From contig JAZRXC010000037.1 of NCBI GenBank assembly GCA_045600025.1, forward strand, positions 2,035 to 66,034: DNA of 64,000 nucleotides. The letters are read 5' to 3'. The position numbers were made by a program, and so were the translations under genes. This DNA is from Lachnospiraceae bacterium. Its GTDB lineage: Bacteria; Bacillota; Clostridia; Lachnospirales; Lachnospiraceae. The notes under the pieces were generated by a model. It did not search any database, was not told where the DNA came from, and saw only the letters and a list, made by a program, of their open reading frames with translations. Positions 1 to 64,000 of the stretch are shown here, piece after piece; position 1 is the stretch's first letter; each line of letters opens with the position of its first letter.

Positions 1-186
1 GATGGTAATAAGAGGGCAGCGATTATTTTTGCAAACCACTATTTAATCGCTCACGGTGAAGGCTTTCTGGTAATCCCTGAAGAACATGTTTCAGAATTCA
101 AAAAGAAGCTGGTTGCTTTTTATGAAGGAGAAAATATAGATGTTCTCAAGAATTTCCTGAAAACGAATTGTTGGAAAGGTTTTTAA
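1..186 (+). CDS. 3' end of a Fic/DOC-family protein gene (5' part outside the window)
   Basis: Frame 1 is open from base 1 to TAA at 184-186. The translation starts DGNKRAAIIFANHYLIAHG, matching the distal half of the Fic/Doc core motif HxFx(D/E)(G/A)N(G/K)R. It is absent from the ORF track because no start lies in the window. Confidence 0.4.
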   Translation, partial: DGNKRAAIIFANHYLIAHGEGFLVIPEEHVSEFKKKLVAFYEGENIDVLKNFLKTNCWKGF

Positions 187-265
187 ATTATAGCCCCGCT
201 TCAGAACAAAGAACGAAATCATTTGGATCTGAGGATGATATAATACTTATTGAGGAGGAACGAAT

Positions 266-1021
266 ATGAATTCAGCTTATTACGATATGATTTTTAAACG
301 CAAATCATTCCATAATTTTGATAAGGCAGGCGACGAAAAACTTACCGCGCAAGAGCTTGCCGATATAGAAAATGCATGGAAGAATTTCGAGTCTTTGTAT
401 CCGGATATGAGGACGGCTATCCGCATCGTTCCGACAGAGAACATTAAGCCGTACAAGAATGGTGAATATTGCGTCCTCATTTACTGCGAGAAAAAGGACA
501 ATTATCTGATGAATGCCGGATACATGGGGCAGCAGCTTGACTACTACCTTGTAAGCAAAAACATCGGAAGCCTCTGGTATGGCTTCGGCAAGGCAGATAT
601 GCCGGAGTATGAGGGACTGGCGTTTACAATAATGTTCGCCATTCGCAAGGTTTCCGATGAAGCACTTTACAGAAAAGATATGTTCAAAGCCAAGAGAAAG
701 TCACTTGAAGACACCTGGAAGGGTCCGGAACTCGATATAGCAAATATAGCGCGATATGCCCCGAGTGCCTGCAACTCGCAGCCCTGGTGCGTTGATAATA
801 CCGGTGACATCCTGACGGTATACAGAACGAGGAACTCAGGTATAGTCGGGTTAGTATCTCAGACAGCGCTTACGTATTTTAACCGCATTGATATAGGAAT
901 TTATCTGTGTACGCTTGAGATATGCATGGCAAAGCAGGGAATTGAATTCGATAGAAAACTATTTGTCGATGACGGCGGACATTCCGAAAAAATCAAAGTA
1001 GCGGAATACAGCCTTGTATAA
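266..1021 (+). CDS. nitroreductase family protein
   Basis: 251 aa. The N-terminal RKSFHNF and the C-terminal APSACNSQPW motifs are typical of the nitroreductase fold. GAGGAGG RBS upstream. Confidence 0.75.
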   Translation: MNSAYYDMIFKRKSFHNFDKAGDEKLTAQELADIENAWKNFESLYPDMRTAIRIVPTENIKPYKNGEYCVLIYCEKKDNYLMNAGYMGQQLDYYLVSKNIGSLWYGFGKADMPEYEGLAFTIMFAIRKVSDEALYRKDMFKAKRKSLEDTWKGPELDIANIARYAPSACNSQPWCVDNTGDILTVYRTRNSGIVGLVSQTALTYFNRIDIGIYLCTLEICMAKQGIEFDRKLFVDDGGHSEKIKVAEYSLV

Positions 1022-1026
1022 GAACC

Positions 1027-1058
1027 AAAAAGCGATTGCAGCGATGCAACCGCTTTTA
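1027..1058. terminator. bidirectional rho-independent terminator between convergent genes
   Basis: AAAAGCGATTGCA-GCGA-TGCAACCGCTTTT hairpin flanked by an A-run and a T-run. Confidence 0.7.
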
Positions 1059-1075
1059 TTATTTTTGAGAAAATA

Positions 1076-2518
1076 TTAATAATTGAATTTCTCGTATTGA
1101 GACGTGTCCGGCTCATATATGGCAAGCTCGGTTGACTGTGCCACTAAACTGCGGATGTCTTTTAATTCTGATAATTCGCCGAGAGCATAATAGGAGACGG
1201 CAATGCTGCCCATAGCAGTAGCTTCTGTAGGTCCTGCTACCACTTTAACGCCGCAGGCATCTGCCGTTAACTGACACAGCAAATGTGACTGAATTCCTCC
1301 GCCAAGCATATTTATCTGACTGTATTTTCTGCCGGTCAGTTTTTGAAGTTCCTCAAAGGTTTGCTTATACTTAAGCGCAAGACTTTGATCTATACACCGT
1401 ACTACTTCGCCCCTTGTTTTCGGAATGTACTGTCCTGTTTTTTGACAGTATTCTCTGATTCTGTTCGGCATATCCCCCGGCGTTTCAAATGACGGATCAT
1501 CCACGTCGATAAAACATTTGAAGGGTTCGGATTTAAGAGCTTCATCCTCTAATATGCCAAAGTCAAGCTCCGTCTGTCCCTCGCGTTTCCACTGACGTAA
1601 AGACTCCTGCACAAGCCAAAGGCCTGTAATATTTTTTAAAAGTATAGCCTTATCCGCGAATCCGACCTCATTTGTGAAGTCCGCCTGTTCGGCAGCGGCA
1701 GTCAGCATCGGCTTATCGCTCTCCGTACCGAAGAGGCTCCAGGTGCCGCAGCTGATAAAAACAAAATCACCGTCAAGGCACGGCGTCGATACAACAACCG
1801 ATTCCGTATCATGTGAAGGACAGGCGATAACCGGTACTTTCTTACAGCCCAATTCTTCACATAACTCGTCGGTTAAGTAACCATATATACTGCCGGATTT
1901 AATAATGGGTGCAAAAATGCGCTTCGGCAGTCCTAACTTTTCTATGAGTTCAAAGTCCCAGTTTCTTGTCACCGGATCAAACAAATTACTTGTTGATGCG
2001 ATTGATTCTTCCTCATGCATCTCGCCCGTAAGCATATAAGAAAATAAATCAGGCGTCATCAGAATCTTTTCGGTAATGTTCAGTATATCAGGCTCGTTAA
2101 GCTTAAGATACATCAGCTGATACAGAGTATTTATTCTTAAACACTGTGTGCCCGTTCTTTCATACAATTCCTTTTTAGGAATTATTTGAAATACTTTTTC
2201 GAGCATAGCTTCTGTACGCTTGTCTCGATAATGCACAGGATTGGAGATAAGTTTTCCGCGCTTATCTATAAGACCGAAATCCACACCCCAGGTATCCACA
2301 CAGACAGCATCAAAACCACCGGCATTTGAAGCCTTAATAATGCTTTGTTTTACCTCGGAGAATAAACGCAGTATATCCCAGTAAAGTGTACCGTTTACCG
2401 AAACAGGATCGTTCGGAAAGCGGTGTATTACCTCCGCCGATATCTTGCCGTCTTTAATTTCCGAAATAATAGCTCTGCCGTTTGAAGCACCGAAGTCAAT
2501 TGCCAATATACGTTTCAT
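1076..2518 (-). CDS. FGGY-family ketose kinase, rhamnulokinase-like
   Basis: 480 aa. N-terminal ILAIDFGASNGR ATPase motif. The C-terminal NMLGGGIQSHLLCQLTADACGVKVVAGPTEATAMG closely mirrors the RhaB GGGxQNxLLNQLxADACG block. Confidence 0.75.
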   Translation of the reverse strand: MKRILAIDFGASNGRAIISEIKDGKISAEVIHRFPNDPVSVNGTLYWDILRLFSEVKQSIIKASNAGGFDAVCVDTWGVDFGLIDKRGKLISNPVHYRDKRTEAMLEKVFQIIPKKELYERTGTQCLRINTLYQLMYLKLNEPDILNITEKILMTPDLFSYMLTGEMHEEESIASTSNLFDPVTRNWDFELIEKLGLPKRIFAPIIKSGSIYGYLTDELCEELGCKKVPVIACPSHDTESVVVSTPCLDGDFVFISCGTWSLFGTESDKPMLTAAAEQADFTNEVGFADKAILLKNITGLWLVQESLRQWKREGQTELDFGILEDEALKSEPFKCFIDVDDPSFETPGDMPNRIREYCQKTGQYIPKTRGEVVRCIDQSLALKYKQTFEELQKLTGRKYSQINMLGGGIQSHLLCQLTADACGVKVVAGPTEATAMGSIAVSYYALGELSELKDIRSLVAQSTELAIYEPDTSQYEKFNY

Positions 2519-2527
2519 AGCGAGACC

Positions 2528-3214
2528 TTAATCTTTGTTATAGTGTTTATATCCCGGATGTTTACCTGTTACGTGATAATAGTTTTCTCTTAAATACAGG
2601 AGCTTGTCTATCTGCGATTTTTCTATTTCCTGCGCACCGCCAAGCAGATGTGCGGTAAGAGAAATCTTTGCAAATAGTTCCAGAGTTTCCATGCGGTAGT
2701 AAGCGGTAATGAGGTCGCAGCCTACTGTCAAAGCACCGTGGTTTTGTAATAAAAATACATCGTGCTCTTTAAGATAAGGCGCAATCGCGTCGGGCACCTC
2801 ATAGGTGCTCGGTGTGCCGTAAGGAGTAAGCGGAATTGAGCCTATCGCTATTACCGTTTCAATCATTGAATATTCGTCGAGGCTCTTTCCTGCAACAGCG
2901 TATCCGGTTGCGGTAGGCGGATGAGCATGCACTACAGCGCCTACGTCATCCCTTTCCTCATAACAACGCATATGCATCTTCATTTCACTTGAGGGCTTAT
3001 AATTTCCCTCTGCCGACACAACATTTAAATCCTTATCAACGATGACAAGCTTTTCGGGAGTGATAAAACTCTTGGATATTCCCGTAGGCGTTACAAGAAA
3101 ATTTCCGTCGGGCAGCTTTACACTGACGTTTCCATCATTTGCCGCAACCCAACCAAGCTGCCACATTTTATGGCACACATCACAGATTTGTTCTCTTATT
3201 TCTGAATATTCCAT
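2528..3214 (-). CDS. class II aldolase/adducin-family protein (ketose-1-phosphate aldolase-like)
   Basis: 228 aa. AANDGNVS and VVHAHPP metal-binding blocks of the FucA/RhaD/AraD family. Lies 9 nt downstream of the epimerase-side neighbour in the same operon. Confidence 0.8.
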   Translation of the reverse strand: MEYSEIREQICDVCHKMWQLGWVAANDGNVSVKLPDGNFLVTPTGISKSFITPEKLVIVDKDLNVVSAEGNYKPSSEMKMHMRCYEERDDVGAVVHAHPPTATGYAVAGKSLDEYSMIETVIAIGSIPLTPYGTPSTYEVPDAIAPYLKEHDVFLLQNHGALTVGCDLITAYYRMETLELFAKISLTAHLLGGAQEIEKSQIDKLLYLRENYYHVTGKHPGYKHYNKD

Positions 3215-3252
3215 TTTTCCCTCACATTACGCAAATGCGTACTTCCTGACAG

Positions 3253-4122
3253 TTATTCAAAAATACTTCTGAGGAATACTACTGAATCGGCCGCATCTTT
3301 ATCAAGAACCGAGTCGGGACAGCCGCGTGACAAATCGTGCCACATATGGATGTCTTTTCCGACCTGACCTTCCATGCGAACGAACGGCTCCATAACGAGC
3401 GCGCCCTGATAATTTACCTCTTTAAGGGCCTTCGCAATCTCTGCCCAGGGAATACGGCTCTCGGCTCTCGGAGGTCTGCGATTAGCCTCACCTACATGGA
3501 AATGACCGAGACGGGGACCTGCGGTGCGGATGGCATCCGCCATGGAATCCTCCTCGATATTCATGTGGAATGTATCAAGCATTACATATACATTCTTGCG
3601 ATCAACTGCGTCAACATAAGCACGGGTTTCCTCACTTGTATTCAGAAGGTATCCTTCAAAACGGTTCAGAGATTCCATGCCGAGGCTGATATCATAATCG
3701 GCAGCCATATCAGCAAGCGTACGCATATTTTTAATGCTACGCTCAAGAGCTGCAGGCTTATCAAAGGGCTTGGCAAAATCAACGGGCCAATATGAATACA
3801 GTCCGCCGCCGAGCCAGCGAATGCCGGCGATAGACATCTTCCTGAACATATCCTTGTATTTCTCAAAACCGGCTGCAACTACTGCGGGGTTATCGGAAGA
3901 AAGGTCATAAGCGGGCTCGGGACCGTAGCCGCCTGTCAGAATGATACCATTATCATCGGCAGTCTGTTTCAAAACCTTGAAATATTCGTCATTCTGCTTG
4001 GCAAAACCGCCGGTAGCGACCTCAAGGATATCAAAACCGAGATCCTTAACCTTCTTGATATAAGGGAGAAAATCTCCGCCCCATTCTTTTTCCCAGTACG
4101 CGTAATAAATACCAATTTGCAT
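3253..4122 (-). CDS. ketose 3-epimerase (D-psicose/D-tagatose 3-epimerase family, xylose-isomerase-like TIM barrel)
   Basis: 289 aa. The blocks IYYAYWEKEW, GGGLYSYWP, ESLNRFEGYLLNT, MLDTFHMNIEED, HFHVGEANRRPP and VMEPFV line up with characterised clostridial D-psicose 3-epimerases as I remember them. Confidence 0.8.
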   Translation of the reverse strand: MQIGIYYAYWEKEWGGDFLPYIKKVKDLGFDILEVATGGFAKQNDEYFKVLKQTADDNGIILTGGYGPEPAYDLSSDNPAVVAAGFEKYKDMFRKMSIAGIRWLGGGLYSYWPVDFAKPFDKPAALERSIKNMRTLADMAADYDISLGMESLNRFEGYLLNTSEETRAYVDAVDRKNVYVMLDTFHMNIEEDSMADAIRTAGPRLGHFHVGEANRRPPRAESRIPWAEIAKALKEVNYQGALVMEPFVRMEGQVGKDIHMWHDLSRGCPDSVLDKDAADSVVFLRSIFE

Positions 4123-4136
4123 ATCGTGCCTCCGTT

Positions 4137-4153
4137 ATTTTGCAGCGCAAAAT
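4137..4153. promoter_or_regulatory. palindrome ATTTTGC-AGC-GCAAAAT in the 5' leader of the epimerase operon (candidate operator)
   Basis: 7-bp perfect arms with a 3-bp spacer, 15 nt upstream of the minus-strand start at 4122. Confidence 0.35.
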
Positions 4154-4285
4154 TTTTATAACTAAAGCCATAATAGTTTACTCTAAAGCACAATGTCAAG
4201 ATAATTCCATTGCATTAAAAACAGTTATTATTTCCCATAAAATATGATTAGAGATTAAAAAAATAAAAAAACTTTCAAAATATTA

Positions 4286-4307
4286 CACCTGTGCTATAAT
4301 GCAGGTG
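4286..4307 (+). promoter_or_regulatory. extended -10 promoter (TGCTATAAT, 4292-4300) bracketed by inverted repeat CACCTG/CAGGTG
   Basis: TGnTATAAT lies 44 nt upstream of the 4344 start. The 6-bp inverted arms at 4286-4291 and 4302-4307 enclose the -10 element. Confidence 0.5.
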
Positions 4308-4343
4308 GTAGTATGCCAAATAATTTAATTATCGGAGGTTGTT

Positions 4344-6197
4344 ATGTCTGTAAATCACAGAAGAGAGAGCTATGACGTAGTAGTAATCGGCGGCGGATTA
4401 TCCGGTATGTGCGCAGCACTCACAAGTGCAAGACACGGCATTAAGACAGTCCTCATTCAGAACAGGTCAATGTTCGGAGGAAATGCCAGCGCAGAAGTCA
4501 GAATGCATATCTTAGGCGCAAGTTGCCATTCTTCAAAACCCAATACCCGCGAGACAGGAATTATAGACGAGATACTTCTCGAGAATAAAAAAAGAAATCC
4601 CTACGTATCATTTGACCAGTTCAATGTAGTAATGTGGGAGAAGATCAGATATCAGGAGAATCTGACCTCATATCTTAATACAAATGTAGATGATGTAATT
4701 GCAGAAGACGGAATTATCAAAACAGTCATCTGCCATCAGAACTCAACAGAGACTGAGATAGTAATCGACGGCAAATATTTCGTAGACGCAACCGGACACG
4801 GAACTGTAGGCGTTATGGCAGGAGCCGAATACAGAATCGGAAGCGAAGGAAGAGATGAGTTTAACGAGCCCACCGCACCCGAGACTGCTAATAACAACAA
4901 GATGGGCTGCTCACTCAGGTTCAGTTCTGTAGATCGTCAGGAGCCTGTAAAATTCGAGCGTCCGTTCTGGGCATACCATTACACCGAAGAAGACTTAAAG
5001 GACCGCAAGCATGCTAACATGCGTCTGTTCTATGCAGAAGGCGGCAAGCCTACCAACAGCATAGCAGAAAAAGAGCCCGCACTGCCTGATTTCTCAGGTG
5101 TGGATGAGGGCTACTGGTGGATTGAGCTCGGCGGAGATTCAAAGGACAACATCATTGAGTCAGAAGATTTACGCGACGACCTTCTTAGAACCGTATACGG
5201 TGTATGGGATCACTTGAAAAATGAAAACGACCACGGCGTTGAGAATTATGACCTCGACTGGGTAGAGATAGTACCCGGCTGCAGAGAGAGCAGACGTCTT
5301 GTAGGTGATTACCTGCTCAATGAAAATGATATCCGCAGCAACCGCATATTCGAAGACGCAGTTGCATACGGCGGATGGCCTATGGATGTACATACACCCG
5401 GCGGCATGAAGGACCTTAAAGATTTTCCTTCACATGTATACAGCTTCCCCGGTATATACACCATTCCCTACAGAAGCTATTACAGCAAGAACGTAAATAA
5501 CCTGTTCCTTGCAGGAAGAGATATCAGCTGCACCAAGATGGGTATGAGCTCAACACGTGTTATGGCTACCTGCGCAGTAGGCGGACAGGCAGCAGGCACG
5601 GCGGCGGTAGTTGCTATGAAGTACGGCTGCTCACCCAGGCAGGTAGGAACAGAGCATATCAAGGAGCTGCAGCAGGAGCTTCTTAAAGATGACTGCTACA
5701 TCCCCGGATTCAAGAACGAAGACGAAGCAGACCTTGCGAGGAAAGCACAGATCACCGCAAGCTCAGAAAAGCCCGGATTCGAAGCAGTAAATGTAATCAA
5801 CGGCGTAGCACGCACAGTTGATGAAAACAGCAACTGCTGGGAGTCAGAAGAACTTAACGGCCAGGCGCAGGAGCTTGTATTAAAATTCGAGAAGCCCGAG
5901 ACCATCTCACAGCTTCGCATTACATTTGACTCCAACCTCTGCAAGGAGATTAGCCCGTCTATGACAAAACTTGTAAGAGAGGAGCAGGAGAAACATCTGC
6001 CCAGCGTCCTTGTTAAGGATTACGAAGCAGAGTTCTACTGCGGCGGCAAGCTCATATGTACAAAGAGCAAAGAGGGCAACTCCATCAGACTTAACGTAAT
6101 CGATATTGATAAGACCGAGTGCGACGAAATCAGGATTAAGGTTAAGTCAACCTACGGCGCTCCTGTTGCAAGAATATTTGAAGTAAGAGTTTATTGA
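4344..6197 (+). CDS. FAD-dependent oxidoreductase, long form with C-terminal beta-sandwich (discoidin/CBM-like) domain; paralog 1 of 7
   Basis: 617 aa, no signal peptide. Motifs VVVIGGGLSGMCAAL, FGGNAS, VDATGHG, CRESRRLVGDY, IPYRS, LAGRDIS, TRVMATCAVGGQAAGTAA. The C-terminal ~150 aa end in FEVRVY. Confidence 0.8.
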   Translation: MSVNHRRESYDVVVIGGGLSGMCAALTSARHGIKTVLIQNRSMFGGNASAEVRMHILGASCHSSKPNTRETGIIDEILLENKKRNPYVSFDQFNVVMWEKIRYQENLTSYLNTNVDDVIAEDGIIKTVICHQNSTETEIVIDGKYFVDATGHGTVGVMAGAEYRIGSEGRDEFNEPTAPETANNNKMGCSLRFSSVDRQEPVKFERPFWAYHYTEEDLKDRKHANMRLFYAEGGKPTNSIAEKEPALPDFSGVDEGYWWIELGGDSKDNIIESEDLRDDLLRTVYGVWDHLKNENDHGVENYDLDWVEIVPGCRESRRLVGDYLLNENDIRSNRIFEDAVAYGGWPMDVHTPGGMKDLKDFPSHVYSFPGIYTIPYRSYYSKNVNNLFLAGRDISCTKMGMSSTRVMATCAVGGQAAGTAAVVAMKYGCSPRQVGTEHIKELQQELLKDDCYIPGFKNEDEADLARKAQITASSEKPGFEAVNVINGVARTVDENSNCWESEELNGQAQELVLKFEKPETISQLRITFDSNLCKEISPSMTKLVREEQEKHLPSVLVKDYEAEFYCGGKLICTKSKEGNSIRLNVIDIDKTECDEIRIKVKSTYGAPVARIFEVRVY

Positions 6198-6226
6198 TAA
6201 TAATTTCCATATAAGGAGATAAAAAA

Positions 6227-8128
6227 GTGAAATATTACGTACACGAGAAACCGGCTCCCAGCAAAAATCCGGCTATTGAAAAGCATTACGATGTTGTAGT
6301 TGTAGGCGGAGGCATGAGCGGACTGTGCGCAGCAATCTCATCCGCGCGTCAGGGCGCAAAGACAGCTCTTATTCAGGACAGAAGCGTATACGGCGGAAAT
6401 GCAAGCTCGGAAAACAAGATGCACATCTCAGGCGCGTCCTGCCACTGGGGCAAGAAGAACGCCGCCGAGACCGGTATCCTTATGGAGCTTCAGCTCGAGA
6501 ACAAATACCTGAATGATTCATACAATTATTCAATCTGGGATGGTGTCCTGTGGGCCAAGGTTAAGGAAACCGAGAATCTTGATTCCTACATGAACACCAC
6601 TATGGATCTGGTATTATCCGACGGTCAGGAGATTAAGGCTATCGAGTGCTATCAGATGACAACAGAGATAAGATATCATTTCACAGCTGAGATATTCATC
6701 GACGCAACGGGCAACGGCTCACTCGCATACTTCGGCGGAAATGAATACAAAGAAGGAAGAGAAAGCACGGATGAGTATTCTGAAAAGGACGCACCGGCTG
6801 TGGCAGATGGCGAGACCATGGGCAACACGATTTATTTCGTAGCTCATGATACCGGACATCCCGTAAAATTCATCAAGCCCTCATGGGCATACGAATATCC
6901 GGACGAGACAAGATTCAAGCACAGATATCACGGCGACATCACCGTATATCATGACGCTGACGATGTAGTAGTATTGAAGCCCGGCGAAGATTATGAAGAC
7001 CATGCGGATCAGCTCGTTGAGAAATACGATGTAAAGAGCGGCTACTGGTGGATTGAGCTCGGCGGTGACTGGGATGATATCATCAAGCAGGCCGAGGATA
7101 TCAGATGGGAGCTGTACAAGGTTATCTACGGCGTATGGGATCACATCAAGAACCACGGCGACCACGGCGCAGAGAACTATGAGCTTGATTGGGTTGGCAA
7201 TCTGTCCGGTTGGAGAGAAAGCCGCCGTATCATGGGCAAATACGTATTAACCGAAAATGATATTCTTGCGAATAAGGTATTTGATGACGGTGTCGCATAT
7301 GGCGGATGGCCTATGGATGAGCATGTAGCAGGCGGTTTCGATGCAGTAGGCGGAATTCCTTCAAAGGTAAGATCCTTCAACGGATTCTATTCAATTCCTT
7401 ACGGATGCTACTGTGCAAGAGACATCAAGAACCTTATGCTCGCAGGAAGAGATATCAGCTGCAGTAAGCTGGCTATGGGGTCCACCCGTGTTATGGGTAC
7501 CTGCGCTATAGGCGGACAGGCAGCGGGAACAGCAGCGGCTATGGCAGCACTTAAGGGACTTAATCCCGAAGAGTTCGGCAAGCAGTACATTCAGGAACTG
7601 CGTCAGCAGCTTCTTAAGGATGACTGCTACATCATGGGTCTTTCTAACCAGGATGAAAAAGACTATGCAAGATTCGCAACTGTATCGGCTACATCTGAGA
7701 AGAGCGGCTGCGAAGCGGCAAAGGTTATTAACGGATATTCAAGAAATATCGACGACGATATTAATGAATGGATATCTGACGGCATAGCACCCGGCGGTGA
7801 AGCTCTTACCCTTAAGCTTGATGCTTGCCACGATGTAAAACAAGTTAGAATTACATTTGACCCTGATCTGTCAGAGGAGAGATGTATCTCCGTATCTAAG
7901 GCATTCCTTGAAAAGGAGCCTCTCGGCCCGGCTAAGGACCTTGTTAGGGATTATACTATCGCACTTCTTAAGGATGGCAGCGAAGTTGCTTCTAAGGAAA
8001 TCAAGGGCAACTATCAGAGACTTTGCATATCCGATTTTGACGGCGTGCCTGCGGATGAGGTTAAGATTACCATTAGCGCAACCAACGGCGCTAAGGACGC
8101 AAAGGTATTTGAGGTAAGAGTATACTGA
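6227..8128 (+). CDS. FAD-dependent oxidoreductase, long form with C-terminal beta-sandwich domain; paralog 2 of 7
   Basis: 633 aa with a GTG start 8 nt after AAGGAG. Motifs VVVVGGGMSGLCAAI, YGGNAS, IDATGNG, WRESRRIMGKY, IPYGC, LAGRDIS, TRVMGTCAIGGQAAGTAA. Also ends in FEVRVY. Confidence 0.8.
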   Translation: MKYYVHEKPAPSKNPAIEKHYDVVVVGGGMSGLCAAISSARQGAKTALIQDRSVYGGNASSENKMHISGASCHWGKKNAAETGILMELQLENKYLNDSYNYSIWDGVLWAKVKETENLDSYMNTTMDLVLSDGQEIKAIECYQMTTEIRYHFTAEIFIDATGNGSLAYFGGNEYKEGRESTDEYSEKDAPAVADGETMGNTIYFVAHDTGHPVKFIKPSWAYEYPDETRFKHRYHGDITVYHDADDVVVLKPGEDYEDHADQLVEKYDVKSGYWWIELGGDWDDIIKQAEDIRWELYKVIYGVWDHIKNHGDHGAENYELDWVGNLSGWRESRRIMGKYVLTENDILANKVFDDGVAYGGWPMDEHVAGGFDAVGGIPSKVRSFNGFYSIPYGCYCARDIKNLMLAGRDISCSKLAMGSTRVMGTCAIGGQAAGTAAAMAALKGLNPEEFGKQYIQELRQQLLKDDCYIMGLSNQDEKDYARFATVSATSEKSGCEAAKVINGYSRNIDDDINEWISDGIAPGGEALTLKLDACHDVKQVRITFDPDLSEERCISVSKAFLEKEPLGPAKDLVRDYTIALLKDGSEVASKEIKGNYQRLCISDFDGVPADEVKITISATNGAKDAKVFEVRVY

Positions 8129-8129
8129 T

Positions 8130-9275
8130 ATGGATTTAAACAAACTTACAAATCTTATGAATGATCTTCACACCGAGTACCATATACCCGGTGTGGATAT
8201 TATTGTGCTTCAGGATCATAAGGAAATATTCAGGTATTATACCGGATATTCCGATAAGGAAGAGAAGATTCCCATGAACGGAACGGAGCTTAACAATCTC
8301 TATTCCGCTTCCAAGATTATCACCGTTACTGCGGCGATGATGCTCGTTGAGCAGGGCAAGCTTCTTCTTGACGATAAGCTTTCGGATTTCATACCGGAAT
8401 ATGCTAACGTAGGAGTTCATCTTGCGCTTCCTAACAGCGCAGTTATTGAACCCGCCAAGAATCCGATTCTGATTAAGCATCTTTTTACTATGACGGCAGG
8501 CTTCAATTATTTGAAAACTCCTGTTATCGAGGATGTGATTAAGCGCACCGACGGCAAGGCGCCGACGCTTGAAGTGATTAAGGCATTGGCGGATCAGCCT
8601 CTGGATTTTGAGCCCGGCACAAGGTGGCAGTACAGCCTCTGCCATGACGTTCTGGCAGCGGTGGTAGAAGTGGTAAGCGGTATGAAGTTCAGGGATTTCG
8701 TGCAGAAGAACATATTTGACCCGCTTGAGATGAAGAACTCTACTTATGAGAGAACACCTGAAGTTGAAGCACGTATGATGCAGCAGTACCGCAGGACGCC
8801 GGAAGGTGAATTTGTCCCGATCGGACGCCTGACATGCAATTATGTTTTCGGAACGGAATATGATTCCGGCGGAGCGGGAGCTATTTCTTCAACTGAGGAT
8901 TATGTAAAGTTCCTTGATGCGCTTGCTAATGATGGTATAGCCGCAAATGGTTACAGGCTGCTGTCCAGAAGCTCTATCGAGCTTATGCGTCAGGATTTCC
9001 TCGATGATGTTCAGTATGAGGATTATAAGCTCCAGGTAAGGGGCAGCCGTGATTCGGGATACGGACTCGGTGTGAGAACTAATGTGGATCCTGCGGACGG
9101 CATGACCCTTGCGCCCTACGGCGAATTCGGATGGTCAGGCGCAGCAGGAGACTACGCTATGATAGATCCTGAGAACCGCATTGCGTTGTTTTATGTTCAG
9201 CACGTAATGGACGCAAGCGTACCGATTAAGATGAGCAAGAGAATCACAAATGTGTTCTATGCATGCTTAGATTGA
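8130..9275 (+). CDS. serine hydrolase, beta-lactamase/family VIII esterase-like
   Basis: 381 aa with no signal peptide. SxxK nucleophile motif (YSASKIIT) and a distal GWSGAAG (WxG) block. The ATG lies 1 nt after the upstream stop, indicating translational coupling. Confidence 0.75.
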   Translation: MDLNKLTNLMNDLHTEYHIPGVDIIVLQDHKEIFRYYTGYSDKEEKIPMNGTELNNLYSASKIITVTAAMMLVEQGKLLLDDKLSDFIPEYANVGVHLALPNSAVIEPAKNPILIKHLFTMTAGFNYLKTPVIEDVIKRTDGKAPTLEVIKALADQPLDFEPGTRWQYSLCHDVLAAVVEVVSGMKFRDFVQKNIFDPLEMKNSTYERTPEVEARMMQQYRRTPEGEFVPIGRLTCNYVFGTEYDSGGAGAISSTEDYVKFLDALANDGIAANGYRLLSRSSIELMRQDFLDDVQYEDYKLQVRGSRDSGYGLGVRTNVDPADGMTLAPYGEFGWSGAAGDYAMIDPENRIALFYVQHVMDASVPIKMSKRITNVFYACLD

Positions 9276-9291
9276 TTGCGTGATATTTACA

Positions 9292-9324
9292 CAGGCCGAC
9301 AGATAATTCTGCCGGCCTGTTTTT
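9292..9324 (+). terminator. rho-independent terminator after the serine hydrolase gene
   Basis: CAGGCCGACAGA-TAAT-TCTGCCGGCCTG hairpin followed by TTTTT. Confidence 0.75.
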
Positions 9325-9338
9325 ATTTGCGGGAGTTA

Positions 9339-10643
9339 TCAGATACTATCTGCTGCGGACTTCGCAGCGCCGACAGCAGCTTCTTCTTCGAATTCGGATA
9401 ACTTTAGCGGCGCGCTGAACATCTCGCTGAATATATCGCAGAGGATGGGATTCCTGCGCATGCCATTTCCGGAAGCAACCAACTTTTCAGCTTTAATACC
9501 GGTGCCTTCGAGAATCAGCTCATAGAAGTCGAACAGTTCACGAGCCATTCCCGTAAGCACTCCGTAGCACAGCGCAGCCGGAGTGAAGTTTTCCTCAGTC
9601 AGATTATTAATGCACCCCTTCTCATCCGGATTAATTCTGGTGCCGCTGAAGGTGGTCTTTACATCAGGGATGGAAGTAAGCTTCTTGCCTTCTTGCGCAA
9701 GTACGCCGAGCAGCTCATAGCAAGCTTTGTCGTCCTGGTCTGACGAGATTAAAACTTTTCTGATGAACTTTTCAAATATCGCATAAGCTCTGCCGCCACA
9801 CAGGCAGGAGCCGGACAGAAGATAAGAATCGCCGAGGAAGGGCCTTGCCTCGATGCCGGGGGCAGTGAAATATGATTTTGAAAGAATTGATATCTGACCG
9901 CCCGTTCCCATATTAACAAGAGCAGTGTTCTCACATGCACCGACTGAACCGTAGAAAGCGGCTTGATTATCTCCGAGGGCAACTGTTACCGGAATGCCGC
10001 GATAAGTTCCTAAGGTATCTATATTGCCGGTGACATCGGGCAGGATCGAAAGATCAACGCCGGCAGCGGTCAGTATATTCTCATAAAAACAGAAATTCGA
10101 TGCATCATATAAGCCGAGGCTTGCAGCCATCTGTCTGTGGATGAGAGGGCAGATGCGTCCGGTCAAAGCCATTCCGAGAAGATCCGGCACGGTGCACAGC
10201 TTATGCGCATTTTTCGGAACGAGCCCGTTTTTAATATTGTAGATATGTGTAATGAGACCATATCCGGAAAAAGCAGATACCCCTGAAGAGGTTAATTCTT
10301 CAACTACCGAAAGGTCGCCGTTATTTTTAACTACGCCGCGCTGATCCTGCCAGGTAAAAAGAGGGCTCACGGCATTTCCTTCCTTATCAGTGTATACGAT
10401 GCCGTGCATCTGGCCGGTAAGACCTATGGCAGCCGTATCAGGATATTCGTCAAGCAAACTATCCAAAAGGGCAGTTGCTATTTTCAATATCTTTTCAGGT
10501 GACTGAATTTTCTCCCATGGATTATCGGAAAGCTCAAATCCGGGGCTGAGTACATTTGCCGCTTTTATAACACAATTAAGACCTGAGTCAAATACGACTC
10601 CGCTTATAGTAGTTGTACCGATGTCAATACCAATTGCTTTCAT
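9339..10643 (-). CDS. FGGY-family carbohydrate kinase (sedoheptulokinase/xylulokinase-like)
   Basis: The ORF track gives 9339-10673. I prefer the ATG at 10643 (MKAIGIDIGTTT), which is preceded by GGAG and lies just after the ROK gene stop. GDNQAAF and GTGGQ blocks of FGGY kinases are present. Confidence 0.7.
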   Translation of the reverse strand: MKAIGIDIGTTTISGVVFDSGLNCVIKAANVLSPGFELSDNPWEKIQSPEKILKIATALLDSLLDEYPDTAAIGLTGQMHGIVYTDKEGNAVSPLFTWQDQRGVVKNNGDLSVVEELTSSGVSAFSGYGLITHIYNIKNGLVPKNAHKLCTVPDLLGMALTGRICPLIHRQMAASLGLYDASNFCFYENILTAAGVDLSILPDVTGNIDTLGTYRGIPVTVALGDNQAAFYGSVGACENTALVNMGTGGQISILSKSYFTAPGIEARPFLGDSYLLSGSCLCGGRAYAIFEKFIRKVLISSDQDDKACYELLGVLAQEGKKLTSIPDVKTTFSGTRINPDEKGCINNLTEENFTPAALCYGVLTGMARELFDFYELILEGTGIKAEKLVASGNGMRRNPILCDIFSEMFSAPLKLSEFEEEAAVGAAKSAADSI

Positions 10644-10653
10644 TACATTCTCC

Positions 10654-11784
10654 TTAAACTTCGCTTGAATCAATAAAACTTTTTACAAGGGTCAATCCCG
10701 CGCCACGCGCAACGGAAAAAGCATTTTCTTTACTGCGTAATATGTGTGTTTCTCCGATTTTAAAAGGATGCTGCTCATTGCAGTTTTGACAGAGTAATTC
10801 AATTTCTTCATCGCTGATGTGTTCGGCTATATAGCCGCCTATGATAAAGTCATAATCAAACAGTATACGAAGATCGCTGAACAGAAGCGCAATATCGGTG
10901 AGAAACTTATTCCAGATCATTTGACAACGAATATTTCCGGTACGTTCTTCCAAGAATTGTTCAATGGGCATGTCGGAAATATTGCTGAGGGATTTACCCG
11001 AGAGATAGGACTCGGCGCATCCGTTCTTGCCGCAATAACACTGGATGCCATCGGGATGAATGGTAACATGCTCAATCGCGTTACTCATACCGCCTTTACC
11101 TGTAAGGATGTGCCTGCCGACTATGACAGCTCCTCCGACATTGTTGGTAAGGCGAATCAGTATCGCATTGTCAATTTCGGGATTATCCCACAGTTCGGCA
11201 AGTGCCGCGGCATCGATATCATGCATTAATTTGCAAGGATATGGAAAGTCAGGAAAGAAGTCATCAACAGTAAGACCCTGGTTGTCACTTATTTTTCCGT
11301 AGGTTATTTCAGCGGCATCAGAGGATACAAGACCCTGCAGCCCGATTGCGACACCGAGCAGCTGATCTTTAGATGTGGAAACCTTGCGGATGAAATCTTC
11401 AACATTCTTACGCATTGTGGCGCGATAGCTTTCACTGCGCTCATAGGGGATATCATATTTTATGCTGTCAATGATATCACCAAATAAATCAACAGCAGTA
11501 ATAAGATAGTAGTACTCCTGCATGTCTATGCCTATGGCAATTTTGAATTCGTTACAAAATCGGTAGCGGATAGCTTTTCTGCCGCCTGTTGAATCGCACA
11601 CACCGTCATATGTAATGATGCCTATTTTTAATAGCTCATTAAGGTTCTGCGTTACGGTAGGAAGACTCATCAGAAGATCATATTCAAGGTCGCGTTTAGA
11701 GACGGATTTCTTGTGGTAGATGTCCATCAAAACTTTTCTGCGATTTGATATTCGAAGTTCTTTAGAAGTTAATGCGGTACTCAT
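10654..11784 (-). CDS. ROK-family transcriptional regulator (N-terminal wHTH plus sugar-kinase-like domain)
   Basis: 376 aa. N-terminal RISNRRKVLMDIYHKKSVSKRDLEYDLLMSLPTVTQNLNEL winged-helix. CYCGKNGCAESY zinc motif typical of ROK proteins. Confidence 0.8.
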   Translation of the reverse strand: MSTALTSKELRISNRRKVLMDIYHKKSVSKRDLEYDLLMSLPTVTQNLNELLKIGIITYDGVCDSTGGRKAIRYRFCNEFKIAIGIDMQEYYYLITAVDLFGDIIDSIKYDIPYERSESYRATMRKNVEDFIRKVSTSKDQLLGVAIGLQGLVSSDAAEITYGKISDNQGLTVDDFFPDFPYPCKLMHDIDAAALAELWDNPEIDNAILIRLTNNVGGAVIVGRHILTGKGGMSNAIEHVTIHPDGIQCYCGKNGCAESYLSGKSLSNISDMPIEQFLEERTGNIRCQMIWNKFLTDIALLFSDLRILFDYDFIIGGYIAEHISDEEIELLCQNCNEQHPFKIGETHILRSKENAFSVARGAGLTLVKSFIDSSEV

Positions 11785-11879
11785 AACATACCCCTCAAAA
11801 TCAGGTTTTATAAAATTGTACCATCAACTTTTATAAAAGTAAATAACAAAAATTTTTTGTATGTTGAACCTAAAAAATA

Positions 11880-11908
11880 TTGACTTTATTTAACAATTGC
11901 ACTAACAT
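11880..11908 (+). promoter_or_regulatory. candidate sigma-A promoter of the importer/oxidoreductase operon
   Basis: TTGACT (11880-11885), 17-nt spacer, TAACAT (11903-11908), about 90 nt upstream of the 11999 start. Confidence 0.4.
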
Positions 11909-11998
11909 ATGAATTAATTATTAGTCAAAGATTAGATTGCGAAAAAATCGGCTCAACGAAAGTCGTTTTTGATAAAACAATAGAAAGGAGGCACTGCA

Positions 11999-12934
11999 TT
12001 GCCGGCAACTAAGAAACACAAGTTTTTAGTATATTTTAAGCAGCACTGGGCATTATATGCAATGCTTATCCCGGGACTTGTTTTCCTGTTTGCTTATAAG
12101 CTGCTCCCTCTGTGGGGTCTGCAGATAGCATTCAAGGATTATAAGGTATTTAATGCAGCTGATCCGTGGGCGGCAATAACCGCCAGCGATTGGATTGGTT
12201 TTGACCATTTCAAGAGGCTGTTCGCAAGTTCACAGTTCATAAAGGTTCTTGTCAATACACTTGAGATTAACTTTATGAAGATACTGTGGCTGTTCCCGAT
12301 CCCCATTATTTTTGCAATTCTCCTTAATGAGATTCGTCTTAAGTTATACAAGAAGATTGCACAGACCATGATTTATGTTCCTTATTTCTTCTCATGGATC
12401 CTGGTATTCGGTGTATTCTATTCACTTCTCGGATCTTTCGGAGTTATCAATTCGTTCCTGTCGGAGATCGGTCTTGATAAGATTAACTTCTTTACAGACC
12501 AGAGCGTATTCCGAGGAGTGCTGGTATTTACGGAAGGATGGAAGGAGGTCGGATACAATACCGTCATCTATCTGGGTGCAATTACCGGTATTGATCTGAC
12601 ACTGTATGAGGCGGCAAGAGTAGACGGAGCTAACAAGTTCGCTCAGATTTGGTACATCACGCTGCCCGGATTGCTTCCTACTATAGTACTGATGCTCATT
12701 ATGAAGATCGGATACATTCTGACAACAGGTTTTGAGCAGATTTTGGTATTCTACAGCCCGTCGGTTTACGACGTTGCGGATATCATCGAGACGTACGTAT
12801 ATCGTATAGGTTTAGGAAAGGCAGACTTCTCGCTGGCGACTGCGCTGGGACTGTTTAACGCTGTGGTGGCATTTATCCTGATTGTAGGTGCAAATGCTAT
12901 CAGTAAGAAGACAGTTCAGAGAAGTATCTGGTAA
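11999..12934 (+). CDS. CUT1 sugar ABC transporter permease (LplB/MalF-like)
   Basis: 311 aa with a TTG start 7 nt after AGGAGG. Multi-TM. EAA loop YEAARVDGANKFAQIWYITLP. Confidence 0.8.
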   Translation: MPATKKHKFLVYFKQHWALYAMLIPGLVFLFAYKLLPLWGLQIAFKDYKVFNAADPWAAITASDWIGFDHFKRLFASSQFIKVLVNTLEINFMKILWLFPIPIIFAILLNEIRLKLYKKIAQTMIYVPYFFSWILVFGVFYSLLGSFGVINSFLSEIGLDKINFFTDQSVFRGVLVFTEGWKEVGYNTVIYLGAITGIDLTLYEAARVDGANKFAQIWYITLPGLLPTIVLMLIMKIGYILTTGFEQILVFYSPSVYDVADIIETYVYRIGLGKADFSLATALGLFNAVVAFILIVGANAISKKTVQRSIW

Positions 12935-12943
12935 GGAGGAGCT

Positions 12944-13840
12944 ATGAGTAAGAAAAAATCAAAAGGCATCGCCTATGATGCTTCCGAAAAATTCGTAGCC
13001 GGACTTGCCTATGTGGTAATGGGTATTGCAACACTTGTCTGCATACTTCCCTGCCTTCACATTATCAGTAAGTCAGTCAGCCTCGGAACCTATGTTACAC
13101 AGGGTGCTATTACATTCTTCCCCAAGGGCTTCCAGACTGAATCAATAATGTACATTCTTACGAAGACGGATTTCTTTAATTCTTTGAAGAACTCACTTAT
13201 AGTAACCGGTTTTGGTACTGCTATAGCACTGTTCACCAGTATTACTACAGCATACCCGCTTTCAAAGACGGACTTCAAAGGAAGAAAAGTAATCACACTG
13301 CTTTACGTATTCAGTATGGTATTCTTCGGCGGAATGATTCCTGCATACATGGTTATCAAGATGCTTGGCATCTATGATACATATGCAGCATGTATTCTTC
13401 CTTATGCAATAGTACAGTTCAACATGTTCATCGTTAAGAACTACTTTGAAGGTCTTCCTGAGACAGTTGAAGAGTCAGCCCGTATTGATGGCGCAGGCGA
13501 TATCAGGACACTTGCTTCTATCGTATGTCCTATGTCCACACCTGTTATTGCAACCGTCGGACTGCTTTATGCTATTACATACTGGAACAACTACTTCCAC
13601 GCGATGATGTACACCAACTCACCATCCATGAAGACCCTTCAGGTTTATCTGTACGACCTTATCAACCAGGGCGGCGGATATCTTGAGAATCTTACCGGCG
13701 GAACTCTGACGCCTAACATTACAACAGAAGGACTTATTGCAGCGGCTGTTACGCTTTCAATCATCCCGATCATTCTGCTGTATCCGTTAGTTCAGAAGTT
13801 CTTAATCAAGGGAATTACTATCGGCTCAGTTAAGGGCTGA
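12944..13840 (+). CDS. CUT1 sugar ABC transporter permease (LplC/MalG-like)
   Basis: 298 aa. Multi-TM. EAA loop EESARIDGAGDIRTLASIVCP. Confidence 0.8.
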   Translation: MSKKKSKGIAYDASEKFVAGLAYVVMGIATLVCILPCLHIISKSVSLGTYVTQGAITFFPKGFQTESIMYILTKTDFFNSLKNSLIVTGFGTAIALFTSITTAYPLSKTDFKGRKVITLLYVFSMVFFGGMIPAYMVIKMLGIYDTYAACILPYAIVQFNMFIVKNYFEGLPETVEESARIDGAGDIRTLASIVCPMSTPVIATVGLLYAITYWNNYFHAMMYTNSPSMKTLQVYLYDLINQGGGYLENLTGGTLTPNITTEGLIAAAVTLSIIPIILLYPLVQKFLIKGITIGSVKG

Positions 13841-13868
13841 ATAAGTATATATTTGAAAGGAGAAAGAT

Positions 13869-15437
13869 ATGAAAAAAGTTTTGTCAATCCTTCTTTGCAT
13901 CGTTATGGTACTTGGTATCGTAGCATGCGGCGGTGGCAATGATACTCCCACACAGCCTACGACTCAGGGAAATCAGCCTACCACACAAGGACAGGCACAG
14001 GTTCCTGAAATCAAAGGACCGGGCAATGTAACCCTTAAGAGATTAGGTTACAACGTAGCGTTTGATCCCAACACCGATATCAACGCTGGCATTCTTGAAG
14101 AAGTTACCGGATACAAGGTAGAGTATTCAATGCTTCCTTCTGAGAACGCTGATGAGAAGCTCCTTATGGAAGCTTCCAGCGGAGTTTACGATGCAATCAA
14201 CGTAAGCCCTAACCAGTTCAGAACCCTCGTAGACCAGGGCGCTTGCATGCCTCTTGATGACCTGCTTGAAGCTTATGGTAAGGATATGTTAGCCGGAAAC
14301 AAGGATGCCATCTGGGATGCTCTTAGAGCAGCTGATGGACACATCTATGGTGTTCCTTACATGTATCCTCATTCACACGAAATCGCTACATTCATGGTTT
14401 GCCGTAAGGACCTCATGACTGCAGCCGGCATCACTGCTATGCCTACTACCGTTGATGAGCTCTATGAAGACCTCAAGACCCTCAAAGCTTTCTATGGCAA
14501 TGAGTACATCCTCTTCTCAGGTCCTTTCGTAGCTGCATCAGAAGGTAGCTTACAGTGGATGATCCCTACCAACATCGCTTGCGCATTCGGTATCTACAAT
14601 GACTGGATGGTAGACGATCAGGGTAAGGTTTACTACATCACCGAAGCTCCCGGCTTCCAGGCTATGATTGAGTACTTCCAGAAGCTTTACAACGAAGGCC
14701 TCATCGATCCTGACTGGGCAGTTAACAACGAGTCTACTCTTAAAGAGAAGTTCTCATCAGGTAAGACCATCATCTGCGCAGCTAACAGAGCCCTTCCGGA
14801 TTTCTGCTCAGCAGCTCTTATTGAGAACGTAGGTATTGAGTGGGATGACCTTGACTACATCGGAGCTCTTAAGGGAGCTGATGGTACTTGCAAGTACATG
14901 TCAACCGAGAACCTCAACCATGTAACCGTTATTCCGAAGACTTCTGAGAACGCAGCTGATGTTATCAACTGGCTCAACATCAGAGTTCAGAACCAGCTTT
15001 ACATCACCATCGGTCAGGAAGGCGTTCACTTCAACTACGATGCTAAGGGCGAGATCGATCCTATCAACCCTATCTTCGCAGAAGAGAGAGGTAACTCTTA
15101 CTACTACATGGATTGCACCAACCAGGAAGAGTTCGAGTTTGAGTGGCCTTCACGTGTTCGTAAGTCTGCAGGACAGTGGCATGCATTCTCAAGAGTTACC
15201 ATGAATGCTGATCAGAGCGTATTCGTACAGAATGACTTCGCATTCATGCCCGCTAAGGAGAACTACACCAAGTACAACACTGCACTGTTCAATGACCTTC
15301 AGGACTTCATGCTTCAGGTTATGTCAGGTACCAGAACATTTGCTGACCTTCCTACTTTCCAGGCAGACTGGAAGAACAACGGCGGCGAAGAAGTTCGTGC
15401 TGACCTCCAGACTTGGTATGACGAGTTCTACAAGTAA
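13869..15437 (+). CDS. extracellular solute-binding lipoprotein, large LplA-type (CUT1)
   Basis: 522 aa. Signal peptide with lipobox GIVAC followed by a Thr/Gln/Pro-rich linker. Size and position are typical of LplA-like oligosaccharide binding proteins. Confidence 0.75.
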   Translation: MKKVLSILLCIVMVLGIVACGGGNDTPTQPTTQGNQPTTQGQAQVPEIKGPGNVTLKRLGYNVAFDPNTDINAGILEEVTGYKVEYSMLPSENADEKLLMEASSGVYDAINVSPNQFRTLVDQGACMPLDDLLEAYGKDMLAGNKDAIWDALRAADGHIYGVPYMYPHSHEIATFMVCRKDLMTAAGITAMPTTVDELYEDLKTLKAFYGNEYILFSGPFVAASEGSLQWMIPTNIACAFGIYNDWMVDDQGKVYYITEAPGFQAMIEYFQKLYNEGLIDPDWAVNNESTLKEKFSSGKTIICAANRALPDFCSAALIENVGIEWDDLDYIGALKGADGTCKYMSTENLNHVTVIPKTSENAADVINWLNIRVQNQLYITIGQEGVHFNYDAKGEIDPINPIFAEERGNSYYYMDCTNQEEFEFEWPSRVRKSAGQWHAFSRVTMNADQSVFVQNDFAFMPAKENYTKYNTALFNDLQDFMLQVMSGTRTFADLPTFQADWKNNGGEEVRADLQTWYDEFYK

Positions 15438-15482
15438 TTGAATATCCAGATGAAATAATCATTGATTGATCATTTCAATAAC

Positions 15483-15507
15483 GGGGCGGAATCACTGATT
15501 CCGCCCC
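15483..15507 (+). other. GC-rich intercistronic hairpin after the binding-protein gene (no T-tract)
   Basis: GGGGCGGAATC-ACT-GATTCCGCCCC. Position and form fit the mRNA-stabilising or attenuating hairpins commonly found after ABC binding-protein genes. Confidence 0.5.
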
Positions 15508-15581
15508 AACCTAAAAGAGAAGAATTTATAAAAATAATAAATAATTTACAGGCATAAAAAGTTATGCCGGAAGGAGTAATC

Positions 15582-16949
15582 ATGTCCGTGACATACACAC
15601 AGGAGTTACCGGTGCTATATGATGCCGATGTACTCGTTATCGGAGCCGGCCCTGCAGGCATAGGTGCTGCCATATCCGCAGCAAGAAACGGTGCAAATAC
15701 CGTAGTATTTGATATTCACGGATGCGTGGGCGGAATGGCCACTATCGGTCTGATAGGTCCGTTCATGACAAGCTATGATGCATCATGCAAGAACATGATC
15801 ATCAGAGGTATTTTTGAAGAATTGGAAAATAAGATGATAGCAGTTGGCAAAGCCGTTGATCCCGCAACAGTCAGGAACGAGGGCAGATATGCCAGCTTCT
15901 TTCATATTGGACATAATAACGTAGGACCTTTTGACAGACAGTATCTTAAGCTTTTTGCTACAAGACTGATAATCGAATCCGGAGCCAAGCTCCTGCTTCA
16001 CACTCAGTTCATAGATGTTCTGAAGGAAGGCAATAAGATCACCGGTGTTGTTGTTGCAAACAAAGACGGCATGGGAGTGATTAAAGCAAAGCAGTTCGTT
16101 GACTGCACAGGCGATGCTGATGTAGCTGCAAAAGCCGGTGTTAATTACGAACTCGGCGATTCAATAACAGGTAATATGCAGCCCATGAGTATGTTCCTCA
16201 GAGTATCTCATGTTGACTCACAGCAGGTTGAAAAGGAAATGCGCGAGCATTCCGCAGAAATCAGACCTTTCTTCGGACCGTACAGCTGGCTGATTAAGGA
16301 AAAGGCTGAAGATTGGGGAGATTTCCCGAGAGGAGAGGTATGCGTATTCGGCGATGTTGAGGAGGATGAATTCAGACTCAACGTAACCAGAATACTGAAT
16401 GCCGACGGCACCAAGACAGAAGACCTCACAAGAGCGGAGATCGAAGGACTTGAGCAGGCACACAGAGTATTCAACTTCATGAAGAAGAACGCAAAGGGCT
16501 TTGAAAATGCCCGCCTTGCTGAGATCGCAGACACTATCGGTATCCGCGAGACAAGACATATCGAGGGCGAATACAGACTCTCAGGTGATGAGGTCGCTAA
16601 CTGCGTAGTTCAGCCTGATGCAATCGCATGTATGGCAACAAATATGGATAATCACAACCTTAATGATCCGGGCGGATCACTGATGCCTCCTACAAAGGGA
16701 GAGTATTTCGGCGTTCCTTACCTGTGCCTTGTAGCCAAGGGCGTTGATAACCTGTTGGTAGCAGGACGTGCTATTTCCGCAGATCCTATAGCAGCATCGG
16801 CAACACGTATGATGCCTTGCTGTATGGCATTCGGCCAGGCCGCCGGAACTGCCGCAGCAATAGCTTTTAAGAATAATCAGAAGCCGAAGGAAGTAGACGT
16901 TCAGGTACTCAGACAGACACTGAAAGATCAAGGCGCATTTGTAGGCTGA
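15582..16949 (+). CDS. FAD-dependent oxidoreductase, short form; paralog 3 of 7
   Basis: The ORF track starts at 15564. The ATG at 15582 follows GGAAGGAG. Motifs VLVIGAGPAGIGAAI, VGGMAT, VDCTGDADVA, IRETRHIEGEY, VPYLC, LLVAGRAIS, FGQAAGTAA. Confidence 0.8.
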   Translation: MSVTYTQELPVLYDADVLVIGAGPAGIGAAISAARNGANTVVFDIHGCVGGMATIGLIGPFMTSYDASCKNMIIRGIFEELENKMIAVGKAVDPATVRNEGRYASFFHIGHNNVGPFDRQYLKLFATRLIIESGAKLLLHTQFIDVLKEGNKITGVVVANKDGMGVIKAKQFVDCTGDADVAAKAGVNYELGDSITGNMQPMSMFLRVSHVDSQQVEKEMREHSAEIRPFFGPYSWLIKEKAEDWGDFPRGEVCVFGDVEEDEFRLNVTRILNADGTKTEDLTRAEIEGLEQAHRVFNFMKKNAKGFENARLAEIADTIGIRETRHIEGEYRLSGDEVANCVVQPDAIACMATNMDNHNLNDPGGSLMPPTKGEYFGVPYLCLVAKGVDNLLVAGRAISADPIAASATRMMPCCMAFGQAAGTAAAIAFKNNQKPKEVDVQVLRQTLKDQGAFVG

Positions 16950-16977
16950 TAAATTAAAGATAAGAGGCATTTTGGAG

Positions 16978-25620: not shown

Positions 25621-27222
25621 ATGAACAAAGAAGAAATAATCAAACAAATACAAAACTGCGATACTGCTCTCGGCATCGAACTCGGTTCCACCAGAATCAA
25701 GTCGGTTCTGATAAACAAAAACCACGAAGTTATCGCAAATGGTGCATTTAACTGGGAAAACAGACTTGAAGACGGTCTGTGGACATACCATCTTGACGAT
25801 GCGGTACGCGGCGTGAGGGAGAGTTTCGGCTCCATGGCAGCAAATGTTAAAGAGCTCTATGGCATTGAACTTGAGAGCGTTGGCTGCATCGGTATCTCAG
25901 GTATGATGCATGGTTATGTTCCGCTTGATAAGGACGATAACCAGATATCAAAGTTCCTTACATGGAGAAATACTAATACAGTAGAAGCAGTTGGTACTCT
26001 TACAGAGCTTTTCAATTTTAATATTCCGCTTCGCTGGAGCATTTCTCAGCTGTATCAGGCGATATTAAATAACGAAGAGCATGTTGAGAGACTTGCATAT
26101 TTCTCAACACTTGCAGCTTATATTCATTACCTGCTCACAGGCAAAAAAGTAATCGGCGTAGGCGAAGCTTCAGGTATGTTTCCTATCGACAGTACTACTA
26201 ATGACTTTGATCAGGACATGCTGGACAAATTCGACAAGCTCGTTGAGGACAAGGGCTATCCTTGGAAGATAAGAGATATCATCCCCAAGGTTCTTGTTGC
26301 GGGTGATGACGCCGGCTGCCTTACCGAAGAGGGCGCAAAGCTTCTTGATCCTACCGGCACATTCAAGGCAGGTGTTAAGATGGTTCCTCCTGAAGGTGAT
26401 GCGGGAACAGGCATGACCGCAACAAATGCCGTAGGTCCGAGAACGGGTAATGTTTCCTGCGGAACATCTATATTTGCCATGGTAGTTCTTGAAAAGCAGC
26501 TCAGCAAGCTCTACAAGGACATTGATATGGTAACAACTCCCAGCGGAATGCCGGTTGCTATGGTTCACTGCAACAACGGTACCTCCGTGCTTGACGCTTG
26601 GGTAGGACTTTTCCGCGAATTCACAAAAGCTACCGGCCTTGAGCTTAGCGACGGTCAGATATTTGAAGCTCTGTACAAAGAGAGCCTCAAGGGCGCAAAT
26701 GATTGCGATGATGTTATGGTAGTAAACTATCTGTCAGGTGAGCCTGTTACCGGACTTACAGAAGAAGGCCGTCCTATGGTTGTTTACAAAGCAGAAAGCG
26801 AATTCAATCTGGCCAACTTTATGAAGTCACACATTTATTCGATTTTCGGAGCACTTACCATCGGTATGCGCATTCTTGAAAATGAAAACGTAGTGGTTGA
26901 CAGACTGACAGGTCACGGCGGCATGTTCAAGACCGAAGGAGTTGCGCAAAGATTCATGTCAGCAGCTATGAAGGCTCCCGTAACCTGCCTTAAGAGCGCA
27001 GGCGAAGGCGGTCCTTACGGTATGGCGCTTCTTGCAATGTATGCAATCAACAGAGAGCCCGATGAAAAGCTTGAGGACTATCTGGACAACAAAGTATTTG
27101 CGGGTCTTGAAAGCACCACAATTGATGCTACAGACGAAGAGAAGAAAGGCTACCTTGATTATCTCGCAAAATACGAGAGAATCCTTGAAACGGAAAAATC
27201 TGCGGTTGAAAACCTCAGATAA
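25621..27222 (+). CDS. FGGY-family carbohydrate kinase (xylulokinase-like, long form)
   Basis: 533 aa. ALGIELGSTRIK N-terminal ATPase motif, MMHGYVPLD, GDAGTGM and LTGHGGMFK blocks. Confidence 0.7.
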   Translation: MNKEEIIKQIQNCDTALGIELGSTRIKSVLINKNHEVIANGAFNWENRLEDGLWTYHLDDAVRGVRESFGSMAANVKELYGIELESVGCIGISGMMHGYVPLDKDDNQISKFLTWRNTNTVEAVGTLTELFNFNIPLRWSISQLYQAILNNEEHVERLAYFSTLAAYIHYLLTGKKVIGVGEASGMFPIDSTTNDFDQDMLDKFDKLVEDKGYPWKIRDIIPKVLVAGDDAGCLTEEGAKLLDPTGTFKAGVKMVPPEGDAGTGMTATNAVGPRTGNVSCGTSIFAMVVLEKQLSKLYKDIDMVTTPSGMPVAMVHCNNGTSVLDAWVGLFREFTKATGLELSDGQIFEALYKESLKGANDCDDVMVVNYLSGEPVTGLTEEGRPMVVYKAESEFNLANFMKSHIYSIFGALTIGMRILENENVVVDRLTGHGGMFKTEGVAQRFMSAAMKAPVTCLKSAGEGGPYGMALLAMYAINREPDEKLEDYLDNKVFAGLESTTIDATDEEKKGYLDYLAKYERILETEKSAVENLR

Positions 27223-27267
27223 AAATAAAATAATATATTACACATCTTAGAAAGGGGAATGTTTAAT

Positions 27268-28311
27268 ATGGAAAAAATGATGAAAGTCGGCGTTATGACC
27301 GAACTCAAGAAAATCGAGATTCAGGAAAGACCGGTTCCGGAACCCAAGAAGGGCGAAGTACTTGTTAAACTTGAGTACGTAGGTGTATGCGGAAGTGATC
27401 TTCACTATTTCGAGACTGGTGCTATCGGTGATTTCGTTGTTGAATTCCCGTTCGTTCTCGGACATGAGTGCGGCGGAAGCGTTGTTGCTGTAGGCGATGA
27501 TGTTAAGAATCTTAAAGTAGGCGATCGCATCGCTATCGAGCCCGGTATCGTTGACGGAACCTGCGAGTTCTGCAAAGAGGGTCGTTACAATCTCTGCCCT
27601 GAGATGCAGTTCTTTGCTACACCGCCTTACGACGGAGTATTCCAGGAGTATGTTGCATATCCTGAGAATCAGTGCTTCAAGCTCCCTGACAATGTATCAA
27701 CTAAAGAAGGCGCTCTTTTTGAGCCGCTGGCAGTTGGTTTCCACGCTGCAAACAGAGCTGATGCTCATCTCGGACAGACTGCTCTTATTACTGGTTCAGG
27801 CTGCATCGGTATAGTAACTGCTATGGCTCTTAAGGCTAAGGGCGTTAACAAGGTTATCATCACCGATATCGCTGATGCACGTCTTGGCAAGGCTAAGGAG
27901 TGCGGCGCAGATATTACTCTTAATCCTAAGAATGATGATGTTGTTAAGAGATGTCTCGAAGAAACTGACGGCAAGGGCGTTGATATCGTTGTTGAGACCT
28001 CAGGTGCTGACGTATGCTACCAGCAGGCAGTTGACGCAGTTAAGATGGGCGGCAAGATCGTATGCGTAGGTTATCCTGCAAACGACATTGCAAGGATCCC
28101 GATGAGCGTTGCTATCAACAAGGAAGTTGATTTCCTCTGCGATTTCCGTTATCGCAACACCTATCCTATGGAAATCGATGCAGTTTCATCAGGCAAGATC
28201 AAACTTGACAACCTTGTAACACATGAGTTCAAGTTCGATGATCTGCACGAGGCTATGACCAGATGTGCAAATGAAAAGGATACCATCATCAAGGCTGTTA
28301 TCAGCTTCTGA
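27268..28311 (+). CDS. zinc-dependent polyol dehydrogenase (sorbitol/L-iditol 2-dehydrogenase-like MDR)
   Basis: VGVCGSDLHY, GHECGG, the structural-zinc stretch CEFCKEGRYNLC and the GSGCIG Rossmann motif. Start ambiguous among ATGs at 27259, 27268 and 27277. Confidence 0.8.
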   Translation: MEKMMKVGVMTELKKIEIQERPVPEPKKGEVLVKLEYVGVCGSDLHYFETGAIGDFVVEFPFVLGHECGGSVVAVGDDVKNLKVGDRIAIEPGIVDGTCEFCKEGRYNLCPEMQFFATPPYDGVFQEYVAYPENQCFKLPDNVSTKEGALFEPLAVGFHAANRADAHLGQTALITGSGCIGIVTAMALKAKGVNKVIITDIADARLGKAKECGADITLNPKNDDVVKRCLEETDGKGVDIVVETSGADVCYQQAVDAVKMGGKIVCVGYPANDIARIPMSVAINKEVDFLCDFRYRNTYPMEIDAVSSGKIKLDNLVTHEFKFDDLHEAMTRCANEKDTIIKAVISF

Positions 28312-28340
28312 TATCCTTAAAACATTATAGGACATATTAA

Positions 28341-28365
28341 GCGGGCAGGTACGCAGCCTGCCCGC
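28341..28365 (+). other. GC-rich intercistronic hairpin after the polyol dehydrogenase gene
   Basis: GCGGGCAGG-TACGCAG-CCTGCCCGC with no T-run. Confidence 0.45.
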
Positions 28366-28406
28366 GAGATTAAATAAAAATCAGGCACCTTCGAATGGAG
28401 AATATT

Positions 28407-28787
28407 ATGAAAGAATATCTTAACGGAATACAGCATATCGGACTTCCCGTAAAATCAGCTAAAGACGCAAAGGCTTTCTATGAGACACTTGGCTTTACTT
28501 TAGATTATTACACTCCTCAGACTAACGGAAAAGATTGCTTCTTTATGAAGCTTGATAATCTCGTAATGGAGATTTATGACTTTGATAATCCCGCAGGAGT
28601 ATCAGGAAGTATTGACCATCTTTCAATTGACTGCACCGATATCGAAGCAGTATATGACGAGTGTCAGAAACTCGGCTACGGAATCGAAACAAACGGAATC
28701 GAAGCACTTCCTTACTGGAATGGTGTCAGATTCTTTAAGATTAAAGGACCGGCAGGAGAAATGATCGAGTTCTGCCAGAAACTGTAA
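28407..28787 (+). CDS. VOC/glyoxalase-family protein
   Basis: About 126 aa. GIQHIGLPV and IDHLSIDC beta-alpha-beta-beta-beta module signatures. The ATG at 28407 follows GGAG (the track starts at 28395). Confidence 0.6.
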   Translation: MKEYLNGIQHIGLPVKSAKDAKAFYETLGFTLDYYTPQTNGKDCFFMKLDNLVMEIYDFDNPAGVSGSIDHLSIDCTDIEAVYDECQKLGYGIETNGIEALPYWNGVRFFKIKGPAGEMIEFCQKL

Positions 28788-28814
28788 TAAAAATTCAAGC
28801 TTGTGAGGACGAGT

Positions 28815-29765
28815 ATGATAGATATTTTAGCATTAGGCGAATTACTGATTGATTTTGTATCGGTATCTAAAGATGTTGACGGATATCCCACACTTGCAGC
28901 TCATCCGGGCGGAGCTCCGGCCAATTTCCTTGCTGCTGCTAAGAAGTTCGGCATGAATACCGCCATGATCGGCAAGGTAGGAAAGGATGCATTTGGCAAG
29001 ATGCTTAAAGGCACTCTTGCAAAGAGCGGCATTGATACGACAGGCATTATAGAAGATGCGAGTGTATTTACCACGCTTGCTTTTGTTACGCTGGATGAGA
29101 ATGGCGACAGAAGCTTTTCATTTGCCAGAAAGCCAGGCGCAGATACCTGCCTTACATCTGATGAAGTTAGATACGATCTTATAGACGAAGCAAAAGTAAT
29201 GCATTTCGGTACCCTGTCGCTCACAACAGAGCCGTCACGCGAGGCTACATACAAGGCTATACATTACGCACGTGAAAAGGGCAAGCTTATAAGCTACGAC
29301 CCGAATCTGCGCGAGCTCCTTTGGGATAGTCCCGAGCAGGCAAAAGAGCAGATTATTAAAGGTATGGAACTTGCTGATGTAGTTAAAATCAGCGACAATG
29401 AGGTTGAATTTTTGTGGGGGCTGACTCCTGAAGAAGGCCTTAAGAAGATTCTTGCTGAGTTCCCTGCACAGCTTGTATATGTTACATGCGGAGCGGAAGG
29501 CTGCATAGCGGGTAATGCAAATGCCACAGTTATAACACCTTGCCTTAAGGGCGTTAAGGTTGTTGATACAACAGGCGCAGGCGACATCTTCGGCGGAAGT
29601 GCCATGGCGCGTTTCCTTGCCAAAGGGAAACCCGCACAAGAGCTCACAGAGTCTGACCTTGCGGACATTACAACATTTGCCTGCACGTCAGCAGGACTTT
29701 CTACCGAGAATTTCGGCGGCATCAGCAGTGTCCCGGAACTTTCCGAAGTTGAAAGCAAGATGTAA
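28815..29765 (+). CDS. PfkB-family fructokinase
   Basis: LALGELLIDF, GGAPANF, GKVGKDAFG, TTLAFVTLDENGDRSFSFARKPGAD and DTTGAGD blocks match ScrK/plant-type fructokinases. ATG at 28815 is preferred over GTG at 28803. Confidence 0.75.
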   Translation: MIDILALGELLIDFVSVSKDVDGYPTLAAHPGGAPANFLAAAKKFGMNTAMIGKVGKDAFGKMLKGTLAKSGIDTTGIIEDASVFTTLAFVTLDENGDRSFSFARKPGADTCLTSDEVRYDLIDEAKVMHFGTLSLTTEPSREATYKAIHYAREKGKLISYDPNLRELLWDSPEQAKEQIIKGMELADVVKISDNEVEFLWGLTPEEGLKKILAEFPAQLVYVTCGAEGCIAGNANATVITPCLKGVKVVDTTGAGDIFGGSAMARFLAKGKPAQELTESDLADITTFACTSAGLSTENFGGISSVPELSEVESKM

Positions 29766-29783
29766 TGATAGGTTAGAGCAAAT

Positions 29784-29826
29784 AAAAAGACCGGACACAA
29801 TTTATTTTGTACCCGGTCTTTTTTTG
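29784..29826. terminator. bidirectional rho-independent terminator closing the 18-kb operon
   Basis: AAAAAGACCGG...CCGGTCTTTTTTT with an A-run upstream and a T-run downstream, between convergent genes. Confidence 0.7.
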
Positions 29827-29836
29827 CGGCAAAAGC

Positions 29837-30598
29837 TCACTCTTTTTTTCCGAATAGCACCATGCAGCCGAGAGAAATCAGCATAGTTGCATTGATAAGT
29901 ACAAGACCGATCATGTAGATGGTGTTCCATATATCATAAGTTCCGATTGTTTTGCCACCGGTATATACTATTGCCGTCACTGCCGCCATACCAAGCACCT
30001 GCACTATTGCCGTAATAATGATAATCTGTTCATTGCGGGTAAGAATTCGATCGGTTCCTGCGCGGCGGGAGATTATCTGATTGGATATGACCATGAGCGG
30101 ACATCCGAGGATGATTGCCATATCAAAGTTGTTCAGTAGTACAAACAGTGAAGCTTGCAATGGATTTATGTGGAAATTGATTGCCATAATCACACCGACG
30201 CCAAAAGCACTGAGCAAAGAAAAAACAAGACATACAAACGCATATTTTAGTACACGCTCGACGCAGTCGAGGCGGTGCTTATGATCTTCGCCACGCATAA
30301 TACGGTTCCACAGATAATACGGAACGATAACATATAATAGTTGCGGAAGCAGTCCCTCAAAGAGAATAGCCGCAGAATAACCATTCACGGCATCGGAGAT
30401 AAAATTCGCAGTCATTATTCCAAGTGCGGCAGGCCACCCGAAGCTGATACCGAGGAAAGGATACAGCACGGCTGACGGTCGCACTTCAGTTACCGTAAAT
30501 ACGGCGAGTATCTTGTGAAACGGCATCGTCAGCAGGAAAAATGCAATGCCGGACAGTAAAAATATGACTATAGAACGCAATGCTTTTTTGTTTTTCAT
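29837..30598 (-). CDS. polytopic membrane protein, QueT/ECF-S-component-like
   Basis: 253 aa with about 6-7 TM helices. The N-terminal third (VRPSAVLYPFLGISFGWPAALG) resembles the QueT family. No preQ1 riboswitch is seen upstream, so the substrate is unassigned. Confidence 0.35.
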   Translation of the reverse strand: MKNKKALRSIVIFLLSGIAFFLLTMPFHKILAVFTVTEVRPSAVLYPFLGISFGWPAALGIMTANFISDAVNGYSAAILFEGLLPQLLYVIVPYYLWNRIMRGEDHKHRLDCVERVLKYAFVCLVFSLLSAFGVGVIMAINFHINPLQASLFVLLNNFDMAIILGCPLMVISNQIISRRAGTDRILTRNEQIIIITAIVQVLGMAAVTAIVYTGGKTIGTYDIWNTIYMIGLVLINATMLISLGCMVLFGKKE

Positions 30599-30708
30599 TT
30601 TGTCTCCTGTAGGCGTTATTTCTTATTTCTTACATTATATGGATAAATGAAATAAAAGTCCATCATAATAATAACCGACTTTTTATTACTATTATTTATC
30701 CTACTATA

Positions 30709-30717
30709 TGTTATAAT
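30709..30717 (+). promoter_or_regulatory. extended -10 element TGTTATAAT upstream of the Ntn-hydrolase lipoprotein gene
   Basis: TGnTATAAT about 50 nt upstream of the ATG at 30768. Confidence 0.4.
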
Positions 30718-30767
30718 ACTATAAATATTATTTTTGTGTCTTTAGGAGTTTTGGGAGAGGATTGTAT

Positions 30768-32024
30768 ATGAAAAAATTTTTGGCACTATTATTATCACTT
30801 TGTATGCTGCTTCCGGCGGCCGGTTGTTCTGAGAATAAAATATCAAAATTTCATCAACTTGATAAATATATATACGAGGTCGATGAATACACCGAACTTG
30901 ATTATGACTACGCAGATGAATTTTTTGCCAAGACAAATGATAACTGGGACGGAGGATGCTCGGCAATTACAAAAATGATTGACGGTAGCCGCATCGTCGG
31001 AAGAAATATGGATTTATACATTTCTTTCAAGAGCGCATATATCGTGCGCACAAATGCCGGCAAATACAAGACCATCGGTCTCGCATATTCACATAGAGAT
31101 TTTTCACCCGACCCGGATGAAATTGCGGCAAATGGAATCTCTGACGATTTCTACAAGCTCATTCCTTTCCTGTGCGATGACGTTCTTAATGACGCAGGCT
31201 TGCATGTTGAAATAAATATGCGGTATGGCGAATACTGGACTAACGGCGAAGACAAGTTCGCATGCAAGGGCACGAACCCGGAGTCATCCGAACGTGTATA
31301 CATGTATGAACTGCCGCGTTATATAGGCGAGAACTGTGCAACTGTTGAAGAGGCAAAAGAATATATTGCTTCATTAGATGTTTATTCACAGGATCATTAT
31401 TGGAATTTTTGCTTCCTCGTGAGCGATTCGCAGGGACATTCAAGCCTGCTTGAGTTTTCTTCAAATGAAGTTATATGGATTGATGAAGAAGATATTGATA
31501 GCTTTGACTGGCTCAAACTATATGATACAAAAGCCCTTGGACAGACTAATTTCTATCTTAATAAGGATGCCTTTTATATTCAGGATATAAAAGGCGGTGA
31601 AGGAAGATTTATTGCGATGCAGGAAGATATCGATGATGTAAACAGCAGAAGCGATATGTATGACTTGATGCGCAAGGTACAGTTCTCGAGTTTCTATCTC
31701 GATTACGATGTATGCAAAGAAAACTATTTTGACCCGAGAAGTGAAAACCTCGGCGGAGTCGGCTGGGCGAAGTATTTCGTTATTATGAATCCGGAATTTG
31801 AACCCGAAGCAAGGAAACTTATAAATCAAATGAATGCGGGAGTTTCGGACATGCCCCGTGAAGAAAAACAGAAACTGAACACTTACTGGGAATCAATATT
31901 CACGGAAGTTGTCGATGTGAACGCAAAGGAAATATTTGTCCGCATGTATGAGAATGAGGAATCATTATATCTGTTATCCTTCGACGGAACCACAAAACTT
32001 AACAGTATTGATGATTGGAAATAA
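30768..32024 (+). CDS. lipoprotein of the choloylglycine hydrolase / linear amide C-N hydrolase (Ntn) family
   Basis: Signal peptide with lipobox AAGC, then a ~40-aa acidic pro-region. GGCSAITKMIDGSRIVGRNMD then matches the Cys-nucleophile...GRNxD block of the CBAH family. ATG at 30768 follows GGGAGAGG. Confidence 0.6.
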   Translation: MKKFLALLLSLCMLLPAAGCSENKISKFHQLDKYIYEVDEYTELDYDYADEFFAKTNDNWDGGCSAITKMIDGSRIVGRNMDLYISFKSAYIVRTNAGKYKTIGLAYSHRDFSPDPDEIAANGISDDFYKLIPFLCDDVLNDAGLHVEINMRYGEYWTNGEDKFACKGTNPESSERVYMYELPRYIGENCATVEEAKEYIASLDVYSQDHYWNFCFLVSDSQGHSSLLEFSSNEVIWIDEEDIDSFDWLKLYDTKALGQTNFYLNKDAFYIQDIKGGEGRFIAMQEDIDDVNSRSDMYDLMRKVQFSSFYLDYDVCKENYFDPRSENLGGVGWAKYFVIMNPEFEPEARKLINQMNAGVSDMPREEKQKLNTYWESIFTEVVDVNAKEIFVRMYENEESLYLLSFDGTTKLNSIDDWK

Positions 32025-32044
32025 AGAAGGCTGAAGGAGAACTT

Positions 32045-32431
32045 ATGAAAAAGATACTATTAATTGTTCTTGCAGTTGTTGTAGTTATTGTCTGTGCCTT
32101 TTTAATCGGTCCCGGATTCAGAAAAGAATCTTCCGCATATATCAATAGTTTCACGGTATCGGAAGATGGCTCTGAGATGACAATACAAGTTGCGGTCGGC
32201 AATTCTACCGGATTTATCAGAGATGTCACAGAGCATCAGCAGCAGGGCGGCAAGCTGTATCTTGATTGCTATTCTGCTTTCGGAGGATTTAACGGCTCAA
32301 TCGGAGCGAGGTCAGAATTCACTATCAGCCTTGATCCTGAGACAGAGATAATAGCCCTCTACAGAAATGACAATGCCTATCAGGAGGTTCTGAAAAAAGA
32401 TACCGACGGCGTATGGCAGATGGTTAAATAA
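32045..32431 (+). CDS. small membrane-anchored hypothetical protein
   Basis: ATG at 32045 after GAAGGAGA. N-terminal hydrophobic anchor KKILLIVLAVVVVIVCAFLIG. No recognisable family. Confidence 0.45.
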   Translation: MKKILLIVLAVVVVIVCAFLIGPGFRKESSAYINSFTVSEDGSEMTIQVAVGNSTGFIRDVTEHQQQGGKLYLDCYSAFGGFNGSIGARSEFTISLDPETEIIALYRNDNAYQEVLKKDTDGVWQMVK

Positions 32432-32441
32432 AGGAGTTTCA

Positions 32442-33032
32442 ATGATTTACGATATTACACAACCGCTTTTCGAATGCAAATGTTTCCCCGGCGATTCACG
32501 TCCTGAAAAATTTGAGATATGCAAGATAGAGAATGGTGATGCATATAATCTCACATCATTTACGATGTGTGCGCACAACGGAACGCATGTGGATGCGCCG
32601 TACCATTTCTATCAAGACGGGAAAACCATAGATCAGGTAAGTCTTGACAGATTTGTCGGACTTGCCTATGTCGAAAAGCATGATGGTGATGTGACTGAGG
32701 CAGACGCTATAGATATACTTGAACGCGCCCGCGAGATTGATTCAGAGGCAGCTAAGAGAATCCTGCTTGGTGGAAAAGCAACAGTCACCCTCGAAGCAGC
32801 CAAGGTGTTTGCAGAAGCAGGGACGTATCTTCTGGGAAATGAATCGCAGACCGTCGGCCCTGAAGATTCCCCCAGAGAAGTGCACCTTGTATTGCTTGCG
32901 GCAGAGGTGGTGTTGCTTGAAGGCGTTAGACTTGAGAAGGTTCCGGACGGAGTATATCTTCTGAATTGTGCGCCTATCAACCTGACCGGTGCGGACGGTG
33001 GTCCCTGCCGCGCGACACTGATAGAGAAGTAA
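32442..33032 (+). CDS. putative cyclase / arylformamidase-family hydrolase
   Basis: 196 aa. The HNGTHVDAPYHF motif (HxGTHxDxPxH) is characteristic of the kynurenine-formamidase-like cyclase family. Confidence 0.7.
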   Translation: MIYDITQPLFECKCFPGDSRPEKFEICKIENGDAYNLTSFTMCAHNGTHVDAPYHFYQDGKTIDQVSLDRFVGLAYVEKHDGDVTEADAIDILERAREIDSEAAKRILLGGKATVTLEAAKVFAEAGTYLLGNESQTVGPEDSPREVHLVLLAAEVVLLEGVRLEKVPDGVYLLNCAPINLTGADGGPCRATLIEK

Positions 33033-33045
33033 CGGAGGTACGCAT

Positions 33046-33513
33046 TTGATACGAGAGGCTGTAGCTTCAGATATACCGCAGATATCTAATCTGTTAAAAC
33101 AGATATTGACGGTCCATGCAAAAGGCAGACCGGATATATTCAAAGCCGATACTCAGAAGTATACAGATGCTGAGTTATTTGATATTATATCCGATTCCAT
33201 TCACCCGGTCTTTGTGTATGAAGATGAAGACGGTACAGTAGCGGGCTATGCAATCTGTGAGTACCAGAATCGAATTGAGACGAATACGATTTATCCCGGT
33301 TCGTCAATCTATATAGATGACTTATGCGTCGATGAACCGAAGAGAGGACTCGGGATCGGGAAAAAGCTATACGAGTTTGTTCTTGAAAAAGCTCGCAATG
33401 AACACCTTGACAGTGTAACTTTAAATGCCTGGTGCTGTAACGAAGACGCAATAGCATTTTATAAAAAATGCGGAATGCAGCCGATGAAAATAACAATGGA
33501 AAAAAGAATATAA
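33046..33513 (+). CDS. GNAT-family N-acetyltransferase
   Basis: 155 aa with a TTG start. The acetyl-CoA binding block VDEPKRGLGIGKKLYEFV (Q/RxxGxG/A) is present. Confidence 0.75.
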   Translation: MIREAVASDIPQISNLLKQILTVHAKGRPDIFKADTQKYTDAELFDIISDSIHPVFVYEDEDGTVAGYAICEYQNRIETNTIYPGSSIYIDDLCVDEPKRGLGIGKKLYEFVLEKARNEHLDSVTLNAWCCNEDAIAFYKKCGMQPMKITMEKRI

Positions 33514-33532
33514 GTAAGTCGCATATGCAAAA

Positions 33533-33554
33533 GGACCCGCCGAGTGGCGGGCCC
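33533..33554. terminator. terminator hairpin between convergent GNAT and cstA genes
   Basis: GGACCCGCC-GAGT-GGCGGGCCC, one mismatch, with A-rich and T-rich flanks. Confidence 0.55.
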
Positions 33555-33578
33555 TTATACTTATTGGAAATTGCAATA

Positions 33579-34985
33579 TTACTTTTTACAAGCCTTTACT
33601 ATATAGAACACAAAAAGCGCAACGGCAAATGCGATGCCGATGGGGTAGGCTATATGAGAGGAAAGCTTAAATCCTTCCGGTGCCATCAATATGTAGGTCA
33701 TGCTGACAGCTGACATATAGGCAGCCGGCAGAGCGGTAACCAGAGATGCTGCTTTAAGCTTGTTGTTCTTTAACAAATATGCCGTAGCCACCCACAGAGC
33801 TATCATGGCAAGTGTCTGATTGCTCCAGGAGAAGTATCTCCACAGTACTCCGAAATCAAGCTGCGTAAGTACTAAGCCTATGCCGAGAAGGGGAAGCGAT
33901 ATAGCAAGTCGGTTTCTTATAGGCTGTTGATTCAGTCCGGACCATTCGGAGATAATCATACGCGCACTTCGAAATGCGGTATCGCCTGATGATACGGGGC
34001 AGATAACCACACCGATTACCGCAAGAGCTCCGCCGACTACGCCAAGCAGTTCAAAAGAAATATCATATACCACTCCGGATTGACCGACGCTCGTAAGTGC
34101 CTGCGCGAGACCACCTGTGTTTTCATAGAATGCAACTCCGGCAGCAGCCCATACGAGAGCTATAACTGCCTCACCTATCATCGCTCCGTAGAATACATTT
34201 CGCCCGTGCTTCTCTGAGGTTATGCATTTTGATATCAGTGGCGACTGCGTTGCATGGAAACCGGATATTGCTCCGCAGGCTACTGTTACAAACATAAACG
34301 GCCAGACGGGGGTTCCGTCAGGATGAAGGTTCTGAAGCGTAAGCTCTGGGATTGTGTAATCGCCTGAGAAAAGCAGCACGCCTGCAATACCCGCTGCCAT
34401 TATGATAAGAACTACTCCGAACACAGGATAGAGTTTACCGATTAATTTATCTATCGGAAGAATTGTGGCAAGTGTGTAATAAATTCCTATTACTATAATC
34501 CAGAATGTAGGATTTAAAAAGTCCGGCGTAAGCTTTGCAAGAAGCGCAGCGGGGCTCGTAATAAATACGGTACCTACAAGAACCAAAAGGACTATCGAAA
34601 AAATACGCATGATATATTTAGCCCAGGTACCGAGATATATTCCGGAAAGCTCCGCAATTGACTGACCGCCATGTCTGCAGGAAATCATTCCGGTCATGTA
34701 GTCATGCACCGCACCGCCGAGTATTGATCCGAATACAATCCATAAGAATACTACCGGACCGAACTGCGCTCCCATCAGAGCTCCGAAGATAGGACCTGTA
34801 CCGGCAATATTCAGGAGCTGAATAAGAAATGCCTTTGGCGTTTTAAGAGGAAGGCAATCAACACCGTCATTTACTGAAATAGCCGGAGTTTCGCGGTCAT
34901 CAGGACCGAATATTTTTTCGACAAAACGGCCATATACCAGCCAACCGATAATTAATACTGCAAATGAAGCCAGTAGTGATATCAT
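33579..34985 (-). CDS. cstA: carbon starvation protein A (CstA) family transporter
   Basis: 468 aa, polytopic. The N-terminus YGRFVEKIFGPDDRETPA and the LNIAGTGPIFGA block are typical of CstA. Confidence 0.75.
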   Translation of the reverse strand: MISLLASFAVLIIGWLVYGRFVEKIFGPDDRETPAISVNDGVDCLPLKTPKAFLIQLLNIAGTGPIFGALMGAQFGPVVFLWIVFGSILGGAVHDYMTGMISCRHGGQSIAELSGIYLGTWAKYIMRIFSIVLLVLVGTVFITSPAALLAKLTPDFLNPTFWIIVIGIYYTLATILPIDKLIGKLYPVFGVVLIIMAAGIAGVLLFSGDYTIPELTLQNLHPDGTPVWPFMFVTVACGAISGFHATQSPLISKCITSEKHGRNVFYGAMIGEAVIALVWAAAGVAFYENTGGLAQALTSVGQSGVVYDISFELLGVVGGALAVIGVVICPVSSGDTAFRSARMIISEWSGLNQQPIRNRLAISLPLLGIGLVLTQLDFGVLWRYFSWSNQTLAMIALWVATAYLLKNNKLKAASLVTALPAAYMSAVSMTYILMAPEGFKLSSHIAYPIGIAFAVALFVFYIVKACKK

Positions 34986-35119
34986 AATATCTCCTTAGAT
35001 AAACAGTAACATTTGCAAATAATTATATCACTTTTCCTGTTTATTGGACAGTTGATTTATTATTCTTATTTTGTTGACCGATGGTCAGTACATATTATAT
35101 AGTTATTAATGAGGTGCAT

Positions 35120-35677
35120 ATGAAGAAACTGGTTATTTTAGTCGATATGGACGGCACAATTGAAGACTTGCTTACGGTTTGGCTCGATAGAGTAAATAAG
35201 AAATACGGCTACGATGTTAAGCCAAGCGATCTTACAAGCTGGGACATAGATGAAGCTTATCCCGGACTGTCCATGGATCAGATAAAAGACATATTGAATG
35301 ACGGCTCTGTCTGGGGCGAGGTCAAGCCCATTCCGTATGCAGCGGAAGTATTGCAGGAGTTCATTGCTGACGGCCATGAAGTCTATATTGTCTCGGCATC
35401 TAATCACGAGACCCTGCCAGAGAAGATGCACGACCTGCTTTTCAGATATTTCCCGTTTCTTTCCTGGGACAACGTTATCATCACAACGCACAAACAGCTT
35501 ATCAAAGCCGACGTACTGATTGATGACGGCATACATAATCTGATAGGCGGATCCTACGCGAAGGTTTTGTATGACACAACCTACAATCGTAATATAGATG
35601 ATGAAGCCAATGGTTTTATACGAGTGCACAACTGGCACGAGGTAAAAGAAGTCATCGATAAGATGGCGGAGAAATAA
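35120..35677 (+). CDS. HAD-superfamily 5'(3')-deoxyribonucleotidase-like protein
   Basis: ATG at 35120 after GAGGTG. DMDGT catalytic motif (ILVDMDGTIEDL). Overall layout of the NT5C family. The track start at 35081 adds 13 unlikely residues. Confidence 0.6.
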   Translation: MKKLVILVDMDGTIEDLLTVWLDRVNKKYGYDVKPSDLTSWDIDEAYPGLSMDQIKDILNDGSVWGEVKPIPYAAEVLQEFIADGHEVYIVSASNHETLPEKMHDLLFRYFPFLSWDNVIITTHKQLIKADVLIDDGIHNLIGGSYAKVLYDTTYNRNIDDEANGFIRVHNWHEVKEVIDKMAEK

Positions 35678-35710
35678 AAGAAAGGATGTCCAAGCAGACA
35701 TCCTTTTTAT

Positions 35711-36586
35711 TTATTTGGATTTATTCTTTCCTTTATTTTGAAGAGTGTACCGCTCCCGAAGCTCGGATGGAGATAGACCTGTTCGGCTGACAAAGAGGTT
35801 GCAGAAATGGTAAGTGTTATCATATCCGACATGTTCAGCTATGTCTTTGATTGAATAGTTTGTTGATACGAGCTCCCATTGTGCCTGCCTGATACGCTTA
35901 TCAATTAAGTAGTTAATCGGAGAAACGTGGAAGGTTTCACTCATGATGTGACTCAACCTGCTTGAGCTGATATGGAACTCTTTTGCAAGTGACGTCATGG
36001 ACAGAGGCTCATTATAGTGGTGATCAATATATTGCAGAACTTCCGTTGCCAATGAACGAACAGCCTTGAACTCCTCAATGGAAGAGTTGTGCGAAAGCTG
36101 AAAACATAAGGTAAGAAGAGCATTTGCAAGAAAATTGCAAACGCTGTTATAGCCGGGCTCGGCAGCTTGCCTTTGCTTTAATATCTCTTGATAGATAGCA
36201 AGAAAATGAGGACCGCGCTCACCTGTCGTATAAACAGGTGTAGCTCCTGCGGGTAATACATGATTGGCGGGCAGCCCTTTTATCTGAAAACCTCTGACTG
36301 CACAAGACCATACATCAAGAGGTTCGTGATAATCGGATTCAAGAGAATGCACAACATTACTGTTAAATATTACGATATCTCCCTTGCTGACGTGATAAGG
36401 ATAATTATCAACTGTGTATATTCCTTTTCCGCCGTCAACATATAATAGCTCAGCTTGATCCGGGTGCGAATGAGAGGGGAGAGTCCAGCTTGCCTGTCCG
36501 TATGAATGCACGATTTTCATGACCTGCGCAGTTTCATTATCAAGAAAAATTGATTCCTCATTTTGTTCAAAAGGTAAGAATTCCAT
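35711..36586 (-). CDS. AraC-family transcriptional regulator (N-terminal cupin, C-terminal dual HTH)
   Basis: 291 aa. Cupin-like N-terminal half. The C-terminal LAKEFHISSSRLSHIMSE ... IKDIAEHVGYDNTYHFCNLF is a typical AraC HTH pair. Divergent from the 36842 operon. Confidence 0.8.
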   Translation of the reverse strand: MEFLPFEQNEESIFLDNETAQVMKIVHSYGQASWTLPSHSHPDQAELLYVDGGKGIYTVDNYPYHVSKGDIVIFNSNVVHSLESDYHEPLDVWSCAVRGFQIKGLPANHVLPAGATPVYTTGERGPHFLAIYQEILKQRQAAEPGYNSVCNFLANALLTLCFQLSHNSSIEEFKAVRSLATEVLQYIDHHYNEPLSMTSLAKEFHISSSRLSHIMSETFHVSPINYLIDKRIRQAQWELVSTNYSIKDIAEHVGYDNTYHFCNLFVSRTGLSPSELRERYTLQNKGKNKSK

Positions 36587-36778
36587 AGATACTCCTTTTC
36601 CTATGCATAATGATTATACAACGTAATGCAAGCAAATTAAATTAATTATTTTAACCATGTAGCAGAAAACTGTATTTATATAACAAAAGATACTGATATA
36701 AGCAAGTTTGTCACAAAAAAAGATAGCACGATTCTTTAATCACTATGACAAAATGACCTCTTTTGCTACGAAAAACAA

Positions 36779-36797
36779 ATGATTATCATATAATCAT
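36779..36797 (+). promoter_or_regulatory. palindrome ATGATTAT-CAT-ATAATCAT containing a TATAAT hexamer upstream of the TIM-barrel/GntP operon
   Basis: TATAAT at 36789-36794 with no good -35 element, which is compatible with an activator (AraC)-dependent promoter. Confidence 0.3.
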
Positions 36798-36841
36798 CAA
36801 ACTGCATAAGTGGCTTTTGATAAGGCTACGAAAGGAAGAAA

Positions 36842-37690
36842 ATGGCCAAGTATTCATTAGTGCATTTAACAAGTTCGCTAACCCCTCCGACAGAATTAAT
36901 AAAAATTGCAGCATATGCAGGATTTGATTGCGTAAGCCTGCGAGGAATTCCGACACGGACATCGGTCAAGGTGGATTCTGTAAAAGAATCCGTGACTGGT
37001 AATAAGCCTTTTGCCCTGGCCGATGATCCGGAATTACTTCGTGAAACCAAGCGCACGGCCGAAGGGGAAGGCGTAATTATAAATGACGTTGAAAATGCAC
37101 GAATATTTGAAGGCGTAGACGTTAAAAATTATGAGCGGGATCTTGCCGCGATGAAAGAACTCGGAGTAAATCACGTACTCACCAATATTTGGACTCCGGA
37201 TAAGGCCTTTTATACTGAAAAATTCGCTGAACTATGCGAACTCGCACAGCCGTATGACATAGATATAAATCTTGAGATAGTAACCTGGTCGGCAGTTCCC
37301 GGAATTAAGGAAGCAGCGGAGCTTCTTTACAAGACAAATTGCAAGAACCAGGGGATAGTTGTAGATACGATTCATTTCTATCGTTCCGGTAATGTGCCCG
37401 AAGATCTTAACGGCCTGCCCGACGCATGGTTTCGCTACATTCACATGTGTGATGCACAGGCCGAAATACCGAAAGGTGACGAACTCATACGTACGGGACT
37501 TGAAGAAAGACTGGTACCTGGAACAGGCGCCATAGATATAAAGGGCATTGTTAATCGCTTGCCATCTTCGGTAGTCCGCGGTATTGAGATTCCCAACAAA
37601 GTTCAGATTCAAGAAATGGGATTACAGAAATTTGTTACAGACGCATTGATGGTTACAAAGAAATATCTTGAAGGAGGAGAGAAAAAATGA
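36842..37690 (+). CDS. xylose-isomerase-like TIM-barrel protein (sugar phosphate isomerase/epimerase family), paralog A
   Basis: 282 aa. The pattern of beta-strand-end acidic/His residues (LEIVTW, VDTIHFYRS, IHMCDA, GIEIPN) is typical of the AP_endonuc_2/xylose isomerase-like fold. Confidence 0.65.
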   Translation: MAKYSLVHLTSSLTPPTELIKIAAYAGFDCVSLRGIPTRTSVKVDSVKESVTGNKPFALADDPELLRETKRTAEGEGVIINDVENARIFEGVDVKNYERDLAAMKELGVNHVLTNIWTPDKAFYTEKFAELCELAQPYDIDINLEIVTWSAVPGIKEAAELLYKTNCKNQGIVVDTIHFYRSGNVPEDLNGLPDAWFRYIHMCDAQAEIPKGDELIRTGLEERLVPGTGAIDIKGIVNRLPSSVVRGIEIPNKVQIQEMGLQKFVTDALMVTKKYLEGGEKK

Positions 37691-38514
37691 ACCCCAGATA
37701 TTCACTGGTATATCTAACTACCGGAAGCACTTCGCCGGCAGAGATGATAGACATAGCGGCAGCTGCCGGATATGACTGCATTGATGCCAGAACGATTCCG
37801 ATGGGTTTACCTGGAGAAAAAACCTTCGACATTTCAACTGACAGAAGACTTTTTCTCGACACGAAACACGCAATAGAGCGTAGCGGTATTACATTTGAAT
37901 CCATCGAGAATGCAACCGTAAATGACGGCAAGGACGTAAGCCGCTATGCACCGTTCCTTGAAGCTGCAGCTGAGCTTGGAGTAAAACACGTATTATCAAA
38001 TATTTGGTCGAAAGACAAGGCATTTGCCTGCGACCAGTTTGCGAAGTTGTGTGAGATAGCCGCAGGGTACGGACAGAATATTGATTTGGAATTTGTTACC
38101 TGGGCACAGGTTACAGATATTAAGGAAGCACAGGAATTGCTTCAGAATGCAGGATGTAAAAATGCAAGCATTATTGTTGATACATTGCATTTCCACAGAT
38201 CCAGAATCCCTTGGGAGGATCTTGCGAACATGCCGGATGAATTGGCATATTGCCTGCATATTTGCGATGCGCCTGAAGGATATCCTGAAGATCCCGAAGC
38301 GCTTGCACATACTGCCAGAGAGGGCAGATTATATCCCGGAGAGGGTGTCGTGGATATAGCTCGTATGGCAGCCATGAAAGATTGGTCAGTGTACGGTATC
38401 GAAATACCCAACACAGGCTATTGGGATCAGAAGGGTTACCGTAAGCACGCGGAAGATGCATTACGCAAGACAAAGGCTTACCTTGAAGAAAAAGAAAAGG
38501 AGACAAAAAGATGA
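37687..38514 (+). CDS. xylose-isomerase-like TIM-barrel protein, paralog B
   Basis: 275 aa. Collinear with paralog A (YSLVYLT, LEFVTW, VDTLHFHRS, LHICDA, GIEIPN). ATGA overlap with the upstream gene. Confidence 0.65.
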   Translation: MNPRYSLVYLTTGSTSPAEMIDIAAAAGYDCIDARTIPMGLPGEKTFDISTDRRLFLDTKHAIERSGITFESIENATVNDGKDVSRYAPFLEAAAELGVKHVLSNIWSKDKAFACDQFAKLCEIAAGYGQNIDLEFVTWAQVTDIKEAQELLQNAGCKNASIIVDTLHFHRSRIPWEDLANMPDELAYCLHICDAPEGYPEDPEALAHTAREGRLYPGEGVVDIARMAAMKDWSVYGIEIPNTGYWDQKGYRKHAEDALRKTKAYLEEKEKETKR

Positions 38515-39875
38515 GTAGTGGTTTGTTGCTTTTGAATCTGGCAATATCAATTGCCATCATTCTAGTCTGCATCATGGTATTTAAACTCAACGCAGTTGTA
38601 GGTCTTGTTATTGCAAGCTTATACATGGGCGTTTCATGCGGACTTGGGTGGATGGAAACGGTAAATTATATTGGCAGTGGCTTCGGCAGCACTATGACGA
38701 GTATGGGCGTTTCTATCATATTCGGCGTTATCATAGGCGAGCTGCTTAGTAAGTCAGGTGGAGCCAATGTAATAGCTAATACAATGATTAAGGTCTTCCC
38801 TGAAGACAAGTCACTGTATGCTGTAGCAATTACCGCATTTATTCTGTCTATACCCGTATTCTTTGATATTACTTTCATCATCCTCATTCCTATCGGACTT
38901 CAGATATCAAAGAAAATCAATAAAAATATCGCTTATATCGTAGGTGATATTTCAATCGGCGGATGTATCGCACACGTACTTGTTCCGCCTACACCTAACC
39001 CTCTTGCCGCCCCCGGCATCTTCGGTTATGACCTCGGAATTCAGTTGATCGGCGGCATTATCATAGGTCTTGTTGCTATGATAATCGTTATGAAGATATA
39101 TCACCTGATTCTCGACAAGGGATTCTTCAAAGATTCTGATATTGATCATTCTGCACAGATTGAGATCCAGGATACTACTAATGAGAACGCTCCGTCATTC
39201 TGGGCAGCTATGCTTCCCATCATACTTCCGCTTGTTTGCATCCTCCTCGGAACCTTCGGAAATATGTTCTTTGACGAGCCGCCTATGATACTCACATTGC
39301 TCGGAAGCCGTCTTCCCGCATTACTTATTGGTGTTCTTGCAGCATATGTGGTATGCTATAAGGCAATCGGCAGAAAAGCTCTTGACGCTGTTGGAAATAA
39401 TGCCCTTAAGGCCAGTGGTATTGCTGCATTCGTTACTGCTGCAGGCGGCGCTTTCGGTTCTGTTATCGGAGCTACCAACATCGGACAGACACTTGTTGAT
39501 TCGCTTGGCATATCCGGAACTTCAGGCGGAATCGCTCTGATGGTTGTAGGATTTGTTATTGCATTCATATTCAAGGTTGCTCAAGGTTCAGGAACTGTTG
39601 CGGGAATTACCACAATGCAGATTATGGCATCATTTGCCGGCGGACTCAGCATTCATCCTTTCTTCCTCGCTGTTGCATGTCTCAGCGGTGGAATGGGTCC
39701 CGGACATCTGAACGACTCTGCTTTCTGGGTAACTGCTAACCTTTCAGGACTTAAAGTAAGCGGCGGTCTTAAGACTTACACTACCAGCCAGATGATTTGC
39801 TCATTAGTTATTTTCGCAATTGCAATCATCCTTGCACTGGTTCTTCCGATTCCCGCGACCTGGGGTTTGGTCTAA
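38511..39875 (+). CDS. GntP-family (gluconate:H+ symporter-like) permease
   Basis: 454 aa with about 12 TM helices. N-terminal and central Gly-rich blocks are typical of GntP permeases. ATGA overlap with the upstream gene. Confidence 0.7.
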   Translation: MSSGLLLLNLAISIAIILVCIMVFKLNAVVGLVIASLYMGVSCGLGWMETVNYIGSGFGSTMTSMGVSIIFGVIIGELLSKSGGANVIANTMIKVFPEDKSLYAVAITAFILSIPVFFDITFIILIPIGLQISKKINKNIAYIVGDISIGGCIAHVLVPPTPNPLAAPGIFGYDLGIQLIGGIIIGLVAMIIVMKIYHLILDKGFFKDSDIDHSAQIEIQDTTNENAPSFWAAMLPIILPLVCILLGTFGNMFFDEPPMILTLLGSRLPALLIGVLAAYVVCYKAIGRKALDAVGNNALKASGIAAFVTAAGGAFGSVIGATNIGQTLVDSLGISGTSGGIALMVVGFVIAFIFKVAQGSGTVAGITTMQIMASFAGGLSIHPFFLAVACLSGGMGPGHLNDSAFWVTANLSGLKVSGGLKTYTTSQMICSLVIFAIAIILALVLPIPATWGLV

Positions 39876-39900
39876 TATAAATTAAAGGAAGATTTGTTTT

Positions 39901-40542
39901 ATGAAAATTGCATTGATTATGGAAGGTTCCACAAAGCATCACGCAAAAGAAGCGTGGGAAGTTGTTTCAGGACTTGAAGGTCATGAAGCCTATCAGCTTG
40001 GAATGCGTGACGAAGAAGGAGAAGACACCCTCAACTTTCTCCATACGTCTACTATCGCAGGAATACTGCTTAATATCAACGCGGTTGACTTTGTGATAGG
40101 CGGTTGCGGAACAGGCCAAGGATTTATCAACGGCGTACTTGCATATCCGAATGTTTTATGCGGACTGGTATATGATCCGCTGGAAGCATGGCTCTATATG
40201 CAGGTAAATGCAGGTAACTGCATCAGTTTCCCTTTCAACAGAGGTTGGGGACTTGCCGGCAAAGAGCAGTTCAGACTTACGCTTGAGCAGGCATTTTCCG
40301 TACCTTACGGTGGAGGCTATCCTGCAGCAAGAGCTGAACTGATAAAAGCAATGCATGCCGAGCTTAGAACGCGGTCAAATATGTTCAGAAAGAGCTTCAT
40401 TGAGATATTAGAAGAAGCCAATAAAGATATTCTTTATACAGCGCTTAAATCAAAGGGTGTAAAGGAGCTTGTGCTTTCAGCACCGGACAGCCCCGAAAAG
40501 AACGCTGTGCTGGATATTTACAAGAACGAAATAGAAAAATAA
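39901..40542 (+). CDS. RpiB/LacA/LacB-family sugar(-phosphate) isomerase-like protein, long form
   Basis: 213 aa. MKIALIMEGS start. The DFVIGGCGTGQGFINGVLAYPNV and NAGNCISFPF blocks parallel the RpiB ILICGTGIGMSIAANK / NNANVLALG blocks. Confidence 0.55.
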   Translation: MKIALIMEGSTKHHAKEAWEVVSGLEGHEAYQLGMRDEEGEDTLNFLHTSTIAGILLNINAVDFVIGGCGTGQGFINGVLAYPNVLCGLVYDPLEAWLYMQVNAGNCISFPFNRGWGLAGKEQFRLTLEQAFSVPYGGGYPAARAELIKAMHAELRTRSNMFRKSFIEILEEANKDILYTALKSKGVKELVLSAPDSPEKNAVLDIYKNEIEK

Positions 40543-40562
40543 GCCGCAATATAAGCGATTTG

Positions 40563-40586
40563 CCGCCCTGCCATCCGGTAGGGCGG
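40563..40586 (+). terminator. terminator-like hairpin after the RpiB-like gene
   Basis: CCGCCCT-GCCATCCGGT-AGGGCGG followed by TATTATT. Confidence 0.5.
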
Positions 40587-40716
40587 TATTATTGAAAAAG
40601 TACTTAAAAAAGCAATTTAATAAAGTCCTGTTCGCTTGACAATGTGCTCGCATTTTAATAGAATAAAAACGAGGCTTGAGGGAAAAGCCATTGTATTAGA
40701 AAAAAGGAGATCAACT

Positions 40717-41535
40717 ATGAAGAATTTTAAGAGAGTGCTGTCATTAATGCTGGCAATAGCAATGGCAGTAACAATGCTTGTTGGCTGTGGTGAGTCCGGT
40801 TCTGATAAGATTAAAGCCGGTACACTTACTGTACTCGGAACTGACACAGAGCAGATGAATGCAGCTGATGATGCTTATGTATGGACATTCTATGATTCAA
40901 TGGATGCTATGCTTCTTGCTCTTGAAGCAGGAAAGATTGATATCGCAAGAATTATCCCTGAATGTGTTGGTAAGTATATCGAAACTCGCAATGAAAAGAT
41001 GAAGTTCTCACTTGTTACTGATAAGCCTTCAATGCTCAATTATCACATGGGCGCTCTCAGCAAAAATCAGGCAACAGTTGATTTACTTGATAAAACTCTT
41101 AATCAGCTTAAACAGCAGGGAATTATTTCCAATCTCGTAGCTAAATATATTGATGATTACACCAAGACCGGCGAAGAGCCCGCACCTGTTGCGCTTCCTA
41201 CATTCCCCGGAGCAGACACCATCAAGGTTGCAGTTACCGGCGACCTTCCGCCTCTTGATTATGTATCAGCAGCAGGCGTACCTGCAGGCTTCAACGTAGC
41301 ACTTCTTGCAGAGATTGCTAAGATTGCAGAAGTTAACTTCGAAGTTATTTCCATCAACGCTGCAGCAAGAGCAACCGCTATTGCAACAGGTAGTGCAGAC
41401 GTTCTCTTCTGGGTATGCACAAGAGAGTACCAGGATGCAAGTATCCATGAGTTTGAGAACATTGATATTACAGATGATCTTGTTCTCACATCACCTTATT
41501 TCGGTAGCCAGCCCGGATACATTGAATTGAAATAA
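40717..41535 (+). CDS. amino-acid-type (family 3) ABC substrate-binding lipoprotein, apparently circularly permuted
   Basis: ATG at 40717 after AAGGAGA. Lipobox LVGC. The C-terminal half looks like the usual N-lobe start (IKVAVTGDLPPLDYV..GFNVALLAEIAK). The N-terminal half looks like the usual C-terminal part (ALEAGKIDIARI...GIISNLVAKYI). Confidence 0.65.
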   Translation: MKNFKRVLSLMLAIAMAVTMLVGCGESGSDKIKAGTLTVLGTDTEQMNAADDAYVWTFYDSMDAMLLALEAGKIDIARIIPECVGKYIETRNEKMKFSLVTDKPSMLNYHMGALSKNQATVDLLDKTLNQLKQQGIISNLVAKYIDDYTKTGEEPAPVALPTFPGADTIKVAVTGDLPPLDYVSAAGVPAGFNVALLAEIAKIAEVNFEVISINAAARATAIATGSADVLFWVCTREYQDASIHEFENIDITDDLVLTSPYFGSQPGYIELK

Positions 41536-42209
41536 TGTTTGAAAAAATCCATCAAATTTTTATAGTAGATGGTGCAGCAAAGACGATTTTCCAAGGTCTC
41601 AAAGTGACCTTGGAAATCTCTTTATGTGCTTTGATTCTGGGTACCATACTCGGTATCATTGTATGCGCCATGCGTATGAGCAAGAATAAGATTCTGAGCG
41701 GCATAGCAAGTGTATATATTGCTATACTTCGCGGCTCACCTCTTACTATGCTTCTTATGCTCTTATACTACTGCGTATTTGCTTCTTCATCAATCGATGC
41801 AGTTGTTGTTGCGATTATAACATTCGGCATAAATACCGCCGCGTATATTGCCGAGATGCTGCGTTCGGCAATTGGTGCGGTTAATCATCGCGAGGCGGAA
41901 GCTGCCATGACTCTCGGATTCACAAAGTTCCAGGCGATGAGATATGTTATATTCCCGCAGGCTATGAAGATTGCAAAACCTGTATACCAGTCAACTATTA
42001 TCAATATGATTCAATGGACCAGCGTAGTCAGCTATATTACGATTACCGATCTTACAAAGGTTATCAGTAATATTTCCAGCCGCACCATGCAGCCGCTGAT
42101 TCTCATTACTACAGGTATGATTCTCTATATCGGAATTGCCTACCTTGTAGCCGGAATATTTGCGCTGACGGATTATATATCTGCAAAGCGTCAGGGAATA
42201 GGAGGCTGA
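41535..42209 (+). CDS. amino-acid ABC transporter permease (HisM/GlnP type)
   Basis: 224 aa with 5 TM helices. EAA-like loop AAYIAEMLRSAIGAVNHREAEAAMTLGFTKFQAMRYVIFPQA. TAATG overlap with the binding-protein gene. Confidence 0.8.
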   Translation: MFEKIHQIFIVDGAAKTIFQGLKVTLEISLCALILGTILGIIVCAMRMSKNKILSGIASVYIAILRGSPLTMLLMLLYYCVFASSSIDAVVVAIITFGINTAAYIAEMLRSAIGAVNHREAEAAMTLGFTKFQAMRYVIFPQAMKIAKPVYQSTIINMIQWTSVVSYITITDLTKVISNISSRTMQPLILITTGMILYIGIAYLVAGIFALTDYISAKRQGIGG

Positions 42210-42210
42210 T

Positions 42211-43323
42211 ATGGACGTAATTGAGATTAGAGATCTGCATAAAGCCTTCGGAGATTATAAGATTTATACCGGACTTAACATGACCGTTAAGGAAGGCGAG
42301 ATAGTAGTTATCATCGGTGGTTCAGGCTGCGGCAAGAGTGTACTTCTTCGTTCAATTGAGATGCTTGAGAAGCCTGATTCCGGTCAGATTTTTATAGATG
42401 GGCAGGAGATTACCGCTGAGGGCGCTGATATAGGTAAGATCCGTCGCTCTATGGGTATGGTATATCAGGACTTTGCACTGTTCTCCAATATGAACGTTAT
42501 GGAGAATCTTTGCATAGCTCCTATGAAGCTGCTTGGCATGTCTCAGGAAGATGCCGAGAAAAAAGCTCTTGAGCTTCTTGCTACAGTCGGTCTTGCCGAT
42601 AAGGCTAACCGCCGCGTACAGGCACTTTCAGGTGGACAGAAACAGCGTATTGCCATCTGCCGTTCTATGATGATGGATCCGAAGATTATCCTCTTCGATG
42701 AGCCTACCAGTGCGCTTGATCCTACCATGGTCGGTGAAGTTCTCGCAACCATCAGGCTCCTTTCACGCAGAGGACTTACCATGATGATTGTTACTCATGA
42801 GATGAACTTTGCAAGACAGATTGCGGACAGGATTGTGTTCCTTGCTGATGGCGGTATCTATGAGCAGGGGACTCCGGAAGAGATATTCGAGAATCCTCAG
42901 CGTGAGAAGACTATCGATTTCATTCGCAAGATGAAGCATACTGCTTGTGAGATTACGAGTAAAGAGTTTGACCTTATCGAGATTCATGGTGTTATTCAGC
43001 AATTTGCGATGCGTTACGGTCTTTCTAACAATGAGAGTTATCGTCTGCAGATATGTACTGAAGAGATGATATATGCAATGCTTTCGAGATTGCCTGATGA
43101 TAATGTTAACATTAAGATTAACGTTGGGTTCTCTGAAGATGACAGATCTTGCGAGCTTACATTTATCAGTCCGGGTCCTGAATTTGATCCGGCGAAGATT
43201 CTTGAGGCTTCTGACGATGATGCCTTCGGTGATTCTCTTGGACTTATGATTATTCTTAAGAAGTCCAAGGAGTACGAACACAGTTATACCGATGGGGTTA
43301 ATACCATCAAGCTTAAACTTTAA
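42211..43323 (+). CDS. amino-acid ABC transporter ATP-binding protein with ~125-aa C-terminal extra domain
   Basis: 370 aa. Walker A GGSGCGKS, signature LSGGQKQR, Walker B ILFDEPTSALD, H-loop VTHEM. The ABC domain ends near residue 245 and is followed by an additional domain. Confidence 0.8.
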   Translation: MDVIEIRDLHKAFGDYKIYTGLNMTVKEGEIVVIIGGSGCGKSVLLRSIEMLEKPDSGQIFIDGQEITAEGADIGKIRRSMGMVYQDFALFSNMNVMENLCIAPMKLLGMSQEDAEKKALELLATVGLADKANRRVQALSGGQKQRIAICRSMMMDPKIILFDEPTSALDPTMVGEVLATIRLLSRRGLTMMIVTHEMNFARQIADRIVFLADGGIYEQGTPEEIFENPQREKTIDFIRKMKHTACEITSKEFDLIEIHGVIQQFAMRYGLSNNESYRLQICTEEMIYAMLSRLPDDNVNIKINVGFSEDDRSCELTFISPGPEFDPAKILEASDDDAFGDSLGLMIILKKSKEYEHSYTDGVNTIKLKL

Positions 43324-43337
43324 TAATTGATTTTTTG

Positions 43338-43371
43338 CAGGCTGGCGGGTACATCGCCGGCCTGTTTTTTT
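43338..43371 (+). terminator. rho-independent terminator after the amino-acid ABC operon
   Basis: CAGGCTGGCG-GGTACAT-CGCCGGCCTG followed by TTTTTTT. Confidence 0.8.
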
Positions 43372-43376
43372 ACATC

Positions 43377-43556
43377 ATTATCGCGGCACATTAGCAACGG
43401 CAAACGTGTCGCGATGCCTACCTCGTCTTCGCCGCCTATAACGCCACTCGCTCCGACTCCCACCGAAACGGGAGCTCTCCGCTCGGGCGGCTAGGCTCGA
43501 CTCGCCTACGGCCCTGCTCCAATGTTTGCCTTATGCTAAATGTGCCGCGTAATAAT
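43377..43556. repeat. GC-rich ~180-nt element closed by long imperfect terminal inverted repeats (candidate structured RNA or MITE-like element)
   Basis: Left arm CGCGGCACATTAGCAACGGCAAAC (43382-43405) pairs with GTTTGCCTTATGCTAAATGTGCCGCG (43524-43549) for about 22 bp. A central hairpin CTCCC-ACCGAAAC-GGGAG (43457-43474) sits exactly at the midpoint. Confidence 0.55.
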
Positions 43557-43587
43557 TTCAATTATGTGCCGCATAATAATATCAATT
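43538..43587 (+). repeat. tandem ~25-nt direct repeat carrying ATGTGCCGC(G/A)TAATAAT
   Basis: AAATGTGCCGCGTAATAATTTCAATT followed by ATGTGCCGCATAATAATATCAATT, immediately upstream of the -35 element at 43593. Confidence 0.6.
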
Positions 43588-43592
43588 AGTGC

Positions 43593-43621
43593 TTGCAATT
43601 TTTTCATATAGTTAGTACAAT
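43593..43621 (+). promoter_or_regulatory. candidate sigma-A promoter of the orphan MsmX-like ATPase gene
   Basis: TTGCAA, 17-nt spacer, TACAAT. It would give a ~175-nt leader before the ATG at 43804. Confidence 0.5.
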
Positions 43622-43803
43622 TAGTTTATATTAATATGCCCGTGATAGATCCACCAAGTCTACACGAGGGATAAAAGAAAAGGAGGAAAAATATCCGCAG
43701 GACTCGCGGTGCGGCAGCGTGGAGATGTGCCGTAATGCATTAGCCAAGCTCGGCTTTTGCGAGGTTGCAGATGAGGAGTCACTGCAATCAGAGTTAAGGA
43801 AAC

Positions 43804-44994
43804 ATGGCAGAAGTAAAATTAGTGAATCTGAAGAAGATCTACCCTCACGAATCTGCGAAAGACAAGAAGAAGAGAAGAAAGGCAAGAGGAATTGATCCCG
43901 CTGCTGAAAGAAAAGTAAATCTTCAGATTACAGAGGAAGGCGTAGTTGCAGTTCAGGAGTTCAACCTTGACATTGCAGACAAGGAATTCATCGTTCTTGT
44001 AGGCCCTTCAGGATGCGGAAAGTCCACCACACTTCGTATGGTAGCAGGACTTGAAGAGATTTCATCAGGTGAGCTGTATATCGACGGCAAGCTTGTAAAT
44101 GATGTTCCGCCCAAGGACAGAGACATTGCAATGGTATTCCAGAACTATGCTCTTTATCCTCACATGACAGTTTATGAAAATATGGCTTTCTCACTTAAGC
44201 TGAAGAAGGTTCCGAAGGACGAGATCGATAAGAAGGTACGTGAGGCTGCTGATATCCTCGATATCACTCAGTATCTCGATCGTAAGCCGAAGGCTCTGTC
44301 AGGCGGTCAGCGCCAGAGAGTTGCTATCGGACGTGCTATCGTTCGTAACCCCAAGATTCTTCTTATGGATGAGCCTCTTTCCAACCTGGACGCTAAGCTG
44401 CGTAACCAGATGAGAGCTGAGATTATCAAGCTTCGTGAGAAGATTAATACTACATTCGTATATGTTACACATGACCAGGTAGAGGCTATGACTCTCGGTG
44501 ACAGAATCGTTATCATGAAGGACGGCTTCATCCAGCAGATCGGCACTCCTCAGGAAGTATTTGCACATCCTTACAACCTGTTCGTAGCAGGATTCATCGG
44601 TTCACCTCAGATGAACTTCTTCGATGGCAAGCTTGAGAAGAAGGAAGACGGATACTATGTATCTACCTTCGGCGCATCATTCAAGCTTCCGGAAGACAAG
44701 CAGGAAGCCCTTAAGAATAAGGACAACATTCCTTCAGATGTAGTTCTCGGTGTAAGACCTGTTCATATCGTTCTTGCTGATGACGGTATCCCTGCTAAGC
44801 TTGATGTATCTGAGCTTATGGGCAGCGAGCTTCATCTGCATGTTAACACTGAAGGCAAGGACATCGTTATCGTAGTTCCTACTGCTGATATCGACGTTAA
44901 TGCAATTCACGGAACACATAAGGAAATCAAGTACTCATTCAGACCTGAACTTATCCATGTATTTGATAAGGAAACAGAGAAGAATCTGTTCTGA
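43804..44994 (+). CDS. orphan CUT1-type sugar ABC transporter ATPase (MsmX/MsmK/UgpC-like)
   Basis: 396 aa. Walker [31 protein letters not shown] and a C-terminal MalK-like regulatory domain. A lysine-rich insertion sits near the N-terminus. No adjacent permease or binding protein. Confidence 0.8.
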
Positions 44995-45012
44995 TAACAT
45001 TTATAACATTAA

Positions 45013-45037
45013 GGCCGTATGCAATTCGCATACGGCC
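45013..45037. terminator. terminator hairpin between convergent genes
   Basis: GGCCGTATGC-AATTC-GCATACGGCC. Confidence 0.65.
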
Positions 45038-45073
45038 TATTATTATGCGCAAATAATTTTATCTTAGAGGTAA

Positions 45074-45988
45074 TTAATCTCCCTCAATTGTTGCCAGTAT
45101 TATAATACCCATAATTACCAGAATTATAAATGCATACTGGCGGTGGGAGAGCCGTTCTTTTAAGAATATGCGTGACAGCACAACAGATACTACGCAGACT
45201 GAAGATATAACAGGTGCCGCAATTGCGCCGTTGCCGCTCATTGCGTAGACATAAGTAAATTGCCCTGCAGTTTCGCATACTGCAGCGATGCATTTATCTT
45301 TCTGCTTCGGAAGATTAAACGGCACTTTCTTAATCTTCATGAAAATGAAAAGAATTAACGCGCATGCCGCAAATGTAAGCTCGTAGGAAGTATTTGCCAC
45401 GGCTTCTATGGTTTCTTCAGTAACTCCGATAAGAGGCGTAAGCGCCGGATCATCGAGATAGAACACATCCAGGAAGCTGCCGAAGGCGTCAAGCAGTGCG
45501 TAGGCAAATGGCATTGCAAAGGCGATAATCGCCAGCTTTTTGCCGAGCCTTTTTTCGCGCCCGGATTCGCCGCGATGTTCAAGCACGCAGGTTCCGACAA
45601 TTCCGATTACGATTAAACCGATTGCGAAAGCAGAAGGAAGCGAAATTGTCTTGCCCAGTATAACCACGCACAAGATAGAGCATATTGCACCCGAGGTATT
45701 TTCAAGCGGATCGGATATGGACTCCTCTACAAATCTCATTCCGAAAAATGAAAGCGCCATTGAGATGATATAGAGCAAAGAAACCGGGAGATACCTGAGC
45801 AGGTTTTCAAATGAATACGAAATATCCTGAGTCAGCAGCGTGGAAAGCGCGTGAATGCCCATGACCGCTCCGACCAGGATGCAGGTCTTAAGGTGCGCAT
45901 ACTTTTCGGAAGGGTCGGCGCCTTTTTTGTAAAAAAGCTCAGCCAGCCCCCATAGAAGCGTTGTTAAAACCGCACAAGAAAACCACAT
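45074..45988 (-). CDS. DMT/EamA-family transporter
   Basis: 304 aa with about 10 TM helices in two EamA-like halves. Confidence 0.6.
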   Translation of the reverse strand: MWFSCAVLTTLLWGLAELFYKKGADPSEKYAHLKTCILVGAVMGIHALSTLLTQDISYSFENLLRYLPVSLLYIISMALSFFGMRFVEESISDPLENTSGAICSILCVVILGKTISLPSAFAIGLIVIGIVGTCVLEHRGESGREKRLGKKLAIIAFAMPFAYALLDAFGSFLDVFYLDDPALTPLIGVTEETIEAVANTSYELTFAACALILFIFMKIKKVPFNLPKQKDKCIAAVCETAGQFTYVYAMSGNGAIAAPVISSVCVVSVVLSRIFLKERLSHRQYAFIILVIMGIIILATIEGD

Positions 45989-46147
45989 ACAAAACTCTCC
46001 TTATAGTAATACTATTTTCAATCAATACCATGATATTTGTCAAGAGATATCATGTATATTATTACTTAACCTAAGGGATGGATGATATTACCATTTTTTA
46101 TGCATTTGCCGGATTTGTATGATATAATCATCTAAAAGGAGATTATT

Positions 46148-46825
46148 ATGTTCTGGGATTCAACTTACATATTGGTATTAATCGGCGCTGCCCTCAGCAT
46201 GCTTGCTTCCGCAGCTGTAAATTCCGCATTCAATAAATACAATAAAGTCAGGAGCGCGAAGGGCTTTACTTCAAATGAAGTTGCTCAAAAGATGCTTGAG
46301 ATGGCGGGCATTACCGATGTGCGCATCGAGCATGTATCCGGCAACCTTACGGACCATTATTCGCCGAACGAAAAAGTTCTACGCCTGTCTGACAGCGTGT
46401 ATAATTCAACCTCCGTTGCTGCGATAGGAGTAGCGGCGCATGAGTGCGGACACGCGATTCAGCATAAGCAAGGCTACGGCCCGCTGAAGCTCCGCAGCCT
46501 GTCAGTTCCTGTGGCAAATATCGGCTCCAAGCTTTCATGGCCGATACTGATTATAGGTCTGTTATTCGGTTTACCTAAGATAGCTCAGATCGGTGTAGTA
46601 CTCTTTGTATTTGTAGTTCTGTTTCAGCTTATAACTTTGCCGGTCGAGTTTAACGCCTCCCGCAGGGCACTCAAGATATTGGACGAGAAACATTTGCTTT
46701 ATGCGGAAGATATGCAAGGAGCGCGCAAGGTGCTTAGAGCCGCAGCCATGACTTATGTGGCGGCGCTCGCATCAGCGATTCTTCAGCTTCTGCGTCTGGT
46801 ACTTTTGGTTAACCGCCGCAGATAA
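46148..46825 (+). CDS. membrane zinc metallopeptidase (YugP-like, Zn_peptidase_2)
   Basis: 225 aa. HEXXH motif AAHECGHAIQH. N- and C-terminal TM segments as in the YugP family. Confidence 0.7.
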   Translation: MFWDSTYILVLIGAALSMLASAAVNSAFNKYNKVRSAKGFTSNEVAQKMLEMAGITDVRIEHVSGNLTDHYSPNEKVLRLSDSVYNSTSVAAIGVAAHECGHAIQHKQGYGPLKLRSLSVPVANIGSKLSWPILIIGLLFGLPKIAQIGVVLFVFVVLFQLITLPVEFNASRRALKILDEKHLLYAEDMQGARKVLRAAAMTYVAALASAILQLLRLVLLVNRRR

Positions 46826-46836
46826 GAGGACAGATA

Positions 46837-48249
46837 ATGACCTTAGAAGAATATGAATTGAAGAGAGAAGAACTGATATCCGCAAATAAAAACCTGCTGG
46901 GGCTTGTCCTCCGCGAGGATGAAGAGCGGCTTGATCAGTATCTCTCTCAGATAAAAGCAGAATACATTAAAGAATGCGGAGGAAAAGTTCCGTATGATAT
47001 TCCCACGCTATCGGACAAGAAATTAATTTCTTCGCGGCTCTATGAATTCTGCTCACGGCTTCCTAAAGGCGCAGATCTTCATGTACATGATATGTCGCTT
47101 CTTCCTGCGTGCGAGCTGATAAAGCTTCTTAAAAACCGCCCTGAGATGTGCATAAATGCAGACCGAAAAAATTATGATTTGCAGGTCGTTGCCGAAGGCG
47201 AGGCCGTACCCGATGGGTATATGCGCTTTTTTGAGGCTATGAACAGCGGCTATTACTCCGAAGATGAAATCATATATAACTGGACCGTACTGAGCGGAGA
47301 GGGTTATGAAGGCGGCATCTGGGCGTATTTTGAAGAGCTGTTCAACCGTCACGCATGCCTGTCGAGCAACCCTTCATTTGCCGCAGAATATTATGATTAC
47401 ACATTCAGGTATTATTGCCGCAAGGGCATAATGCATGTTGAGATTCACCTCATGCTGACAGACAGCATTGATGAGAGCGCCGACTATCTGAAGGTCATTC
47501 GCAAGGCATACTATGACGTTAAGAAAGACTATCCGTATTTTACCGTGCGCGTAATCGGCGCAGGAGTGAAGGCGGACAGCGAGGATATTGCATTTACCAA
47601 GAAATGTTTCCTGAATACCGCATACGTGCAGGAGATGATTAAGGATGAGAGTGATCCGACGCGTCCGGTTGATTTTGTTATCGGATTTGATCTTGTGAAT
47701 GAAGAAGACACCAGCCTGCCGCTTTCGGCATTTGTCCCGATGCTTCTTGCCGTCAGAAGGCAGTTCCCGTCAATGAATCTTTATATCCACTGCGGAGAGA
47801 GCCTTGCGGCTACAAATGAGAATCTTATCGATGCGTATCTGCTTGGGGTTTCACGTGTGGGTCACGGACTGAATCTGTACCGCTTTCCGGATCTTCATGA
47901 GCGTTATGTAAAGGCGGAGATTTGCCTTGAAGTGTGCCCCATCAGTAATCAGGCACTCGGTTACACCAGGGACATCCGCAATCATCCTGCGACGGAGTAC
48001 TTGAAGTCGGGCGCGTCCATAGAGCTTTCCTCGGATGACCCCGCTTATATGGAACATGAGACGCTCACAGATGACTTTTTTGCAGCGGTTATCGGTTGGG
48101 ATTTGTCGCTTGCTGATGTGAAGCAACTCGGCATTAATTCGATAGTTTACAGTGGACTCGATGAAGTATCAAAGGCAAATTCGCTGAAGGCCTATAATAA
48201 ATTGTGGAATGATTTCGTAGAAGAAATGCTTAAAGAAACAGACGCCTGA
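46837..48249 (+). CDS. adenosine deaminase, ADA2/ADGF (CECR1)-like subfamily
   Basis: 470 aa. GADLHVHD, GFDLVNEED, HCGES, RVGHG, EVCPISNQALG, NHPA and SSDDPA blocks are collinear with ADGF-type deaminases. No signal peptide seen. Confidence 0.7.
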   Translation: MTLEEYELKREELISANKNLLGLVLREDEERLDQYLSQIKAEYIKECGGKVPYDIPTLSDKKLISSRLYEFCSRLPKGADLHVHDMSLLPACELIKLLKNRPEMCINADRKNYDLQVVAEGEAVPDGYMRFFEAMNSGYYSEDEIIYNWTVLSGEGYEGGIWAYFEELFNRHACLSSNPSFAAEYYDYTFRYYCRKGIMHVEIHLMLTDSIDESADYLKVIRKAYYDVKKDYPYFTVRVIGAGVKADSEDIAFTKKCFLNTAYVQEMIKDESDPTRPVDFVIGFDLVNEEDTSLPLSAFVPMLLAVRRQFPSMNLYIHCGESLAATNENLIDAYLLGVSRVGHGLNLYRFPDLHERYVKAEICLEVCPISNQALGYTRDIRNHPATEYLKSGASIELSSDDPAYMEHETLTDDFFAAVIGWDLSLADVKQLGINSIVYSGLDEVSKANSLKAYNKLWNDFVEEMLKETDA

Positions 48250-48262
48250 GCGCCTGTTTTTT
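48238..48262 (+). terminator. rho-independent terminator overlapping the deaminase stop codon
   Basis: ACAGACGC-CTGA-GCGCCTGT (one mismatch) followed by TTTTT. Confidence 0.6.
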
Positions 48263-48268
48263 ATTGGA

Positions 48269-48844
48269 TTATTTCCGGCCACTTACCACGTACATCTTAT
48301 CATTATCAATCGTGGTATCTACTTGCAAATATTCTGAAAGCTGCGCTGCGAGCTCGACTGCCGGCAAAAGCTCATGCGAGACACTTAAGACATTTTTATG
48401 ACATGCATTAATTACATCGCGCGACGTACCGTGCGCGATTGTGAGCCTGCCGCCGGGCACCAGATGCTTGCACAAATTCGCAAATAAGTCTGCAGGACTC
48501 GCAAAATGCGGAAAACAGTTATATAAGATGATGCGGTCAAAGCATTTTTCGAAATGATATATTTCGGCATCGGCGCATATCAGTGTAATGCCTGAGTCAG
48601 GATATTTTGCTTCTGCGATTTTAATCATTTCGGATGAGATATCGATTCCGCAGATAGTTACCTCGTATTTTTGAAAATACGGGAACAGCACACCGGTTCC
48701 GCATCCGACATCGAGCACGGACATATCGCATGAAAGATCAAGGCTCCCTATGATAGAAGAGAGCACATCCTTTGACTGCACATTTGTATCGTCCCATGTA
48801 GGCGCAAGTTTATTAAAAAAATCAGCAACTTCATGTGTCTGCAT
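48269..48844 (-). CDS. class I SAM-dependent methyltransferase
   Basis: 191 aa. Motif I VLDVGCGTG. Confidence 0.7.
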   Translation of the reverse strand: MQTHEVADFFNKLAPTWDDTNVQSKDVLSSIIGSLDLSCDMSVLDVGCGTGVLFPYFQKYEVTICGIDISSEMIKIAEAKYPDSGITLICADAEIYHFEKCFDRIILYNCFPHFASPADLFANLCKHLVPGGRLTIAHGTSRDVINACHKNVLSVSHELLPAVELAAQLSEYLQVDTTIDNDKMYVVSGRK

Positions 48845-48945
48845 ATTTACATTTTACTTTATTTTCAATAAAAAGACAAACCCGCCTATAGCATATTTGT
48901 CAAATCAGTGATATTATTTTTAAAATACTATTTTTCGGAGCTAAT

Positions 48946-49830
48946 ATGAAGCGCGGAAACTTTCTGCTAAAATATCTTATCGCCATTGTTCTGTACGGCT
49001 GCAACGGACTTTTAGTCAATTATATAGATGCATCTTCCGAGTATATTGCAATGTCGCGTGGCCTTATAGGTTTTGCGGTTATTGTATTGTCATTTTTTAT
49101 CCGCGGACGCAAAATCCAGTTTGATTCTATCAGGAAAAATTTCCCCTTGCTGGTTTTATCCGGTATTGCGCTTGGGCTGAACTGGGCACTGCTTTTCAAT
49201 GGATTCAAGATAGCCGTGTCAATCGCTACGCTGTGCAACTACCTTGCGCCGATTATCCTTATTATTATTTCCCCAATAGTTTTCAAAGACAAAATCACAC
49301 CCAGGCAGATGATATGTGTTGGCATATCATTGGCAGGTCTTCTTCTGATATCCGGAGTGCTGGAAGCTGACGGAGCGGCTTCGCTTGAAGCTGCAGGCTA
49401 CGGCCTTGGTGCTGCCGGCTGTTTTGTAATCATGGTTATTTTCAACCGCAAGATGAAAGATATCAAGCCCATGGAGAAATCGGCGGTTCAGCTTCTTTCA
49501 GCAGCAATTACCATGATACCTTTTGTTGCTGCGAAGGGCGGCTTCCCGCAACAGCTTGACAGACGTTCGCTCATATGTCTGCTCATTATCGGTGCAGTTT
49601 CGACAGGCTTTGCATATATTCTCTACTTCGATGCGCTGACGCATATTACATTTGAGCAGATTGCGGTATACGGATATCTTGAGCCGGTTATAGGCATTAT
49701 CACATCCTGCATTTTCCTCGGCGAAGAGCTTTCCGTTTTATCAACAATCGGAGCAATACTGATTATCGCCGTCGCATTTGAACCTTTAATCGGAAAGAAG
49801 CAAAAAGTCGAAGACAACAACGAAATGTAA
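48946..49830 (+). CDS. DMT/EamA-family transporter
   Basis: 294 aa with about 10 TM helices. Confidence 0.6.
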   Translation: MKRGNFLLKYLIAIVLYGCNGLLVNYIDASSEYIAMSRGLIGFAVIVLSFFIRGRKIQFDSIRKNFPLLVLSGIALGLNWALLFNGFKIAVSIATLCNYLAPIILIIISPIVFKDKITPRQMICVGISLAGLLLISGVLEADGAASLEAAGYGLGAAGCFVIMVIFNRKMKDIKPMEKSAVQLLSAAITMIPFVAAKGGFPQQLDRRSLICLLIIGAVSTGFAYILYFDALTHITFEQIAVYGYLEPVIGIITSCIFLGEELSVLSTIGAILIIAVAFEPLIGKKQKVEDNNEM

Positions 49831-49934
49831 ATATCTATGTGTATTTGTTAAAGTATTGACATTTTTGTAAAAATATGTGACAATATAACAGCCTATCAGA
49901 GGGATAGACTGTTATATTTTTTGGAGGTATTTTT

Positions 49935-52931
49935 ATGAAAATGCACAAGAGAGTGATTGCGCTGCTGCTTGCAGTGTGCATGGTTCTGCCGACATGTGTT
50001 ACCGCACTGGCTGAAGAGAAGACTCTCAACTATGTTGCGCTCGGTGACTCCATGTCTCAGGGTTACATGTTCCTTGATTACAATGAAGACCCGTTACAAG
50101 GCCATTTCTGCGGTTGGAAAGGATCATCTGAGTATTCCTACATTAAAAAGTTTGCAAATTATTTACAGGCCGGCTTTAACGGAAAGGTTAATTTCAATGA
50201 TCTTACCATACAGGGCCTGCAGCCTGATGAAGTATACGCTTTTCTTAAGCCGGAGACTTTTGACTTCGACAGTATGACCAGGGGCGCCCGCAAGCATATC
50301 GGCTGGTGGACAAAAGAGTATGATACTGACGAAGAACAGAGCCCGGACATATACCTGTTTGATACATTTGCCGATATGAGCGATTACTACATCGATGCCA
50401 TAAAAAATGCCGATGTAATTACTTTTGATATCGGAGAGAACTATTTCGGTACCTGGCTGTCAGATCTTCATGATGAAAATGAAGAATACACCGATCTGAT
50501 GAAGAGCAGCGCATATTATGATGAAATTATATCACTTCGTTCAATTTTAAATACATCTGCTTATTTATTAGGCATGGATAATTCCACCATAGAACACTTC
50601 TTATATGCATGCCTGTCATACATGGCTTACAGCGATAGTTGCATAGCGGCTATCAAGGAGCTCAATCCCGATGTGCAGATAATTCTTCTTCCGCTCATTA
50701 ATCCTCACAAAGAAATGTATGTTACCATCGGCGGCATCAAGATTTGCTATTCAGACCTGCTTGATGATTTGATGGATTATCTGAACAACTATATGGCAAA
50801 GAAGAGTCCTTGCCGTAATATGTACACAATTGCTGAATACGACGGAGATGTAACTTCATTTGCTGATGAGCTGTATTTCTATCCCGATGATTTAAGCGCT
50901 GACGCTGAAGCTCTGATTGACAGTTCACTCCTCGGAATGGGCGGACTGCTCGGAGTGGAGTATCCCAAGCTTCCTGCAGGTTTTGCAGAGTTTAGAGAAT
51001 ACGCTGCTGCTACATACGGAGTGGCGGCATTGGATTATTTCTTCGATATGTTTTTACTGATAGCGCCTGACGAACAAGGGAACAGGATAGTTGACGAAGA
51101 CGGCAACTACCTGACGATGCTTAGCGTCTTTGACAAGCTGGTATATGAGTACATAGAAGAAAGATATGGTTCGGAACGCGCATATAACGATTTCTACGGA
51201 GCAAATTATCTTGAGTCCGTTGAAGCGTTTTTCTTAGAGATGTGGAATCCACCTGCAACTTTCTTTGGCGATTGCGACAGCTTACTTGACGAGAGCATAT
51301 TGACTTATGGTATGCCTTGGCTTGAAATCAATAGCGATGTACTTGCAAATGCTCGCCAGGCTGAAGCTGCAGGTACGGCTAAGCAGTATCAGCTCGACAT
51401 TCTTGAAGCAGCAGATTCATTCATCGGCGGTTGGAAAGACACCTGCCTGAAAGCCGCAACATATCGTACAACCTCTCTTGACCTTTTACTTAATATACAA
51501 GAAGGGTTTGGATATGAAGATTTGATACGTGTGATTACTGACCCGGAGAACGCTACTGATGAAGACTATACAGCACTGCATATGGCACTTCGTATGGGCA
51601 ATGCAGCTCGTGGCTTCGGTGCGCATCCTTGCCCTCGCGGACTTGATGTGAAGTACAGAGCAGTTGTTGAAGCTTTCGACGAAAATATTCGCGAAAAGAT
51701 TGACGGTATGATGAATGCCATTACAGTTCATTATGTATACTCAGACGGAACGGAAGCTTACGAGGATTATACCGACAAAGTTGAGATCGGCAGCAAATAT
51801 AATATCAAATCCCCTGAAATTACAGGTTACACACCGGATACAGATGCAGTTGCCGGTGTAATGGGCAAAAACAATGTTGAAGCAACTGTAACATATAAGA
51901 ATGTTGAGGAAGGCGAATGCGTTGTTTCTCAGAAGGTTGATCTGACAGAAGGTAAACTTAATCTCTTCCTGAACGGAAAAGATATGGGAGAGTTTACATT
52001 TGCAAAAGACGGCGAATACTGGACGATTAAAGATTCAAATGGCCAGTATCTGTGGTCTTCAGGCAGTTCACTTTCACGTCGCAACACCGCCTGCGACTGG
52101 AGATATAATAATGGTTGCTTCAGCATAAGCGTAAGAAACAGCGGCTTCTGGCTGTTCGGACGTATAACAACTTATTACCTGACCTGCAGCAACAATAAGC
52201 TTACGATGTCTACATCTAAGACAAATGCGACCGCGGAGTTCTATCAGATGTCAGAAGGCGGATCACATGAAGCGGCAGCTTCTGTGATTGAAAATGAGCA
52301 GGCGGAAACCTGCAGCAGCTATGGTTCATATGATGAAGTAATCTATTGCGAGAAATGCGGTGAAGAGCTTGTGCGCACTCATCACATCACTGAGCCGACC
52401 GGTGCGCATGTTCACGGAACACCTGTTACCGAGAATGAAAAGGCTGCAACCTGTACCGTGGGCGGTTCATATGATGAAGCAGTTTACTGCGATACCTGCG
52501 GAATTGAATTAGTGCGTACACACAATACAACAGAGCCTACCGGACATACGCCGGGAGAAGCTAAGATTGAGACAATCGACGGAGTAAAGAAGCTTGTTAC
52601 ACGCTGCACTAAATGCGGAGATATACGTAGCATCGAAGACGCTCCCGAAGGCGAAATCACTGCGAAGGTAAATGTTGAGACGAGCACCTCCAGATTCCTG
52701 TTCTTCTTTACCACTACTACTTATAAGGTAAGTATTGCAGCAGAGAGCAGTATTCCCAGAGTTACAATCTCAAATGTTCAGTATTCTACAAACGGAGTCA
52801 GATGGACAAACGGCAGCAATTATTCAACATCCACCAGACCCGGCACAATCTATGTTCGCGTGAGTGATAGCTCAGGGGCAACAACATACTTTATGTATAA
52901 TTACTCCACCGGTAAAATTTCAGAGTATTAA
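49935..52931 (+). CDS. large secreted multidomain protein: SGNH/GDSL-like hydrolase region, MucBP-like domain, Cys-motif repeats
   Basis: 998 aa. Signal peptide MKMHKRVIALLLAVCMVLPTCVTALA. GDS block YVALGDSMSQGY. MucBP-like ITVHYVYSDGTEAYEDYTDKVEIGSKYNIKSPEITGYTP. Two full and one partial CxxxGxYxxxxYCxxCGxELVRTHxxTEPTGH repeats. No LPXTG or SLH anchor seen. Confidence 0.7.
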   Translation: MKMHKRVIALLLAVCMVLPTCVTALAEEKTLNYVALGDSMSQGYMFLDYNEDPLQGHFCGWKGSSEYSYIKKFANYLQAGFNGKVNFNDLTIQGLQPDEVYAFLKPETFDFDSMTRGARKHIGWWTKEYDTDEEQSPDIYLFDTFADMSDYYIDAIKNADVITFDIGENYFGTWLSDLHDENEEYTDLMKSSAYYDEIISLRSILNTSAYLLGMDNSTIEHFLYACLSYMAYSDSCIAAIKELNPDVQIILLPLINPHKEMYVTIGGIKICYSDLLDDLMDYLNNYMAKKSPCRNMYTIAEYDGDVTSFADELYFYPDDLSADAEALIDSSLLGMGGLLGVEYPKLPAGFAEFREYAAATYGVAALDYFFDMFLLIAPDEQGNRIVDEDGNYLTMLSVFDKLVYEYIEERYGSERAYNDFYGANYLESVEAFFLEMWNPPATFFGDCDSLLDESILTYGMPWLEINSDVLANARQAEAAGTAKQYQLDILEAADSFIGGWKDTCLKAATYRTTSLDLLLNIQEGFGYEDLIRVITDPENATDEDYTALHMALRMGNAARGFGAHPCPRGLDVKYRAVVEAFDENIREKIDGMMNAITVHYVYSDGTEAYEDYTDKVEIGSKYNIKSPEITGYTPDTDAVAGVMGKNNVEATVTYKNVEEGECVVSQKVDLTEGKLNLFLNGKDMGEFTFAKDGEYWTIKDSNGQYLWSSGSSLSRRNTACDWRYNNGCFSISVRNSGFWLFGRITTYYLTCSNNKLTMSTSKTNATAEFYQMSEGGSHEAAASVIENEQAETCSSYGSYDEVIYCEKCGEELVRTHHITEPTGAHVHGTPVTENEKAATCTVGGSYDEAVYCDTCGIELVRTHNTTEPTGHTPGEAKIETIDGVKKLVTRCTKCGDIRSIEDAPEGEITAKVNVETSTSRFLFFFTTTTYKVSIAAESSIPRVTISNVQYSTNGVRWTNGSNYSTSTRPGTIYVRVSDSSGATTYFMYNYSTGKISEY

Positions 52932-52950
52932 TTATATAAAATAATCAGTT

Positions 52951-52980
52951 AGGCCGTGCAACTTGCACGGCCTTATTTGT
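52951..52980. terminator. terminator hairpin after the 998-aa gene
   Basis: AGGCCGTGCA-ACT-TGCACGGCCT followed by TATTTGTT. Confidence 0.65.
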
Positions 52981-53005
52981 TACAGAAAAGTTTTATTATT
53001 TCGGA

Positions 53006-54757
53006 TTATTTGTAATCGTAATTTTCGTATTCTGCTTCAAGCGCCTTGTAATCATTTTTCATAAGACCGGTCAGAGGTATCTTATCAACAAATACCACAC
53101 CTACCGGAAGAGAACGCTTTTCAATACTGTCCTTACATAACTGCATCAGTTCGCCGGCGATGGTGCCTTTATCGGCACTCGGATTATTAAGCTCTGCGCA
53201 TATAAGAGGCAAATGGCATGCAGAAGAATAATCTTTGTCACGCACTCCTATTACCGCGCAGTTTTCAATAGCAGGATGCTGCAAAACAATTTTTTCAAGT
53301 TGCAAAGGAAATACCTTATGACCGTCCATGCGAATGATAGAGCGCTTGATACGTCCTACGATGAATAGGAAGCCATCTTCATCAATGTATCCAAGGTCAC
53401 CGCTGTGAATCCATTTGCGCCCATCACTGTGAGCCCACATAACATCAGCGGTTTCTACCGGCTCATCAAGATATTCTTTCATAAGAGTCGGACCGGATAT
53501 GCAGATCTCACCGACTTCCCCTATCGGAAGTTCATTTTTCGTACCGGGTTCAAATGCTGCAATTGTATTAAAGTAGCAGGGAATTCCTACGCTCCCTTTT
53601 TTGTGAACACTATGAAAGCCAAAAGAACATGCTGATGATACTTCACTGAGTCCGTAACCTTGGGCAATAGGGTATTTTATATTATGCTTTATTCTGAACT
53701 CATCAAGTTTATCTTCAAGTGATTCGCTTGCGGAATCACCGCCGGCAGCCATAGTTTCAATAAAAGAAAGATCTTTACCTTTTATTTTCGGAGAGTATAT
53801 AAGCTTTTCATATACTACAGGAACGCCGATGATGTGACGAGGCTTAAAACAAAGTACTAATTTATCAAACCTATCCGGATTAAATTTCGGAATCATAATA
53901 TTTTTAAATCCCATAGTCATGGACATATGGGTAGATACTACTATTCCGTATGAAGCGGCAAGAGGTACGAAATTAAGAAAAGATTCTGAAGAGTCTGCCC
54001 CATAAGTTCGTTCCGGAATAGTAAGATAAAAATTGGCTGCGACAGCATTCATACTGTCATTTGTGAGAACAACACCCTTTGATATACCGGTGGTTCCGCC
54101 GGTGCGTGTGATTACGGCGGGCATATCGGGTTCATATTTAACCCTTTCAACGGACTTGCCTTCTGCAAATTTAAAGAAGTCCGCATTCCGTATTACGCGC
54201 TTACCATCATACGGAATATCGCATTTTTTACTTTTCAGGTTATAAGCGAAACGCTTGAGAGGCGGAAGCGAGGCGGAAGGATCTTCGCAGATCACATAAT
54301 CGAGACCAAGCTCGTCAAGATGCTTTTCTACATGCAAAAAACACATTTCAAGCGTTACAAGAACCCTCGAACCTGCTTTCTTGATAAATTCTCTTGTGTG
54401 CGGTCCGTCAGTACGCGGGTCGATAATATTTGCGACTGCGCCTATTCTATTAAGCGCATAAATAGTGCAGATGCTCTCAGGCATGGGAGGTGCGATAAGA
54501 GATACGATTTCACCCTTTTTTACTCCGATGAGGGCAAAAGCGGCAGAATACTGTTCGATGATTTCGAACATTTTCTTAAAGGATATTTCAGTTCCGTAAT
54601 AAAACAAAGCTGTTTTATTTTCAAAATGCAGCTTTTTGCATCTTTCTTTTACAAGTTCGTATAGGGTGCATTTAGGAGGATTGTCATTATCGGAAACCAT
54701 GTCATAGTATTTCATCCATGGTTTATCAATAGTTGCATAATGCTTTTGAGTGTCCAT
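53006..54757 (-). CDS. AMP-dependent synthetase/ligase (acyl-CoA ligase-like)
   Basis: AMP-binding motif TGGTTGISKGV, GYGLSE and GDLGYIDEDGFLFIVGRIK blocks. ATG at 54757 (MDTQKHYATIDKPWMKYY) is preferred over the track GTG at 54823, which lacks an RBS. Confidence 0.7.
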   Translation of the reverse strand: MDTQKHYATIDKPWMKYYDMVSDNDNPPKCTLYELVKERCKKLHFENKTALFYYGTEISFKKMFEIIEQYSAAFALIGVKKGEIVSLIAPPMPESICTIYALNRIGAVANIIDPRTDGPHTREFIKKAGSRVLVTLEMCFLHVEKHLDELGLDYVICEDPSASLPPLKRFAYNLKSKKCDIPYDGKRVIRNADFFKFAEGKSVERVKYEPDMPAVITRTGGTTGISKGVVLTNDSMNAVAANFYLTIPERTYGADSSESFLNFVPLAASYGIVVSTHMSMTMGFKNIMIPKFNPDRFDKLVLCFKPRHIIGVPVVYEKLIYSPKIKGKDLSFIETMAAGGDSASESLEDKLDEFRIKHNIKYPIAQGYGLSEVSSACSFGFHSVHKKGSVGIPCYFNTIAAFEPGTKNELPIGEVGEICISGPTLMKEYLDEPVETADVMWAHSDGRKWIHSGDLGYIDEDGFLFIVGRIKRSIIRMDGHKVFPLQLEKIVLQHPAIENCAVIGVRDKDYSSACHLPLICAELNNPSADKGTIAGELMQLCKDSIEKRSLPVGVVFVDKIPLTGLMKNDYKALEAEYENYDYK

Positions 54758-54849
54758 AAAAATCCATTTATACAGCAAATAACTTATTGGCAATTTGTTA
54801 ATACGCCGTACAAATATTAACACTATTACGCAATAAAGGCAAGATGTTA

Positions 54850-55410
54850 TTATTTCTTCTTCACCGAGAATCCGAAGCCACCGAGCTTTTCGCCTAATTT
54901 GAAATAAGTTCCGTGAGAATATGCCAGAAGATCACAGGCATCAAGATCGAATTTATCATTTGCATCGAAATATTTTTCATCTACATCAACAGCAACTACT
55001 TCAGCGATGAACATATCGTGAGAGCCGAGCTCCAGCACCTGCTTTACTTTACACTCGAGGCAGACGGGACTTTCGGCTACGAGCGGTGCGGACACTACAC
55101 TGGCTTTCTCGCGCGAAAGGCCTGAAAGCTTCCACTTGTCATCCTTTGCACCGGTCTTTACGCCGCACATATCTACAGCCGCCGCCATTGCCACGGTAGT
55201 AAGGTTGACTACGAATTCGCCGGACTCTTTTATCAAATGATGCGAGAAGCGTTCCTTTCTGACACTGATTGAAAGCATGGGCGGATCAGAATTGATGGTG
55301 CCTGTCCAGGCGATAGTGATGAGATTATCATGACCGTCATTTCCGCGGCAGCTGATGAGAGCTGCGGGGACGGGATAGAGCATATTTCCGGGTTTGAAAT
55401 TTCTGCGCAT
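54850..55410 (-). CDS. flavin reductase-like (flavoredoxin) family protein
   Basis: 186 aa. YPVPAALISC...NLITIAWTG...PPMLSISV is typical of the flavin reductase-like FMN-binding split barrel. Confidence 0.7.
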   Translation of the reverse strand: MRRNFKPGNMLYPVPAALISCRGNDGHDNLITIAWTGTINSDPPMLSISVRKERFSHHLIKESGEFVVNLTTVAMAAAVDMCGVKTGAKDDKWKLSGLSREKASVVSAPLVAESPVCLECKVKQVLELGSHDMFIAEVVAVDVDEKYFDANDKFDLDACDLLAYSHGTYFKLGEKLGGFGFSVKKK

Positions 55411-55502
55411 TTTGTCACCTCTTATGTATTTTTATTGGTTGCATCTTATATGATATAGGTATATTATTGAACCTATAAACATATTATATCGGCGAGGGTA
55501 TT

Positions 55503-56402
55503 ATGGCAAGTAATAATAAAAATTCAATCGGATATCTCTATTCGTTTATAGCTTGCGTTTTATTCGGCAGCATTTATATCGGATCAAATATTGCCTTAAG
55601 AGATTTTTCTCCCGTACAGGTGTGCTGCCTTCGTTTCCTGTTCGGGTCCGCCGGCCTCCTTGTACTGAATCTCATTGCAAAAAGATCCTTAAAGATTGAA
55701 AAATCAGATTTTAAATACTTTATTATGGTGGCTTTCATAGGCTACTTTCTTTCCTATATCTTCGCTATGTATTCAAATTCTTTTGCAGGTCCTGTACTTG
55801 CTTCTCTTTTGAATTCACTCAACCCTGTATTCATTGCGATCTTCGGCGTAATAATGCTGCGCGAGAAGATTACCATTAAACACTGGATTCTTCTCGGTGT
55901 TGCGCTCGTCGGAGTATATATCATCTGCTCGGGCAATGTTGAAGGCGAAATAATCGGTGTAATTTGTGCGACATTGTCAATGCTGGCATGGGGATTTTCT
56001 TCTTCTCATAACAAGAGGCTCTGCGCAAAGTATGACCCCCTTGTAGTTGCTTTCTGGGCAATAGTGCTGAGCCTGATTTTCTATATTCCTACAATTACTG
56101 TAGATTTTGCGATTAATGGCATTCCGGAGGCTTCCCTGGAGGCTTGGCTTGCCGTTGCTTACGTTGGTATATTCGGAATAACTGCAGCTCAGTCAGTTTG
56201 GCTTCTGGCGATGTCCAAGCTGCCCATATCAACATGCTCAATGTTTTACCCAATTCAGCCACTTACGAGTGCAATAATCGGCGTGCTGTTTTTGGATTCT
56301 GAGCTTACGGCAAGACTACTTATCGGCGGTGTTCTCATCTGTGCGGCAATCATGTTTAACTTCATAGATTTTAGCAAGATGAAAGAACGACTAAAGTCAT
56401 AA
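55503..56402 (+). CDS. DMT/EamA-family transporter
   Basis: 299 aa with about 10 TM helices in two EamA halves. Confidence 0.6.
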   Translation: MASNNKNSIGYLYSFIACVLFGSIYIGSNIALRDFSPVQVCCLRFLFGSAGLLVLNLIAKRSLKIEKSDFKYFIMVAFIGYFLSYIFAMYSNSFAGPVLASLLNSLNPVFIAIFGVIMLREKITIKHWILLGVALVGVYIICSGNVEGEIIGVICATLSMLAWGFSSSHNKRLCAKYDPLVVAFWAIVLSLIFYIPTITVDFAINGIPEASLEAWLAVAYVGIFGITAAQSVWLLAMSKLPISTCSMFYPIQPLTSAIIGVLFLDSELTARLLIGGVLICAAIMFNFIDFSKMKERLKS

Positions 56403-56426
56403 ATAACTGATTATTTATATATGATT

Positions 56427-56457
56427 TCCGCCGGTGATGCGAAACCGGCGGATTTTT
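56427..56457 (+). terminator. rho-independent terminator after the DMT transporter gene
   Basis: TCCGCCGGT-GATGCGAA-ACCGGCGGA followed by TTTTT. Confidence 0.75.
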
Positions 56458-56547
56458 ATTTTTCTGCATTTCTTTTCAAATATAATGCAATTTGCGTAAA
56501 AACGTGGTAAAATATAACTACTTATGTGAAGAGATAAGGAGAGACAA

Positions 56548-57768
56548 ATGAAAAAAACAATACTTAAAAAATATGCAAACCTGATTGCAGTAAAAGGTGT
56601 TAATGTACAGAAGGGCCAGGAAGTAATAATCCAGTGTGATCTTGACCAGCCTGAATTTGTCAAGATGGTTGTAGAAGAGTGCTACAAACTCGGCGCAAAG
56701 AAGGTAACCGTAGAGTGGAATTACCAGCCTATGGACAAGCTGCATTACAAATACAGATCTTTAAAAACTCTGTCCACCATTGAGAAATGGGAAGAAGAAA
56801 AATTGAAGCACAGAGCAACGGTTCTTCCCTGCATGATTTACATCTTAAGCGAAGATCCCGACGGACTTAAGGGCATCAATCAGCGCAAGATGGCTCTCTC
56901 GCGTCAGCGCAGATTCCCCATCATCAAACCGTACAGAGACAGCATGGAAAACAAATATCAGTGGTGCATAGCTGCGGTACCCGGACTTGCATGGGCTAAA
57001 AAGCTCTTCCCCGACTGCACAAAGCGCCAGGCTATAGAGAAACTCTGGGAGGCAATACTTTACACAAGCCGTGCGGACGAAGATCCGATAGCCGCTTGGG
57101 ATGCACACAACAAAGAAATTCATGAGCGCTGCGCTTATCTGGATAAACTGCAGATCCGCAGTCTGCACTACACATCAAAGAACGGAACAGACTTTACCGT
57201 AGGCTTGATACCTGAAGGAAAGTTTGCAGGCGCACAGGAGACCTCACTGCTCGGATACACATTTAACCCGAATATCCCGAGTGAAGAGTGTTTCATCTCA
57301 CCCAAGCGTGGCGAGGCAGAAGGCATCGTATATGCGACCAAGCCACTCTCATATGACGGTCAGCTGATTGAGAATTTCTGGATTCGTTTCCATGAAGGAA
57401 AGGCAGTTGAATGGAATGCAGAGAAGAACAACGAACTGCTGACCAAGATTATCCAGATGGATGAAGGCAGCGCTTATCTCGGAGAGTGTGCGCTCGTGCC
57501 TTATGATTCACCAATCAGCAATAGCGGAATTCTGTTCTATAACACGCTCTTCGATGAGAACGCAGCCTGCCACCTTGCACTTGGCGTAGGCTTCCCCGAT
57601 ACCATCAAGGATTTTGAAAAGTACACTCTTGAGCAGATTCATGAACTCGGGGTAAATGATTCAATGATCCATGAAGATTTTATGATCGGCAGCAGCGACA
57701 TGGATATAGTCGCAACAACGGCTGACGGCAGGCAGGTACAGATATTCAAGAACGGAAATTGGGCATAA
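56548..57768 (+). CDS. M29-family aminopeptidase (AmpS/PepS-like)
   Basis: 406 aa. N-terminal LKKYANLIAVKGVNVQKGQEV. The distal NAACHLALG and HEDFMIGS blocks are typical of the thermophilic metalloprotease M29 family. Confidence 0.75.
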   Translation: MKKTILKKYANLIAVKGVNVQKGQEVIIQCDLDQPEFVKMVVEECYKLGAKKVTVEWNYQPMDKLHYKYRSLKTLSTIEKWEEEKLKHRATVLPCMIYILSEDPDGLKGINQRKMALSRQRRFPIIKPYRDSMENKYQWCIAAVPGLAWAKKLFPDCTKRQAIEKLWEAILYTSRADEDPIAAWDAHNKEIHERCAYLDKLQIRSLHYTSKNGTDFTVGLIPEGKFAGAQETSLLGYTFNPNIPSEECFISPKRGEAEGIVYATKPLSYDGQLIENFWIRFHEGKAVEWNAEKNNELLTKIIQMDEGSAYLGECALVPYDSPISNSGILFYNTLFDENAACHLALGVGFPDTIKDFEKYTLEQIHELGVNDSMIHEDFMIGSSDMDIVATTADGRQVQIFKNGNWA

Positions 57769-57782
57769 TAAGAAGGAAAGAT

Positions 57783-59153
57783 ATGAAATACGACGTAATA
57801 ATAATAGGAGCGGGACCCGGCGGAATATTTTCCGCGTATGAATTCGCTCACAAATCAAATAAAAAAGTAGCGGTATTTGAAGCCGGCACAAGACTTGAAG
57901 ACAGACACTGTCCGATAGACGGAGATAAGGTGAAGAGCTGCATAAACTGCAAGACCTGTTCAATTATGAACGGCTTCGGCGGAGCAGGCGCATTCTCCGA
58001 CGGCAAATACAACATCACCAATGACTTCGGCGGCAATCTGTATGAGTACATCGGAAAAGAAAAAGCTCTTGAGCTCATGCACTATGTCGATGAAATCAAC
58101 ATGACTCATGGCGGGTGGGGCACGACTATGTATTCGACCGCCGGAAGCAGCCTGAAAAAAGTCTGCATGCAGAACAAGCTCACCCTGCTTGAAGCATCCG
58201 TAAGACATCTCGGCACAGATAAGAATTACATCGTACTCGGCAACTTGTACAATGAACTTAAAGACAAAGTTGATTTCTATTTCAACACACCGGTAGAGGA
58301 TGTGCACAAGACGGAAAGCGGATATGAAATCTGCTGCGCGGATGCAACTTATGAATGTGACAAATGTATCATATCCGTAGGACGCAGCGGCAGCAAATGG
58401 CTTGAAGCCCTCTGCGAAAAGCTTGACATAGAAAAGCGCTCCAACAGAGTAGATATCGGTGTCCGCGTAGAGCTTCCGGCTGAGATATTCTCATCCATTA
58501 CAGATGAACTCTATGAGAGCAAGATTGTATATCGCACCGAAAAATTCGAAGACAATGTCCGCACATTCTGTATGAATCCGTACGGAATAGTCGTAAATGA
58601 AAACACAAACGGAATCATTACGGTAAACGGCCACAGCTTCGAAGACCCGGCAAGGCGCACCGGTAATACCAACTTCGCGCTGCTGGTATCAAAGCATTTC
58701 TCACTGCCTTTTAAAGAAAGCAACGCTTACGGCGAAAGCATTGCAAGGCTTTCCAACATGCTGGGCGGCGGAGTTATCGTACAGCGTTTCGGTGACCTTG
58801 AGCGCGGACGCAGAAGTACCGAGAAGCGTATTGAAGAAGGCATTGTACGTCCTACGCTGAAAGCAACAGCCGGCGACCTTTCACTGGTACTGCCTAAGCG
58901 CATTCTGGACGGAATCATAGAAATGATTCACGCGCTCGACAAGATTGCGCCCGGCACTGCAAATGATGACACGCTTCTGTACGGTGTGGAAGTCAAGTTC
59001 TACAACATGGAGGTTGAGCTTGATAATAATCTCGAAACCAAGTATCCCGGACTGTTCATGGTAGGAGACGGATGCGGAGTAACACATTCGCTCTCACATG
59101 CCTCGGCAGCGGGTGTATATGTAGCGGATTACATAATAGATAATTGCAACTAA
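57783..59153 (+). CDS. FAD-dependent protein (COG2509-like uncharacterised dehydrogenase)
   Basis: ATG at 57783 (MKYDVIIIGAGPGGIF). The CINCKTCSIMNGFGGAGAFSDGK block is typical of this clostridial family. The track start at 57759 overlaps the upstream gene. Confidence 0.65.
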   Translation: MKYDVIIIGAGPGGIFSAYEFAHKSNKKVAVFEAGTRLEDRHCPIDGDKVKSCINCKTCSIMNGFGGAGAFSDGKYNITNDFGGNLYEYIGKEKALELMHYVDEINMTHGGWGTTMYSTAGSSLKKVCMQNKLTLLEASVRHLGTDKNYIVLGNLYNELKDKVDFYFNTPVEDVHKTESGYEICCADATYECDKCIISVGRSGSKWLEALCEKLDIEKRSNRVDIGVRVELPAEIFSSITDELYESKIVYRTEKFEDNVRTFCMNPYGIVVNENTNGIITVNGHSFEDPARRTGNTNFALLVSKHFSLPFKESNAYGESIARLSNMLGGGVIVQRFGDLERGRRSTEKRIEEGIVRPTLKATAGDLSLVLPKRILDGIIEMIHALDKIAPGTANDDTLLYGVEVKFYNMEVELDNNLETKYPGLFMVGDGCGVTHSLSHASAAGVYVADYIIDNCN

Positions 59154-59163
59154 GGAGATAGAT

Positions 59164-60738
59164 ATGAACAAGTATTACATTACAACAGCAATTACATACA
59201 CATCAGGAAAGCCCCATATCGGCAACTGCTATGAGATAGTACTTGCCGATGCAATCGCCCGTTTTCACAGGGGACTTGGCGAGGATGTATTCTTTCAGAC
59301 CGGAACCGATGAGCATGGCCAGAAGATAGAACTTAAGGCAAATGCCGCCGGCAAGACTCCGAAGGATTATGTAGACGAAGTATCTGCAATCGTACGCGAG
59401 CAGTTTGATTTGCTCGGAGTAAAATATGACAAATTCATCAGAACAACGGATGACGATCACGTAAAGCAAGTTCAGAAGATGTTCAAAAAATTCTATGATC
59501 AGGGAGATATCTACAAGGGATATTACGAAGGTCTCTACTGTACGGAGTGCGAAGCCTTCTTTACAGAATCACAGCTTGTTGACGGCAAATGCCCTGACTG
59601 CGGACGAGAGGTACATCCCGCCCGCGAGGAAGCATATTTCTTCAAGATGAGCAAATATGCCGACAAGCTTATTGAGCACATTGAGAATCATCCTGAATTC
59701 ATCCAGCCGGTATCACGTAAGAACGAGATGATGAACAACTTCTTAAAGCCCGGTCTTCAGGATCTGTGCGTATCAAGAACAACATTTACCTGGGGTATCC
59801 CGGTTGCATTTGATGAGAAGCATGTAACTTACGTATGGCTTGACGCACTGTCAAACTATATAACCGGAATCGGTTACGATGTAGACGGCAACAGCACAGA
59901 GCAGTACAAGAAGCTCTGGCCGGCAGACCTTCATCTTATCGGAAAAGACATCATTCGCTTCCATACGATTTACTGGCCGATATTCCTGATGGCACTCGGC
60001 GAGCCGCTTCCCAAGCAGGTATTCGGACACCCGTGGCTCCTTCAGGACGGCAACAAGATGAGTAAATCAAGAGGTAACGTAATCTATGCGGATGAGCTTG
60101 TAAAAATCTTCGGTGTTGATGCTGTGCGTTACTTCGTAATGCATGAGATGCCATATGACAATGACGGAATCATCACCTGGGAGCTCGTAGTAGAGCGTCT
60201 CAACTCCGATCTTGCAAATACTCTCGGTAATCTTGTAAATCGTACAATTGCTATGACCAACAAATACTTCGGCGGAATCGTAAAGCGCACCGGAGAACAT
60301 GATGGTCAGGAAGCTATAGATTCAGAACTTGCAGCAACTTGTGCAGAATCCGTAGCGGCAGTTAAGAAAGATATGGAAGAGCTCCGTGTGGCAGACGCAC
60401 TTACCGATATATTTGCAATATTCAAGCGCGCAAATAAATACATCGACGAGACTATGCCCTGGGCACTTGCCAAAGATGAAGCAAAAGCAGCGCGCCTTCA
60501 GGAGGTTCTCTGCAATCTTATTGACAGCATAATGGCAGGCGCAAGCTTACTTGCTCCGTTCCTCCCCGAGACTGCAGAAAAGATTGCAAAGCAGCTTTCC
60601 TGCGAACTCGTGCCTATTAAGGACCTTACAGGAAGCATTGGATACCAAGGCGGCGTAGCCGTAACGGATGCTCCCGAAATTCTCTTTGCAAGACTTAAAG
60701 AGGAGGACGTGCTTAAGGCTGTAGAAGAGCTGCACTAA
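59164..60738 (+). CDS. metG: methionine--tRNA ligase (short form without C-terminal tRNA-binding appendage)
   Basis: 524 aa. HIGH-type motif GKPHIGNCYE, zinc knuckles CTECEAF / CPDCG, KMSKS motif GNKMSKSRGN. Confidence 0.9.
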   Translation: MNKYYITTAITYTSGKPHIGNCYEIVLADAIARFHRGLGEDVFFQTGTDEHGQKIELKANAAGKTPKDYVDEVSAIVREQFDLLGVKYDKFIRTTDDDHVKQVQKMFKKFYDQGDIYKGYYEGLYCTECEAFFTESQLVDGKCPDCGREVHPAREEAYFFKMSKYADKLIEHIENHPEFIQPVSRKNEMMNNFLKPGLQDLCVSRTTFTWGIPVAFDEKHVTYVWLDALSNYITGIGYDVDGNSTEQYKKLWPADLHLIGKDIIRFHTIYWPIFLMALGEPLPKQVFGHPWLLQDGNKMSKSRGNVIYADELVKIFGVDAVRYFVMHEMPYDNDGIITWELVVERLNSDLANTLGNLVNRTIAMTNKYFGGIVKRTGEHDGQEAIDSELAATCAESVAAVKKDMEELRVADALTDIFAIFKRANKYIDETMPWALAKDEAKAARLQEVLCNLIDSIMAGASLLAPFLPETAEKIAKQLSCELVPIKDLTGSIGYQGGVAVTDAPEILFARLKEEDVLKAVEELH

Positions 60739-60742
60739 ACTT

Positions 60743-61510
60743 ATGATATTTGATTCGCATGCACATTATGATGATCCGGCATATGATGAAGACCGAGAAG
60801 AGCTTCTTGCAAGCTTTGAGAGTCTTGAAATAGGGCACCTTATCAATGTGGGCGCCAGCCGCGACACCACTGAGATGAGCATAGCGATAGCTGAAAAATA
60901 TCCTTTCATTCATGCGTCGGTCGGAATACATCCGAGCGAAGTCATGGAATACGAAAACGGCTATGCGGATATGGACTGGCTTCGCCAAAAAGCCTCAAAT
61001 CCGCAGGTACGTGCAATAGGCGAGATTGGCCTTGACTATCACACAGACGATGTACCTCGCGAGATTCAGCAGAAATGGTTCCGCGCTCAGCTTGATATAG
61101 CGAAGGAGATGCATTTGCCCGTAATCGTTCACTCCCGCGATGCAGCGGAGGACACATATGAGATACTGAGTGAATATGGTGATTCAATAACAGCTGTAGT
61201 TCACTGCTTCTCATATGGCCCTGAGATGGCAGAGCGGTTTTTAAAATTCGGATACTACATCGGACTTGGCGGCGTGCTTACTTATAAGAACGGACGCAAG
61301 CAAAAAGAAGTGATGGCAATGCTCCCGTTGGATAAGCTGCTGCTTGAAACCGATTGTCCGTACCTTTCTCCGGAAGGGCATAGAGGCGAGAGAAATTCAT
61401 CTCTCAATCTGCCGATAGTTGTAGCCGAGATGGCACGTATCACGGGACTTACCTGTGAAGAAATAGAAGATATTACTTATAAAAACGCCGAAAGATTTTA
61501 CTGCATATGA
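60743..61510 (+). CDS. tatD: TatD-family metal-dependent hydrolase (YabD-like)
   Basis: 255 aa. N-terminal FDSHAHY, GEIGLDYH, VIVHSRDA, VVHCFSY and ETDCPYL blocks. Conserved position after metG. Confidence 0.85.
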   Translation: MIFDSHAHYDDPAYDEDREELLASFESLEIGHLINVGASRDTTEMSIAIAEKYPFIHASVGIHPSEVMEYENGYADMDWLRQKASNPQVRAIGEIGLDYHTDDVPREIQQKWFRAQLDIAKEMHLPVIVHSRDAAEDTYEILSEYGDSITAVVHCFSYGPEMAERFLKFGYYIGLGGVLTYKNGRKQKEVMAMLPLDKLLLETDCPYLSPEGHRGERNSSLNLPIVVAEMARITGLTCEEIEDITYKNAERFYCI

Positions 61511-62364
61511 AGCTGATTGATCCCAAAAAGACAATTGAAGTAATACAAAAAAATGATTTTTCATTTAAGAAAAGCTTCGGTCAGAACTTTCTGGTTGACA
61601 GTCACGTGCTTGATAAAATCATTGACGCGGCGGATATAACAGGTGAAGACTTTGTACTTGAAGTCGGCCCCGGAATCGGAACACTTACGGAGGCGCTGGC
61701 GGAAAAAGCGTGGAGAGTAGTTGCGGTCGAGATAGATCAAAGACTCATTCCGATACTTACCGAAAATTTATCCGAGTACAAAAATGTCGAGATAGTTAAT
61801 GGTGATATATTAAAGGTAGATATCAAAGAGATACTCAGGGAAAAGGCTGAAGGACATCCTGTAAAAGTGGTAGCCAACCTGCCGTACTATATCACCACTC
61901 CGATTATTATGGAGCTTCTGGAGCAGCATCTTGCTGTAAGCAGTATTACGGTTATGATCCAAAAGGAAGTAGCCGAGCGCATGCAGGCCGGACCCGGCAC
62001 CAAAGATTACGGAGCATTATCGCTTGCGGTTCAGTATTATTCAAAACCATATTATGCGGCAAATGTTCCGCCCAATTCATTTATTCCGCGTCCGAAAGTA
62101 GGCTCCGCAGTTATCAGACTGGATGTTTATGAAAGCAGTCCGGTTTCGGTAAAAGATGAAAAGCTGCTGTTCAGAGTAATAAAAGCGGCATTCGGACAGC
62201 GCCGCAAGATGCTTGCCAACGCCCTTTCCTCTGATGCCGGAATAACAAAGGAGCAGGCAGCCGCGGCTATAGAAAAAGCCGGATTTGCCCTGACGGTAAG
62301 AGGAGAAGAATTATCACTCTCGGAATTTGCCCATCTTTCAGATGAGTTAAAGGAGATTATATGA
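61507..62364 (+). CDS. rsmA: 16S rRNA (adenine1518/1519-N6)-dimethyltransferase
   Basis: 285 aa. KSFGQNFL, EVGPGIGTLT and NLPYYITTPI blocks of KsgA/RsmA. ATGA overlap with tatD. Confidence 0.9.
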   Translation: MKLIDPKKTIEVIQKNDFSFKKSFGQNFLVDSHVLDKIIDAADITGEDFVLEVGPGIGTLTEALAEKAWRVVAVEIDQRLIPILTENLSEYKNVEIVNGDILKVDIKEILREKAEGHPVKVVANLPYYITTPIIMELLEQHLAVSSITVMIQKEVAERMQAGPGTKDYGALSLAVQYYSKPYYAANVPPNSFIPRPKVGSAVIRLDVYESSPVSVKDEKLLFRVIKAAFGQRRKMLANALSSDAGITKEQAAAAIEKAGFALTVRGEELSLSEFAHLSDELKEII

Positions 62365-63113
62365 AAAAGAAATTATCGGTAATTATAATCGCATCAATTG
62401 TGCTTACAAGCTGTGGGTTTTCGCATGAACCGATAGATTATTATTATGACGCGGTAACTGCTTTTTATGCCGCGGCCGGGACCGTATCAGAATTCACCAG
62501 TGAGTTCACTGTTACATCCGGAGATAACACTATCACGACCACATATAAAGGGCGCGAGATAGAACAACACACTGAGGGCGAGACCACCGGCGCATATATA
62601 GAAGGCACCGCCAATATGAATATGGCGGGATATTCAATTGATTTTCCCGAGAAAGCATATTACTACTCAGGCAACTATTACACAGACATCAATGAGTCTA
62701 AGAATTATGTAAATATGACATGGGAAGAAGCTCGCAGACAGTGCGGAATTTTCTGCGGGATGATTAAGTTTGCCGCTTCTGATTTTTCTGCCATAGCTGA
62801 GGAGAATCAGGAAGAAGGTCGTAGCATTAATTTCGTAATCGCGCCTGAAAATTATGAAGTATTTCCGGGTCTTTCCGAGCAGTGGGGACGTTTAACGGAA
62901 GGCGGACAGCTTTCATTTACGGAAATCCGCGGAACAGTTTGGATGGATAAGAAGAACAATCCCATTAGTGCGTCATATTCGATCGGTGGCGACGTGGTAA
63001 ACGGAGAGAATGATATACATTTGCGCCAGAGCGTGAGTATCATATATACATTAAGTGAAGGCGAAGATATACCGATGCCTAATATTTCCGAATATACAAA
63101 AATCAGCAGGTGA
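62361..63113 (+). CDS. hypothetical lipoprotein
   Basis: 250 aa. Signal peptide with lipobox LTSC. No recognisable family. ATGA overlap with rsmA. Confidence 0.5.
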   Translation: MKKKLSVIIIASIVLTSCGFSHEPIDYYYDAVTAFYAAAGTVSEFTSEFTVTSGDNTITTTYKGREIEQHTEGETTGAYIEGTANMNMAGYSIDFPEKAYYYSGNYYTDINESKNYVNMTWEEARRQCGIFCGMIKFAASDFSAIAEENQEEGRSINFVIAPENYEVFPGLSEQWGRLTEGGQLSFTEIRGTVWMDKKNNPISASYSIGGDVVNGENDIHLRQSVSIIYTLSEGEDIPMPNISEYTKISR

Positions 63114-64000
63114 AAAAAACGGGTACAGTAAGTGAGATGCCGAGCCGTTCCGATCTTGAAGAAATTGAACAGGCCGAGGCGGAATTAAAATCAAAAAAAC
63201 GCAAGAAGGTACTGATCGTACTTATAATCCTGCTTGCCCTGATTTTCATTGCGGTAGCTGCTTTATTTATCCTCAGCAGAATAAGCTACGAAAGTTATGA
63301 AATAACGGAGATATTGGAAGATAAAAGCAGCGGTATGAATTATATTCCGTTTGGCAACGGATATGTACGTTACTCAGGCAGCGGCATTGCCAAGACAGCA
63401 AAAAGCGGAAGCATTGAATGGAATGCCGGTATATCAATGAGGTCACCGGCAATCATAATAAAGGAAAAATATGGCGCCATCTATGACAGGGGCGGGAATT
63501 CCATAACAGTCTTTTCCGAAAGCGGAATCGAGACAAATATCTCAACGGCACTGCCGATTACTGTTGCCGAGCTATCTGAATATGGAGTTACCGCAGTTAT
63601 GACAGGCGAAGAAGGCCGCAGCTTGATTAATTTTTATGACCGCGGCGGGCGCGAGCTGGATATTGAAATCGGCAATACTGATTCCGTTATTTCCGGATAT
63701 CCGATAAATATGGCACTGTCCTCATCCGGTACGGGATTGATACTCAGTTATCTTTTTGCAGAAGGAACCACTATCCGCAGCGATATCGTATTTTTGAACT
63801 TTGATTCCGGACAGAGTCTTGCAGATCGCGAAGTCGGAAGATTCTCATATCAGGATTCAATTTTCCCGGAGCTGCATTATCTCGGCGTTGACCGTGCGGT
63901 TGCTTTCGCCGATAACAGGATTGAGTTCTATTCACTGAAACACGAAACCGCGCCGGAAGTAATAAATGAGTATACTTTTGAAGCCAAGGTAAAAAGCGTT
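63110..64000 (+). CDS. membrane-anchored hypothetical protein, 3' end outside the window (DUF5711-like by recollection)
   Basis: Frame open from GTG 63110 (or ATG 63137) to the window end, so it is not in the ORF track. Lys-rich N-terminus, then TM helix VLIVLIILLALIFIAVAALFIL, then a repetitive beta-rich ectodomain. Confidence 0.5.
   Translation, partial: MKKTGTVSEMPSRSDLEEIEQAEAELKSKKRKKVLIVLIILLALIFIAVAALFILSRISYESYEITEILEDKSSGMNYIPFGNGYVRYSGSGIAKTAKSGSIEWNAGISMRSPAIIIKEKYGAIYDRGGNSITVFSESGIETNISTALPITVAELSEYGVTAVMTGEEGRSLINFYDRGGRELDIEIGNTDSVISGYPINMALSSSGTGLILSYLFAEGTTIRSDIVFLNFDSGQSLADREVGRFSYQDSIFPELHYLGVDRAVAFADNRIEFYSLKHETAPEVINEYTFEAKVKSV

Follow-up and report, generated by a model that had tools for sequence, protein, structure and literature searches.

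Correia elements of Neisseria and RUP of Streptococcus pneumoniae are TA-duplicating miniature inverted-repeat mobile elements (MITEs), which are mobilised by IS630-type transposases. Prokaryotic MITEs are shorter than 500 bp, have terminal inverted repeats (TIRs) of 4-30 bp, and are typically AT-rich; QMITE2 of Coxiella burnetii combines TIRs of 23-29 bp with a core of 113-145 bp (PMC10969869). The REP units of enterobacterial BIMEs, REP mosaics, and REPINs (PMC2817692, PMC3116915) form 20-40-nt hairpins, which are present in more than 100 copies and are tied to a RAYT (Y1) transposase. For a treatment of Correia elements and RUP, we refer the reader to PMC3184786 and PMC3049150.

The segment compared with these systems here is located in a window of 64,000 nucleotides from a gut bacterium of the Lachnospiraceae, the assembly of which is a fragmented MAG of 1.36 Mb (69 contigs, 44% GC). 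A preliminary description of the window had left two readings for positions 43377-43556, a structured non-coding RNA of the 6S type or a MITE. We conclude that the segment is probably one stand-alone copy of a dispersed repeat that is non-coding, species-specific, and built like a MITE. This repeat, referred to as repeat A, is a new and apparently orphan representative of MITE/BIME-type intergenic repeats of small size.

Repeat A has a length of about 170 nt (168-180 nt) and is composed of imperfect TIRs of about 30 bp (…GCGGCACATTWGCAACGGCAAAC / GTTTGCCTTATGCTAAATGTGCCGC…) flanking an unrelated GC-rich core of about 110 nt. In the window copy, for which no strand is assigned, the left TIR (ATTAT-CGCGGCACATTAGCAACGGCAAAC) occupies positions 43377-43405, the non-palindromic core with 66% GC (66.1%) positions 43406-43523, and the right TIR (GTTTGCCTTATGCTAAATGTGCCGCG-TAATAAT) positions 43524-43556. 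Aligned with three indels, both TIRs are identical in 31 of 40 columns, including the ATTAT outside GCGG. Among the copies, homology begins at or near GCGGCACAT on the left and reaches its right limit at ...ATGTGCCGC. All blocks given in the preliminary description were recovered at their positions. In the closing stem, CGCGGCACAT (43382-43391) pairs with ATGTGCCGCG (43540-43549), and the GC content of the segment (43382-43549) amounts to 62.5% versus 41% and 22% in the two flanking spacers, the whole copy lying in a 480-nt intergenic gap. The lack of a convincing ORF or ribosome-binding site likewise holds: the only internal ATG ORF comprises 26 aa (43414-43494) and has no ribosome-binding site, and longer ORFs overlapping repeat A start or stop in locus-specific flanks. 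A scan of the window copy revealed neither a promoter nor a terminator within the unit.

The copy was also correctly placed right after the terminator of the upstream amino-acid-type ABC operon (SBP_bac_3, BPD_transp_1, and ABC_tran ORFs). This intrinsic terminator (43337..43372, plus strand) consists of a stem at 43337-43365 with 12 pairs, 8 of them GC, followed by TTTTTTT, and repeat A begins beyond it, 54 nt past the ABC ATPase stop codon. The ATPase itself (42211-43323) carries a C-terminal extension, in which residues 255-368 give a sub-threshold match to HATPase_c_2 (PF13581; 25.0 bits versus a cut-off of 27.4). On the other side, 37-44 nt separate the right end of repeat A from the downstream -35 hexamer TTGCAA (43593) of a promoter-like site TTGCAA-17-TACAAT (43593..43621, plus strand). 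The leader downstream of this site is a full-length malK-I RNA motif (RF03069; 43631..43809, plus strand; 119.2 bits versus a gathering score of 60.3, E 1.7e-23), which precedes an orphan MalK/MsmX-like ABC ATPase gene (43804-44994; ABC_tran, OB_MalK, and TOBE_2). Neither a permease nor a binding protein is adjacent to this gene.

Folded as RNA, the 180 nt reach -73.3 kcal/mol on the plus strand (z -5.77), with 0 of 200 dinucleotide shuffles as good; relative to such shuffles, the minus strand (z -5.16) and folding with DNA parameters (z -4.16) also give strong excesses. The interior (43406-43523, 118 nt) folds with -34.5 kcal/mol versus a shuffle mean of -34.05 (z -0.14, 88 of 200 shuffles as good), and the self-complementarity of the core, 62 identical columns versus 59.6 +/- 4.3 in shuffles, shows no excess. 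The inner 6-bp helix, the internal loops, and the apical hairpin are thus what GC-rich composition yields by chance. The entire folding excess is due to the terminal arms, and the real feature is a pair of imperfect inverted repeats of about 30 nt. From the rod architecture proposed earlier, only the closing stem stands, being beyond chance. The helix GCCGCC (43431-43436) / GGCGGC (43486-43491) and the hairpin CTCCC (43457-43461) / GGGAG (43470-43474) are found at their positions, the hairpin centred on the midpoint, but the interior around the helix folds no better than shuffles, the hairpin is not above chance, and the two internal loops are at chance level as well. Covariation in the interior is uninformative, since the core is nearly invariant: the eight copies compared are 97% identical, with few variable sites in the core, and 48 of 49 predicted pairs are without a two-sided change.

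A BLAST search of the 180 nt against the host assembly revealed approximately nine near-full copies on nine contigs and an additional five to six fragments or chimeras. Many dispersed near-identical copies were the outcome that the preliminary description had named for a MITE, and together with inverted ends of about 30 bp, where about 25 bp had been proposed, they support this reading. The near-full copies are located on contigs C37 (the window), C40, C43, C57, C29 (two), C38, C20/C45, and C16. Those of C20 and C45 represent a single locus divided between two contig ends, and the copy on C16 is truncated by the end of its contig. Fragments and chimeras were found on C52, C30, C25, and C51 (two) and at C43:11538. 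Pairwise identities range from 95.1 to 98.8% with a mean of 97.6% in 163 common columns. Every copy is intergenic, lies between tandem or divergent genes, and may take either orientation relative to its neighbours, and in every two-ended copy the inverted ends agree in 25-31 of the roughly 40 columns of their alignment. In the window and on C38, the copy stands by itself, is sharply bounded, and is accompanied by no other module. A TA dinucleotide is present 0-3 nt outside both ends in seven of the nine two-ended copies, the offset being variable and the other two copies having no TA; a target-site duplication is not demonstrable from these offsets, and the flanks of many copies are not independent because they have a context of further repeat modules (S and B, see below) in common.

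Within all data searched, repeat A appears to be private to its host species. BLAST searches did not find it in 40 relatives, including seven species of the same genus, or in 400 genomes, one per genus, from the very large family to which the host belongs, and blastn searches of plasmids and phages did not find it either. An exact 23-nt core word had no match in GTDB representatives, JGI metagenome contigs, and IMG/VR, a looser end pattern produced only chance matches inside coding sequence in the GTDB representatives and JGI metagenomes, and a 21-nt end pattern had no match in IMG/VR. When up to three mismatches were allowed, the 23-nt end matched once in the 400 family genomes versus twice for the reversed control, and no autonomous element with repeat A ends was detected among these genomes or by the pattern scans of GTDB representatives, JGI metagenomes, and IMG/VR. 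Exact-protein look-ups for both genes flanking the window copy returned no record elsewhere, and a close orthologue of the flanking ATPase was not found in the same-genus genomes, where the best candidate has 46-53% identity.

With a length below 500 bp, no transposase gene or coding capacity, TIRs, and dispersed similar copies, repeat A has several of the properties by which MITEs are recognised; no autonomous IS that carries its ends and could mobilise it in trans was found in the sequences searched. Its closest counterpart in architecture is QMITE2, which it is not expected to resemble in sequence but with which it shares the TIR length (about 25-30 bp), the size of a core unrelated to the TIRs (about 110-145 nt), a non-coding, multi-copy, and intergenic nature, and a single long stem-loop that the transcript or single strand is predicted to form via the TIRs. 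Unlike QMITE2, it is GC-rich (62.5%) rather than AT-rich, is confined to one species, has no demonstrable direct repeats at its ends, and lacks a known related IS. Correia elements and RUP resemble it in size (100-170 nt), inverted ends, AT-rich intergenic sites, and a TA beside both ends in most cases; the differences are the absence of DDE_3 from the assembly, the variable TA offset, and the lack of any sequence relation. Integron attC sites have RYYYAAC / GTTRRRY core sites and occur in promoterless cassette arrays beside an integrase. An attC site was rejected for repeat A, as by inspection its arms (…GCAACGGCAAAC / GTTTGCC…) misfit this consensus and its copies are single and lie between ordinary operons.

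A partner transposase was sought in the assembly itself. Neither BLAST nor a scan for inverted pairs of the end word revealed a longer element bounded by repeat A ends. Of the transposase families searched for, DDE_3 (IS630-type), rve, DDE_Tnp_1, and Y1_Tnp (PF01797, RAYT-type) are not represented, and Transposase_mut (IS256-type) is represented once. This sole intact IS256-family element (C44, approximately 2088-3588) has a 420-aa open frame with Transposase_mut and the inverted ends GAGAGTGTGAAAC.../GAGAGTGTAGAAA....; it was rejected as a partner, its ends (GAGAGTGT...) being unrelated to repeat A. As the assembly is a fragmented MAG, absence of a partner IS from it is not proof.

On the MITE account, the copies would have arisen in a recent transposition burst, which is suggested by their high identity together with the restriction to one species. 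We infer mobilisation in trans by an end-binding transposase, which would have recognised both ends and which may since have been lost or may be encoded on DNA that was not binned into the 69 contigs. The copies would later have decayed and recombined with a second repeat, repeat B, at short microhomologies, giving rise to mosaics at other loci, and the window copy would have landed in the AT-rich spacer between the operon terminator and the promoter of the malK-I leader. The long stem would act at the DNA level, where hairpins formed in replication could lead to arm-concerted changes and to duplications spanning the junctions.

Repeat B is likewise private, GC-rich, and about 190 nt long with its own diverged inverted ends. 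Most copies of repeat A are joined to it, and it almost always adjoins a copy of repeat A. It maps to C51:9421-9610 (plus strand), C51:11229-11418 (minus strand), C29:4128-4319, and C40:26902-27070, is also present on C25, C43, and C52, and was not found in the 40 relatives. Two further modules are S, which is the left end of repeat B (TATAACCGCGCCGCCTCC...GCGCATCTTATAT), and D (CATGAGCCAAATGGCTTTAG). Composites with S, A, D, and reverse-B in this order are located at C29:3869-4339, C40:26700-27100, and C43:614-1094. The junctions of chimeras coincide with microhomologies, namely GCCGCCT (C52), GCCT (C51), GTGYCGC (C25), and CGCCT (C30).

A further class of changes concerns the arms. Both are altered in concert in the C38 copy (GCGTCACAT / ATGTGACGC) and on C52 (GCGGCGCAT / ATGCGCCG), and on C30 the right arm has come to complement the left-arm type exactly. 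In addition, the right junction of the window copy carries a 24-nt tandem duplication (units 43540-43563 and 43564-43587, plus strand, 22 of 24 positions identical), the unit of which comprises the last 10 nt of repeat A and 14 nt of flank, so that the second unit leaves a solo end ATGTGCCGCATAATAAT. The C38 copy has a 27-nt tandem duplication across the junction at its left end. Palindrome mutagenesis is an established process, on which we base the reading that the concerted changes and junction duplications would be products of hairpins in single-stranded DNA, by quasi-palindrome correction and slippage. These changes do not call for an RNA function, and they keep a BIME-like, recombination-driven origin alive as an alternative.

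This alternative, which we regard as unlikely, sees A, B, S, and D as modules of a mosaic intergenic palindromic family of the host, spread and reshuffled by recombination or template switching and not by a dedicated transposase; the modules could be retained for structural reasons, for instance to bind proteins or to manage supercoiling and replication. Repeat A resembles BIMEs, REP mosaics, and REPINs in being GC-rich palindromic intergenic DNA, in its modular mosaics, which are more reminiscent of BIMEs than of a clean transposon, and in a pairing that is kept via concerted changes. The recurrence of the S, A, D, reverse-B composite at three loci, the chimera junctions on microhomologies, the concerted changes in the ends of repeat A, and the lack of a matching transposase among those looked for all fit such an origin. 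However, the copies of the window and of C38 stand alone with sharp ends, and a host function under conservation is hard to reconcile with the low copy number (about nine) and with the absence of the family from all other genomes that were searched. The arms, moreover, are 110 nt apart, unlike those of REP hairpins, and the RAYT-type Y1 transposase is absent from the assembly.

One locus of the mosaic group, C51:9382-11224, consists of the left 40 nt of repeat A with B, cargo genes, and the right 30 nt of repeat A with an inverted B. The cargo comprises two genes for small secreted proteins plus an ORF of 70 aa, and the whole looks like a cargo-bearing composite. The 3' end of RNase P RNA lies immediately upstream of it, and a run of ATGCGACA / TGTCGCAT words lies ahead of the right end of the composite.

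A multi-copy gene for a structured non-coding RNA, i.e., a rod-like RNA of about 170 nt with a long closing stem, 6S-like or otherwise, is highly doubtful, even though the stem is very stable on either strand and the terminal pairing is preserved through two-sided changes in two copies. A search of both strands of 42800-44300 against Rfam found no family for repeat A even at E<=10 and no match to RF00013, and the genuine 6S RNA gene is located elsewhere (G000:C40:14869-15052, minus strand; RF00013, 66.5 bits). Repeat A has the size of about 180 nt and the long closing stem in common with 6S RNA, but it is multi-copy, has no covariance-model match, and its interior, including the central bubble, is not structured above chance. 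Furthermore, the unit has no internal promoter or terminator, its copies have no fixed orientation and often separate divergent genes, it is limited to one species among the genomes searched, and the window copy is placed between a terminator and the next promoter. The 6S-type reading of the preliminary description is therefore rejected.

There is similarly little probability that A, B, S, and D were copied by non-classical means, either hairpin-templated replication or repair or the PD-(D/E)XK 'transposase' family (PDDEXK_2, PF12784), in which case the arm-concerted changes would reflect a structure-dependent mechanism. No other transposase-like gene family of the assembly is multi-copy; PDDEXK_2 has at least seven diverged paralogues of 73-92% identity (C3:182-1225; C19:5831-6850 and 6940-7841; C35:451-1488; C40:7177-8050; others on C53, C48, and C23). 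Upstream of each paralogue lies a conserved module of about 190 nt containing the palindrome TGTGACGATTTGTCACA, and the word GCGTCACATTT of this module matches the end of the repeat A copy in C38. We do not accept this link as evidence, as only the C20/C45 copy abuts the module, the word in common falls within the module at 10 nt from its boundary, and the gene unit has no inverted end; it is a lead.

The PDDEXK_2 upstream module also precedes an HTH plus nucleotidyltransferase gene (C40), a MuF_C-domain gene (C13), and others (C45, C7). Tandem arrays with a unit of about 100 nt and the hairpin GTAAATCCAAATCG...GGCAAATGGATTTAC were observed at C2:3009-3293, C28:9319-9583 and 11840-12053, C35:3027-3249, and C40:10130-10349; they amount to about 15 units genome-wide, some directly upstream of the PDDEXK_2 module. 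No Rfam family matched these arrays, the module, repeat B, or the composites.

That three ATGTGCCGC words (43383-91, inverted; 43540-48; 43564-72) form a local regulatory array of operator sites for a regulator of the MalK-like ATPase, with the GC-rich segment being incidental, has next to no probability: three exact words within 190 nt versus 0.56 expected in the whole window, all of its occurrences being here and 20-50 nt upstream of the -35 hexamer, would suit operators, but two of them are the ends of a repeat present at eight other unrelated loci, the third belongs to the 24-nt duplication of the right junction, and the look-alike word ATGTGCCGTAAT in the leader (43725-43736) falls in a conserved stretch of the malK-I consensus.

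For the preferred reading, a solo copy of a MITE-like repeat, we saw no sign of local activity at this locus, and the window copy is most likely without a function of its own. The main value of the finding is a correction: a GC-rich rod near a riboswitch-like leader is selfish repeat DNA and not a new regulatory RNA, and hence it should not be pursued as a 6S-like gene. The small gut genome of 1.36 Mb harbours several families of GC-rich palindromic repeats that are young and private and for which no matching transposase is detectable, and a concerted change of the two arms, probably driven by hairpins, is clear among the copies of repeat A. Repeats of this type break metagenome assemblies; three copies lie at contig ends. 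They could serve as strain markers for the host species.
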